Source: Lama glama
Lineage: Eukaryota
Direction of reading: 5' to 3'
Assembly (NCBI GenBank): GCA_028534125.1
Contig: CM052830.1
Coordinates: forward strand, 24,366,138-24,430,000
Length of the DNA: 63,863 nt
Of this stretch, positions 1 through 63,863 are shown in pieces. Position 1 is the first letter of the stretch, and every line of letters begins with the position of its first letter. The position numbers and the translations under genes are program-made. The notes under the pieces were generated by a model that did no database searches, had not been told where the DNA came from, and worked only from the letters and a program-made list of their open reading frames with translations.

Positions 1-80
1 ATATCCACCCACCTATCCAGCCATCTATCCAGCCATATATCAATCCAGCCATCCATCCATCCACCCATTATTCCTTCATT
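1..80. repeat. Degenerate (ATCC)n/(TCCA)n microsatellite
   Basis: Repeated atcc/ccatcc/cagcc units directly visible. Confidence 0.8.
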
Positions 81-189
81 CCTTTGACCAGCCTTTTTCA
101 AGGGCGTCCAGCTTGTTTTCGAGATGACCTAAGACACTGTGAGACACAGAATCCAGCTACTGCTTCTAGTATCTATACCAGAGGCTCCT

Positions 190-330
190 NNNNNNNNNNN
201 NNNNNNNNNNNNNNNNNNNNNNNNNNNNNNNNNNNNNNNNNNNNNNNNNNNNNNNNNNNNNNNNNNNNNNNNNNNNNNNNNNNNNNNNNNNNNNNNNNNN
301 NNNNNNNNNNNNNNNNNNNNNNNNNNNNNN
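190..330. other. Assembly gap (141 N)
   Basis: Run of N. Confidence 1.
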
Positions 331-755
331 CAGCAACATGGATGCTCCCAGAGAATGTCATTCTAAGTGAAGTAAGCCAGAAAGAGAAAGAAAAATACCG
401 TATGATACCACTCATATGTGGAGTCTAAAAAAACACAAACAAAAACAACCAACAAACAAAGCATAAATACAAAACAGAAACAGACTCATAGACACAGAAT
501 ACAAACTTGTGGTTGTCAAGGGGGTGGGGATTGGGAAGGGATAGATGGGATTTCAAAATTGTAGAATAGATAAACAAGATTATACTGTATAGCCCAGGGA
601 GATATACACAAGATCTTATGGTAGCTCACAGAGAAAAAAATGTGACAATGAATATATATATATGTTCATGTATGACTGAAAAATTGTGCTCTACACTGGA
701 ATTTGACACAACATTGTAAAATGATTATAAATCAATAAAAAATGTTTAAAAAAAA
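331..755 (+). mobile_element. LINE-1 3' end (ORF2 C-terminus, 3' UTR, A-tail), relatively young
   Basis: Translation ATWMLPENVILSEVSQKEKEKYRMIPLICGV* matches the typical L1 ORF2 C-terminus. It is followed by a G-rich UTR tract, AATAAA and an A-rich tail. Confidence 0.92.
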
Positions 756-1470
756 GAATGCTGCTAAAAAAATAATACAAGATGCATGATGGCTCAAGAT
801 CATACACCATCTCTGTGGTTTCCTAGATCAGCAGGGCCCAGATTGGAGGGGAACTCAAGGAATACAATTTAAAAAATATTTCTCTGACTGCCCCTGTCAT
901 TCTAAGGCACCTCAAATTTCTTGCCATTTAGTTCTGAGGTTTCCCAGAGGGTGCCACACCATTTATGGGGGTCTCTGGGTGCCTGACACCAGCCTGCTCA
1001 TCCGCTCTGCCTTGCTGAGCTGAAGACTTCGGTCACCACCAATGCAGCAGCCTCAGAGGGCACATGGCAAAGCCCGGTGCGCCGGGGGCACCACCAAGGG
1101 CCCTGCTGCTGCTGGCGGAGTCGCTGGTACTTGTGTTGACGCCACTCATGCCCCGCACCTGCCTTACCCAACACCAGGGATAGGTGACCGGGCAGGAGAC
1201 GATCTCTCGTCCCATCCAGCAGCAGTTGCTGGCCCCAAAGCAGCAACTGTCTCAGACCACTAGCAACTATGACCATCATTACAAAGCTGCTCTTTTATAA
1301 TTCCTTCTGCAGCCCTCCCTACAGAAGAGGGCTCAGATGTCAGGCCAGTGGAGCAGCGGCGGGGCAGGCGCATCCCGTGTGCCGCGTCTAGGCCGTCCCT
1401 GGTCCAGGTGACTGCCTTATGAGGAAGGGAAGGGACTTGAGGTTTGATGATATAAAATATTTAACAGTGA

Positions 1471-1625
1471 ATATCTCACAACAACCTTGGGAAAGATGTA
1501 TCATTAACAACCTCTTTTACAGATGGAAATACAGAAGTCAGAGAAAGTAGGTGATTTATTTAAAGCCAGACAGCTACTGAATGCAGAGTCAGGGTCCACG
1601 TGGAGGTTTCTCGGACTCCAGAGCC
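1471..1625 (-). mobile_element. MIR SINE
   Basis: Reverse MIR core: ctcacaacaacc...ttttacagatggaaatacagaagtcagag...gactccagagcc. Confidence 0.75.
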
Positions 1626-2584
1626 ACGTTTTGTCCCCACATCTCCGAGAGCTTAGGCTGAAAGGGGTTGGACCTCAAAACCGCTGAGCACAGTGATGAA
1701 GATTTGGGTCTCATCCCAGACAGAGCTTTACCCAAGCACCGGTCGTCAGCAGGCGCTTGGGTGACTCACCCTGGCAGTGACGAAGGCCGATAATGAAAAA
1801 GACTGTGGGGATGAAGCCCAGGCCCCCTCCTCATAAAGAGTGGACTTCACAGCAGTAGAGACAGGGTTAGCTGCCCCCAAAGGCATCTCTATATGTGATA
1901 GATGGTCGGCCTGACTCCTGATCATTTCAAAACGCACACATTCATCAGCGTCACCCAGCCCCAGAGGAGCACTCAGCCAGCAGATTCACCCCAGCGCTTT
2001 TCCTAAGTGCAGGCTGTGTCTGTGTCCTCCTTGCGGACACCAGCCACGGTGGCCGGTCCCCTTCGACTCCCGGCTGTCCTTGACCATCAGGGTGTCAGTG
2101 TGCTGTAGCTGGATTTTATGCCTACGGCTTTCCTGTGGCATTTTCCAGTTTGACAGGGAATGACACACACATGCTTCAGTTCCCCATTATGTATGTCCTA
2201 GTCTCGCCCTTCCAGTTAAGGAGCATGAAGTTTCCGCGACACACACACCAGTGAACCCCCTCCCCTTATTCCCCCCCCCTCTCGAGGCAGGAGGCGGTGT
2301 TACAGCCCAGGGCAGCCACTTCCTCCAGTCACAAGGGGTGGTCACAGGTGTACTGAGCGCTCAGCCCAGAGCCCTGCACAAGACGGAATTCAGACCCCGC
2401 CCTCCGAGAGCTGAGGACACCATCCAGGCACAACCACGCCACGCGGCAGAGGATGAAGTGCTGGGTTTGCGGCAACAAGAAGGGATTCATGAAGTCAGAG
2501 GTAAATGTAGAGCCGCACTCACAGGGAAGGCCTCATGCACGGCGGCAGGAGGTGGAAGGATTAAATCTGGGTCTTGAAAGAGGC

Positions 2585-2700
2585 TAGGATTCTAATTCAG
2601 AGACAGATCTCGGTGGGGTCTGGGCTCTGCCCCTCACAGCTGGGTATCCTTGACCACGCGCCCTCTCTGAGCCTGTTTCCTAACCTACCAAGTAGGATGA
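2585..2700 (+). mobile_element. MIR SINE fragment
   Basis: ggctctgcccctcacagctgggtatccttg...ctctctgagcctgtttcc resembles the MIR core. Confidence 0.6.
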
Positions 2701-3177
2701 TCTGACGCCCTCTGAGGACTGCGGTCCTGGCCGTCCCTGCCTCCCGCTAGTGCCCAACACGGTGTGAAAATGGCAGTGCGACCCCTTAGCATGGCTCTGG
2801 GGTCCCAAAGGCCGGGAACCCGGAGTGACGTCTGTAACGCATTGGCAGCCACCTCTGGGCTGACCTGACGTGTGGGGTCGCAGAGCCTGGTCTGAATCGA
2901 TGGGAACCTGTGGACGATCTCCCTTATGCCACAGATGGGCAGAGCCATGCATTTCACTGCAGAAAAACCCGTGTGTCTGACTGTGGACGCTTCCTCAGAC
3001 CCCACCAGGGCGACATGCAATATGTTGCATGTCACGTGTTCCTGAAGCAGAGCCTGAGCAGCCCTGCGCTGAGACACCCCCGGCCACAGGGGCCCGTGTC
3101 CGCACACAGCCTTGGCTCAGAGGAAGGCAGTGGCATCCCCAGCCTCTAGCCCCATGACCGACAGCTGCCACGCAGAG

Positions 3178-3372
3178 CCGGGTTCGGCAGACTTTCTTCT
3201 ATAAAGGGCCAGACAGTAAATACTTTAGGCCTGGGAGGCCGCACATGGTCTCTGTTGTAACTATTCAACTCTGCAGCGTGAAACAGCTACCACAGAAGGA
3301 CATGGCTGTGTTCCAATAAAACTTTATTTACAAAGACCAGACAGCTGGCGGGGTTTGGCCGTGGGCTGTGAT
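3178..3372 (-). mobile_element. MER58A (hAT-Charlie MITE)
   Basis: taaagggccagacagtaaatactttaggc and ggctgtgttccaataaaactttatttacaaa are diagnostic MER58A segments. Confidence 0.85.
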
Positions 3373-4959
3373 GAGCTGACTCAGAGGCAGAGGAACAGGT
3401 TTGAGGCCTGGAAAGAGCTCCTGGTCACCTACTTCATCCCACCCCGACCTCCGAGAGGGGCAGGGAAGGCTGGCTCAGGGCCGGAGTCCAGGCCTGTGAC
3501 TCTCAGTGTCAGGTGGCAAGTCCCCCTCCTCCCTGGAGTGGACTCCGCCCTGCACAGGCCTTCTGCCCCCCCGGGAGCCGGGCAGAGAGCCAGTGAGCCT
3601 CTCTGGGTCCTGATTCAGTGCCAGGGAGCATCGGAAGCAGAAGAGAGCCTGAATTTCCTCATTCAACAGAAGGGAAATATCAACGCGAAAGTCAGAGCGA
3701 TGAGAGGTGTGAAATCGAGTCTCAGGGCTCTTTGTCTGTAAAGGTCATCTGGCCTCTGGCCGGGCTGCAGGGTGGGTGCTGCCAGCCCAGACCACAGCCA
3801 GAGTGAGGGTGGCAGATGACAGCTACCCAGGGCCTGGGGACAAGGCAGCTCTGCTCACCATCTGCCACGTTCCTTCCCTCCCCTCAGCCAGAGTGGGAAG
3901 AGCTCTGCCTTTTGGCAAGGTACCACCGGGCGCCAGTCCCTCCCAACGTCATGCCAAGAAGCAGGAAGCAATGACAGATGCTCACCAAGGGCCCTGGGGT
4001 GGGGTCAGAGGGCACCACGCGGGTGGACACCACAAGCCCGTGCCACCTGGGAGAGGGGCAGCTGTGGGCAGGAGCTGCGCAGCCAGCCTGGGCCCAGGAA
4101 GCCGATGCGGAGAACGGGAGGCAGATCCGGAGTCACAGAGCCCGAGCAGAAGGGAGCTTCAGCCACGCTGCCCTTCACCCCCATTTCACAGGGGAGAGGA
4201 CTGAGCCCTGACATCACACACTTGTCAGCAGCAAAGGGGGATGTACCAGCCCCGTGTCCTGGGCCCCGGCCGAGGCCTCTCTGACCCAAACGGCTGTGTC
4301 CCTGGGAAACGGGATCTGACAGCAGTGCCTGCGTCGCAGGGCTGCTTTGAAGGGTCAGTGAGCAACTGCCCTGGAGAAGCTTTCCCAGAGCCGGGTCCCT
4401 CACCCGGGCTGTCCTGATGCTCCTCTTTGTTGGCTCAGACTGACTGACTCATTTTTCTCAGGGATGCAAAGAATGGCCTGACTGCTCATCGATCGGCCCA
4501 GCATGAGGCTTCTGCCTTTGCGTCAGCTGAGAGAGAGGGATGGACCCTGCAGGCTGTGCGTGTGTATCCACCCTCCACCCGCACCCGCCTTCCATCCAGG
4601 GCCCCACCTTCTCGTCACATGCATGCGTATGCACAGATAATGTATCTCTGTCTGTATATTCAGGACATTATCCTGGAGACTGGCTCAGAAGCACACCAAC
4701 CAAACCAAAAGCAGTCCCTTTCCAGTGTCCACCGCCATCCCTCAAAACAGGGAGAGGGTGGGCAGATAGCCCGGAAAGCCTTCTCAGGCGCCCCTCCCTC
4801 TGCTGGAAGCCTGGCTCTCAGGAGCCCCAGGAGGCACCACCAATCGCCAGGTGGACTTTCTCACCTCAAAGCAACAGGTCCCAACCTGGAAGCACCATCT
4901 CCCTCACGCCCTGGCTCCCTTCCTGGGTCACGCTGATGGAGACAGGGTCCCACAGCGAC

Positions 4960-5168
4960 TAAGAGCTCAGGTCTGGGGGCAGGACGCTGGGCTCACGTCT
5001 GGGCTCGACCACTTACTGGCTAGGGGGCCCCAGGCGAGTTAGTCTCTCCGCCCCTCGGTTTCCCTGTCTGTAAAAAGGGAGGAAGTGTGGCGCCTCCCTT
5101 ACAGGGCTGCTGTGACTCCGCCAGTTAATACACTACGTGTGCACGCATCGGGCGCCCAGTGAGCTAAT
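4960..5168 (+). mobile_element. MIR SINE
   Basis: ccacttactggct...ctcggtttccctgtctgtaaaaaggg...acagggctgctgtga. Confidence 0.7.
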
Positions 5169-8100
5169 AGCATTCGGTGCCCACAGCCACCACTCGTTTC
5201 CCCAAACGTGGGGCCGGCTCGGCTCCAGCCAGCGGACACGCTTTCCACTTCCAGCCCTGCCCTCGGTCGCCCCCTGTCCTCCTCCAGCCCGCCTCCGCAC
5301 CAGGGCCCCTGCTGGCCCGTCGAGTGCGCCCTCCTCCGAGTCACAAGCGCGCCGCTCCGCCTGCCCCAGGGGCCACTCCGGGCGTGGCCTTGCCCTGCTG
5401 TCTTCCTTCTGCTTTTGATGAGAGCGGAGAGTGTGCCGTCCGAAATTTTTATGTCAGGCCCTTGATATTTACTTCCTAGCCCTGAGCCAGCTCTGCTTAT
5501 AAGGTCTGTCGATGAGACCGTCACACCTTGTTCCTGGTTCCGCCCGTTCACGTGTGAAGTCACTGCTCGGCTCCAAGAGCAGCTCACTTTTTAGAACATG
5601 CGACATTTTGTCTCTAACAAAGGCCTCAAGCGGTCAGCACCTCAGTTGGCGCGTGTTCCCCAGGACAACTTGAGAAGCGCTCCGCTCCGTAGAGACAGAC
5701 CTGTCGGCCAGGTGATTGGCTGGCCGACGGGCAGCCCTTCCAGGGAGCCGGGCGCAAGGCCCCGGGGCCGGTCAGCAGGGAGGGGCCTGGTCCTGGGCCG
5801 CAGCATCCGCAGGAAGCACCTGTCAGCTGTGCCCTGGTCCCTTTGATCTTCCCTCAGTGCCCCCTCCTTGGGGGCACTCTCAGGCCCAGACTGGCTCCTG
5901 CGAGGATCCTGCCGGGACCTGCTCTCTTAGGGCCGGGAAACCAGCTCCCGCGAGTGCTGGTGCAGCCTTGATGGATTCTGCTGGCGGGGGGCCCTGGCCT
6001 GGCTCCCCCGTCCATACTGCTCAGCAGAAGCCTTTTTAGAACAGAGCCAAAGAGAAGTGGAAGGCGTTGTCTGCCTGGTGAACGGACCTTTGCTGACTGG
6101 GGACGGTGTTTTCTTTCTTTTTCTTCCTCTCAGCTACTTGTCAGACATTCTAGCTTCTCTTTCTGTCCCTCGCCCTCCTCGGCACTCCCCTCCCTCTCAA
6201 CACAGTAAAAAGCACAGTGTGTCTTGGAGCAACAGAGTAATGACTTTCAGTTTTGTTACCTTCTGCCTCAAATAATTGTTGGAAGATGACGAGGTGCACA
6301 ACAAAAGGATGGATGGATGGGCGGATGGACGGATGAGTGGCACGCAGCAGCGCAAGCACGTGGCCCTTAAGCGTGTCTGCCAAGTCTTGTCTTTTTTTCA
6401 CCTGGTTTCCTAAAATCATTAGGACGGGGATAAACTAAATGCCGACCAAACTTCTGATAATTCTGTTTTCTTTAAACTGGTGGTTCCTCACTCATGTTTG
6501 TGGATGGGGCCGTCAGGCTGTTGCCTCCTCCCTGGGTAACCTACCTGTAATCCAGGTAGCTGTCACCAGGTGGCAGGTCACCGACGCCCCTTTGTGGCCT
6601 GCCACCCAAATGTCTGGAGTTTCCACAGTCGATGCTGAGAAAAGCAGAATGGACTTCCTCACTGAACAGCTGGGGAAACTACAAGTCAGTGGGGGTGGGG
6701 CCGGCCCGAGCCACGTGGGTTTGGCCGCTGCACACACACAGGGCTGAGCTTGCACCACTGTGGACTGACGGCTCGGAACAGCCCCTCCCGCACCGCCGCG
6801 CTCTTCACAAAACGGCTTCTCCCCATTCCACCTTCTCTGATCAGAAGTCAACCACAAAGGACACAGTCATAAAACCCCACACAGACCCAGGACGATTTGA
6901 AAAGCAGCGCACAAATCAGGCACCAACTTCCACGGCCCAGCCCTCGACAGCGGAGACAAACGTGCCGTGAAAGCCTACGAGAGGCTCTGTTTCACCTGGG
7001 CTCGGACTGAGGAGAACAAACTCGGGAGGCCCAGTGCCATGGCGGGTGAGGCTCATGACCGTCTCTCTGGTGCCCAGGAGCTAGGGTGCTTGCATCACCA
7101 CCAGCCAGAGAACGACTAAAACTCGTAACAAGCAGGAAGGCGCGGGCGCCGACCCAGCCCGCAGCTCAGGAGCCGTGCCAGACGTGGCCTTCTGCTGCTG
7201 ATTCCGTGGAGGGGCCCAGAAGGGGGCGGCGAGAGGGCTCGGGAGCGCGGGGAATCCGGGGGCTTGGGATGGGGTTCCCACCAGCCCCTGCAGGTGCATC
7301 TGAGTGTTCCAAGAACCGAACACCTCCTGCGGGGTGCACCGGCCAAACAGCAAGCTTGCAAGGTAGCTGGTGCCGTCCCACTTTCAAAGAGGAAGGTGTG
7401 AGGCTTGGGGGGAGGAGACTTCCCTGAGGGCCCCAGGCCAGTAAGGGGACTGCTTGGCTGGGAAGGAAATGACGTCAGAGTCGCTGGGAGGGGGCGGGAG
7501 TGTCTGGGCCACAGATTCAGTGAGAGTCGAGGGTTTCAGCTGGGAAGTCTCCCCGACAGCTCTCATCCGAGGAGCTTAGAGAAAAGCAGCTACTCGTCGA
7601 ATGGCTTACAGAGGGGTCTCAGGGCAGCTTCTTCCTCCCCAGGGAGCCTGCGTCTCACGGCAAACACGATGAACACTCATCAGCCGTGCCCAGACGCTGA
7701 GGCCTCCCTCCCCACGAGAGACAGTGCAGCCCTCCAGCTGCGTTCCTGGGCAGCCCTGCGTGCGAGGAACGGAACGTCCAGACACTGCCGGGCCGAGGGC
7801 CACGGATCGGAGCACCTCTACGTGGCGGCCGGAGAGGCCTGGCAGAAGTCGAAGCTACCAGCCCATCCTCAGTACTTATGAAGCACTCGGCCTGCAGAGC
7901 GTTGGCAGGTGTGAGTGGTCCTTTCACCGGTGTCGAGTCACATGGCCCGTGGGCCGAGCGTCGTGCCCCGGCCTCAGCCACCGCGTCCCTCTTGCACTCG
8001 GCTTACACATTTGGGTGCGATTCCAATGGCACAATAATTTTTCAAGTCAGCAAACCACTGACCTTATTCACTCACCACGTTTTACTGATGAGGAAATGAG

Positions 8101-9329
8101 GCACAGGGCTGGTGACCAGCTGTCACATGGTGGGGTGGCCTCCCGATGACTAGTCCAAGCCTCTGTCCACTTGGCCTCCCACCTCCTTACCATGTGCCCA
8201 ACACTCTGCCGCACAAAGGTGTGAGGGAAGAAAAGAAAAAAAAATGTTCATCCTCATTGGGCAAAGGGTGGGCAGACTCGGCTGTGAGCAAAGGCTCAAA
8301 AGACCCAAAGCTGTTGTCCTGGGTGCATTATGTGTATCCAGGAGTCAGGCTGCAGACACTCAGGGAGGCAGAGGTCAGTTGATCTGGAATGTTGGTGACT
8401 TGAGCTGGCCCCCGAAGGATGAGCAGGACTTGGAGGAGCAAAAAAGAGAGACGGGGAGATGCCGGGGGGGAGTGGCCTGGGCAAAGGGCTCGGCAGGAAG
8501 TGGTGGAAAGACGTCGACGTGGGGAGACCCCGGACCGTGTAGCCCCACTTCTCTGTCGGCCACTTGCCGTTCTTTGGCCGTATCGGACAGAGCAGAGCCC
8601 TGGCTCCCGAACTCTCCCGGCCGCCAGAAGCACTGGGTGGGGGGCTTTCAGTAACGAGGGTCCTGGGTTCCACTAGTTCTGAGGCAGAAGGTTCAAGCTC
8701 TACACTTTGAGAACCCGAGGCCCCTGAGTTCCCGTCCAGCTGTGAGATTCTGCAGTTTTCTGATGCCTCCGGGGCGGGGGCGGGGGAGCATTTGGACCTC
8801 TCCCCATAGAACTCAGAAAGCACACTGCTCTCGGCAGATGCGTGCCTGTCCAGAGCCCTCAGGAAGGAGGGCTGCATCCTTCGGGGGGGACACGGGCCTG
8901 CCTCCCCACCCCCACCGGCTCCGCAAGTCCCGGGCACCCAAGTCCCTGACGACCGGCGATGCTTTGCTCCTGGTGTTTGCCCGAAGAAGGGTGACGCCTG
9001 TGTGAAGCCGCCCACGCCTGGCTCCTTGATTCCAGCCACTCCCTCTCACCCCGAAAGCCCACAGCCTCTCCCTTCACCCCGCCTCCCGGCTCCAGGGCAC
9101 GTCACCCATTCATAGCTGGCGGGTGGGTGCTTTAGGCTCGGCACCAGGACATGTATTTTTTTCAAGCTGGAAAATTACTTTTACTGGATACTTAATCGGC
9201 CTCAAAGAGGAGCCAGCGATCCCTGCCTCCCAGTACCCAGGCTGTCGTGTGGTCCCCTCCCGCGGTGTGCAGGGCTGATCTGCATGATCAACAGAGCGCT
9301 GCAGAAGGGACAGCGTGGGGCTGCTGATG

Positions 9330-9690
9330 TCGGTGTGAAGGACACTGGGACCTCTGTGCTGCTCTCCGGGATGCCCTGCTCTGGGGGAAGCCAGTGCCGT
9401 GCCGTGAGGACACTCAAACGGTCAAAGGAGAGGGCCGTGTGGTGGGAAACAGAGACCTCTTGCCAACAGCGGCGCGAAGGAGCCACCTTGGAAGCGTCCT
9501 CTGTCCTCGGCAGAACTTCAGGTGACCGCAGCCCCGGCCAGCAGGCTGACTACAGCCTCGTGAGGGGCTGTGAACAGAAGCCGCTTCTGGAGCCCTGACT
9601 CTCGGGACTGTGAGGCGGCACATGCTTACTGTTTCAAGGCACAGATTTGGGGGAGTAACTTGTTACGCAGCAATAGACGATGAACACACT
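9330..9690 (+). mobile_element. MLT1F-like MaLR LTR
   Basis: gctctgggggaagccagtgccgtgccgtgaggacactcaa and the terminal ttgttacgcagcaataga match the MLT1F/E consensus. Confidence 0.7.
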
Positions 9691-9699
9691 TGTAAATAC

Positions 9700-10160
9700 T
9701 GTATTTTCCTTAAAAGATGGGGTCATAATACACATACTGCTCAGAAAACAACTTTTTCATTTAAACAACGTATCACGAACGTCTTCCAAGTCAGTAAATC
9801 CGTATCTATAATCATTTTGAATAAATATTCAGAATTTTATGGAACCAACGTACCGTAATTTAGCTAACCGCTTCTCTCAGTCTCAAAATTTTCACTGTTA
9901 CAGTAAAAATTGCAGTGGCCATTTTGGTGAGTAACTCTTTCTATGACATCCATGTTTTCCCGGGATAAATTCTTAGAAGAGGAATTGCTGGATCAAAGGC
10001 TGTGTTTGGGGCGACAGTTTCAAACTGTGTTTCCAGAAAGTGTGTGTGATTCTTTCCAGGAGGATCTGAGAGCTCCTGCTCGGGAGGCAAACCCTCCCAA
10101 AACGTTTACTGTTTTGCCCACCTTGTAAGTTTTCAAAGTGGCCTTTGATTGCTTGAACGT
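9700..10160 (-). mobile_element. Ancient L1 (L1ME-like) 3' fragment
   Basis: AT-rich block containing ggataaattcttagaagaggaattgctggatcaaagg, a typical reverse L1M motif. Confidence 0.6.
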
Positions 10161-12859
10161 TCTTCTCTTTTACTGTTAATCACAGCAGCTTTGAAACTGG
10201 GTGTGTGGGCAGCCCTGGGTAGGGAGGTCTCAGAGGTGGAGAGGGCTCTGCCCACCTCCCCACCCCAAACAGCCCTCGGGAGACCCTGGACTTCCTCTGT
10301 TTCTAAGCCGCCTCCTCCTTTTTCTCTCCCCAGGGTTTGGGCAGAGGAGAAGGGGGGTCCTTCTCGAAGCCAGGCCAGGGTCTTGGTTTGCCCCTGCAGA
10401 TGAAGGCACTGGAATCGCTAGGTCCCCAGCTGCGATCTGTCCTGCGGCTGGTGGGGTGGGGTCCAGCTGTCGGACCTCTCCGCCTGTTCCCATAGATGAG
10501 GAAACACACTGCCTCCATTCCCCCACTCCCGGCCCGTTCTAGCTTGAGGGAAAGAACATGGTATTTAAATTAGTGATGCCACGGACAGAACATGAGCTTC
10601 GCGGTCAGACTAAGCCACTGAGCGCGTCACTCGTCAGAGAGAAGATGGGCACCGCTCTTGGTGGGCGGCTTCCCAACCCTGCTGCTGGGGTCCCCACAGT
10701 TGGGGGGTCTCCCGGGGGCCAGCTTCCTCCACTTTCTGGAGAGCGGGAAGAAAGCAGAGGAAAGGGGAGAAGGGGGAGTAGGGGCCCCCAGGTCCTGTGG
10801 GCCCCACACCCCGCGCCTGCTGTCCCCAGGGACAGTGGGCCCGCCTCGCTGCCTCACGTGAAACACTGCACGGATGCACTGCAGCCCGCTTTTCAGTGCT
10901 GCCACAGCCATAGAGGGAGACGACATTATTAGGAAGGAAAAAAAGAGCTGGCTGATTAATAATGTAAAACACCTGCGCGCCTGACAGCCCTCCTGCTGGG
11001 AAACACACAAAAGCCACAGCCGCTCCCCCAGGTAGCCCAGGGCCCGGGGTCCAGATTCCCCCGGGATGCTCGCCCGCTCCTCACCCCCACCTGCCCAGCG
11101 CACCCTGACAGCCAGCTCCCCCAGACACCTGTCTAACGCCACTGCCGAGAGGACGCCTCCCTTTCTCCCCTGGCGAGGTGGCACGGAGCACTTTTACCAC
11201 AAAGACCAAGCGGAGCTGCGCGGAGACCGGGACAGCTCCGCGGTTCCAGACTGTCCCGGGAGACGGCGCTCAATTAAGAGGCTGGTTACTCTTTCTGTGC
11301 GAGCCTCGGAAGGCCCCAGGTAACAGCTCCTATAAATTCTACGGCAGGTGATGGCGAGTCACAGCCCGTCTTTTTGCCTTTGGGGAGGAGGCGTCGAGAG
11401 CAGGGATGGCAGATGTGGGTTGCACATGCTGCCGGCCCCCTGCCCGGATTGGAAGGGACATTTCCACTTAGTCACACACACCGTCTGCCTTGGAACGCTT
11501 CACATCCCTGACGGTGCGGTGTTCCCCCCCACCAGCCGGCAAGCCCCCCCGAGAGCGTCCTAGCAGGGACCTGCTAGCCAGCCCTGAGCTCAGTCATTCT
11601 CTCCAGCCCTTGCTCCCTCACTCTGTTTGTAACATTAAAGAAACATGTTCATTAGAAATCCAAACAGCTCTGCGTATTTCTAACCCCTGCAATAACTGTA
11701 AGTACACGCACACACTTAACACGTGATCACTGTTCCTGCTTCGCAGAAACAGGCAGAAAGTGAGGCTTAAAGAGCTCAAACACCGAACCCAGAACCTAAC
11801 AACTAACAAATGGAAGAGCTGGGATTTGAACACACGCTGACTAACCCAGCCCAGAACACAGCTTAACAGAGACGTGAATTCTGGTAGGAACATCTTAAAT
11901 GACCAATGAAACATTGACTCTGGAACTCCTGGCAATGAGGAGCGAGGGAAACTGGGGCATCATTACCCCCAAACCACATCATGTGAGCCTGCCTGGTGAG
12001 ACTGAGATCTTAATTTGTTCTCCATCAAAGGCTCCGGGTGTGATGTGAGGACTTGCAGAGAAAGGGAAGGGGCACGCCTGCCTCTCTTCAGATGCTCTTG
12101 GATGCCTGCCTTCTGGCTCCTTGCGAGACCCTGGCAGTGTCTGGGCAGGAGTCAAGTCTCCAGGGTGCCCTCTGGGTCTGGCTGCCTTCTCAACCCTAAG
12201 GACCCAGAGTTACAGGCAAGCTCCCCACTGCTGTGTTTCCACCAGGCATCTCCCTGCAGGAAATGTTAAATCTGTAAGTCACGTGCCTGAAAGAGGTTAG
12301 AAAGAAGTAGGGGAAGGTACGTGAAGAATCAGCCCCTCCCAGCACCTGGGAAGGACGGTGCTGAGAACGGGCCACTAGAGGTGGACCCTGCAGTGCAGGG
12401 CCAGCCCCCCAAACCACAGGCACCAGAGGGGTGGGGCCTGAGGGGAACGCCTCATTCTCCTCCTCTGTGTCAGCATCCCAGCCACTTCTGCCGTCTTTCT
12501 CTCCCGGTCCCGCTGTGGGGATGCACAAGTCCACGTCTGTGTGGCCCCTCCCCTAAGGTGGCACGTGACCCAGACTTCTCCATGAGCAATGGGGGGGGGC
12601 AGGGAGAGGATGTTAGCACTCATTACGTGCAAGCACTCTAGGTACCTCATCTCATCCTTGGCCCTTTGAATTGGGCGTACAGTCTGAACTTCATCGCGGT
12701 GCCAACGGAAACTGAAGCGGTTAAGCAATTTGCCCACACGGCTGGAAGGCGTGGCTGAGCGCCTGTCCAGGGCCTGTCTGTCCAGCCTCCTCGAGCTGAG
12801 CAATAAATCCGAGCTGGCCCACCGCCGGGCTCCAACCCTCCTGCGTAGGGGCCTCCTGG

Positions 12860-13036
12860 CAGCGGGGTTGCCAGTGCATCAGGTTTCCAGGGCGGCAGGG
12901 CGAGTTGGACACGGATGCTCCCGCCTCCAGATCCCGACCGGAGGCCTGGGCGGGGCCTGAGCACCTGCATTCTAATGAGCTCTCAGATGCTGCTACTGCT
13001 GCTGGGCTGGGGGCGTGATACTTTGAGAACCGTGCT
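12860..13036 (-). mobile_element. MER5A (hAT-Charlie)
   Basis: gggcggggcctgagcacctgcattctaa...gctgctgg...actttgagaacc terminal motif. Confidence 0.7.
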
Positions 13037-13609
13037 TCCAATCATAAGAGTGGGTGTCTAACGAGGGAGCTTCAGCCCTCCAGCAGGAGAACATCTGGGG
13101 CTCGAGGGGCTTTCCAGCGACCCTGGCAGGGCCAAGTGGGCGGCGGCCCTGCGCCCCCAGGCTTGGGCCCAAGCCTTTGATGTGCTCCAGGTGGGGCCGT
13201 GCACTCAGTGCCTGATCTCTGGAGCAGAGCGCTCAGTGCTGGCTCGGCCCTGGTCACGGTGCAGGCGGGAGCGGCCCGAGCACCTGGCAAGCGCGGGGAA
13301 ACTGGACGGCAGCGGTGGGGCTGACGGGGGCTGACAGGCTACAGCGAATGCCGCACAGCCAAGTGCAGCAGCTGCCTCCACCTGTCCAGCAACGGACACA
13401 AAGCAGCGAGGGGGCAAAGGCAGAGCAGCTGCTCCCGGGGGCACCGCATGGAGGGCCGGGCAGGATTCACACTCAGCCGGGCAGGAGCTTCCTGTCCACC
13501 CAGACTGTCCCAGGTGGCCTTCAGGGGGTGGGAAACCCAGGATCAGGAGGAAACAGGTGATGAGGGCAGCCTCTGGACGCCTGTGAAGGTGCAGATACCA
13601 GCGCTTGCT

Positions 13610-13830
13610 CTAATAAGAGCTCACATTTACTGGGCTGTTACTAGGCTCCAGGCAAAGCACGTTTGATGGATTACACAATTTACCCCTCCCGACAGCCCTG
13701 TCAGGGATTTACTGTTCTCACTTGCCTGACAAGGAAAGTGGGGTTCAGAGAGATTGCGTACATTTCCTAACACAGCACAGCTGCTCAGCAGCAGAACTGC
13801 GATCTGAGCTGACACCCGTCCTCTCCAGAT
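13610..13830 (-). mobile_element. MIR SINE
   Basis: taataagagctcacatttactgg...aggaaagtggggttcagagagatt...cacacagct-like reverse MIR pattern. Confidence 0.65.
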
Positions 13831-14859
13831 GCCATGCTCTCTGTTACACTGCCTCCCTTCTGAGGCTGGATTCCGACGGTTCATTTGTTCATTCGTTCAT
13901 TCACACACGCGTTCCCTCACTGAAACATTTTAGGCACTGGGAGTGAGAAAGGCAGGCCCAGCTTTTACCCTCAGGAAATTCACAGACGTGATGCAGAGAG
14001 GCAAGCGCCCTGAAGGGCAAGTGGCAGGCTGGGGGCTAGATGAGGGCGGCTCCCCAGCTCGGGCAGAGAAAGGGCCTGGGGCGTCGCTGGGAGTGGTGCT
14101 GCTTGAGTGACTGAGTGAAGGCCCCAGGGAAGGGCTGGCTTAGTCTGGCTGCCACGCATCCAGGCCAGGCTGCCCCACGGAGGAGGCTTGAGGGCTTCCT
14201 GGTCCAGAGGTTCCAACTTTGCTGCACAATGGACTCCTCTGGAGGCTGTAGAAGTCCCTCTGCCCCGGCCCCGCGCCAACCAGTCGGACTTCTGGGGCGG
14301 GGGACGCCCAGGTGGCAGTGAGCTTCGGCTCTCACCCACCGCCTGCCCCCGCCACGCTCTCCACTGAATGAGCCAGGGCCCCAGGAGGCAGTTTAAAGGC
14401 CTGGGACCATCAGCTATGTCTTGTGACTTCGTCAGCTGAAGGTTGAAACCAGAAGAGAAAAGTGGTTGCAAGAAGGGAACAGCTGGACAAACGCGTCAAG
14501 TGAGAGCGTAACTCAGATCCAGGTTTATCTTTAGCTCTCTCTCCACGGGCACACCACCGCACAGTCACATCCCGGATCTGGCATTCTGGACCATGGCTGA
14601 TGCCAGAGAAATGTTGCCTCCTAGCCTGGGACTCGGCGCGTCTCAGAAAGACGTGGGAGGACTTTGAGCTCTCACTAAAGGGAGCGAGGGCCCCGGAGGG
14701 TGAGACGGGTCTTGGGAGGGTGTCTCTGAGAGTCCCAGCCCCGCCTCCGGCCCCTCACTGCCCCACCCCTGAGTCAGGAGGAGACGCTCTGGCCCTGCCC
14801 TGATGCCCGCGCCCCAGGCCGTCGCTGAGTTCTTTCACTCCCAAACTAGAAGTGCCCTA

Positions 14860-15090
14860 TTGTGACATAGTTGCCGCCAACAGCAACTGAGCAGCAAAAA
14901 GGTTAATTAGATTAATTTTAAAACAAACTCTGCAGAAGGAAGGTGCTCAGACAGTTGAGCAGACCAGTGGAAAGCCAGTGTTGTCGCTAAATTGACTTCC
15001 AAATGAATTTTACATCCGTAGCTCATTTTCCTTAATTCATCCTCTGCTTCCTGTGATTTGTTGACAGCAATTGATTATTTAAGTGAGTGG
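14860..15090. promoter_or_regulatory. Candidate conserved non-coding enhancer (homeodomain/TALE motif cluster)
   Basis: AT-rich island with no recognisable repeat, in GC-rich surroundings. Contains TAATTA, ATTAAT, TTAATT, TGATTT-GT-TGACAG and TGATTATTTA. Function is inferred from motifs only. Confidence 0.35.
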
Positions 15091-15919
15091 CATCTGGGGG
15101 CCAGGATCATTCAGTGACCGGAAACGCACATATGATCCTAATGCTGAGTGTTACTTGCTTGAGTTTGCATCACCTACTTAGGCTGTAGAAGGGATCGGGG
15201 CATCAGAGCCGCCCCCATTTCAGGGCGCAGGGCTGACCACGGGGACCCGGGGCGCTGGGGTGCACTTCACACCAGAGGCTGGATGGTCCTGCACCTTTAA
15301 GACACCAGATCACAGCCTCACATCACTCACGGGCCATCTACCACTAGTTCTTGTTTGTTTGTTTGTTTTCAAAGCAAAAAAATTTAGAAAAACACACAGA
15401 TTTCTGGGTTTGGAATCTAGGAATCTCTTGGATGGATGAGTAGCTGTGCTGGTGATGAGAAAAATATGATGTGTGTGGGGAATGTGGAGGGAAAATGAGG
15501 AGAGGTTGAGACTAGAGCCAGAGCAGGGCTGTCGGATAGAGCGATGGTACACACACCACACATACACACACCCCCCACACATAACCCAGTCCCAGGACCT
15601 GAGATTCTCAGACCTCCATGTCGTCCGAATCCCCAGATGCTGGTTTCACAGGTGACTCCCAGGCTCCACTCCCGAGGAGATCTAGGAAGGGGCCCTAAAC
15701 TCTGCAGTAAATAAACACCCCGAGTGGTGCTGATGTGGGTGGCCCAATGCCCCTTTGAGAAACACTGTTTATCCCTAAACATTCTTCGTGTCCTGCCTCA
15801 GCTCTTTTCCCAGCTGTCTTTGATCCACTCTGTGCCTTGCCGCCTCCTCTCCCACTCTCGCTGCCGCTGCATCAGGGCCCACTCTGAATCCAAGACACTC
15901 TCATGTCAAGATTCTTAAC

Positions 15920-16022
15920 GACATCTCCAAAGGCCCTCCTGCCAAATAAGGACACGTTCACAGGTTCCAAAGGTTAGGATCTGGACATATCTTTTGGGGG
16001 ATCATTATTTAATCCACTATAG
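15920..16022 (-). mobile_element. MLT1B/C MaLR LTR 5' terminus
   Basis: ccaaataaggacacgttcacaggttccaaaggttaggatctggacatatcttttggggg. Confidence 0.7.
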
Positions 16023-16029
16023 TGGCTTA

Positions 16030-16440
16030 GAATCAAGATGAAAGCAGTGAAGTTACTGAAAAAAATAGTTATATTTTGAAGGTAGAGCCAACAGGATTTG
16101 AGGAGTAAGAGAGTGAGGAGTCAAGGATGACTCCACGGCATTTGGCTGAACAACTGGCACGATGGAATGGCCATGATTTGAGGCTGGAAAGGCTGCCGGT
16201 GGGTCAGGTTCAGGGAGAGTGGAGACCAGAAGCTCAGTTTTGAACATCTAAAGCTTGAGAAGAGTGTTAGGCATCCAAGTGGAGACGCCAGGCAGGTACA
16301 TGGATGTAGACGCTGGACTTCAGGAGGGGGTTCCTGGCCAGAGACGTAAGTCTGTGAACTATCAGCACAGACACGGCGTTAAAGTCGCGAAGCTGAATCA
16401 GGTGATCTCAGTGGTGAGTGTGGCGGAGGAGAGGCAGGAT
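16030..16440 (-). mobile_element. LINE-2 (L2a) fragment
   Basis: tattttgaaggtagagccaacaggattt...ggagtcaaggatgactcc...ctcagttttgaacat...catccaagtggaga are hallmark L2 motifs. Confidence 0.85.
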
Positions 16441-17619
16441 CTGTGCGCAGGGCCTGTGCCGGGCTGTGGGCAGAGACACGTCTGATGGTTCCTGCTCTCC
16501 AGTAACCCGCGGTCCAAGGTGGGAGACAGCCAGCAAGATCCATGCTCAGAAGTGTCCCATCTGCCAGCCACGCTGCTTCTCACACCAGCGCTCGGGTCAC
16601 CACGGGGACGGTCACGCTTCTTCCATACGTCCTCCGAGTGGCCGATGGCTCATGGCTTCTGTCTTTACAGACTTCTTTTAACGCTCAGTCCTCTTGCACA
16701 ACCATATGTTTGAAAGAGTAAGAGCAAAAAGAAGGCAGGCAACCCCCTTGCAGTCTGGGGAAATCCAAAGCTCTCCAGGAAGGAACTGGGCCGTAGCGTC
16801 TCCAAGTTCATCTCCTCTATGAAAGTGGTTCCCATTTCTGACTTTTTTCCAAACTAAAAGGCCAGTGAGACACATCAACTCAGATCAAGGTAACTCTCCC
16901 TATCTGAAAGGCGTTGCCAACCTGGGTCTGCATCTGCAGCCGCCAACCCCCATTCCTGTTTGTTGAGAGATGAGAAAACAAATATATTGGCAGCTTGTTA
17001 TGAAATATGTTCTCCCCAAATCCAATCTACTGTGTGTGATTCAAATCTATTTATACTCTTAAAAAATTAAAATCAATGCTTCTGTTTGGAGCACGGCCGT
17101 TTGTTCTTACTGAGTTTGCCTTCACAACGAAGCGCCCATAAAGCTGGCTGAGAGTTTTCTCCATTCAGGAAAATTGCGTGTTTCTGCAGGCGGTAGACGG
17201 GGCCGCGGTCCCGGCATAGGCAAGAGTGGTCCGGACGAGCAAAGCCAAGGTCAAGGCTGTCATAGTTATGTTTTACGGCCACAGAATGTAAAATCATGAA
17301 ATTATGAATTTCCTTGAAATTCTGCTTTTGGGGTAAAGGGAGGCGGAAGTTTGTCTGCAGGGTTGGAGTTTCAGTCGGCACAGTTAATTCACACCTTGTT
17401 TAAATGCGCGTGTTCTCCAGCCTGGTCTTCCTCAGATGCGGCAGAGCCCACAGGCGCCCGCACACGTGTGCACCGAGCATGGATCGCAAGGACGTCACCT
17501 GCAGCGCTGTCAGCAATAGCTCGGAGCTGCAGACGGCCTCCGAGTCCACCGGCACACGCGTTTTCTGTGCCATCTACAAAATGAAGTGCTACGTATCGTA
17601 TGAAAGGTCGGGTGAAGAA

Positions 17620-17980
17620 GCCTGCTGGTTTTGCCAAAACAAATACCGCAGACCAGGGGCTCACACCACAGACATTTATTTTCCCAAAGTCCTGGAGCCT
17701 AGAAGCCCGGGACCAAGACGTCAGCAGGCTGGTTTCTCCTGAAGCGTCCGCCCGTGGCTGGAGACGGCTGCCCCCTCCCTGAGCGCGCGCGCCTGAGGCC
17801 TCTGTGTCCCGAGCTCCCGCCCCTGAAAGGAGACCAGTCATGCCGGCTGGGGCCCACGCTAATGACCCACTTTAACTGAGCTACATCTTCAAAGGCTTCA
17901 TCTCCAAAAACAGTCACACTTTGAGGGGCTGGAGGTTAAGGCTTCCACATGTGAATTTTGGGAGACACAATTCAGGCCGG
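17620..17980 (-). mobile_element. MLT1A0 MaLR LTR
   Basis: cagacatttattttcccaaagtcctggagcctagaag...tctccaaaaacagtcacact...tgaattttgggagacacaattcag. Confidence 0.8.
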
Positions 17981-18096
17981 CACTGGACGAGCCCCACATA
18001 CTCTGACTTGGAAGAATGGCCATGAAATTCTGCTTAGAGAGAGAAGGAAGCTGCAGGGGAGTATGTATCGTGTGATCCTAGTGTTGCTTTAAAACC

Positions 18097-18203
18097 TGTG
18101 TGCGTGCATGTGTGTGCGCACATGCGTGTGTGTATGTACGTGTGTGCATGTGTGTGTACGTGCGTGTGTGCGTGCGTGCATGTGTGTGTGCGTGTGCGTG
18201 TGT
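18097..18203. repeat. Alternating purine-pyrimidine (TG/CG/CA) microsatellite, 107 bp
   Basis: Directly visible, essentially unbroken YR alternation. Confidence 0.9.
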
Positions 18204-19783
18204 CTAGGACACCGTCAGCAGGTGCACACTGACCGGGTAGCAGGGGCCTCTCTGGCAGGTAGAACATGGGGCAGAGGACTCGACTTCATTTTCTAAATGT
18301 CTGTATTGTTAGTTTGAACTTTTTTTTTTAACAGCAACCAAGCAACAAATTTGTAATTCAGTTTTTTGCAAACCTGGCAGGACAAAAGGAAGGCTGCTCT
18401 CACTCACAGGGAGGGCCCAGAGACAGCGCACACCTCAGCACTTCTGCCATCATTACATACTAAGTGCCTACTGTGTGCCAAGAACTTTACTACAAGTCTC
18501 ACTGACCCCCGCCCTACTGCTGTAAGCTGAACACCAGTGCCCACTTCTTACAGCTGGAGAACTCGCACCTGGAGCATGAATAATACAAATTCCTTGAGAA
18601 TCAAAAAGGGTCAACTGAAACATGTGGGCCAGATGGCAGTGGGAGCCATAGACTCACCACTGAGATCAGGGAGGCTGCAGGGCCAAGGACAGTGCCTGGA
18701 ACAGTGTGTGTCCCCCTGGACAAGCAGGAGTCCAGCCACAGATGCAGACAAAGGACCGGGTGCCTGGGACGAGTGCTGGGCGGGGCCACACTGATCCCCG
18801 GACTGCCAAGGATGGGTTTCATCCAGAGACGGGACCGAGGTCCAGAGCCAGGAACTAATCTGGGAACTCCAGACCAGAGCTGAGAGTTACGGCTTGACAA
18901 TAAGGGGTGAAGCCTGGGGGTTCTTTCTCGGTCATGGGGCAGAGCGGCGGAAGGGGTCTTCGCGGTGGGACTGAGTGCACAGTAGGTGCTGAACACAGGC
19001 TAATGTCCTCCTGTTCTGAAGCTAAGGAGTGTTATTCGCACACTGGTGACATTTGGGGTGTCTCCATACTTCTAGCTAACATTTTTATTCTTGCCCTCAG
19101 GACGGGTCAGAGTTCACCCAGGCATCGGGTCCAGCTGGTGATTTCAAAGAAGGAGCGCTGGTCGAAGCTGTGCACAAAAGCAGGGAGAAATAGACAAAAC
19201 TCTCCAAGGCAGAGCGGGGCCCAGTGGGGAGGAAGGCAGAGCCAGGCAATGGGATTCAAGGTCTCACTGCCCCAGACGGCTGGAGCGGCCTGGCCGGACG
19301 GCACTTTACATGAAGACTCGAGGTTGCTCACTCGGCTCCCAGTCCAGGCGAACTCACGGTACATCACGCCACAGCCACTAGGAAAGCTCCCGCATCTGCC
19401 GCCTGCGTCCCTAGAAGCATGGCGTTTCGGTCAGACGAAGTGAGGGTCCGACCGTCCTCAGGCCCGGCCAGACTTCGTCGGGGTTTGGGGTCCAGCTGGT
19501 GAACACTAGCAGCAGTTGTAAACCAGCAGCCCAGGGGCTGGATCCAGCCTGCGGACACTGTTGTCTGGTTTACATAACGCTGTAAAAAAACCACAAAAAG
19601 CAAAGGAAAAAACAAGCTGATCAAAAGCAAAAGTTTTCCAACAAAAACCCAGATTTCCAGCAGCTTTTAAAAGGTTCAGAAGACCCAGCACCGTCCTTCA
19701 CGACAACACCTGGCTGGGCCTGAGCACCATCTGCTTTTTTCAGATGCAGCGTCCACCTGGCCGTTTGCCACAGGGCTCCCCAT

Positions 19784-19850
19784 TCCCAGTGGTCCCCGAA
19801 GAGCGAGACTGGGGGCTCCCAGTGGTCCCTGAAGAGCGAGACTGGGGGCT
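19784..19850. repeat. 33-bp tandem duplication (2 copies, 1 mismatch)
   Basis: tcccagtggtccc[c/t]gaagagcgagactgggggc x2. Confidence 0.9.
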
Positions 19851-22189
19851 AGCTGGCCTTTATCACTGAGTTTGCAGAGCAAAGCTTTTCCAGAGCCACG
19901 TCTGTGAAAAGCGGGAACATGAGAGGAGACGGCCGGGTGGTTCTACTATACCTGTGGCTCCATTTATTCTCCGACGCGTCTGCTGTGTGCAGACGTTTGA
20001 GTTTGCGGTCTGCGCTCAGTGCACCCAGAGGAAGCAGCCCCGCATCTAGGAAGGCCTGCTGGGGAAGGGTTGCACTGGCGGCAGAGATTCAGCGTGGAGG
20101 AGAGACGGCTCAGAGGACGCAGCACTGTGGAGCACAGGCCCCAAAGGACTGCCACAGGCAGGCGGACTGGCTTCCGGGTTACTCCAGTGGGCAGACGGAC
20201 GACGCGGGTTCCAGGAAAGCAGATGTCAGCTTAACACGTGAACCAGTGTCTGAGCAGCCAAGCTTTCCGAAGGAGCAGGAGCAGGAGTGGAGAGCGGGAG
20301 GGGATGAGAACGGCGTCGGGGATGCGCCAGGAAGAACGAAGGAGGAGGCAGCCCCAGCCAGGGATTCCAGTCCTGCCGGTTATTCGCCGTGGCCTTGAAC
20401 AAGTGCTGAACTTGAGGCCTGCAAACAGGCATTAACATCACGCTGCCTTTTAGGGAGGTGGTGAGGGTAAAGCGAAAGCCATAAAATAAAAACCAAGTAA
20501 ACACTTTTGCGTGATACGTGTCCTGTAGTAAACACTCAGCAAATGTCAGCGGTCACTGCTCGTGATTGGGCGAGACGTTGGACAGTTATTTCCAAGAGCG
20601 CTGCCGAGCCGAGACTCTGTGCTCTCCTCTTCCTTCACTTCCACTTCCTCCCCTCCACAAAGTGCTGAAAAAGAAGGGAAATGAGGAAACGCAGCCTCGT
20701 TTTCCTGCCCTGCGCTTCTCACTCCCATCAGCGCGCTTCTCCTCATGAAACGGCCACAGGCGACGTCCGTGAATGGGGAGCTTTATCCTCAGCTCCTCCT
20801 ATGGCCTCTGCTTTGGCGCCGCGCGTCCTGGAAGCCGGCTACGGTTTGCAGAAGGGACGCTCGTCCGAAAGTGCCTGCTCGTCGCTCTTCCTTCAGATTT
20901 AAAGTTGGTTGCAGTGACGCCGTCGGGGGCTGAGTCAGCATCCAGATCAGTCAGCTTCTCGTGAGGAACTTGGAACCTGGACCCGGCTGCTGGGTGTCGG
21001 TTTGATGTGATTCCCGATCCACTTGGTGATGACTTAAGTGAAGTTGTTTTAATCCACGTGTTTATGACAAAGACCCAAGTTGGTTTTAGAAGTAGAGTTG
21101 TTTTGAGGAAAGAACGAAGCAAGCTGTGTGAGGGTGTCGTGACCCGTGGCCAGCCGGTCAGCACTCGGGGGCCCGGCGGCCAAGTGCCCGCCGGGGGCTT
21201 GCTGGTGAGGGCGCGTGGAGGAGCGGCCGCGGCGCGGCGCGTGGAACACGCGGGGCGAGAGCCACGGCGGAGAGGCCGGGTCTGGGCCGAGCGCCCTTTG
21301 CTGGTCCAGATCGTGGAAGATCGCGACACTCGCTCCTCTTGGCCGGCAATGGTGCCAACTGTGCGGCAGCCTCAGCGAGAGAAGGGGCATCTCCTCCTGC
21401 TGTGGGAGGGACTCCTGTAGGCACTGGTGCTGGCCCTGTCACAGTCCCTGGAGTGACAACCCTGGAGAGCCTGGCTACACCGGTGCCTCTGTTCCCTAGC
21501 AACGTGCTCCAGCAACAGAGGACTTTTATTTTGCGCTGGTAGCTGGATGCCACCTCCCTGTTGGCAGAGCCGGCTCTCCTGAAGCCACAGCTCTGAGAGG
21601 AGGCACACCTCGGGCTGAACCTGGACTTCATCTCTGTCCTCTCCCCTGGCCTGGAACAACGGTGTAGTCAGTCTGTCATTTGTTGGAGTGTGTTGATTCT
21701 CTGTTGCCTTATTCTGGAAGCTATTGGCTCGTGAAATTATTGTAATTCCCACGGGGAACCTGCGCTAAGTAACCGGTCTCTGAGCTGAATCTGCCACTCC
21801 TCAGACAAAACCCAGACAAACAATACGAAACGCCGAGCCATGAGGTGAGACCAAGACCTCTTCCCTGGAGCAGGGGCTGGTGTGTGCTGGGTGTGCGGGC
21901 TGCTGAACTCGCGGTTTATGGCTAAACTTGGTAGAGAAGGGGACGCTCGTGAAGTACATTTGTTCCCTCTTCCAGCAGAAGCTGGCTGAGGCGGACACCG
22001 TGAGACGCACACCGGTTCCTCCTTCCTGGTCAGACCCCGTTCTGTGGGAGAGGGAAAGTCACCAGCACCTCCAGAGTCCCCTTCGGCACAGCTGGTTCCG
22101 ACCAAAGATTCGAAGTTTCTTTCTCATCACATGAGCATGAGAAAGCTCTCACTTGCTTAAGCCACTGTTCACCAGCTGTTCTGTTACTT

Positions 22190-22792
22190 CCAACCAAGCA
22201 GAATCTCCACCATTCTCCAATCCTCAACTGGGTGTCCAGCGATTCAACTCTGACGTTACCTGCCTGGAGTTGCCATCAGACCTTGCAAGTTAAGGGCTCA
22301 TTCCCACTTCAGGCACCAGTCCTGGGCCACCCGTCCCGTACTTCTGACCCACCGTCCATAAATCCCCACGACCCCCTCCTCAGGTCTGATGATTTGCTAG
22401 AATAGCTCACAGAACTCAGGAGCACACTTAACGTTTGCCGGCTTCTGAGAAAAGACATAACTGAGGAACAAGAGGAAGAGCTGCACAGGGCCAGGCACGG
22501 GGGTGTGTGCAGGAGGGCGGGACCGGGTCGCCGGCCAGCAGGGACTGAACTCAATCTCCAGCCCCTCTCCCTTCCTCGGAGATTGCGTGGGTTAGGGTTC
22601 CAAGTCCCAGTCTTTTAATCACGCCTTGGTCTTTGGGGTGACCAGCCCCATCCTGAAGCTGTTGGGATCCCCAGCACGGGTCATCTCACCAGCATACAGA
22701 AGACATTATCCTTCAGGAGAGCCCAAGGGTTTAGGAGTTCTGCGCCAGGAGCCAGGGACAAGGACCAAATATTTATTTTTCATTCTACCATA
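22190..22792 (-). mobile_element. MER21-family solo LTR
   Basis: caactgggtgtcc...ctggagtt...aagttaagggctca...tttgctagaatagctcacagaactcagg...ccaggagccagggacaaggaccaaatat match MER21B/C. Confidence 0.8.
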
Positions 22793-22864
22793 GACTCGTA
22801 TCTAATTCACAGGCCAGCTACTCACTGGGTATCTCCATTAATTTTCACTGCATAACAAAGCACA

Positions 22865-23180
22865 AGATGGTCCCTGACTTATGATGGTTTGACTTACGAC
22901 TTTGCGATGGCATGAAAGTGAATACACATTCAGTAGAAATCTAATCAGAATTTTGAATTCTAATCTTTTCCGGGCTAGTGCTACGCAGTGGGGGTGCGCT
23001 GGTAAAGCTGGGGCATTCCCAGTCAGCCCCCAGATCACCAGGGTAAGCAGCCAGCACATTTGTAACCATTCTGTACCTACACAACTGTCTGTTTTTCACT
23101 TTCAGTACAGTTCTCAATAAGCTACATGAGCTATTCAATACTTTGTTGCAGAATTGTCTTTGTGTTGGATGATTTTGCCC
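22865..23180 (-). mobile_element. MER47/Tigger5-family DNA transposon fragment
   Basis: Terminal repeat agatggtccctgacttatgatggtttgacttacga, plus tttttcactttcagtacag...tgtgttggatgattttgccc. Confidence 0.8.
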
Positions 23181-24129
23181 TTCTGGGGCACCACCGCCCC
23201 CACACTCAAGTCCTCATCCAGGTCAGAATCACAGGTGCTCACCTGACTTGCCTGCCTCACTCATCTCTGTTACCGGGCTGGCCTCTCAAGGCTTTTGAGT
23301 TGCAACCCCTGCATTAAACCTACCCTGAATTTTCTCTTTTTTACCATCACCCCCATTCCCCGCATCTTCCCTCCATAAAATATGCACATTGTCATCTCCC
23401 ACTCATTCAGCATAATCCCGTTACTGCACCTTATGGAAAGCTTTTCCCAGCTTGAGGTCAGCTCATCAGAGAATCCTTTGCCTTTCATTGAAGCAGTGCC
23501 AAAAACCCCACCTCCTTTTAAAAGCCTTGCTTCTCTTACCAATGGTGAAACAGCGTGCATTCGTCTGGATTCAACATGTTTAAAAACAGGACTCCACAGT
23601 CAGTCCCCTCCTTCATCAGGTCTCAGGTCAAAGCTTGATTCGAAATACCCCTGTTTCTGAGCTACAGAAGGTGTTTGAGACACAAGCACAGAGTCTTCAT
23701 GCAAAGCAGCATCCCCCACATGAGGACAAAGAAGCAAACTGAGTCCTTTTCAAAGAGACACATTTGGTCCAAATTTGGAGAATCGCTGAGGGCAGTGACT
23801 CTCCTGGTGTAGTCCTTGGAGCATCGCCACCAGAACCACCTGTCAGCCGGTTAAGAATGCCACGTCTCCACGCCACCTCTGACCCAACGGAGCAGGCACT
23901 CTAGGGAGCAGCCCAGCAGCCTGCGTTCAACCAGCCTCCGGGTCGTGCTGATGCACGCGGTAGCTAGACAGCCACCAACTAGGGCCACTCCCACCGCCGG
24001 GCCCCGTGGTCCCAACCTGAGCGCAGCACAGTGAGCGGCTGCCTCCCTCCCCTGACGCGCACCTGCAAAAGGGGCAGCTGGCTCTGCTGCCCTCTGTATG
24101 TTTCCCAAAGTCCCTGATGGCTGCAGGTA

Positions 24130-24280
24130 AGTGGTTCCCAAAGTGGCTCAGCGTCAGCACCACCCGAGTGAGGACGGACGCCCAGCCTGCCGCCCTCACC
24201 CGAACCAGGAGGTCTGGGCTGGAGCCTGGAGTGTGTGCAGCTCTAACAGGCTCCCAGGGATGCTCGTGACCACGAGGGCT
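24130..24280 (+). mobile_element. MER5A-like fragment
   Basis: agtggttcccaaagtgg...ctaacaggctcccagggatgct. Confidence 0.55.
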
Positions 24281-24436
24281 TGGAAACCCTTTGTAGAAGG
24301 TACCTGCTCATGGGTTCACCTCTTTCCAACTCCCACTGTCTACAGGTTGGCACTTGAATTCCTGGAAAACTATTTTCAAAGCCTCTAGATTCTGCCGCTG
24401 GTTTTGGAAGGCTGCTAAGTGGCAGTGTGGTGGCTA

Positions 24437-24506
24437 CGGAGTGGCACACCTGTCTGGCCGCCGCTCCGCCGCGGAGTGGCACACCTGTCTGCACACCGCA
24501 CCGCCG
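24437..24506. repeat. 35-bp tandem duplication (2 copies, first 20 bp identical)
   Basis: cggagtggcacacctgtctg-gccgccgctccgccg / cggagtggcacacctgtctg-cacaccgcaccgccg. Confidence 0.85.
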
Positions 24507-26988
24507 CACATGCAAACTGTAGCTTTTTCGCCCAAATGCCCACAAGGCCGAACGATTCGGCCAGCCTGCACTCTGAGGCTCTCTGCAATGCCGTTTGACC
24601 CATAATGTGCTTTCTGCCTGGCCACAGGGGATTGTTGGCAGGCCTTCTGGAGGGTTAAATAAATGATGGGCTTCTCCGTGGTCACAGGAAACCATCTCCA
24701 GGTCAATGATACCGCGAAGCAGGGCTTTACGGAGCTTGCTAAGATGAAAACATCAGCTCCCACTAACCACATCCCCTCGTTTCTGAAACTTTGAAGCTTC
24801 ATTGCTGCAAAAAGGAGCACAATCAAGCCTCGATAAAATGTTAATAGCGGGCACTGCGCTCCGCAGCCAGCCTGCAATTAGCCGTTGCTACGCTACGGGC
24901 AGAGCCCAATCACGGTAATGAGGCAAACAAAGGGAGGGGATTCATCAGGGCTCTGAGGCCAGCGCGCAGCCGGCTCCACTCCGAGCGCTGGTTTCCGAGA
25001 GGCGGCAGCTGTGCCCCTGGGAAATCTCAGTCCTCCGCGAGGTCCACAAGGTCGCCCGGCTGGGCGGGTCGGGGACGGGCGGGTGTGATCTTCCCAGTAA
25101 GGAAGGCTGGTGTGCGGCATCATCCCTCCCACCACCGTGAGGACGCGCGCATGTGAAAACCGGTGCTGCCCCGACTTCGTGCAGGAACCCATGCGAGAGC
25201 GCGCGCCGCCCTCCAGGACTCTGCTCTCCCACGTGTGCTCCCGGGAGCGGTCGCGTCCACTCCATCTGGGAGCTTGTAAGAAATGCAGGTTCTCGGGCCC
25301 ACCTGGCCCTCCTGCGTCACAGCTGGATTTTAACAAGATACCCAGCTGGTCCGTGTGCACACGGAAGCCGAGACGCCCTGCTCTGGGAGACCTCACCCTA
25401 GTGAGGACAGCAGTTGTTATGACAATGACAGTGACCCTCGCTTCTGCCGGGTTCTGTGTGAGGCATTCTACACGAGACTCTCCCTCCATCCTCACCATCA
25501 CTCCAGGGACCTCTCCCCATTACGCACGTGAAGAAATGGAGGATCCGAGAAGTTAAAAAACTTGTCCACGTCCACTGGACTAGTAGTGGTAGGAAACAGA
25601 AACGTACTTTCAGGGTTTCCTGATGGCAAAGCCTGGTTCTTAGCCCCTGGTCTGGAACGCGACCTATCACACGCAGGTGAAGGGTGATTAAAAGTGACCG
25701 CCGTTCAGATCAGTGCGCGGTAACAGGTCGCAATGGGCTTAAAAAGGAGGACAGTTTGAAGGCTGATAAAGGGGCAGTGATCCTCTTTGGTCGGAGATCA
25801 GGGAAGAAGGAAGTAGCATTTGCGCTGGAATTTGAATGAGAAGTAGGATTTACACACAAAAGAAAAAAAAATGATGGGAAGGGCGTTCCTGGCAGCCGGA
25901 TCAGCACAGCAAAGTGCAGTGATCTGAAGACGTGAAGAGTGTCTCCCCAGCCAGCGAGTGGAGCACTCAGGCCTGGTGCGTGTGTGAGCGGGAGCTGGGT
26001 GACGGACAGCCCTGAAGGTCGAGGGAAGGGTCTGAACTTCATTAGGAGGTGATGAGGATTCACGGGGGGTGTCTGACTGCGGTGTGGGGCGGTCAGGCCA
26101 AGCTCCAGAGAGAGCTGTCTTGGAGATTATGGTCTGCACAGAGAAGACCGGAGGGCCTGAGAGCCCCAAGGCACCGCGGGGTCTGAGTCAGGGAGGTCCT
26201 GGGGGAGGGTCCAGGGCACTGGGAAGAGTCAGAGCCTCCGATGGCGGGCTCCCACCCGGGTGACCAGGAGAACACTGAGACAGAGGGAGGGGTGGTTTGG
26301 GGGAAAATGGCACAGTCTGAGATAGAGGACATCTGACATGGTTCACAGCTTCCCATCAGCAACACCAATGTTCATTCAATAGCTGTTGATCCAGAGGGAC
26401 AGCGAAGTCAGTAAGGCCCAGAAGCGAGCCCGCGGCAGCCCACAGTGACGGGTACCCCGTTCAGGGCCCGAGCTCAGTGCTCCGCAGGAAGGGTCCTTCT
26501 GACCCGACCTGTCACGTCTTCACTCAAAACCCAGGACATGTCTTACAATCACCCGGGAGCTTCAGAAACACCAGGACTCACCTCCTGAAAGATGTGTGCA
26601 CGGGCGGCAGTGAGTGACGGTCCAGGCTCAGAAGGCGAGGGTCTCGGCTGAGCCTGGGTGGACCTTCCAGTTCTGTCGATGCCCTTTAGCCAGACCACCA
26701 GGAGGACACCCAGTGAAACCAGGCAAATGCACTCCTCACTGTGGAGGCGGAGAGCGCCCCCCGGGGGGCGTGGGGGTCAGGGGCGTGTTCTGCCCACAAG
26801 GAGGTCTCAGAAGGAACCCATCACAACACTGGAGCCTTGCTGGGAGCCCTGGGGGAGGGTCTCAGGAAGTGGGGGTCGCTCTGGATCCGGTGTCTTCAGA
26901 AAGCGGGGGCACTTGCATTTCAGTCAATCCCACTTATTTCGGGGGAGACGAGCATGAAGACAAAGTTGAAACTGGTAAAGAAGTAGCA

Positions 26989-27221
26989 AAGGATAAACTG
27001 GGAGTTGGCGATTTGCAGATACTACTGTACATAAGGCAGACAGTAAGTTGCTGTTGTAGAGCACGGGGAACTACATTCAGGCTCTTGTAAGAGTAACCTG
27101 TGATGGAGAAGAACGTGAGAAGGAATGTATGTTTGTATGCGTGTGCCTGAAACACGATGCTGCGCACCAGAAAGTGACACGACACTATAAACTGACTGTC
27201 CCTCAAGTAAAAAAAGTAGCA
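26989..27221 (+). mobile_element. 5'-truncated L1 3' UTR with TSD (aaa[g/a]aagtagca)
   Basis: ggataaactgggagtt...tttgcagatact...ccagaaagtgacac...aaactgact...A-tail. aagtagca occurs at 26981-26988 and again at 27214-27221. Confidence 0.85.
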
Positions 27222-30200
27222 GTCACTCGTCTCGGCCAAGAGAGGGGGTGTTTGGTGGGTGGCGCTGCCCCCGTTTTCGCCTGTGCTTAGACGACACTGT
27301 GAGGCGGACTTGCTTCACCTCATTTTGTCCTGGTCTCCGAGCACACTTGTCTGGGGCTGGTGAAACTGGTCCTGTCTACTGGGAGCGTAACCTGGCTTAG
27401 CCGTGGGCTAAGGTCAGGCCTGAAGGTCAGGCTGCCCATCCCGGCTCCCCCACCACCAGCAGAGGGGCGGGAAGACAGAACAGAGGCAAAAGGAAGCGCA
27501 AAGAAGGTGCAAATGTGAGAAAGTGAGGAGAAGAGGAACGAAGGGGGTCGGTGAGGGTGGGTGTGGGGAGACCAGTCCTCATGGATTCCGCTTCCAGCTC
27601 TGAACTGCAGGCATCGCCACTGAGCGTGGGTGGCAGCGCAGGAGGCCCCCAGCGAGCCCCAGGACGGGGGGCTGCCATTCATTCCCTTGCCCCGCCCCTG
27701 CTGTCCGGGGGACGCGCCGACCCTGCCCCTGGGAGCCACGCCCTTTCCCGCCATCTTTCTGGCTTCAGTGACTGGTGGCGCCCAGTTTGGTGTGAAGGGG
27801 AGTCTGCTGGTGGAAGGGGAGGAGGGTGAGCGGTGAGGGGAGCCCAGCCGGCGACTGTGTGCGCGCGTGCGTGCGTGTGCTCACTCTGGCCTAGAGAAAT
27901 CTTGGCCAGACCATTTCCACCCAAGATGCCTGCACTGAGGGCCTCCTGCACCTGGAGCCTGGCCCCAGAGCAGGTGTCTGCAGCCTCACCTCTGCTCCCA
28001 CCTCTCGAGAGGAGGAGGGCCCGCACCTGGGCCCTTTAAGCTCCCCCTGGCTGGGGGTGCCGTCTGAGAGACCAGGGCCCCTCCTCCGCTTTAGGGCTGG
28101 CTCTACCTACGAAACCCTGACGACCCGGGGCCTGGGGCACGGCAGGACCCAGACGGCCCCAACACGCTGTATCTTTTGTGCCGTTCTTGCCTTGGCTCAG
28201 CCCTCCCCTCTCCCCGGAAAACCGGGGCTACCCTGCCCTAGTCAGACTCCACAACTGAATGCAAAGGCCCGCCTCCCCCAGCGGAGTCAGTCCTGCCCGG
28301 CAGTGCTCCCAGAGGGAGGCCTGCGCCCCGCTTCCCCGGGAAGCCTCTGCCGCTCTCCTTACGTGTTCCTCACCTGAGTGTCGTTCCAACCGAACGGGGC
28401 CTGGCTTATTTGCCGCTTGGTCCCCAGGACCTGGGACTCGGCCAGGCTCATGGTAGACATCTGGTAAATGTGTGGGAAGGAAGGGAGGGGAGGGGAGAGG
28501 AGACCCTGAGGCGTCCTAGAGGTGGGGGAGGCGGGGTGTGCAGAAACCCTCTGACGGAGCGCCTGGTTGATGCCAAAAATGGTCGAGGACTCCTCACCTG
28601 GGCCCCGCGGCAGCTCCCGCCCATGCGCCTTCCCGGATTCGAGCGTCTGCAGAGTCAGGAGCGAATGAGGCAGACCTGGGAAGCCCTCAACCGGGGAAGG
28701 ATCTGGGCCAGGGAAGCAGCAGCTGTCTCGGTGTTAGTCCAGGAAGGCCTCAAAGGAGGGGTGACTGGCCCACGTCTCCCCTGTTGACACAACCCAGCGA
28801 CCATTTCAACCCAGGGACTTTGACACTCTCTAGAATCAGCTCCTCACCGAAGCCATGGAGAAAACTGAAACCAAACTAAGACCGGAAGCAAAGCTCCCTG
28901 GGAAGCAAGATGGGGAGCTGGGAGACATCACCCAAGAGCAGCCCCCTTGGGCAGAAGCAGAGGTTGGCGGGCAGCACGCACGGGGCAGTGGGTCTCTGGG
29001 CCGCCGGGCCTCCGTCTGGGCCCTGCAGGGGGTGGGGGCCTGCGCGCCGGGTCGTGGGACGCGCGGGGCGCGGAGCCTCCGGGTGCAGACTCAGGCGTGA
29101 GCACTTCAGTTTCGCCCTCCGCCCCGGCCTCAGCGGAGCTGCCAAATGAAAGCGATGATCAGCATGTGCTGGTGACTCACAGCCTTGTCACCGGTGAGAC
29201 GTGCAAGAGGGCCGGGACAGGCGGGGAGGGCAAGGGGGATTTCCTTCCAGCTTGCAGTGTGCCTGGCGGTCAGCACCTCAGGGCTCACCTCCTGTCAAGT
29301 CCTACCTGGAGCCGCGTCAGGGACCACAGAGGCTCAGAGTCAGCCCCGCGGGAGGGAGGAGGGGGCTGGGAGCCACATCTGAAATGTCCCCCTGAGCCCA
29401 CCCCATGGGGCACAGGGCAGCCTCCCGCAGTCTGTGGTTTCAAAGATGCCTCCCAGAGTGGAAGGAGCAAAGGCCTGGAAGTCAGAGAAGCCAGGGTTCA
29501 AATCCCAGCCCCCCACCTCCCGTTCTGTGATCTCCCACAAAGCGCGAGAACTCCCCCGAGCTTCTGTTCCACCTTCTGTCACCAGAGAACAAGGCCTTCC
29601 TCCGAGGCTGCAGAGGAGACAGGATGGACCAGAAGGCCTGGCATTCTGGAAATGCGCGGGAAAGGAGGTTCCCTGCCCCCATCCCCACCCCCTTCCCAGG
29701 ATAGCAGCGGGCCCCCCAACACACGAGACAGCCTCCTTTCTCATGATTTAATTATTCAGGAATCCACCTGAATCTAAACACTCTGTGCATGTGTCTTTGG
29801 CAGAGGAAGCACCTGGCTGGAAGTGGTGGCCTGTGGGTTCCAAATATTGACTCTCCGGTCGGTGAAGCAGAATTTCTACTTTGTCCTAAAGCCTGTCCAT
29901 CCACTGCAGGGAGGGCCTCACACTGGAGCGAGCTAGGATTGGACAGCCTTTCCCATCATGATTTTATCGACCCTAATCACCTGTCTGTCCAGACGTCGAG
30001 CCTCCAAGTCTTCAGCTTCAAGTGATTCATCTCAAAGGCCACGCCCACGGCCCTCCTCTGCTGTTTAACGGGAGAAGGGGTGCTGGGTGCCCCAGAGCCT
30101 TAGCTGCCTCTGTCAATGGGAAGGCACGGTTGTCCCTGCCACGCTCGGGCACGCTGCCAGCCAGGTAGACAATGATTAAGAGGCCCTTTGAAACCCCAGC

Positions 30201-31037
30201 TGCCTACAGCGCTCTCCACCGACTGAGCAGCGGGGGAAGCGTTACCGAGCTCCCCTACGCCTTTCTTTAAATTACCTCCTGGCTCCAAAGTCCACCTCGG
30301 AGCAGGGCGCTGGCCACATGGTGCAGAATGTTCACCATCCGTCAGCTGTCACTTGGGCACGGAGCCCAATCAGATCATCAGTCGGTCCTTCCAGCACCCA
30401 CAGACTGGGAGCTAGCTGGGGCGAGGGGGTGCCTTGGGGGGCCATCCAGCCTGACTGCAGCCCCTGATTTAACTGAGAGGTGACCTGAAGTGTCACACGG
30501 TCCTCTGGCCTGGGCCACCTGTCTTCAGCCCCAGCTGGGACCACCACATCACCTGCTGGCTGGTCTGCTGCCCCTGACTGTGCTCTTCACCAGGCAGCCA
30601 GAGTGATCAGCTTGAACCCTAAATGAGGTCAAGCTCTGATTATCCTGAATGCCATCTCAACTCCGTGCCTGGCCTCCGAGGCCCCAGGCGGCCTGGTGCC
30701 TGGCAGGTCCCCCATCCTCAGTCTCTAGCCCTCCAGCCTGTGCTTACCAAGCTCCAGCCACACTGGTCTTCTCGCCCCAGCTCCCCAAATGTACCAAAAT
30801 CTTTCCAGCCTCAGGGCCTTTGCACGTGCTCTCTCCCCAGCTTCCTTGTGTAACATGAGGATAATAACATGTGTTCCTCTCATGGTCGTCGTGAGGATTA
30901 AAAGACTGGAGGTGTCTGCATGTGACGGTCATTTCATGTTCCTTGCAGCCTTGCCCTCTCCCTCCCGCCCTCTTCCTACCCTCTCACACAAGTCCAGGAG
31001 ATGCTGTGCTGAAGCAGGGACAGCAGGTCCCACAGGG

Positions 31038-31051
31038 GTTGCTATGGGAAC
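31038..31051. promoter_or_regulatory. RFX X-box-like motif
   Basis: GTTGCTATGGGAAC is close to the RFX consensus GTTRCCATGGYAAC and sits inside ggggtt...aacccc dyad symmetry. Motif evidence only. Confidence 0.35.
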
Positions 31052-31639
31052 CCCGGCCCCAAGTGCAGTAGCTGGGGGTGCCCACCGCTGTGCGGGGCCG
31101 GCTGCAATGACTCTGCCTTTTGGAGCAGAAAAACCCAGCTGCTCCTGTCCCCTCGGTCCTGACTCAGGTCGATTCACAGAGCTACAAGCAGAGCAGCTGT
31201 GCAGCTTGGGGAGATGGGAGGAGGAACGTACCCTGTAAAGCCCTCGGCTTCCAGGCTCAGGGGAGACTGGCAGATGGGAAGAGCATCCTCAGCTGAGTTC
31301 TCAGGCTGGAAACAAGCCCTCAGAAGCCGTGCAGCCGATCGAGCCAACAGCAAACATGCAGTGAAGCAGTGCCGGAGCCCAGCACTGAGCCGGGCGGGCA
31401 GTGAGGGGTGCGGGATCAGAAAGCATCCGTGGAGAGACGTCAGAGGAAACAAAAACCGAAGTTGACAACAGCAGCCACCACGAGCGAGCCGCTCCGCAAA
31501 GTCCTTCCCCAGCTCCTCCGAGGCCGGTACCGTCAAGTGCGCCAGGAGAGGCGAATGCGCCCTTTGACCCCGCGCAGGCTGGTAAGCTACCGCGCGTGCC
31601 TGAGTCGCCTGGCCGGGAAGGGTCACCTGGGGTGATCTG

Positions 31640-32270
31640 ATCAATTCATTTACTCAGCACCCCCGGGAGTTTGTTGAGCATCCGTGTGTTTGGGGCTCTG
31701 CACTGGACGTGCTGGGAGTTCAGTGGGAGCAGCTCAAGGGCACGCAGGTGACAGTGATACTGGCGAGGGCCGGAGAAAGGACAGCGAAAGCCACGGGGCA
31801 GGATGACATCAGTGCGAAGCGGGGAGGTGACGGCTCAACTGGGCCGTGAAGGATGGAAGGATGGTAGGTTAACAGCGGAGATGATGGACGGGGAGGGGGA
31901 CTTCTCAGGGGGAGTCGGCAGGGGACAGCTCCCCTGGGGGGCCCTGGGGCTCTAAGCCAGGGCTGAGGCCAGACCACGAGCCCAAGCCAGACTGCACACG
32001 GCCCTGTAGGGGACGCCAAATGATCTGAATTTCACCTGGTAGGGAAGGGAGGCCTCTGAAGGGTTTTCCGGAGGAAGAGATGGGGTCAGATTTGCCTGAT
32101 ACCCATGCCCTCATGCACAGGATGCACTGAGGAGGGGTCAGAATAGGGGCTGAGATCCAGACAGGGGACTGCTGACACTGTCCGGCGGCCCAGGTGGGGG
32201 TTTAAGGGACTAGGGCTGTGGCAGGGTGAGGAAGAGGGACAGTTAGGAGAAGCATTTCAGAGATGGAATG
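31640..32270 (-). mobile_element. LINE-2 3' fragment
   Basis: attcatttactcagca...ttgttgagcatc...gggaggcctctgaagggtttt...gtcagatttg...gagaagcatttcagag. Confidence 0.65.
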
Positions 32271-34945
32271 AGTAACCCTCACTGGTGGGACAAAATTACC
32301 TCCCTTGCTGGAAACCTCCGGGTGTGTCTCTGTAGTGACTGCACGTGCAGCTGCGTGTCTGTCTCCATGGATGTCACGTGCAGGCACATCTGTGCACACG
32401 TGCGGTTAAGGCTGCCGTGAATGCACACCGGGGGCCGTGTATGCACCATGCGTGTGAGTGGTGGTGTGGGCTCAGGCACGTCTGTGTGGCTGTGTCTGTG
32501 TGTCCGAGCCTGTGGGCTGCATGTCTGTCTGCCGTGAGCGCCCCCCCGCCCCCCATCATGCTCTGGGCTCAGCAGAATTCTGTGCGCCAGGCGCCCCCAG
32601 GGACCTAAGCTGCTCACAGGCTCCCACTGCTAAGGCGAGCTGCATCTTGCATCCCTGTTTGATGCTGCAACATGAACCCCAAGGCAGCTCTTCAAAGGGA
32701 GCAACTGGGGAGGAGAGAAAGGAAGTAAACGCGGGGATTAACCCTGTGAACTCACCGCTCCTGCCTGGCCCTGGCCCAGCGACCTCCCCTGCGGCCAGGC
32801 TTTGATTTGACAAGGGCTGAGGGGTTCTAGAAGGGGCCTGGGGGAGAGGCTGCGGCCCCCACAGCTTGTGGAGTCCCCTGTGTGGGTGTGAAACAGGCAG
32901 CCTGCTCCCGAGGGCAGGGACAGAGGAACCCCTCCCTTCCCTCTGTCCTTCCTTCCCTCCTTCGTCCCCGCTCCTTCCCTAACCACCATTTCCCAGGACT
33001 TCAAGGCTTCAGACTGACTCCCGTCTGTGTACTAACTCTGCTGTTTAGTGATCCTGCGATTGTGGGCACGGATGCCTCTGTGTTAAAAGGCAACGGCTCT
33101 TACCTCACAGGGTTGCTCAGACTAAGCAAGTCCAGGCACGTGGTGCACAGCACGGTGCCAGGCTCGTCAGAGGAGCTCGGCCAACAGGAGCCACCAGGAC
33201 CTGTCATTGATGCACAGCAGTCAGTGGGGCATCTCCCCATCTCAGATGGCTTCTACGCAGCAGACAGAGGTTTATAACGGGCAGGGTTCAGGGTGCTTAG
33301 AGGGGGCTCAGAAGGGCAAGGGCCCGCTCTTCCAAGGAAAGGGGTGGAATCCCGGAGAGCTTCCTGGAAGAGGTGACTCCAGAGTCTTCAAGGACAGCTG
33401 GACTGCACCACGTGAGTCTGGGGGGAGGGCATGCAGACCAGGGGGAGGATTTTGCTGAAGTGTGTGGGGGAAACAGCAAAGGCCCTGCCGTGGGTCCAGG
33501 CCGCGGGCCCTGTGTGGGAAGCCTGCTGTGACCGCAGTGCCGGGCAGGCCCTGTGAGTGAGGGCCTCCGTGAGACTCCATTTCCCCTCGTCTTCTCAGTT
33601 TCCTTTTGGCTGGAAAAACTGAAATACAAAGGGTCACAGAGCGAGGCCAAGAGCAGAGATCTGGAGTTTTCACAGCAAGCGAGACGGACCCTGGGGAGGA
33701 GCTCGGCCTCGCCCGCTCCTCTGGGCCCTACCAAGTGGTGCCTCGACTGAGGAGATGCAGGACCCGGGAGCTCTTGGGCTCAGGAAGCAGGAGGGACTGG
33801 AGGGGACGGAAGAACTCGCTTCCCTCCAGAGACAGTGCACTGAGCCAGGGCCCTGAAGTTGATGAGAAGGAGGAACCAGGGGCCAGAATGCCTTGGGGGA
33901 TGCGATCTGCTCTGTGGACAGGACTCCGTCTTCCTTATCCCCAGGTCCCTGGCCCTCAGCAAATTAAGTGCCCCGCAATCCCCCCGGAAAGTAAGAGATG
34001 CGGAGAACTTTCTGCAAGTAGCTCCGTGAGGGGAGCCTGCAGGAGCTCCTCAGTGTGCCCTGAATGAGTGACGGTCACGGCCATGTAAATAATGTGCGTC
34101 AGGCGCGTTCACACGCTAGCGTCTCATTTAACACAAGCAGTGCCTCCAGTTTGCAGAGGAGACCAGGTAACCTGGCCAAGGTCTCCAGGCTGGACTTCAC
34201 ACCAGCTCTACCTGACTCTTCCATGTGCTTCCCCCTAAACCACGCAGCTTCTCATCTGGGGAGACAGGGCAGCTGACCAAGGTCTTCCACCCACGGCAGG
34301 AAGCCCCCCTCCCCCCTGCAGGTGAGGGGCACAGAGGCCGGTTAGGAGGGGATAAAGGTGAAGCCGCGGGCACTGCCCACCACCGCCCTCCAGCTCCACA
34401 TCACTGCCTTCCCCCCACCCCTCGTCCCACCACCCACGTTATCTGAGCACCTACTGTATGCTAGGACCCAACAGACACAGAACTCCTGCCTTCACGCAGC
34501 TGAGGCTCGAGTGGTGAACACGGAGGCGAGTTAGTTGAGTGAATCCGTCATCAGGGAGGCAGGTGGTGGTGGAGGTGATCATCCTCTCGGCTCTTCCCGC
34601 TGCAGACACTGCCCCCGCCGGTGACTTCTGTTCCTGGAGGCCTCTGCGTTGCTGGGTGAACCCCAGCCGCGGGCTGCTGTTGCCAAGCACCCAGAAGACA
34701 CCCCTCCCCTTCCTGGCTTTTGTTTTGTGAAAACACATTTTCAGAAAAATTATGCTGCATTGTTTGAGGCAGGGGGCGCTTCGATGGGGCGAGAGGGAAG
34801 CAGCTGCAGTGGAGAACTGGGCGCTCCTCCCACCCAGAGAAGGGGCAGGCGTGGGAGGCGGGGCCGTGCCTGGGGGGCCTACTTGTCACACAGGCTCCCG
34901 AGCGTGGTGAAGATGCAAACAGTCCCCTACAAACACACGTGCGTG

Positions 34946-34968
34946 CACACACACACACACACACACAC
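34946..34968. repeat. (CA)n microsatellite
   Basis: Directly visible. Confidence 0.95.
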
Positions 34969-36014
34969 TTGGCAGCGACACCCTAGAGCTTCCCACCTGC
35001 AGGGTCTAGGACAGACACAGCTGTTACCTGTGGCTTCCAGGGTAGGACAGAGGCCAGAGGACCCAGCCTGGCCGGGGGTGCTCCCTAGGTCGCCTGAGAC
35101 CCTGGCAAGAGGCGGGAGGAGCCCCACGTCAAAGGAGATGCAGCTTCCCGCCCTCGCGACCACCCCCAGTCCCTCACCTCACTCCCCCTACTTCACGCTC
35201 AAACCCCTTCCTGGCGTCTGAAGTCCTGTCTGTCTGACCCTCCTCACTGAGCCTCACCCGTTCTCTCCTCCAGGGTCGACCTCAGTCCAGATCCCGTGTC
35301 TGCTTTCCCAGCATCGCCCCCGCGGTGTCTGAGTCGTGGAGACAGGGCCGGGGGTGTAAGAGTGCTTCCCAGAGGGGAGCTGTGAGGATTCAGTGAGACA
35401 AGCCGCGTGCAGCCCTCAGTGCACCGCCTGCCCACGGAAAGTGCCCCCCAAGCCCGGGAAGTTGTCGCCAACGGCCTGTCCAGGGGAGGGGCGGGCACGC
35501 GGGCTCAGGGGCGCGGGGCCTGTGTGTGAGCGCTGCGCCATGCGGAGGGGCTGCAGCCCCTCGCAGCAGGCCGTGGGCGCGCTGGCGTTCGTTCTCCAGG
35601 CAGGGTGTGCACTTCAGAGCGCCTGCCTGGCCGCAGCATGCAAGACGGGTCTGAGTGGGGGAATCCAAGGTCGTGCCGTTGCAAGCCATCGACCCCGGTT
35701 GACAAGAACGGCTCTTTAGCATCTGGGCAGGCAACGTAAGGGGGGGAGTCTAACCTATTTTCCAGGAACACCTCAATTTTTAGTGAGTAAGCGACTTTAG
35801 AACCACGTTAATTGCGCCTTCAGGGAAGTTACACAGCAGGAGACGGGGAAAACCTGTAAAGAGATCGCGAAATAGAAAATCCACTGATGTGGCTCTCGAG
35901 GGGACAGCGATTCAGGGCCACAGAAGTATCAAAGTTTCTGAAATCCTGACACCTCCCCTCCCATCCCAGACCCCACACACTGACCCGAGGAGGTCTGTTC
36001 CTCAGCGTGTGCAT

Positions 36015-36240
36015 CGCAAGCAGTAAAACAAATAAACCCTCTGCTCAAACTGACTGAAACAGTAAAGGGAAGTTATTGACTTGCCTGATGGCAAAGTCTA
36101 GAAGGAGCTTCAGGTAAAGCTTGATCTAGTGGCTCAAACAGTGTCATCTAAGACCTGATCTCTCTCTGTCCTGCCGTCTGTAACGTAGGCTTCCAACTCA
36201 GGACTCACTTAGTGGACCTCCAGCAGCTCCAAGCTTCCCC
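36015..36240 (-). mobile_element. LTR33/MLT1-like ERVL LTR fragment
   Basis: ctcaaactgactgaaacagtaaagggaagttattg...gcttcaggtaaagcttgatctagtggctcaaacagtgtcatc. Confidence 0.55.
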
Positions 36241-39000
36241 TCACAATGACAAACGTCTGTGCTGGGGCCTGACCTCACGTCCTCACTCTACACTTTCCAA
36301 GCCAAGGGGAGTCTCTCTTCCGGTGGAATAGCTCCTCTTTCCCCCAAAGCCGCCCTTTCCCCCACGTCTCCTTGTTTCCTGTTGGTACTGAGGCCAGTCC
36401 AGGTGTCCCTCCTGTGCCCTGAAACCCTGGGTCCAGCTGCCGCTGGGCCTGTCCGCCTGGAGGGGCCCAAACCCCACATGTCACAAGCCCAGCTCATTCT
36501 GGCTCCCCAGACCCATGGCCCCAACCTGCTTTCCTGTCTGTGTTCCCGCTGCCGCCACTGAGCTGGACACTGGGGCATCCTGGACACCCGCCTCTCCCTC
36601 AAGCCCCCAAACCTAATCAAGCCCCAGGCCACACATCTCTCTGGAATCCCCCCTTCTTTCTAGCCCTACCGCCCGGCTCACGTTGGGTGCCTCGGGGCCC
36701 TGGGTGACCACCGGTCTCTATTTAGCCGAGGTCCCCCATGCTACAGGACCTCCTCACCTCCCTCCTCCACGTCTGGCTCTGTCCCGAGGGCAGGGTCGAT
36801 GTCACTGTCACTGCTGCGAGGGCTGCAGCCCGGGACAGGGCCTGGCGCTTGAAGACTCCCACCGAAATGTGTGGCTGGAACACATAAACGGACGCGCGAG
36901 AGAAGAGTTAGGAATTCTTCTTGGGAAAGAGTCAACCTCCCCGAAGGCCCAAGAAACAGGACATGCCTCTGAGCGACCTCCCGTGCAGCCCGGCGGGGTG
37001 GGCACCCCAGCCCCACCACCCGCTCCCCATCGAGCGAGAGCTGCCCACCACGGCAGGGGCTGCAGAGAGGCTCCTGGTGGGAGGAGGCCCCCAGAGCAGA
37101 GGACTCCCAAAGGCCCTCACATCTCCGGATTCTGGATTCTAAGAGCTCAGCTTTCCCTGCAGCTCAGTACAGTTGGCCCCAGTTACCGCCTGGAGCAGCT
37201 AAAAGTCGAATTGCTCTATTGTTCGAATTCACCAGAAAACCAGCACACTGTGGCAGGGGCCCCGGGAACTAAGTGTGCTGGTTTCTGCCGCACCCTGGTC
37301 ACGTGGCAGGCGTGCGGGCTGCAACACTGAGGATGTCAGTTCCTGCAGCGACGTTTAAGCGTGCGTCAGGGAGGAGGCAAACGTGTGAAGAGCTCCCCAC
37401 TTTCTTTGACCTGCTGTGACTTGGCAGAGATGCCAGGCGGGGGACAGCCGCACCAGTGTGGGAACAGGCATGTGGCTTCGAGACGCTGCACGCTGACAGG
37501 TGAAGACTTGCTCGTATCCCTGTGCCGTTAAACGAGGCCGCCCTCAGCCCTCGGCAGGCTGGGAGGAAGAGGTGAAGAAGGAGACGAGAACTCGGTTTCG
37601 CCGTGTCCTGCCCGGGCGGGTGGCTGAGCTGGGCGCTGCCAGGCAGGGTCGTATCTAAGCCTCATATTAACCCTGAAAACAAACATCCCTGTTTTCACAG
37701 ATGATGAGACAGAGGCCCAGAGAGGTCCCCTGACTTGCCAGTTGAATGACTGGGGAGCGGCAACCCTGAATACAAATCTGTTCTCCCCACAGCCCAGGAG
37801 GCCCCAGGTGGACAAGACAACCATGTTTGGATCTGAGGGCCTTGGTGACCTGTGTCCAGGGGTTTATCACACTTCTTGTGGCTCTGCCCCCGGAGGAGGG
37901 GCCTGAGCGGCACCCTTACAGAACGCCCCGGTGCTTCGTGTGCGAGAAAATAATACACAAAGAGCAAAACGGATTTCTGCCAGCGTTCTCCGCCTTCTAT
38001 GGTGCTGGGTTGACTTTTTCTTTTCTTAATACAAAGAGGTACCAAGAAGCCAACTAAAAGCAAGTCATAATCTCCTTGGTCAAACTAGCTTTTGCTGACA
38101 TTAAAAAAATGATTGACAATACTTCCTTCATCGCTTTATAGTATATACACGTGTCAAATCATCATTTAAACGCCTAGGACGAATACAGTGTTGGGTGTCA
38201 GTTATGCTTCAATGAAACCGGGGAAGAATCTAAATTTAGAACATTCGAACAACAGGAAATGTTAAAAGCGGAATGCCACTCTCCGCTGGTCCCCTCCCAA
38301 AGGCCGTCTTTCCAACATTTCCTTGCGGTTCCTTCCAGGAAGGAGCACGCGGAGCGCGGCCCGAGCGGCTCGGTCCTCACCCACGCGGGGCCGCGGGCCG
38401 TCCCTGCAGCTGCTCCTTTTGCGCCCTTTTTCACCCAGTCACTCATCCTTCCATTTCAGCACGAAGCCGCCCCCCTTTCTTCTCCTGAGCACGTGGTGTT
38501 CATGTTCTTTGCTCATTCAGAAATCCGGTTTGGGGTCCTTATCAAAATTTTTATAAATCAAAGAACTCTGCTCTTGGTCAACTTTGTGTGTTGCAAATAC
38601 GCTTTCCTTGTTTCCCACTGTTTAATCTCAAGTGCGCGGTGGCCTTTGCTTCTGGAGGTAGCTCCCAGGACGGCTCCCGGGGAGCGCGGGGGGGGAGGAG
38701 CCATACTGGCTTTTCTGTTGCTGCCGGGACAGATTTCCACAAGCGCAGGAGTGCCTTAAAACTGGTCAGACGCACCGTCTCAGTTCAGGAGGTGGGGGGC
38801 TCAGCGGCTGGGCGGGGCCGCACTCCCCCCGGAGGCTCTGGGGAGACTCGCTCCCGCCCCTGGGCCGGCTGCCGGAGACCACGTCACGTGGCTCGGGTCC
38901 CTGCCTCCAGCTTCGAGCCCAGCAGCGCCGTCTCCTCTCCTCTCTGGCCTCCGTTTCCAACCTTACATCTTCCCTCTGGCTGAGCCTCCCAGTTCCCTCC

Positions 39001-39525
39001 TTTTTTTTAACCTTTTTTTAAAATTGGGGTAGAGTCAGTTGACAACTGTGCCAATTTCTGGTGCACAGCACAGTGTTTCCATCATGCATACACACACATG
39101 TGTTGCTTTTCATGTTCTTTTTCATTATAGGCCATTACAAGGAATTGAATACAGGTCCCTGTGCTGCACAGCAGGACTTCGTTTTTTTCTTGGAATGGAA
39201 GAGTGTTATTTATTTAGCATCTCAAGTCTCTGTTCTTCATTTTATATATTCACTAGAATGAAATGTACTGAACAACGTTCACGTGGCCTCTAATAGATTT
39301 GCTTTTGGAAGGAAGCAAAATTGCACCGCCCCACAAATGCCCCTCTTTGGCATGAGGATAATTTGGGGTTGACTGTTTTTAAGAGACATACATACATAGT
39401 AGGCAGTATCTACAAACCCCGATCTCCCAGTTTACCCTCCCCAGCCCCTCGCTCCCCGGGTGGCCGTAAGTGTGTTTTCTGGGTGTGTGAGTCTCTGTTT
39501 CGTTCATGAGTTCGTTTGTGTCGCA
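39001..39525 (-). mobile_element. L1 3' UTR split into two collinear pieces (39001-39190 and 39389-39525)
   Basis: T-tail, then agtcagtt...aatttctggtgcacagca...ttcattatagg...tccctgtgct. After ~200 bp it resumes with atagtaggcagtatct...tgtgagtctctgttt. Confidence 0.8.
39306..39388 (+). mobile_element. 5' end of an ERV1 LTR (MER34/MER39/MER41-like)
   Basis: tggaagg...ccccacaaatgccctctttggcatgaggataattt resembles the LTR start TGAAGG..CCCCAAAATATGCCACTTTGGCATAAGGATTATTTTGAG. Confidence 0.55.
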
Positions 39526-42500
39526 AGGAGGAATTCTTGAACCTACTCCTGTGCCTCCCGCAACCCCAGCCGCTGGCTCTGAGTGACCGTGTCTCTTCTC
39601 ACTGCCGCTAGTGGCTCCGGCTCCAGAGGAGGGGAAGGCGGTGCAAGTGTGGGGGGTCGGGAGTGCGGGGTCTTCCACTTAGACTGCAGCTGCCTCACCC
39701 AACGGTGCATCTGAAATCAAACCTGCCTCGCTGCCCCAAGACTAATTTCTTCCCGGAAAAAACCCACAGCCGTACAAAAAAACATTTGACCCACATAAGA
39801 AATTAATAGTCTTCCTGTTACTATACTGGTAGCTGTTTCCTGTGAGCAAACACCCTGACCTTATCGGCCCGAGAGAACACTGACCTCCTCTCTGTCGAGG
39901 CTGGATGACGAGACTTCATTACCTTGACAAGGAAGCGTGTTGCTTTAGTGACCTGGAAGGGAAACGGGGCGGGTGTGGGGTGGCGGGGAGGGCAGGGCGA
40001 GAAGTCTGTATTCACTCCGTCACACGTATTTTTAACATACTTGAAATCATACAATTTTGCATCCTGCTTTCTCTCACACAGTGGTAAGCATTCTTCCAAA
40101 GTTTAAACACCACCCCCACCCAACCACCTTGTCTTACATAAGCCCCGTTTTAAATGCCTGTATCACGTTCCACTGTAGAGCAGAGCACAGCCTGTGAGTT
40201 TTAGGGGCAAAAGGCAACGTTCCAGGATTATTCTTGCTAAAGCAAATCCTCGTGAGCCCTAATAACTAGCTGAGGAACCGCTGGAGGCGTTCCAGAGAAG
40301 TCGCTGACGGGGAACAGCTTTTTTAGACTGGGGACGCGGCTCCAAGTTGTCACAGCGGTGTGCGCGAGGCGCGGACGCCAGCGCTGCTGTAGGGATGTGA
40401 GCTGGGTCAGGAAACACATCCCAGGAGGCGGCCAGGGTAAAGCGTTAAAATAAAAAACCCAACAGATACAGAAGACACACTGCCTGGGCGGCGTGTCCCC
40501 GGGAGAAAAACTGGAGGCTTGGTCGGAGGACGTCTGGCCCGGACGCAGGCAGGCAGGCAGGCAGCTGCGCTCCTGGGGGCCTGCTCAGGCCCGGGGCCAG
40601 CAGGTTCCTAGCTCTGAGCTCTGACCATCTGTGCGGCTGCGTGGCCCTGGGTTCTCGGCCCTGACTGCACGTGAAGGGAAAACAGGACTTACCACATCCG
40701 GACTTTTCCTGGAGGCGGGGTGGGCTGTATGACCCCCCGTCAGCCACCACCCCACCCTCAGAAGTCAGGGTCCCTGCTCCTTAGTCGGGCGTGGCAGGAA
40801 ACACTGAGATATCAATTTTGCAGAGCATTTTACATCCAGTTTTTTGTTTTGTTTTGTTTTGATCTTGCAGACCCTATTTTCAGGCCTCACCGTAGGGAGA
40901 CTTGGTTAAGGCTCCGCCTCCGATTGCCGCAGGTCTTCTTGGAGGCTGCAGCAGAGTTTCACCCAGCAATCTGCGGGGAACCTCCCAGGGAAGTGGCAGG
41001 AGCCCGCTGTCCCATTAGGACTCTCAGTGCCCTTCCCAGAGGGCCCAGCCTAAGCGTCAGGGGGTTGGAACTCGGCAGGAAGTGCGGCCCGTTTTAGGTC
41101 ACAAGCAGCTTCCTCGGCAGCCGCCCTGATGTAGCCCACCTCCCCCTGAGCCACGCCCCCCCCGCCCCACTCAGACACCGGATCAGCCGGTAAACGCCGT
41201 CAGCACCACCCCCCAAGTCTGCCTTGGATCCACGCCTCTGGCTCCCCAGTGCAGGGCAATCTCCTCGCTGGTCTTCCAGCCTCCATTTTCCTGCCTCCGC
41301 CTGGGCTCCACGCCACAGCCAGCATGATCTTTCCAAGCTGAGCGTGTCTGACTCGAAGCCGGTGTAAAGTTAGTGATCCTCATGTCTTTTACTGGAAACC
41401 ATCCCAAACCAAAAAGGAATTAAGAAATTAAAAAACCCATTTTTAGTGAAAGGAAGAGACACTTAAAACACAGAACAGGTGGGAGAATTGCCCCAAGCCA
41501 GAGACCCTCCGCAGAGGAGGTGGACGCGGACAGTCTGCCGCAGCCGCAGGGACAGCTGCATGACACCCATCAGAAGGTGGGGGCACACCTGCAGGCGCAG
41601 CTCTCGTCCCCAGCAGCAGGGAGCAGGTGCGTATGCTGGCGGCATGAGGTCTGCTGGGCCAGGACTAACCGGGGCATCATCGCCCAGAGGAGCCGTACTT
41701 GTCTCTGCAGCAACAGAGGAGGCGGCACTTGGCGCTGGGAAGAGCCTCCCCTGGGCTGGAGGCAACGCAAGCTAAGTGCCCTTATATTAACCCTGGGTCA
41801 CAAGGAACATTGAGACCACCTGGAAGGCAACCTTGACCGCCCGCATACAGGAGGTCTGTGAGGAAGGCAAAGAATCAGCTGCTTCAGTGACGGTTAATCA
41901 ATACAAAGATTTGACAAGAAAAAAAGGGAAAAAAGATTAAACAAACAGCAGGTGAAGGTGCATCAAAGAGCGTTTCCACGGAGAGGTGGAGACTCCAGCC
42001 AGAGAGTTAAGGAGACAGTGAGGCGACGGCGTCTGTGAAGAAAGAGCACACGGAGACCCGGGACGGCGTGAAACCGCAGGAGGACACGAGCCGGAGCTGG
42101 CGGAGCTGAGGGAGGGAGTGGAGGGAAGAGACAGCCATTTAACCTGCATGCTTCAAATGAAGTCTAAAATCGGAAGGAGTCAGAGGGAGAATAAATACTG
42201 TTAAAAACCAATTAAGAGGAAGCAAGAGAAATGAGGGAACAGAAAATTAAATGGAAGTAAAGCATGAGAGAAGACAACAGATATGAAAGACCGAGAGGAC
42301 GCAGGAGGCTGACACCGCAGTTTGCTTCTAGGAAGGGAAATTAGGTCGTTGGGGCGGGGGGAACGGAAGATTCTCAGTCTTTTGAGAATTTTGACTTCTA
42401 TGAACATATTAGCTCTTCAGAAAAGAAGCTAATTAAGCAATCCCTGCAGCCCCCCAACACACACACATTCAAAAACCTCATTATGCTCCAAACCCTGCGG

Positions 42501-44144
42501 TCATTAGCAAGGCAACCCTAGAATTTACTGCCCAACAGGGGTTGGAAGGAGGTGCGACAGGTACAACCCAAGACCAAGGCCGCCTACGCAGAGGCCGGTC
42601 ATGACGCGGCCCTTGCTGCCCTCTCTCCCCCATTCCAGCCCGTGGCTCTCCCCCGAGCCGAGCCCCAGGCCTCTCGGTCTCCTCCAATCACCCCCACTGT
42701 CTCGGGGATGGTCAGCGATCAAAATTAGCAACGTGCGCCCCCAGGCTAGCCGCGCGCCCAGGAATCAGGAATCAGGTCCAGCATAGCGCTGCCCGCCTGT
42801 GTCCAAGACTCGAAGCCCTCACGTCCACAGCTGGGGGCAGGAGGCGGGCCGACGCAGGTGCTGCGTCTTTAGAATTTTGCCCTGGCTCCTCCCTGGCTCC
42901 GCCTTCTGTGCAGAGCCGGGTCTGAGAGGTGACCTCTGCCGTGCCACCCCAGCCAGGCCCGGCCTCCGTGCCTTCCGTGCACAGCTGTGACGACCCGGAG
43001 CCACACTTCCAATCTCCCAGCACCAGCCACTCTCTCTCAGCAATTTCTCTGGAAACTGCATAATCTCCAATGCGTGATTTCCATTAGTAACTTCATTTTG
43101 AAAGCCCGTCAAGTCTACTGGGTGCTGCCCAAGAACCCAACATGCAAACACCCTAACAGCTGCCCCCTTTAAAAGAAGGAAAAGTTTTCTTCCTTCGGTT
43201 CAAAACTTCCAAACTCATTTTGTCCCTACTCCTGGCCTCGGAGCAGAACTGACGAGGAAGAAGAGAGCACTGGGTCCCGGGACACGTGGCATGGGGTTCG
43301 CCGGGCTCCTCTCTCCCTGTGACTGCTCTCTGAAGCCCCTCCCTCCCTCCCTAAGAAGTTGAACGGAAGACCCCCAACTGGCCTCAGCTGCAGCTGTCAC
43401 TCCTGCGAGCCTCCATCTCTCCATCCATCAGTGCTCTTGTGAGGACCAGGGGCGACACCGCGGGAACCCCGAGTCCTGCACGCTGCGCGCAGCAGGCCGC
43501 TGGGCAGTGATCACCCCCTCCTGCCTCTGGAGTCTGTCCTCTAGGGGACGTGACTGTGCTGGGCCTTCCCAGTGGCACTGCTCGTGAGCTAGAAAGGGCA
43601 GCCCCGCCGCTCAGGATGCTGGTTTGCAGGGAACCGAGTGGTCGCGTTGACGCCTGCAGAAAGCTTTCTTGCCAAGCCTGAAACACCTTGCAGACCTGAG
43701 CCTGCTGGTGGCACCTCTGTGGCTCTGGCAGGCCCGCGGAGTCCAGTCAGACGCCCGGGGAGAGGCAGAGTACTTGGTTTCCTTCAGGTTCCAGCAAAGT
43801 CAGGTGGCCACCACGTCCACTTCAGCACGAGGAAGCTCACATGCACTGCGCTGTCTGTCTGGCACGTGGGAGGTGTTCAGTAAACACCAGCGAGCTGAGC
43901 AATGCCAAGGAGTAAACGAATTAACTGCGCAGGCCAGAGTGAACTCTGCATTGTCTGACTCTGTGCTGTCTGTTTCGCTGTGTATGAATGGCTAACTGCC
44001 AGTGCTGATGTGTTAGATAAGCACACACAGAGGTGTGTGAGGCCCTGTGCTAGGTCCTGGGGACACAAGTACAGGCAACAAAGTCTTGCCTTCCGAGAGC
44101 TCTCTGTGCAGAGAGGGAGGCGGGGCGAGGGGACTACAACCTGC

Positions 44145-44495
44145 ACTGTCCGCCGGGGCCGCGGGAACCAAACACCACAGACCGGGTGGCTTAAACCGCA
44201 GGCCCTTATTCTCCCACGGCTGTAGGAGCTGGAAGTCCGAGATCAAGGTCCAGCCAGCGCGGGGTCTGCTGAGTTGAGCGCTCTCTCCCCGGCTTGCAGA
44301 TGGCGGCCTTGACGCAAGCTTCCTCGGCGCCTGCAAGAGAGAGCTCACCGAAGCCTCTTCTCAAAAGTAGGCTGACCCTATCGGACCAGGGCCTCGCCCC
44401 GCAGCCTCGCTTAACCTTCATTACTTCCTTGTGCCAACCATGACCACACTGGTGCTGCAGCGTACGACTTTGGGGGCGACATTCAGTCCACAGCG
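44145..44495 (-). mobile_element. MLT1A-like MaLR LTR
   Basis: aaacaccacagaccgggtggcttaaac...ctggaagtccgagatcaaggt...ttaaccttcattacttcctt...acattcagtccac. Confidence 0.75.
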
Positions 44496-45179
44496 TTACC
44501 GTGCAGCGTGACAGCCCTGCGCCGGAGGGCCCTGAGGCACCCAACCCAGCCTGGATGCCGCGCGGCGAAGGGGCCACCGAGGGGGGGTCCTTTGACATGG
44601 CTTTTAAATCAGGTGCCTGCAGTCCTGACCCTGTGGGCTGCAAAACGCCCCTTCCCCTCTCCCCCCCCCCCCCGCTGTCTCTCTTATCTGCCTGTCTTTC
44701 GCTTTCCGTGATTTTCCTTGGCTTTTCGCACAGGGAGTACACAGGCGCGCTTCTGTTATAAGAGCCTGAAACAACACACGCAGGAGACTTCACAGCGAAA
44801 GGTCAAGACCGCACGGCGCCCCCACACCCAGCTCCTCCGCCCTCGTCGCAGACAGATCCCCACCGGCAGACGGACCCGCACCGTCCGCCTGCGCCCCCTT
44901 GGGTCTGCGTGCGCGCGCACAGACATGGTTGTACGTGAGGCACGACGGACGTGCACACGACTCCCGTGTTTTCACGTGGTCGGGGCCCTGCCGATCGCGA
45001 TGCTCCCCCCGCCGTGCGTCTGAGGACCGGCAGCGAGGGAGCCGGCAGGGCTCTCACACGCAGCCTCCGTCTAACGGCTCCAGACTGCAGGTTCCTCATG
45101 GTTTGTTTAACCTTCATCGCTGACGTTTCTGGCATGTCTAACTTTTTTGCTATCGAAAGCAAGGAAGCAGTGGCTCTTG

Positions 45180-45660
45180 CGTCAGTTATTTCTTGCTCCT
45201 AACACGTTCTCCCAAAACCTTGTGTCCTACAGCTGTGATGAGTATTTACCGTGGCTCAGTTTCTGCCGTCAGGAACTGGGGGGTGCCTGGCTGGAGGGCT
45301 CCCGGCTCAGGGGGTGCATTAGGCTGCGGTCAGGATGTTGGCTGGGGTTACAGTCACTGCAGTTTGACGCGGCTGGAGGGTCCACTCACTCCAGGGCTGG
45401 CAGGCGGGTGCGGGCTGCTGGTGGGAGCTTCAGCCGCCCCCGCGTGGCTCTCTCCGCAAGGCTGACGGAGTGTCCTCACGACACGGCGGCAGGCTTCCCC
45501 CGGCGTGACTGGTTCCCCAGGGCAAACAGAGGCACCAATGCCCTTTATGACCTGGCCGCAGAAGTCACAGGTCGTCACCTCTGCCTCATTCCGTCCATTA
45601 GCACAGAGTGAGCTGCTGGGCCAGACGCCGGGAGCGGGGTGAGGGGGACTGACCAGGAGC
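45180..45660 (-). mobile_element. MLT1F/G-like MaLR LTR
   Basis: cagtttctg...tcaggaact...ggatgttggctgggg...gtgtcctcacgacacggcggc...tttatgacctggcc...gaagtcaca. Confidence 0.65.
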
Positions 45661-47338
45661 CCAGCGCAGTCTGGGTGAACAGAACACACAGAGATGAGAC
45701 GCTGCCCCTGAGATCCTCCCACCACCCCGAAAGGACGTGTCCATCACCACAAAGGCTCCTGTGGACACGCCCTGCCCGTCCTAAAGGCATTACCGACGAA
45801 CGGGGGAGGGGAGAGGAGGCTCCCGGAAGGAGACCGTGGGTGGCGCAGGTGCCCTCGGGACTGGGCCAGGATGGAGAGCGAGCGTCAGCGCTGGAAGGCT
45901 GCGGCTCACGCATTTCTAAGCTGCTCTGGGCACGAGCAGGGAGGGGAGCGCGATGACCCGGGAGAAGGCGGCGGCAAACGGAGAAGCGTGTGGGCTCTGG
46001 GGCCAGTCCGCCGGCTGCCACGGCCCGTCCTGCCACGTCGCTCTGCTGACACGCAGACGCGTGCGAGCCCCGAGCAGCCCGCGGGCGGCGCGGGGACCCG
46101 GGGACTTGCCCCAGACAGCGGGGCGGGGAGCGCGGCGGCTGCTGCCACCACGGTGGGAAGTACCACGCAGGCGCCTGGACGCCGCGAAGACTCGGGGCTG
46201 CTGCGACTGAGGAGAGTCACGAGGGGAGAGAGTCTCCAGGACCCTGGTTTCCTCCCTGTGCCATCTTGTTCCCTCCCTGGTGATTCCCGCACACTTCGTG
46301 TTAACGCCCAGCCCAGAAAAACCGCAGCAGCCCTGCTTTCATAGAAGACCCTTCTCGCCGAGAAAAGGCGGATGTGGCTTTATGCGCTGACCTGTCACGT
46401 GTGCACTTCAGCGGGGGACATGCTGTGTTTGCCTGAAGCAGAGGGATGGAAGTCTGATGACGACGTTTCAGGCATCAGCCAAGCCGGGGGGGGGGCACCT
46501 GGCCCGGCTGGTGCTTCCCGGTGCTGCTGCCACCGTGACTCGAGGGAGCGGCCCACCTCCTCTCCTCTGCTCCCCCACTTCCCTCCCGGGCAGCCTGTCC
46601 TCCCCTTGCCCACGGCCACCTGAGTCCCTGACGATTCCGGGTGGGTGCGTTTCCACAGGCAGGTGTGCGTCCTGTTTAGTCACATTAAAAATAAATCACT
46701 TGGCCACACAGACAGTACATCAATCTGCTACTTTCCTCCGCTTTCCAGGAACAGACGGTTCAAAAACACAGAAGTGCAAGCGGGCAAGGAGGGAGGGGGA
46801 GCGGACAGCGCCTTCCCAGCTGGCCTCCGACTTCCGTCCCGTCAGAGGTGGAATCGGTCACGCCGGCAGCTCACCAATACCTCAGCCTCGCGGGCCTCCA
46901 GCTGCGGGAGGAACGAGGTGTGGGGAGGACGGCGGCTCTGCGCCGGGCCCGGTGCGGGCTTTTGCACCTGGTGTCTCCCGAAGGGGATCAGGATCCTGGC
47001 CAGTTTCGCTTCCAGGGTCTCGTTTCTTCAGACTGGAAACCTCACATCATTCTCTAGTAACTCCCCAGAGTCCTGGGGTCAGACAGACCCAGCCCCACCC
47101 CTGTGGGCAGGGGTTCTAACATCTCCGAGCCTCTGTCTTCGTCTCCACAACGAGGATGGGGGTCAGGGAGGAATAAGGTAACATATTTAAGACAAATGGT
47201 AAAGCGCCGGGAGTCAGACGGGCACAAGGACGGACTGCACAGTATCGCGTAGTTACTGTAAACGGAGAGCAGTCTTTAAACTGGCATAAAGAAGTCAAAG
47301 TTTAAAGAAATGTAGGCAATATCAAGACAACAAATTCC

Positions 47339-47421
47339 GTGCTCGCTTCAGCAGCACATACACTAGAACTGGGACGACACGGCAATTAGCACGGCCTCGC
47401 GCAAAGATGACGCGCAAACTC
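47339..47421 (+). pseudogene. RNU6: U6 snRNA retropseudogene (3'-truncated)
   Basis: Starts exactly at U6 nt 1 (GTGCTCGCTTC.GCAGCACATA) and aligns through ATTAGCA.GGCC...GCGCAA.GATGAC.CGCAAA. The catalytic ACAGAGA box is destroyed and the 3' end with its oligo-U is missing. Confidence 0.92.
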
Positions 47422-47429
47422 TTTCAAGT

Positions 47430-47666
47430 CTCAAAACAAACTTGCGGTTACCAGGGGGACGAGGCGGTGGGGAGGGGCGCACGGGGAGTCTGGGATTGGC
47501 AGGTACTGAGCGCTACGTGTAAAACAGATACAAAGGTCCCTCCTGCCGTAGAGCGCAGGAACTCTATTCAGTATCTCGAATAACCTACAACGAAAAGGAG
47601 CTCAGCCTCCACGCTGTGCACCAGAAACTAACACAGCGTCGAAAATCGACGATGCTTCGATAAAAA
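47430..47666 (+). mobile_element. L1 3' UTR fused to the U6 copy (U6/L1 chimera)
   Basis: aaacaaacttgcggttacc...taacctacaacgaaaagga...ccagaaactaacac...ataaaaa. The whole U6+L1 unit is flanked by aagacaacaaattcc (47324-47338) and aagtcaacaaaacc (47689-47702). Confidence 0.85.
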
Positions 47667-48139
47667 CCATAAAGCTAGATCGAGAGAAAAGTCAACAAAA
47701 CCAGGCAGGGGCCTTGTTGATGGTGATTCCAACGTCCCGCCCTGGGGTGCGCGCACTCACGATCCTGTCGCTGTTCTTCCCGGTGCAACGTCCCACCGAG
47801 AGGTCATACTCCTCACCTGCAAATTCACAACAAAAGAAGGCACCTCAGAGCGCCTGAAGAGGCGACTAAAACCAGACGGCGCTCAGCCTCTCCCCACAGC
47901 ACGCACACAAGCTCACCCTCCGAGAGACGTCCGTGACCTGCACAGGTTAGGGCGGCCGTGTTCCAGGAGCTGCGTGTGTGCTTGTGTTTCTCATTTTTGG
48001 CAAAATCGGTCTGAGGGGGAGAGATCTGAGTCTGCTGTAGGAATATTGAAAAATTTTGTAGAAATTTAGAAAACCAGAGCCTTGCCTGGACGAAGCGCTC
48101 TGTGGGGGCGCCTGCGGGGGCGCCTGCGGCCAGCTGGGC

Positions 48140-48600
48140 CCACGGTCACGCCTGCCTGGCGGGCATCCTCCACGTGGGCGCTGGGCTGCTCTGCGACTCG
48201 CTCAGAGCAGCAGAATATGGCAGAAGCAACACCGGGCCCGGGCCTTGAGAGGCTGGAAGCACACGCCTTTGGCCCTTGGGAAGCATTGAGCCAACACGTG
48301 AGAAACGAGGTCTCCGCGCAGCAGGGACCGTCTGGAGAGCTCGTGAGATTACATGGGGGTGGGGAGACCCAGCTGCCCCAGCTGGTCCCAGACACCCCGG
48401 CAGAGCGGCAGCCACGTGAGTGACCCAGCGTGGATATCCCAGCCCAGTCCAGCCCCCAGATGGCTGCAGCCCAGCTGGTGTCACAGGCCCCAGAAGGACT
48501 GCCCCGCTGGGCCCAATCCACCCGCAGACTCAGGGGGGCAGTAAAACACTCGTCTCAAGCCATTAGCTTTGCAGCCTGACTTACACAGCAGCCGAGACTG
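48140..48600 (+). mobile_element. MLT1H-like MaLR LTR
   Basis: cagaatatggcagaag...ggccttgagaggctgg...ccagcccagtccagcccccagatggctgcagccc...cagaaggactgcccc. Confidence 0.6.
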
Positions 48601-50428
48601 AAGCGGCCAGCAACGCTGTGGAGCCTTCCTGAGTATCAGACCGTGGCCCCCCACCAGGAGGGACGCAGGGACACCGCCCCCGGAACATCGTGTGGGCGGG
48701 AGGCTCCATGTGGGCAGGTGGAAAGGCCCCAAGCATGTGCGAAGCCACACTGAGGGGTGCGCTTAGAAGACTCCTTAGTGACGGGGGGGTGTGAGGCAGG
48801 GAACGCTTCCCAGAGAAAGGTTTTGAGCTGCATTTTGAAGGAAAGGGCAGATGGCATCAGCTGTGTGGCAGAGAATGAGGAACAGGGGCATCGCTAGCAG
48901 CAGAGCCGGAGAACAAGGCGCAGCGGCAAGAGGAGCCGAGGAACGCATGGGCCTGAGTTTAGCTGGATATGAAAACAGCAGGGCTGAGCGGAGGCCTGCA
49001 GAGGTCAGGCTGTAGTCCGCAGGGGGGCTCAGGAAAGCGGGTCGTTTCATGGTCTTCTCTCTCCCCTCCCAGGTGTGGAATGGCCATGCGCCCTTCACTG
49101 CTGGGCGGCAGACGCTGGTGGTTGTGGCGTCTCAGGGGAGAGTCTCTCTTCAGCACCCACGGGAGGGGGCGCGGGGCTGTGCAGAACCTGTTTGCTGGGA
49201 GCCCTTTTAGGGCCCCCCCGGGACAGCTTGCGGGGCGGGGCGGGGCGGGGTGGGGTTGTCAGGCCCCGGGTGCACAGCGGGAGCAAGGCTAAGACTGTCG
49301 GAGCAGCGGCCGCACCGAGGCTGCCTGGTGGGTGGTTAGCAGGCTTGTGGCTCACGTCAGGCACAACGCAAGGCTGGTGCCACGGGACAGACAATGACTC
49401 CAGAGCCGCCCCCCCTTGGCTTCCCTCCCCTCGGGTGTTTGGTGGGGCCCCAGCGTCCCCTGCCTGGGGAGGTCTGGGTCCTGCTTGCCTCCTTGGCTCT
49501 GGGGGTCGGGGCCAGGCCAGAAGGTGATGGCTGGCGCTGAGTCACTCTTCTTGACTCAAGGGAAAATGAGCGACTCTGCCCGTTCCCTGGGGGACACGGA
49601 GGGAGCAAGGGCAAGTTGGAGGGGGCGCGGGGGGCGGTGGCTCTTGCTCCAGGCAGAGGAAAGCTGAGGGCCGGGGGCCGGCGGGATCATCACAGCTCCT
49701 CTTTCCAAACTTCAGGGTGGTCCCCGAGTTTGTGGGTCCTCCCAGCCTGCCCCACGTGTGATCTTAGCGTACACAGATCGCACAGACACCGAGTGAATCG
49801 GTGAGGAGTCTGTTCAGTGCAGGGAGCACACCTCCTGACAATGGTCGCAACGCGCCCTCAGTCCCAGCGTCGCCCCGGGAGGAAGGCGCACTTCCTGTCC
49901 CAGAGCGGGGGCCGCCGGCGAGGGCCCGGCTCTCTGCCTCCGACCCCCATTCGGCCTGTGCTTTGGCTTCTGCCCCCTGGTCGCAGGGTCCCTCCAGACG
50001 TCCTGGCATCTTGGCCAAGACAGGAAGCAGGGGGCGGGGGTGGCAGCAGCCTCTCCTATTCCTTTTATTAAGAGAACGAAACTTTCCCAGAGTCTCGCCG
50101 TTGCTGAGAACAGGCACATGGCCACATCAGCGTTTCAGGACTAATTAATCTGGTCATTCTTTATGCCCAGAACAAGGTCGGGGGTCAGTTTGCAAAGAAG
50201 AAAGGGGAAAGGATGCTGGGGTCGGGTTGTCTTGCCCCTCGCTGTTCACAGGGTGAGGCCCTGACAAGGGGACAAACATTCTACTGCATATCAGAACTAA
50301 ACAGTAAAACAATTCAAATGACGTTGGATACAACCTGACCAGAGAAAAAGTCTCTGCTGCTGTTCACTAAGCACTGGAGGAGCTGTGAGGGGAGAGAGGA
50401 CCCAGCTGTGGGTGGAGAGGACACGGGG

Positions 50429-50450
50429 ACACACACACACACACACACAC
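50429..50450. repeat. (AC)11 microsatellite
   Basis: Directly visible. Confidence 0.95.
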
Positions 50451-53099
50451 GAAACCACCTGCGGCCACGAGGGAGTGACCGTGGGAACCGGTGCACGGTG
50501 TGAACAGAAGCACAGGGTCCCAGTGGGAGGCACGCTCACTGCCGGCCCCGCCCACAGCCCCTCTGGGAAACAGGTCACAGCTCCTGGCCGTGCAGTCCTG
50601 TGACGTCCAGACCGCCCCTCCCCATGGCTGATGAGACTGGACGCAGACCCTGGGCCAGAGGCAGCCAACCCACCGGAGCAGCAAGGAGGTGAGCTGAGCA
50701 CTCAGACTCTGCAGTGGGAGACGCTGAGACGGCTGCCCGGGGAGAGGGACTGCCAGCTGCGGGGCAGGGCCCAGAGGCCCTCAGGAAGCGCAGCCTCACC
50801 CCTGACTTGGGGCTGGGGTTGCCCGTTCCACCCGACCACCTCCACGGCTGCACTCTCTCCCCCACGAGTCTCCCGACCTGCCCTCCAGTCACTCCTCTGT
50901 GCCTCTGCACATGCCAGGGCTTGTGCGCACAAATACACGTCTCACACCTCCTGCGGGATCAAAGTCAGGGACTCTCTCCCCACTCTGACTGTGGCTGCCC
51001 TCTCTGGCCTCCGCAGCAGCTCATGAGGCCCTGCGCTGGCATCTGCTTCATTGCATGGGCGCCACACTTGTGTCCTTGTCACCTGCCGCTGCGCTTGTGA
51101 CGTGAGTGAGTGAGTGACTGTCTGATAAGCAGCCTCAGCTGACTTGACAGGGTTTGCTGGGAGAGGAGGGGGCTTTCCTTCCTGGGGGATCGGTGCTTTC
51201 TGGGGCTCTCCTGCCCCCAAAGCCCACCCCATCGCCTGCTCCCCTGCAACGTGCAGACAGCCTCACCGCCTTCTTGTCTGCAAGGCTGCTCGGAAACCCT
51301 CAGGAGCATTTCTGCTCTGCTCTCCTGGAGAAGAGGAGCAGACAGAGCCAAGAGCAGAGGGTGGAGAAGCACTCAGATGTGATAAACAGGCAGGAGATTT
51401 CGGAAGCAATCAGGGGAGAGGAGAGCCTACATTATCCCCAAATTCACAATGCAGCGCTAATGAGCCGGCGGCCTGACTGGATCCTCTCCGCCTCCCGCAG
51501 CCTGGGCCCAGCGCTCTGGGAGAGGAGCAAGGAGGGCTGCTGTCTGCCGCACCGCCGCCCACACAGCCGGCCAGCGCCTCCCCGGGGTTAGGGTGTAAGT
51601 TCCGCAGTTTATAAGCCCCCGTCTGTGGTGCTGTGCTACAGCAGTGAATAACCGGCGTCACTAAAACGTACTTCCTGCCAAGCAGTGTTTCGAGCGCCTC
51701 GTGCACACCGGTTCATTTAACCATGTTGTCATCACTGCCCCTAATGGGTACCGTTATCACTGACCCCTTTACAGATGAGGAAACCCAGAGCAGGGCCCTG
51801 GACTCTTCCTCCCACTGGTCAACTCCAGCACCCCGGTGGCAGGAATCCAACAAACTCATCTACTTAAGGCACCAAAACGTGCTCTGATGTGGAGCCTGGG
51901 GCCACAGCTCCCAGATGAGGGCTGGTGGGACCTCGGAGACGCACTGAGGCTCTGCCGCCGTCGGGAGGCTCAGCCCCTCCCTCCTGCTCCCTTTCCTTCC
52001 GCACTTGCTTTCCAAGGGCTTCCTCTATGTGGAACTTGCGCACAGAAAGGAATCCGATTTCCTCACCGCCCCCAAGTGGAATATAATTATAATGTAATAA
52101 GCAGGGATAACCTATGCATAAAAATTATGATAAAGTAATTTAAAAATACAAGGAGAAGCGAACATGTGCCACAATGATTTTGTTACCATCCAGCCGTTCA
52201 TCCCCTCCCCAAGGGTGTGAGGTGGGCTGGGTGCTGGCACGCAGGGACAGGTGTGGTGGGCCCCTGCGGCAGGATGAGGTGGTGGCTGCCTCCCTCAGGG
52301 CAGCAAAGGGCCGGGGGGCGGTGGGCAGCAGGGCAGAGCAGGCTCCAGCCCCAGGCTCCACGCTGCTCCAGGGGCACCCCCCTAGAGCTGGCCCAGCCCA
52401 GAGCGCAGCCTCCGGGCCCCGGCCCGTCAAGAAAAGCAGGTCAGTAAGCCGCCTTGTCTTGGGCACTTCAATGTCCCTCTGGCCGCCCGCCCTCCCTCCA
52501 TCCGTGGCGGCTGGCAGAGGGCCCCAGCACCCAGCACGCCCAGAGCACAGGCAGCACGGCTGCCCACGTGGCCCCCAGGGCTCTGCCGGGTGACGGATGG
52601 GCCTGCTTTTGCGCCCAGTCCCGGACAGCGCCTTTGAATAATAACTTGGCAAAATTACTCTTTTTTGCTTTCCCTATTTCTGATTCATTTGCTCTTTTGA
52701 AGTCATTCATCTCTTTTGAGTTAGAGGCAGAAAAGCCGGACGGGAAGAGGGGCAGGATGTGTCGCAGAGGGACCGGGGACCCTGAGCCCCACCCCCTCCT
52801 GCTACACGGGGGCTGGAGGCGCAGGGCCCCGCCAACGCCATCGCCATCGGGACGCCCACGCCAGTCCCCACCTCGGTGCACAGAAGAAGTTGGGAGGATC
52901 TTCCCAGGCCCCTGAACTTGCACCTGGAAGGCGGCTGCCTGCTCCGCCCACTTGCAAGGCTGGCCCAACCCGCCTGCAGGGAGGAGTCCATGGAGCAACC
53001 CCTCCCCCTGGTGGGAACTGGTGTCCAGGTTAGGCCCCCTTTCCTTCCCTCTGTGGGAGGTTGCGGGGCCACAGGCCTGACCTCGGGAGCTCACAGCGT

Positions 53100-53275
53100 G
53101 AGGGGGGAGGGCAGCACACGCCCCATAACCCACCCCTGATCCGCAGTCTCTCTTCTCTGGGTCGGCCTTGGCCATCGCAGGCCCAGCTGTGTCCACACCT
53201 TGCCGACACGTGGATGAAGGGAGAACAGCCGGCCATCGGGGTGCATTTGTTCCTGGACATCCAGGAAACGCCCAG
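53100..53275 (-). pseudogene. Possible highly decayed NOX5 exon-15 remnant (NADPH-binding region)
   Basis: Minus-strand frames give GRFLDVQEQM...VGKVWTQLGL and then MA-KADPEKRDC. Recalled human sequence is GRFLELHMYMTSALGKNDMKAIGLQMALDLLANKEKKDS. The match needs several indels and may be chance. Confidence 0.25.
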
Positions 53276-53437
53276 ATGGACGGCCCGGGTCGTCTGTACA
53301 CCAGCGAATCCCATCCTGCCATCTATGGCGATGTGAGGGGCAGGGCCTGCACCACAGAAATCTCCGAGCCTGGGCATTCCTGACCTTGCAGAGCAGAGGG
53401 AAGCCCAGAACCCAGCTCCAGGTACAGGGAGGGAGGG

Positions 53438-53617
53438 GTGCGTGTGCGTGCGTGCGTACGTGTGTGCACACGTGTCTGTGTGTGCTCATGTGCATGCGTG
53501 TATGTGTGCACACGTCTGTGTGTTCATGGGCGTGCGTGTGTTCGTGTGCGTGTGCATGCGTGCATGTGTGCAGGGGCAGGGATTGGGCAGGTCGGGGTGG
53601 TGTGTGCATGTGTGTGC
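53438..53617. repeat. Interrupted (TG/CG)n purine-pyrimidine repeat
   Basis: Directly visible. Confidence 0.9.
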
Positions 53618-54247
53618 TGGGGTGAGGGGCTGGCAGCTAGAGAAACTCTGACCTTGGAAGCGAGGTCTCCTGACCTCACGGTTCTGCCGAGTCTGGGCCT
53701 GGAGGCGCTGCCTGAGCGGGTCTTCACCGGCCCCTCCTTGATTCACTGCCACTCAGGAACCAGTCGGCTTCCCGGCAAAACAAAAGCTCCCGAGATCGCT
53801 GATTCCGCAGCGCCCCCCCGTGGTGCCTGGAGTCTGTCTGGCGCGAAAGCCTTCAGACGCTCTTCAGACACGCGTGGTCGCCAGTCCCACGTGGGGTCCT
53901 TCGTGAATTTTACTAGGTTCCTCCTCAGGCTCCCACGCCCCTCGGGAGAACTCCAGCTGCATTTCGCAGATCAGCAGCGGGGGGGGGACCAGAACCCGGG
54001 AGAGCCCATGTTCCTCCCTCCCCCTGCGCGTCCCGAGCCCAGCCTAACCCAACAGGGCGAGGGGACAAGGCAGCTAAGGCAGAATCCTCCAGACACACCA
54101 CCGCCCAAGGGCAGAAGCCCGTCATGTGTCCACCACGTGCAGGCCAGCCCGGGACCCTCCCGGGCCCTGGAGGGGACACAGAGGGGACACAGCGTGACGA
54201 GAAAGTGGGAGCCCAGCCTGGGAGAGGCAGGGGCAAGGGCTGGGCCC

Positions 54248-54419
54248 CTCTAAGTGGCTGCTGCGACGGCCACGGGAGCTGGAGCAGGCAAACTGAGCAG
54301 CAGCAGCAGCACCTCGCCGGCTGGGGAGGCCGAGCCGCGGACCCAGCCAACGCCGGCCCTCGTGGTGCGCAGCAGCTCCCAAAACTGGAAGGGGCTGGCC
54401 CCGGACTGAGCCCGGAGCG
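54248..54419 (-). pseudogene. NOX5: NOX5 exon 7 remnant (TM4); frameshift and donor GT>GG
   Basis: ALRAQSGASPFQFWELLRTTRAGVGWVRGSASPAGEVLLLLL, then 2 leftover nt, then FACSSSRGRRSSHLE, followed by gg instead of gt. Confidence 0.9.
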
Positions 54420-54598
54420 CTGCAGACAAGCACGAGACAAACTGCTGTCACTCCTCTGGCCCGTTGGGGCTCCCACCCCTCCCCGTCCAAAGTCCGACAC
54501 GCCCAGCGGGCAGGCGGACACACAGGGGCAGGCTAACCAGGTGGCTTGTGGGAAGCCCACGTCCCACCACACCCACACTCCAGCCCGAGGCTACTCAC

Positions 54599-54723
54599 CG
54601 AAATTCACAACGTGGGCCACAGTGTGCACAGGACTGGTGGAACTGGACGTTCTGGTCCAGGGGCAGGGCCTCAGCCAGCCACGTGGCCCGCAGCCTCGTG
54701 GGGCAGCGCCTGAGCACGAGCAC
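54599..54723 (-). pseudogene. NOX5: NOX5 exon 6 remnant (TM3); internal frameshifting deletion
   Basis: cag|VLVLRRCPTRLRATWLAEALPLDQNVQFHQ-[deletion]-S-/-VHTVAHVVNF|gtgagt. Confidence 0.92.
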
Positions 54724-55980
54724 CTGGCGGCAGAGCGGGAGAGAGCCGGCCTGCCTGCTCTGCGCCCCGCCCTTGCCCGGAGCCGGCCGTGCCCCCGGAC
54801 GGCCGCCACCACCTCCCGGCCCCCAGCCCGTGCTGCTCCCCCAGGGCCACCGCTGGGGTCTGCAGAGTGGGGCCTCCGGGTCTGGGGAGGGGAGAGCGCG
54901 TGTTACGGGCTATAATACGTCTGCTCCTATTACTTTTGTCTGAACACACGAGAAGCATGTAAGCCCTTCCTGGTGGTCAGTGTCTGTGTTGACGTGGGCC
55001 CTCGCGTAGTCGTCCGTCAGACGGGCAGAGTCGCCTGTGGTTCCTGAGACGTCCCGGGCGGTGGCGGTGAGGGCTGCCCACTTGCTCGTTTGCTTGAATG
55101 CATTTCTGCACGCCGCGGTACGTGGACGTGCAGACCACAGTATCCGGTTTTCACTGAACTGAACTAACCACCCCCAGGAAGGACAGGTAGCTGAAAAGGC
55201 TCCCTTCTGAGACAGTGCAGGTTGAAAGGGCTGCTAACAACGCAGCGAGTCACGCGGCTCCCGCTGCCAGCGTGCAGTCTCTGCAGCCAGTCCTGCGGCT
55301 AAAATGGGGCCCACTCAGATGAGAGGCTGACACTGTCAAGGAGAGTATCTGAACTAGAGACGAACACCCGACCGTGAGGGTGACCCTTGCCTCCCGGCTG
55401 TCTCGTGCCGCAAACCCCTGGCGAAGGACAGCAGGGCGCACGGCGATAAATAAGCACGTGCTGGGTAACTGGCGGGGAGGGTGTTTTCTGTTTGTCCGTG
55501 TTTTGTTTTAGTTGTGATAGTTCCATTTGGGTCGTTGTGTAGTTGTTCTGCTGTACTTATCATCAAATACACTTGGAGCCCTCGGTCTCTGGTCCCGAGG
55601 ACCACAGTCTGGCTCCTCAGTCTGGCAGTCAAGGTCCCTTGAAGTGTTCTCTCTCCAGCTGGCACCCTGAACGGGAGCCCGCCCCGCCTCCTCTGGGCCC
55701 ACCTAGGTTACTGTGAGGATTGAATGGAAAGTGCTCAGCACCCTGGCTGGTACACAGTAAGTACACAAAAGTGTCAACTATGTTCCTTACCTGCTGCGTG
55801 ACTACGAACAACTCACTGACCCTCTCTGAGCCTTAATCTCCACCACTGAGTACTGGCCCAGCTGATTTGTAAGGTGCCATCCTACTCCAGCGCTGCAGGT
55901 GTCCACAGGTGGGTCATTTTGTCTAAGAGGAGCCACACCAGCCCCGCTGCCCATGTTCCCAGGCGCCCATGGAGCCCTAC

Positions 55981-56218
55981 CACAATGAAGCTGCAGTCAA
56001 AGTTGAAGCACTGGCCGCAGCCCTTGGCCACCATGACCCTGGCACCGAGGGCCTGGTGCGCACTAGCTGCCAGTGCCAAGAGCAGCAAGGGGAGGCCCGC
56101 GTGGACGACCAGGCAGAGCAGGTGGTGGCTGCAGTGGTTGTGCCAGTAGGCGGAGGTCAGTGGGCGAGGGCGGCGCTGGTGCGGCCTGGCAGTGGGAGGC
56201 GTCAGCCAGTGGGCAGCA
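55981..56218 (-). pseudogene. NOX5: NOX5 exon 5 (TM1-TM2); open frame, intact AG/GT
   Basis: AAHWLTPPTARPHQRRPRPLTSAYWHNHCSHHLLCL...ARVMVAKGCGQCFNFDCSFIV|gtaggg. Confidence 0.93.
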
Positions 56219-57076
56219 CTGGGGGAGAGGGCTCCACTCAGAGGGATGTGGTGGGAGGGACCACAGGAGTCTGAACCTGGAGACCCCACTCCCTCTGTAG
56301 CCCACTAACCCTCTGGAGCCTTGTGGCAAGCAAGACAGCTTCCTTTTATACCAGGAAACAGAGAGGTCAAGTGACTTGCTTATAGTCACACAGCAAAGTG
56401 GGCCTGGAATGAATCCCTGGTCTGTCTGATGCCACTTTCACAGCCATTTTTATTACCTCTCTTTACTTCCCAACTGAAAAAAAAGGGGAGGCAACTGAAA
56501 AGGATGGAAGGGCCTGAGACGCATGGTAACTCACAAGAAAGTCAATACGCAAGAAGAACGAACTACTGAGGTGGCGCCACTCAGAGCTTGGAGTCAGTCA
56601 GGTTTGGGTCTGTTACACCCTTTTTATATTATTTTCTCTGCAGCTCTTATCAGGTTTGTGCTTACCTAGCTTATGTGTCTGCTTGTTGGTACAGATTACT
56701 TCTCTCCACCTGGAATGCAGCCCAGCAGCCTCCGCCATCCCTGAGAGCAGGGCTCGGCCCGCGAGCGGCTGGCTGACCGGCTGAGCAAATAAACTGCCTT
56801 GGCCAATGCCTTGTGTGAGCCTAGGCTCATTGCTTCAGGTGGAGTAACTTGAACACCCTTTTGTAACTGTAATTTCCTCGCACTGGTGTATTTGTAAAAA
56901 TGCCCGGCACATAGTAGGTGCTTAATATTGTGAGCCGATTCTAAAGAGACATGCAGAAAATGGAACCTTTGTCCCCAAGAGAAGGTGGGCGAGGAGGAGC
57001 CGACCGGAGGGAGTGGGCCACTCTGCAGCTGGAGCGTAACAGCCAACCCGCAGTGCCCTGCACAGACGGGAGGTAG

Positions 57077-57287
57077 CCGACGGTCAGGCTCTCCATGACC
57101 CCGGGGAAGAACTGCAGCTCGGCTCGCAGCTCCCCGAAGGTGATGGCGCCGCTGCCGTCCCGGTGGGCCGACTGGAGGAGCGCCAGCGTCAGCTGGTCCA
57201 GCCTCTCTGCGGGCATCGAGACGGCGCTCTCCCGCAGGCACGACTGCAGCACGGTGCGCAGCTCGTCCGCGTCGATGGAGCCGCTGC
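57077..57287 (-). pseudogene. NOX5: NOX5 exon 4 (EF-hands 3-4); open frame, donor GT>CT
   Basis: GSGSIDADELRTVLQSCLRESAVSMPAERLDQLTLALLQSAHRDGSGAITFGELRAELQFFPGVMESLTV, followed by ctacct where gt is expected. Confidence 0.93.
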
Positions 57288-59388
57288 CTGCTCCAAGTGA
57301 GAGGAAGCCGAGTGGGAGCCCCCGACCCCACTCTGTCCTTGCAGATCCCCCTGCTTTGCACAACCACTGCGTCGAGCAGTGACCCCTTCCTGTCCGGTCA
57401 CCTCCAGCTTTCTGCCGACCAACTGTCTTCAGGAGTATAGCCCAGGCAACGGAAGAGCACGTGGCACCTTCTGCTCACAAACCTTCCATGGCTCCCTAGT
57501 GTTTGCTCAACAGAGGCGAACACCTCCTCAAGCATGGAGAACCTTTGGTTTCAGTGCAAGGCTTCCTCCGGCATCTCCAGCCTCCTCTCTAAGTACCACT
57601 CGACTTCCAAGACCATCCACTCAGAGTCCACAAGGAGCTGCGTGCCCGGAGCCCCGACCACCCAGAGGCGAACTGTGTGTGAGGCAGAGTGAGGAGGGGC
57701 TCCCTGCTGCTCCCCGGCTGGTAGCAGACTCTACTCACCCACGCGGCCCTGAGAGGCCACCGCCGGGCCCTCAGGTCCAGCCTGGTGGCCTTATGTGCGG
57801 GTGAGCGGCTGAGAGTGACGTGACCACACGACCGCGGACCCCCGTGTGGGCGGACTCCGCACTGCAGGTTCTGGCCGTGTCTGAATGAATCGCAGACGTG
57901 GACCCCCGGACACCGAAAGCCGACTCCAGGCTGTCATTTTACATGAGAGACCTGAGCATCCGCGAACTGCGGGACCCAGGGGCCTGGAACCAGCCTGAGC
58001 AGGAGGACTCGTGTCAGTGATCTCGGGGTGTCTGGGTGTGGACACACCTGGCACAGCAACACGCTTCTGCCCCCACCATGTGGCGGCGGCTCCGAGCCCC
58101 TTAGAGACTGCACGTTACTTTGCTCATCTCTAGAATGGGGCTGATCACCCCCCTTTTGCAGAATTGGCCCAAGGATAACAGGTGATTAATTATACAGCAC
58201 GTAAAGCAGCATCTGGAAGAAGGTGGTTGCATAGGGGCACAAAGTCTTATTGGTACTGTGACCGCCACCTGGGCCAAAGCCGAAGTCTGTCACCACAGCA
58301 CAAAGCGGAGCTAACGCTGCGCTCCCCGGCCATGCCTCCTGTCTTCTCCTAGTCGAGAGCCACCGGGCAATAGGTTTCTGCCACATCCAGAGCCCCAGCC
58401 CCTCCCTCTCGTCCATCCAGCCTTATTCTCTCCTGAGCCAGTTTCAGACCCAGTGTCCCATTCACAATCATTCTGGTGCACGCATTCTTATTCCTTACCC
58501 CTCTGTCCTTCTATTCTGCTGACCCTAAAAGTCCCTCATCCCCAGGTGCATCCAACTACCTGTCTTCCCCTCTCCTGCACCTGCTAAGTGCACACCGTGG
58601 ACAAAGAGCACCCAGGAGAGCAGGATGAGGCCGGTCCCAGCCACGGCGAGGCCTGTGAGGCCTGGCGAGCCCGAGTCAGGTGGGGATGAGAGCCAGAGGA
58701 ACCCAGGGCCAGAGGGGGCACAACTGCAGCCAGGCTGCGCTTCTCAGGCGCAAATCCAGCCCCGTGACTCCCCTGCTCAGCGGTCTTCAGTGGCTCCCCG
58801 CTGCTCACTGCCCTGAAGCTCCAGACATGGCCTCTGGGGCCCACACGGTCTGGCCTCACCGACCACCCCAGTCTTGCTGGGCGCCTCCTCCCCACCTCAG
58901 CTTCCCTTCCTTTGATGGCTTCAGGCCTTCAGAGACCCTCTAAGCCACAAAGTTGCCAAAGGTGTAAACACCAGGATGGTCACAGCAGTGTCACTTATAA
59001 TGCCAAAAATAAAGGAAGAGCGGGGAACAACGGAATTGTCCGTTTTGGAAACGGGGTTTGAGTGAATGGTGACGAGCCGCAGCCGACACCTGGAAAGGGG
59101 CAGCCACGCCGGGCGCGGTTCTGAGTGCGCAGAGGTCAGCGACGGCCCCTCCACCAGCCTCGTGAGAAGCTACTACTACGGTGACCATGCTTTTTATGTG
59201 ATGCGTGAAGAAATGAGGGACAGAGAAGTTAAGGAGCTTGCCCAGCGCCACGTGACTAATAACCCGAGGGGCTGAGGTGTGAACTGCGGTAACCCGGCCT
59301 CAGTCAGAGACGGCGACGGCCAGCCTGCGCTGCGTGGGACACCGGAGCACACCGGAGCAGGGACACGAAGCAGCCACCACGGTGCTGC

Positions 59389-60080
59389 TGCAACCATCCT
59401 GAGTCACCGCCTCACACCCACTGGGATGGCTGTTATCATAAAAATAAAACAACAAACCAGAAAGTAACCAGGGTTGGAGAAACCGGAAGCTCTGTGCATT
59501 GCTGGAGCGAACGTAAGACGGTGTGGCCGTTGTGGAAGGTGACAGGCCCTGCGAACAGAGGAGCCAGGAACTCCACTCTGGGGCACGTGCCCAAAGGGAC
59601 AGAAAGCACGGTCTTTTTGAAGAGGTATCTGTGCACCATGTTCACAGCAGCATGACTCACAGTAGCGAGAGGGGGAGGCAGCCCTCGTGTCCACCGACAG
59701 ACGGGTGGACAAGCAAATGCAGCATCACACACAACGGAGTCTTACTCGGTCTCAAAAACGGGTGAAACCCTGCCACACGGGGCAGCACGGGTGAGCCTTG
59801 AGGCTGCTGTGCTGAGTGAAGTCAGTCAGTTACACAAGGACAACCGTGAATAATTCCACTTACAGAAGGTACCGCGAGTCGTCAGGTTCTCAGCAACAGC
59901 AAGCAGAACAGTGGGGGCGGAGGAGGGAGGGGTGGGAAGCCGCTGCTCAGCTTGCAAAGCCAGGAAAGCTCTGGAGGTGGATGCTGGTGACGGTTGCCCA
60001 ACAATGTGAGTGTATGTAATGCACATAAAAACGGTTAAAGTGGTAGATTTAATACTACATATATTTTACTACAATTAAAA
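59389..60080 (+). mobile_element. L1MB-like 3' end inside NOX5 intron 3 (antisense)
   Basis: cacacccactgggatggct...tgttcacagcagca...tgtccaccgacagacgggtggac...gctgagtgaagtcagtcag...ttccactta...ttttactacaattaaaa. Confidence 0.85.
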
Positions 60081-60443
60081 TGGTCTAAAGTAACAGTCTT
60101 ACGTGCACACATGTTTATATTTAGTGGAAAGGGCAGTGCACACAGTGTGACACCTTTTTGTCTAAAAAAGTGTGTGGTGCACACGTGTGGTGGTCAGTTA
60201 GAAGGCGGTGTAGGAAACATGACGGGTGATTTTCGCTTTCTTCTTTAAACCATTCTGTATCGTCTAAAATGTTCACAGGGGGCTATTTTTATTATTAAAA
60301 ATCAACAAAACGCTTTCTTTTTTCAAACACAGGAAAGAACAAAGGAAAGTCCTGGCTTCCGGTGAGTTGAATCAAGGCCATTTGTCTCCTGGACAGAGTC
60401 CCACCTTCTCGCCAACAAAAGGGAGGCAGGGACCAGACAGAGA

Positions 60444-60598
60444 NNNNNNNNNNNNNNNNNNNNNNNNNNNNNNNNNNNNNNNNNNNNNNNNNNNNNNNNN
60501 NNNNNNNNNNNNNNNNNNNNNNNNNNNNNNNNNNNNNNNNNNNNNNNNNNNNNNNNNNNNNNNNNNNNNNNNNNNNNNNNNNNNNNNNNNNNNNNNNN
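60444..60598. other. Assembly gap (155 N)
   Basis: Run of N. Confidence 1.
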
Positions 60599-60663
60599 CA
60601 GCCACTGAGACGGGCCAAGTCCCTTGCCCTCCCAAGCCCCCCGAGCCCCACAAAGGGCCCCAC

Positions 60664-60804
60664 CATCCACGCCCTACACCTGGAAGAGGAATCCAGGTTT
60701 GCCCACAGGGCTGCCGTGGGTGAGCGCCCGCCGCGGCTCCTGGAGCAGATGGTGCCACTTCCATCCGAGTCACACAAGGCGAAGAATCTCTCAGTAAAGA
60801 AGGA
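60664..60804 (-). pseudogene. NOX5: NOX5 exon 3 remnant (EF-hand 2); frameshift plus nonsense codon
   Basis: cag|SFFTERFFALCDSDGSGTI-/-LQEPRRALTHGSPVGKPGFLFQV*GVD|gt. TAG at 60676-60674 replaces Tyr of FQVYD. Confidence 0.93.
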
Positions 60805-62312
60805 CTGCGCCGAGCAGAGGGGGAGACAGGCAAGTGTGGCCACAGGGCTGGGCTCTGGGTTCACTCACTGTGTGCGTGTGTCTGTGTGTGTGCACGCTGT
60901 GGGGTGGTGGGATTCAGGGAGCACCCAGGTGCCTGAACACAGGTGTGATCTACCCACAAGGCCACTCCAGGGCGCCGTGTCCACGGCCCTCCCGCCAGCC
61001 GGGGGCAAGTCTGGGCTCTAGCGAGAGGCCTGCTCAGGTCCCTGCAGCGAGGATGGCTGTGTCCGGGCCGTGGGCCCCTCTCCGGCCCTGGCGCCTGGTA
61101 GTCTGCACCGGCTCTCTGCCCCGTCAGCCTTGCCGTCCAGACCCCTGGTGGCCCCTTACGCAACAGGGAAAAGGGCTGGACAGAGGCCACCCCGGGTCCT
61201 GCCTGGTCCTTCCCGGGGTGGCCCCGTGGGGCAGTGAGCACAGGAAGGAGGGACAAGCGCAGGCCGCCGCAGGCCTGGGCCTCCCCTGCCCGGGTGTCCG
61301 GCGCCCTCCGTGTGGGCTGTTCCCAACGGCACGGCTCTCCGTTGCCAGTTCAGCCTCTCCACTCATCATTCATCCAACCATGTCTCGCGCAGACCCTGCC
61401 TGCCAGGCCTGGTGCTGGCGCTGGAAACGCAGGGTCTAGGACAGGCTGGGTCGTTGCTGCAGCCCGTCAGGCCCGACGCTCCCCTGGAGGCCGTGCTGAC
61501 CGACCCAGACAAAGTGTGAGTCCCAGGCACCACGCTCACCGTGGGCGTCAGCCCTGCCCTGGCCTCACTCTTGCGCCCTGGGTCGCTTGAGCAACGCGTT
61601 ATTACCCTCTGCCGACACGGATGGCCATTATCTGAGATATTGTACAGCCCCTGTCGGGCAGGTCTCCTTTTCCCTTCCCCGCATTGACCATGAAAGGAGG
61701 CAGGACATTTAGAGTTCCAAGCAACGTCCCTGGTGCCAGCAAGTGAGGGTCCCTCCCATCCAACAGGGGCAGGCAAATGCTCGCCGGCTGGTGCTTCTAA
61801 AGGACGCAGGCACCACCAGACGCCAGCCCAGGGACGCCTGCGGAGAGGCTGGCATCTGAGGCTCACCCTCCCGCCTCCCAGCTCACGTCCCCGCAGGCTG
61901 TGCTGGGAACGGGCAGAGGGTCTGGCACCGAGAAGGACTGGGGAGGGTGGGGCAGTGCAAACGGCCTCTAGTGGATACAAGCCGTGGGAACCTTGCTCTG
62001 TGGCAGGAGGTGCAGGTCAGCTCACCTCTGTCCCCGAGCTGGGTGGTGACTGCAAGGTCAATAGCATCTTAAGACTTGACAGGGCACGGTTTCCAGCCTC
62101 ACGCGTCTGAAGGCCCAGGAAGCCACGGCTACCGAGAGGGGCGGAAAAGCCCCGCGGCAGAGACAGAAACATCCTCCGGCCCTGCTCAGAAGTGGGGCCC
62201 CGGGGGCCGGGGAGCAACGTTTCCCTCCTGCACAGCACCTTGCCCTGCAAACCAGGCTGCTCGTCCTCCACGGAACGCGGACTCAGGGCCCCATCCCAGA
62301 GTGGGCTCTTGC

Positions 62313-62420
62313 CTCTTCCGCGTTCAGGGCTCTTCTGGACTCTTGCAGACCAGTCTCCCCGTCTCAAACTGGCGCGTCACCCACTGCAGCCACTTGGCAT
62401 CCTCCTTGGCACTCGCGGCG
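62313..62420 (-). pseudogene. NOX5: NOX5 exon 2 remnant (EF-hand 1); ATG>GCG and frameshifting deletion
   Basis: ccag|c gcc GCG agt gcc aag gag gat gcc aag tgg ctg cag tgg gtg acg cgc cag ttt = ASAKEDAKWLQWVTRQF, then a shifted DGETGLQESRRALNAEE|gcaag. It is missed by the ORF track. Confidence 0.9.
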
Positions 62421-63260
62421 CTGGGAGACAAAGGAGACAGGTGTGTGGGTCTGGGGTGGCCGAGGCTATGGGGCCTCACGATGGTCCCGGGGCCTCTGCC
62501 TTCCTCCAGCGAGGGCCTCGGGCCTCCCAGGGGGTTGAACCAGCTTCGGCGGTGGGAGCAGCGCCAAGTCGCCCTCTCTTCCTTCCAGCTGGCACGTTCT
62601 GGCCCAGGCTTAAATCTCTAGGCTCTGGAACGACGGGGCCCTGTGAGCTGGACCCCAGACTGGGAGCACGAGGTCAGAGAACGGTCCCCTCCGGGAGCGC
62701 TACTGACACGATGGCAGCGACCCTCCCACCTCACACGTGCACAGCTCTTCGCTGTTTTCCAACCCTTCCTGCTCACTGTTTCGCCTGGTCTGTTAGCAGG
62801 TGTAAGTTACTCAGCCGCTCTGAGCCCGTTTCTTCCCTCCGACGTCTCTCAGGGAGGAAGCAGGCTCAGAGCGGCTGAGTTACTTAGCTGGTCAGAGACA
62901 GAGGCAGACTCAGCGCCGAGGCCCGAGTTTCCTCCATCGTGCCCCAGTCTCCCCTCGGCCTGAGCACGTCGAGTCCAAGCCGCGTCAGGATGCGGACCTC
63001 CGGCTTGGCTCTCCGGCCCAGGGCTTGGTCCGCGACGTAGAGTCCGCCATCTGAAACCTCGCAGGTGGGCCGGCTGCCCTGCGATCGGAGCCGAGGTCAG
63101 GGGCAACACGGGGACAGCGCTTTCTGGGCATCAGGACCCAGCCAACCAAGACTGAGGCGATGAGTGAGGATCTACAGCCTCTTGTTCTGTTAATTTTCCT
63201 CTGGGAGGATGGCTTTTGTCTACAGCCCATGCGTTTAATGGAACCTTCAGTGATTTAGCT

Positions 63261-63863
63261 ACAATGATCCTCGTCACTCTCAGGCTCCGTATTTGTGAAT
63301 CTGCCTACTTGGTGAAATCTGTCACCCCCCGCCCCCACCAGATCAACGCTCGGCAGCCCTTTCGAGGTCACCGTGGGCACCCGTGAAGTGGGAGCATGTG
63401 AGGGGCTGGCGTGCACGTCCAGCTGCGGTCGGACAAGGTGGCGCCCTGCCTGCTCGGTCAGCTCTCAGACTGAACAAAGGCCCTTCCCACGGACGACGCA
63501 GGGCTGCGCGCCTCCCACGCCCTGCGCCCTCTGCCGGTGAGTCTGCTCTCTGAGATGCCCGGGAGGAGGGCTGCAGTCCTGGCTGCTGTGCCTCAGCCAC
63601 GCGCCGCGCCTCGTGGAGGAACGCACGTGGGGCGGGCTTCGTTCAGACACGAGTCCCAGTGCGCTGACGCAAGATCTGCGTGAACCAACCAACGATTTCT
63701 GCTGTCAGAGGAATCTTCAAACAGAAACACACATAAAACAAAATTGTGTATTGACAGTTATTCGAAAAATCTGTGCCCAGAGGTTGGCAGGAACCAAACC
63801 CTGTATCTTCCCCAGGAGTAAAGGTTCAGACTTGGCTCATTCAGGGTTTGGGGTGACTTTATA
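63261..63863 (-). mobile_element. MER82 (TcMar-Tigger), runs off the window end
   Basis: aaacagaaacacacataaaacaaaattgtgtattga...cagaggttggcaggaaccaaaccctgtat...gtgactttata match MER82. Confidence 0.8.

Follow-up and report, generated by a model that had tools for sequence, protein, structure and literature searches.

The 63,863-nt stretch of Lama glama DNA analysed here (the window; GCA_028534125.1, contig CM052830.1) very probably holds the camelid gene for NOX5, a calcium-activated superoxide-producing enzyme, as a dead, unprocessed unitary pseudogene, and camelids are probably natural NOX5 knockouts. As in the preliminary description, six NOX5 exons (2 to 7) lie in gene order on the minus strand between 62420 and 54248, each with an AG acceptor: exon 2 (62313-62420, 108 nt, 16 nt below the cattle length), exon 3 (60664-60804, 141 nt), exon 4 (57077-57287, 211 nt, frame open), exon 5 (55981-56218, 238 nt, frame open and both splice sites intact), exon 6 (54599-54723, 125 nt) and exon 7 (54248-54419, 172 nt). 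The five introns between them (1508, 3376, about 858, 1257 and about 179 nt) mark the remnant as unprocessed. A profile built from 23 mammalian NOX5 proteins and run on the whole window matched exons 5 (E = 1.5e-37), 4 (7.8e-34), 7 (2e-15), 6 (1.1e-10), 2 (1e-5) and 3 (2.2e-5), and scored at most 1.9 bits outside the gene; judged on sequence, the NOX5 identity of the six exons is beyond chance. For exon 4, human NOX5 was the sole PDB match (E = 3e-28). The camelid origin proposed earlier was also borne out, the window matching dromedary and wild-camel gene models, non-coding DNA included. Gaps in the window are limited to 190-330 and 60444-60598, the latter a run of 155 N within intron 3 that touches no exon, and no internal duplication of the window was detected (no self-match at E 1e-10).

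Compared with mammalian NOX5 (human PDB 6SZ5 and 8U85-87; hippo P0123, pig P0131 and cattle P0071), the remnant matches the order and phases of exons 2 to 7, the coding sequence of the EF-hand and first transmembrane parts, and also intron sequence next to exon 4 and at the beginning of intron 7, but it has no open frame, its EF-hand ligands are gone, and hippo residues 367-742 (the end of Ferric_reduct, FAD_binding_8 and NAD_binding_6) have no counterpart in it. Like unitary pseudogenes as characterised in PMC2864566, it is unprocessed, disabled and orthologous to the working gene of related species; such pseudogenes have no working copy in the genome, a status supported for the camelid remnant only indirectly.

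The frame running from the N-terminus through the EF-hands to the transmembrane domain is broken by four frameshifts, a TGA and a TAG. The frameshifts in exons 2, 3, 6 and 7, the TAG and the CT and GG donors given in the preliminary description were each found in place. In exon 2, a net loss of 16 nt near 62362, in EF-hand 1, leads to a TGA at 62326-62324 after 31 codons. Exon 3 lacks 1 nt near 60747, carries the TAG at 60676-60674 and has a 9-nt in-frame deletion near 60718 that the earlier list had missed. The donor of exon 4 is CT in place of GT, exon 5 has a 3-nt insertion, exon 6 lacks 29 nt near 54630, and exon 7 lacks 7 nt near 54293 and has a donor that reads GG. EF-hands 1 and 2 are struck by deletions, and the first Asp is replaced by Gly in EF-hand 3 (exon 3) and by His in EF-hand 4 (exon 4), the latter change being common to both camel models; exon 4 scores under the Pfam cut-offs. 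NOX5 has four haem-ligating histidines on two helices: the first pair is split by the 29-nt deletion, which falls between the two histidine codons of that helix, and the second pair (hippo H372 and H385) belongs to the missing exon 8. No trace of the FAD- and NADPH-binding dehydrogenase domain was found in the window. Any reading that enters exon 2 in the frame of the ancestral gene ends after 31 codons, the further lesions follow, and exons 8 to 16 are absent from the 54 kb downstream; a superoxide-producing protein from this locus is impossible.

The exon 2 codon at the short-isoform start is GCG (62416-62414), so the ATG>GCG change noted earlier is real, but it had been over-weighted and is weak evidence of inactivation: we rejected it as disabling on its own because 22 of 156 full-length NOX5 models carry Thr, Val or Leu in place of that Met, the models without it including those of equids, squirrels, fruit bats and hare. 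The exon 2 donor, which reads GC, was likewise rejected as a lesion and is probably ancestral, since 6 of the 232 models spanning this junction read through it as E-A-S.

The largest lesion, overlooked in the preliminary description, is the absence of exons 8 to 16 from the 54 kb downstream of exon 7; these exons code for the second pair of haem histidines and for the complete FAD/NADPH dehydrogenase. In the gap-free stretch in which these exons are expected (331-54170), the NOX5 profile detected no coding remnant (best score 1.9 bits). The sensitivity of this search was measured with simulated fragments of the missing part carrying 30% random change, a score of at least 5 bits being counted; this was reached by 63 of 72 fragments of 25 aa, 66 of 69 of 35 aa and all 69 of 45 aa. 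The best E value obtained by tblastn with 207 C-terminal NOX5 queries was 0.047, a Pfam scan of 150 of the window's 198 open frames (at least 100 aa each) gave no match, and Rfam gave none in 1-55900. NOX5 is flanked by SPESP1/ANP32A upstream and GLCE downstream; neither SPESP1 nor GLCE was found within the window.

Beyond exon 7, the start of intron 7 (54170-54247, minus strand) is still homologous to a chimpanzee model that reads through into this intron, with a score of 14.4 against a maximum of 7.4 for 300 random stretches of the window; plain tblastn of the segment gave an E value of 2.7, and a 50-codon version scored no higher than a 25-codon one. We therefore rejected the exon 7 GG as a deletion junction and regard it as a point change, the break lying further downstream. 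A single deletion, beginning more than about 75 nt inside intron 7, most likely took away the 3' half. Alternatively, intron 7 was the site of an inversion or translocation, and exons 8 to 16 survive in broken form more than 54 kb away; this would still amount to gene loss and is considerably less probable. It draws on the retained intron start, the unmapped junction and the mere 54 kb of downstream DNA that is visible, but both camel models run into the same downstream DNA, so that any rearrangement would have to be older than the split, and no camelid C-terminal fragment was found among the matches of the protein searches described below. The stretch 331-54170 runs collinear with the sequence that follows the NOX5 remnants of camels. 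Orthologous mammalian DNA with which to map the break was not found, none of the 80 loci of a metagenome scan being similar to the window and an earlier scan yielding none.

The camel evidence consists of predicted proteins, and it is the splicing of these models that points to a TAG, a dead donor and a 3' loss in common with the window. The dromedary model (P0053, 309 aa) has a non-Met codon at the start position and the 9-nt deletion, as in the window, and exits exon 3 just upstream of the TAG and exon 4 upstream of the dead donor; its last part is non-coding DNA that matches window 50650-50578. In the wild-camel model (P0190, 273 aa), exons 4 and 5 are followed by non-coding pieces collinear with the window at 26456, 22040, 4045 and 1126-966. 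Neither model contains the NOX5 3' half. The 9-nt exon 3 deletion is common to the window and the dromedary model only; the dromedary model does not have the 29-nt exon 6 deletion of the window but a separate one of 15 nt. Of 115 invariant columns, the window and dromedary each differ at 13, compared with 0-5 per sequence among 24 intact orthologues; nine of these changes are identical, and the five that fall in the range of the wild-camel model all agree there. Over all window columns, 26 of 157 invariant ones are changed, versus 0-7 in intact orthologues. At the level of protein models, lesions or decay are shared with related species, namely the 9-nt deletion and nine of the 13 invariant-site changes.

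An assembly or sequencing artefact, for which the two small gaps in the window would speak, is extremely improbable: the same changes appear in independent dromedary and wild-camel assemblies, deletions of 7-29 nt are atypical of base-calling errors, and 0.89-0.99 of the words sampled from 54000-62600 occur in each of 15 DNA-type runs under five organism labels, although one of these runs may be where the window sequence came from. In four RNA runs and a guessed-RNA run the share of these words was 0.05-0.17, which we do not count as evidence.

In the protein searches, each of which scored 8000 candidates and never used the C-terminal half as query, no camelid protein of 542-2000 aa was found among the best 120 of 402 matches, which include pig, hippo, cattle, deer, sheep and goat. 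Among the 18 matches of 169-541 aa, the only camelids were P0053 and P0190, and P0190 was the sole camelid among 106 listed members of ten clusters. These results bear on the idea that the window holds a decayed 5' partial segmental duplicate, with an intact NOX5 elsewhere in camelid genomes. We consider this very unlikely: the searches gave two camelid models, both of them broken, and none that was long, intact NOX5 is 79-88% identical between artiodactyl families and an intact camelid protein should therefore form a visible cluster of its own, and the dromedary annotation gives the name NOX5 to the broken locus. In its favour are the limitation of the remnant to exons 2 to 7, an NCBI-based listing that scores NOX5 as present in four camelids, and a NOX5 duplication reported for the humpback whale (PMC6657726).

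At the protein level, NOX5 appears to have been under relaxed selection in camelids: measured from root to tip, they are about 2.0 times as far out as other artiodactyls (bootstrap 1.3-3.5), and the camelid stem has 2.9 times the length of the branch after the split (1.6-6.0). Because the window shares a deletion with the dromedary model, and residue changes and the 3' loss with both camel models, NOX5 decay would be older than the camel-llama split (about 16 Mya), going back roughly 30 Mya or earlier. The loss, earlier called lineage-specific, seems to be family-wide and old, not limited to one species. A point date was discarded, the estimates being calibration-dependent and ranging from 40 Mya to beyond the root, with one calibration giving an impossible value.

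On the camelid stem, long before camels and llamas separated, NOX5 probably ceased to be under selection, and the 5' half would then have drifted neutrally, gaining additional indels (-16, -1, -29 and +3 nt in llama relatives, -15 nt in dromedary). The likeliest cause would be that the gene was dispensable and selection on it relaxed, as happened in rodents; DUOX1/2, other NOX enzymes and mitochondria may then provide calcium-linked oxidant signalling. We found no evidence supporting an adaptive loss. Exons 4 and 5 are still open frames, and in whale annotations 5' exons of NOX5 are part of a fused transcript called SPESP1 isoform X2, which might suggest that the 5' remnant was retained for a new role, as a short EF-hand peptide or a SPESP1-tied regulatory transcript; with a stop after 31 codons in exon 2, a dead exon 4 donor, no first ligand in EF-hands 3 and 4 and invariant residues free to change, exons 4 and 5 included, such a role is hardly credible.

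Earlier knowledge of NOX5 loss had been given as its absence from mouse and rat, which is correct but understated, since pikas, bats, afrotherians and single species also lack it. Nazari et al. (2023, PMC10458973), on the basis of database listing and neighbourhood inspection, found NOX5 absent in 37 of 164 mammals: 27 of 31 rodents, two pikas, two bats, two afrotherians and four single species including narwhal. That survey scores all four of its camelids (C. bactrianus, C. dromedarius, C. ferus and alpaca) as NOX5-present, and whales mostly so, and the recognisable six-exon remnant probably explains such listing-based scores for camelids. Turakhia et al. (2020, PMC7498332 supplement), whose screen included alpaca and Bactrian camel, reported NOX5 loss in rodents only (hystricomorphs and mouse/rat). 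No report of camelid NOX5 loss was found among the top-ranked results of large literature result sets, and NOX5 is absent from the supplements of PMC5865188, PMC6386725 and PMC10208646. NOX5 has been described, together with its reported losses, as the most dispensable NOX, and the camelid loss is unsurprising in kind because NOX5 is already known as the NOX most often lost; camelids are a new lineage for a known kind of gene loss. Gene and outcome are the same as in the reported cases, from which the event in Tylopoda differs in being independent and in leaving a recognisable six-exon remnant.

The NOX5 models of gray whale and Rice's whale are truncated, and no whale protein was found among the best 120 of the 402 long NOX5 matches. 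On balance we favour at least two losses of NOX5 in even-toed ungulates, one at least 30 Mya ago on the camelid stem and a separate one in whales, with the gene kept in pig, hippo and ruminants.

The camelid loss may also be of physiological importance. PMC6519284 treats a part for NOX5 in sperm motility, in vascular contraction and in kidney injury as likely but unclear. NOX5 research has been hampered because mouse and rat lack the gene, and a large domestic mammal family that breeds without it would be a natural test of its proposed roles. If the loss is as proposed, camels, llamas and alpacas are fertile, large and accessible NOX5-null mammals in which the need for NOX5 in sperm motility and vascular tone in non-rodents becomes testable, the published table of NOX5 presence should be amended, and camelid oxidative-stress or semen data should be read with caution where a NOX5-dependent interpretation is offered. 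Alpacas and llamas would presumably have no self-tolerance to NOX5 and may therefore be suited to raising NOX5 nanobodies.

Six NOX5 exons were recognized in the window, spanning 62420-54248 of the minus strand in conserved order, as the preliminary description had proposed: exon 2 (62420-62313), exon 3 (60804-60664), exon 4 (57287-57077), exon 5 (56218-55981), exon 6 (54723-54599) and exon 7 (54419-54248), the numbering, taken over from that description, being presumably that of human NOX5. A profile of 23 mammalian NOX5 proteins matched all six (E values from 1e-5 to 1.5e-37) and gave nothing above 1.9 bits in the window outside the gene; in the PDB, the sole match to exon 4 was human NOX5.

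Lesions were called from a frameshift-aware alignment against rhinoceros and cattle NOX5, together with exon lengths. The frameshifts claimed for exons 2, 3, 6 and 7 were all recovered, as losses of 16 (net), 1, 29 and 7 nt, respectively. Exon 2 reaches a TGA (62326-62324) after 31 codons, exon 3 also carries an in-frame 9-nt deletion and, as described, the TAG at 60676-60674, and exons 4 and 5 keep open frames, the latter with 3 additional nt. Both proposed donor changes were confirmed as well. At exon 4 the donor is CT; where other mammals' frames read through this boundary, the last codon is followed by Arg and then mostly by Tyr or Cys, whereas the window gives Gly-Tyr, which fits a change from GT to CT. 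The exon 7 donor is GG, a point change, because the start of intron 7 is still recognizable directly 3' of the exon (score 14.4 against a maximum of 7.4, none of 300 random stretches being as high).

Two other candidate lesions were discounted. The ATG reported as changed to GCG is gone, but its loss is not disabling by itself, since 22 of 156 full-length NOX5 models, which include several isoforms per species, likewise lack an ATG. The GC at the exon 2 donor site is likely an ancestral state, given that E-A-S read-through occurs in 6 of 232 models that contain this junction. Judging from the sequences compared, intron 2 of NOX5 appears to be of the GC-AG type throughout placental mammals (window 62312-62311; proteins P0041, P0058, P0061, P0079, P0037 and P0223), and it misleads gene predictors into E-A-S read-through or a shortened exon.

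The locus is unable to encode an oxidase. In hippo NOX5, the residues encoded past exon 7 (367-742) complete the transmembrane domain and contain the FAD (418-550) and NADPH (559-730) domains; no counterpart of them was found within 54 kb past exon 7, the window being gap-free from 331 to 60443. This search had power, since mimicked fragments with 30% random change mostly scored at least 5 bits (63 of 72 at 25 aa, 66 of 69 at 35 aa and 69 of 69 at 45 aa). Among 207 C-terminal queries against the window the best E value was 0.047, and the same 54 kb gave no Rfam family, nor any Pfam family when 150 out of its 198 frames of at least 100 aa were scanned. Degenerate GT-rich tandem repeats lie at 18097-18203 and at 53461-53572, the second some 0.7 kb beyond exon 7, close to a possible deletion junction.

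Two camel gene models were retrieved: P0053 from dromedary (309 aa, annotated as partial NOX5) and P0190 from wild camel (273 aa). Both match the window in non-exon DNA too, which identifies it as camelid. Like the window, the dromedary model has no Met at the start position and carries the 9-nt deletion, but it lacks the 1-nt and 29-nt deletions and has a 15-nt deletion of its own. At the end of exon 4 the window differs from both models where these agree, and sequencing runs under five organism labels contain 0.89-0.99 of its sampled words, two observations that point to a South American camelid. Because P0053 exits exon 3 directly ahead of the TAG position and both models exit exon 4 ahead of the dead donor, we infer that the TAG is common to llama and dromedary and the dead donor to llama and both camels. 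The P0053 tail matches window positions 50650-50578, and P0190 runs on, in order, through pieces at 26456, 22040, 4045 and 1126-966, so the same exon-free DNA lies behind the remnant in camels. The lineage-specific loss proposed earlier is probably family-wide and old rather than confined to one species.

Whether a working copy exists elsewhere in the genome was approached indirectly, through protein searches. Of 402 matching proteins of 542-2000 aa, the 120 best included those of pig, hippo, cattle, deer, sheep and goat and extended to birds, but none came from a camelid. The only camelids among 18 shorter matches were P0053 and P0190, both broken, and no further one occurred among 106 members listed for ten clusters, the larger clusters in part. 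By contrast, NOX5 counts as present in all four camelids in the survey of Nazari et al. 2023 (PMC10458973), which relied on NCBI orthologue listings and neighbourhood checks, criteria that a named NOX5 remnant could satisfy.

Relaxed constraint was assessed over 211 gap-free columns, leaving out 16 window codons and all gap or stop columns. In 24 intact orthologues 115 of these columns are invariant; the window and dromedary each change 13 of the 115, 9 identically, while intact orthologues show 0-5 changes each in leave-one-out counts. Branch lengths on a fixed tree of 22 taxa are 0.173 substitutions per site for the camelid stem and 0.055 and 0.064 for its two crown branches, pig and hippo lying 0.10 from the artiodactyl root. 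If camels and llamas are taken to have diverged about 16 Mya (PMC5577142) and a root of 63 My is assumed (41-65 quoted in that source), the loss predates 29 Mya in 97.5% of 100 bootstrap replicates, half of which reach the root, a rough dating based on protein only and one camel model, in which calibration weighs heavily.

The camelid loss is probably real, family-wide and old. Selection on NOX5 would have lapsed along the camelid stem, a deletion starting within intron 7 would have removed the catalytic half, and the remaining 5' exons would have drifted neutrally, separately in each of two tribes. Relaxed selection is favoured over adaptive loss in view of the repeated losses of NOX5 (missing in 37 of 164 mammals) and the lack of a known loss-of-function phenotype (PMC10458973). 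Compensation by DUOX enzymes, proposed for rodents (PMC9524095), is by analogy only a lead for camelids. Camelids are a new lineage for an event type already known elsewhere in mammals: no report of their loss was found among top-ranked literature matches, although per-species TOGA tables may already record it. NOX5 is absent from the supplements of three loss screens (PMC5865188, PMC6386725 and PMC10208646), the accessible part of the GISMO supplement, which covers 462 mammals, contains one row for NOX5 that names no species, and that of Turakhia et al. 2020 (PMC7498332) gives NOX5 loss in rodents only, alpaca and Bactrian camel being among the species screened.

Whale NOX5 looks broken too, from its protein models (P0100, P0172 and P0173): gray whale models stop precisely at conserved Trp residues of exons 5 and 7, a Rice's whale model stops after exon 3, changes occur at 8 of the 115 invariant columns, and the best 120 of the 402 long proteins include no cetacean. 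In the published table (PMC10458973), NOX5 is scored as present in at least eight other toothed whales and, among the toothed whales listed there with them, as absent only in narwhal. RefSeq labels the truncated whale 5' exons (P0100 and P0173) 'SPESP1 isoform X2', a naming that suggests an upstream exon or promoter common to SPESP1 and NOX5 and exemplifies how annotation can hide NOX5 remnants. The manatee and dugong models (P0069 and P0097) are flagged LOW QUALITY PROTEIN by NCBI, and a further aquatic loss in sirenians is possible.

GC content across the window (1-63863) is high, mostly 50-68% per kb, and the CpG observed/expected ratio, mostly 0.35-0.8, is unusually high for non-coding mammalian DNA. 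The first kb has a GC content of 0.39, and its AT-rich stretch at 331-760, adjoining the gap at 190-330, resembles a reversed LINE-1 3' end.
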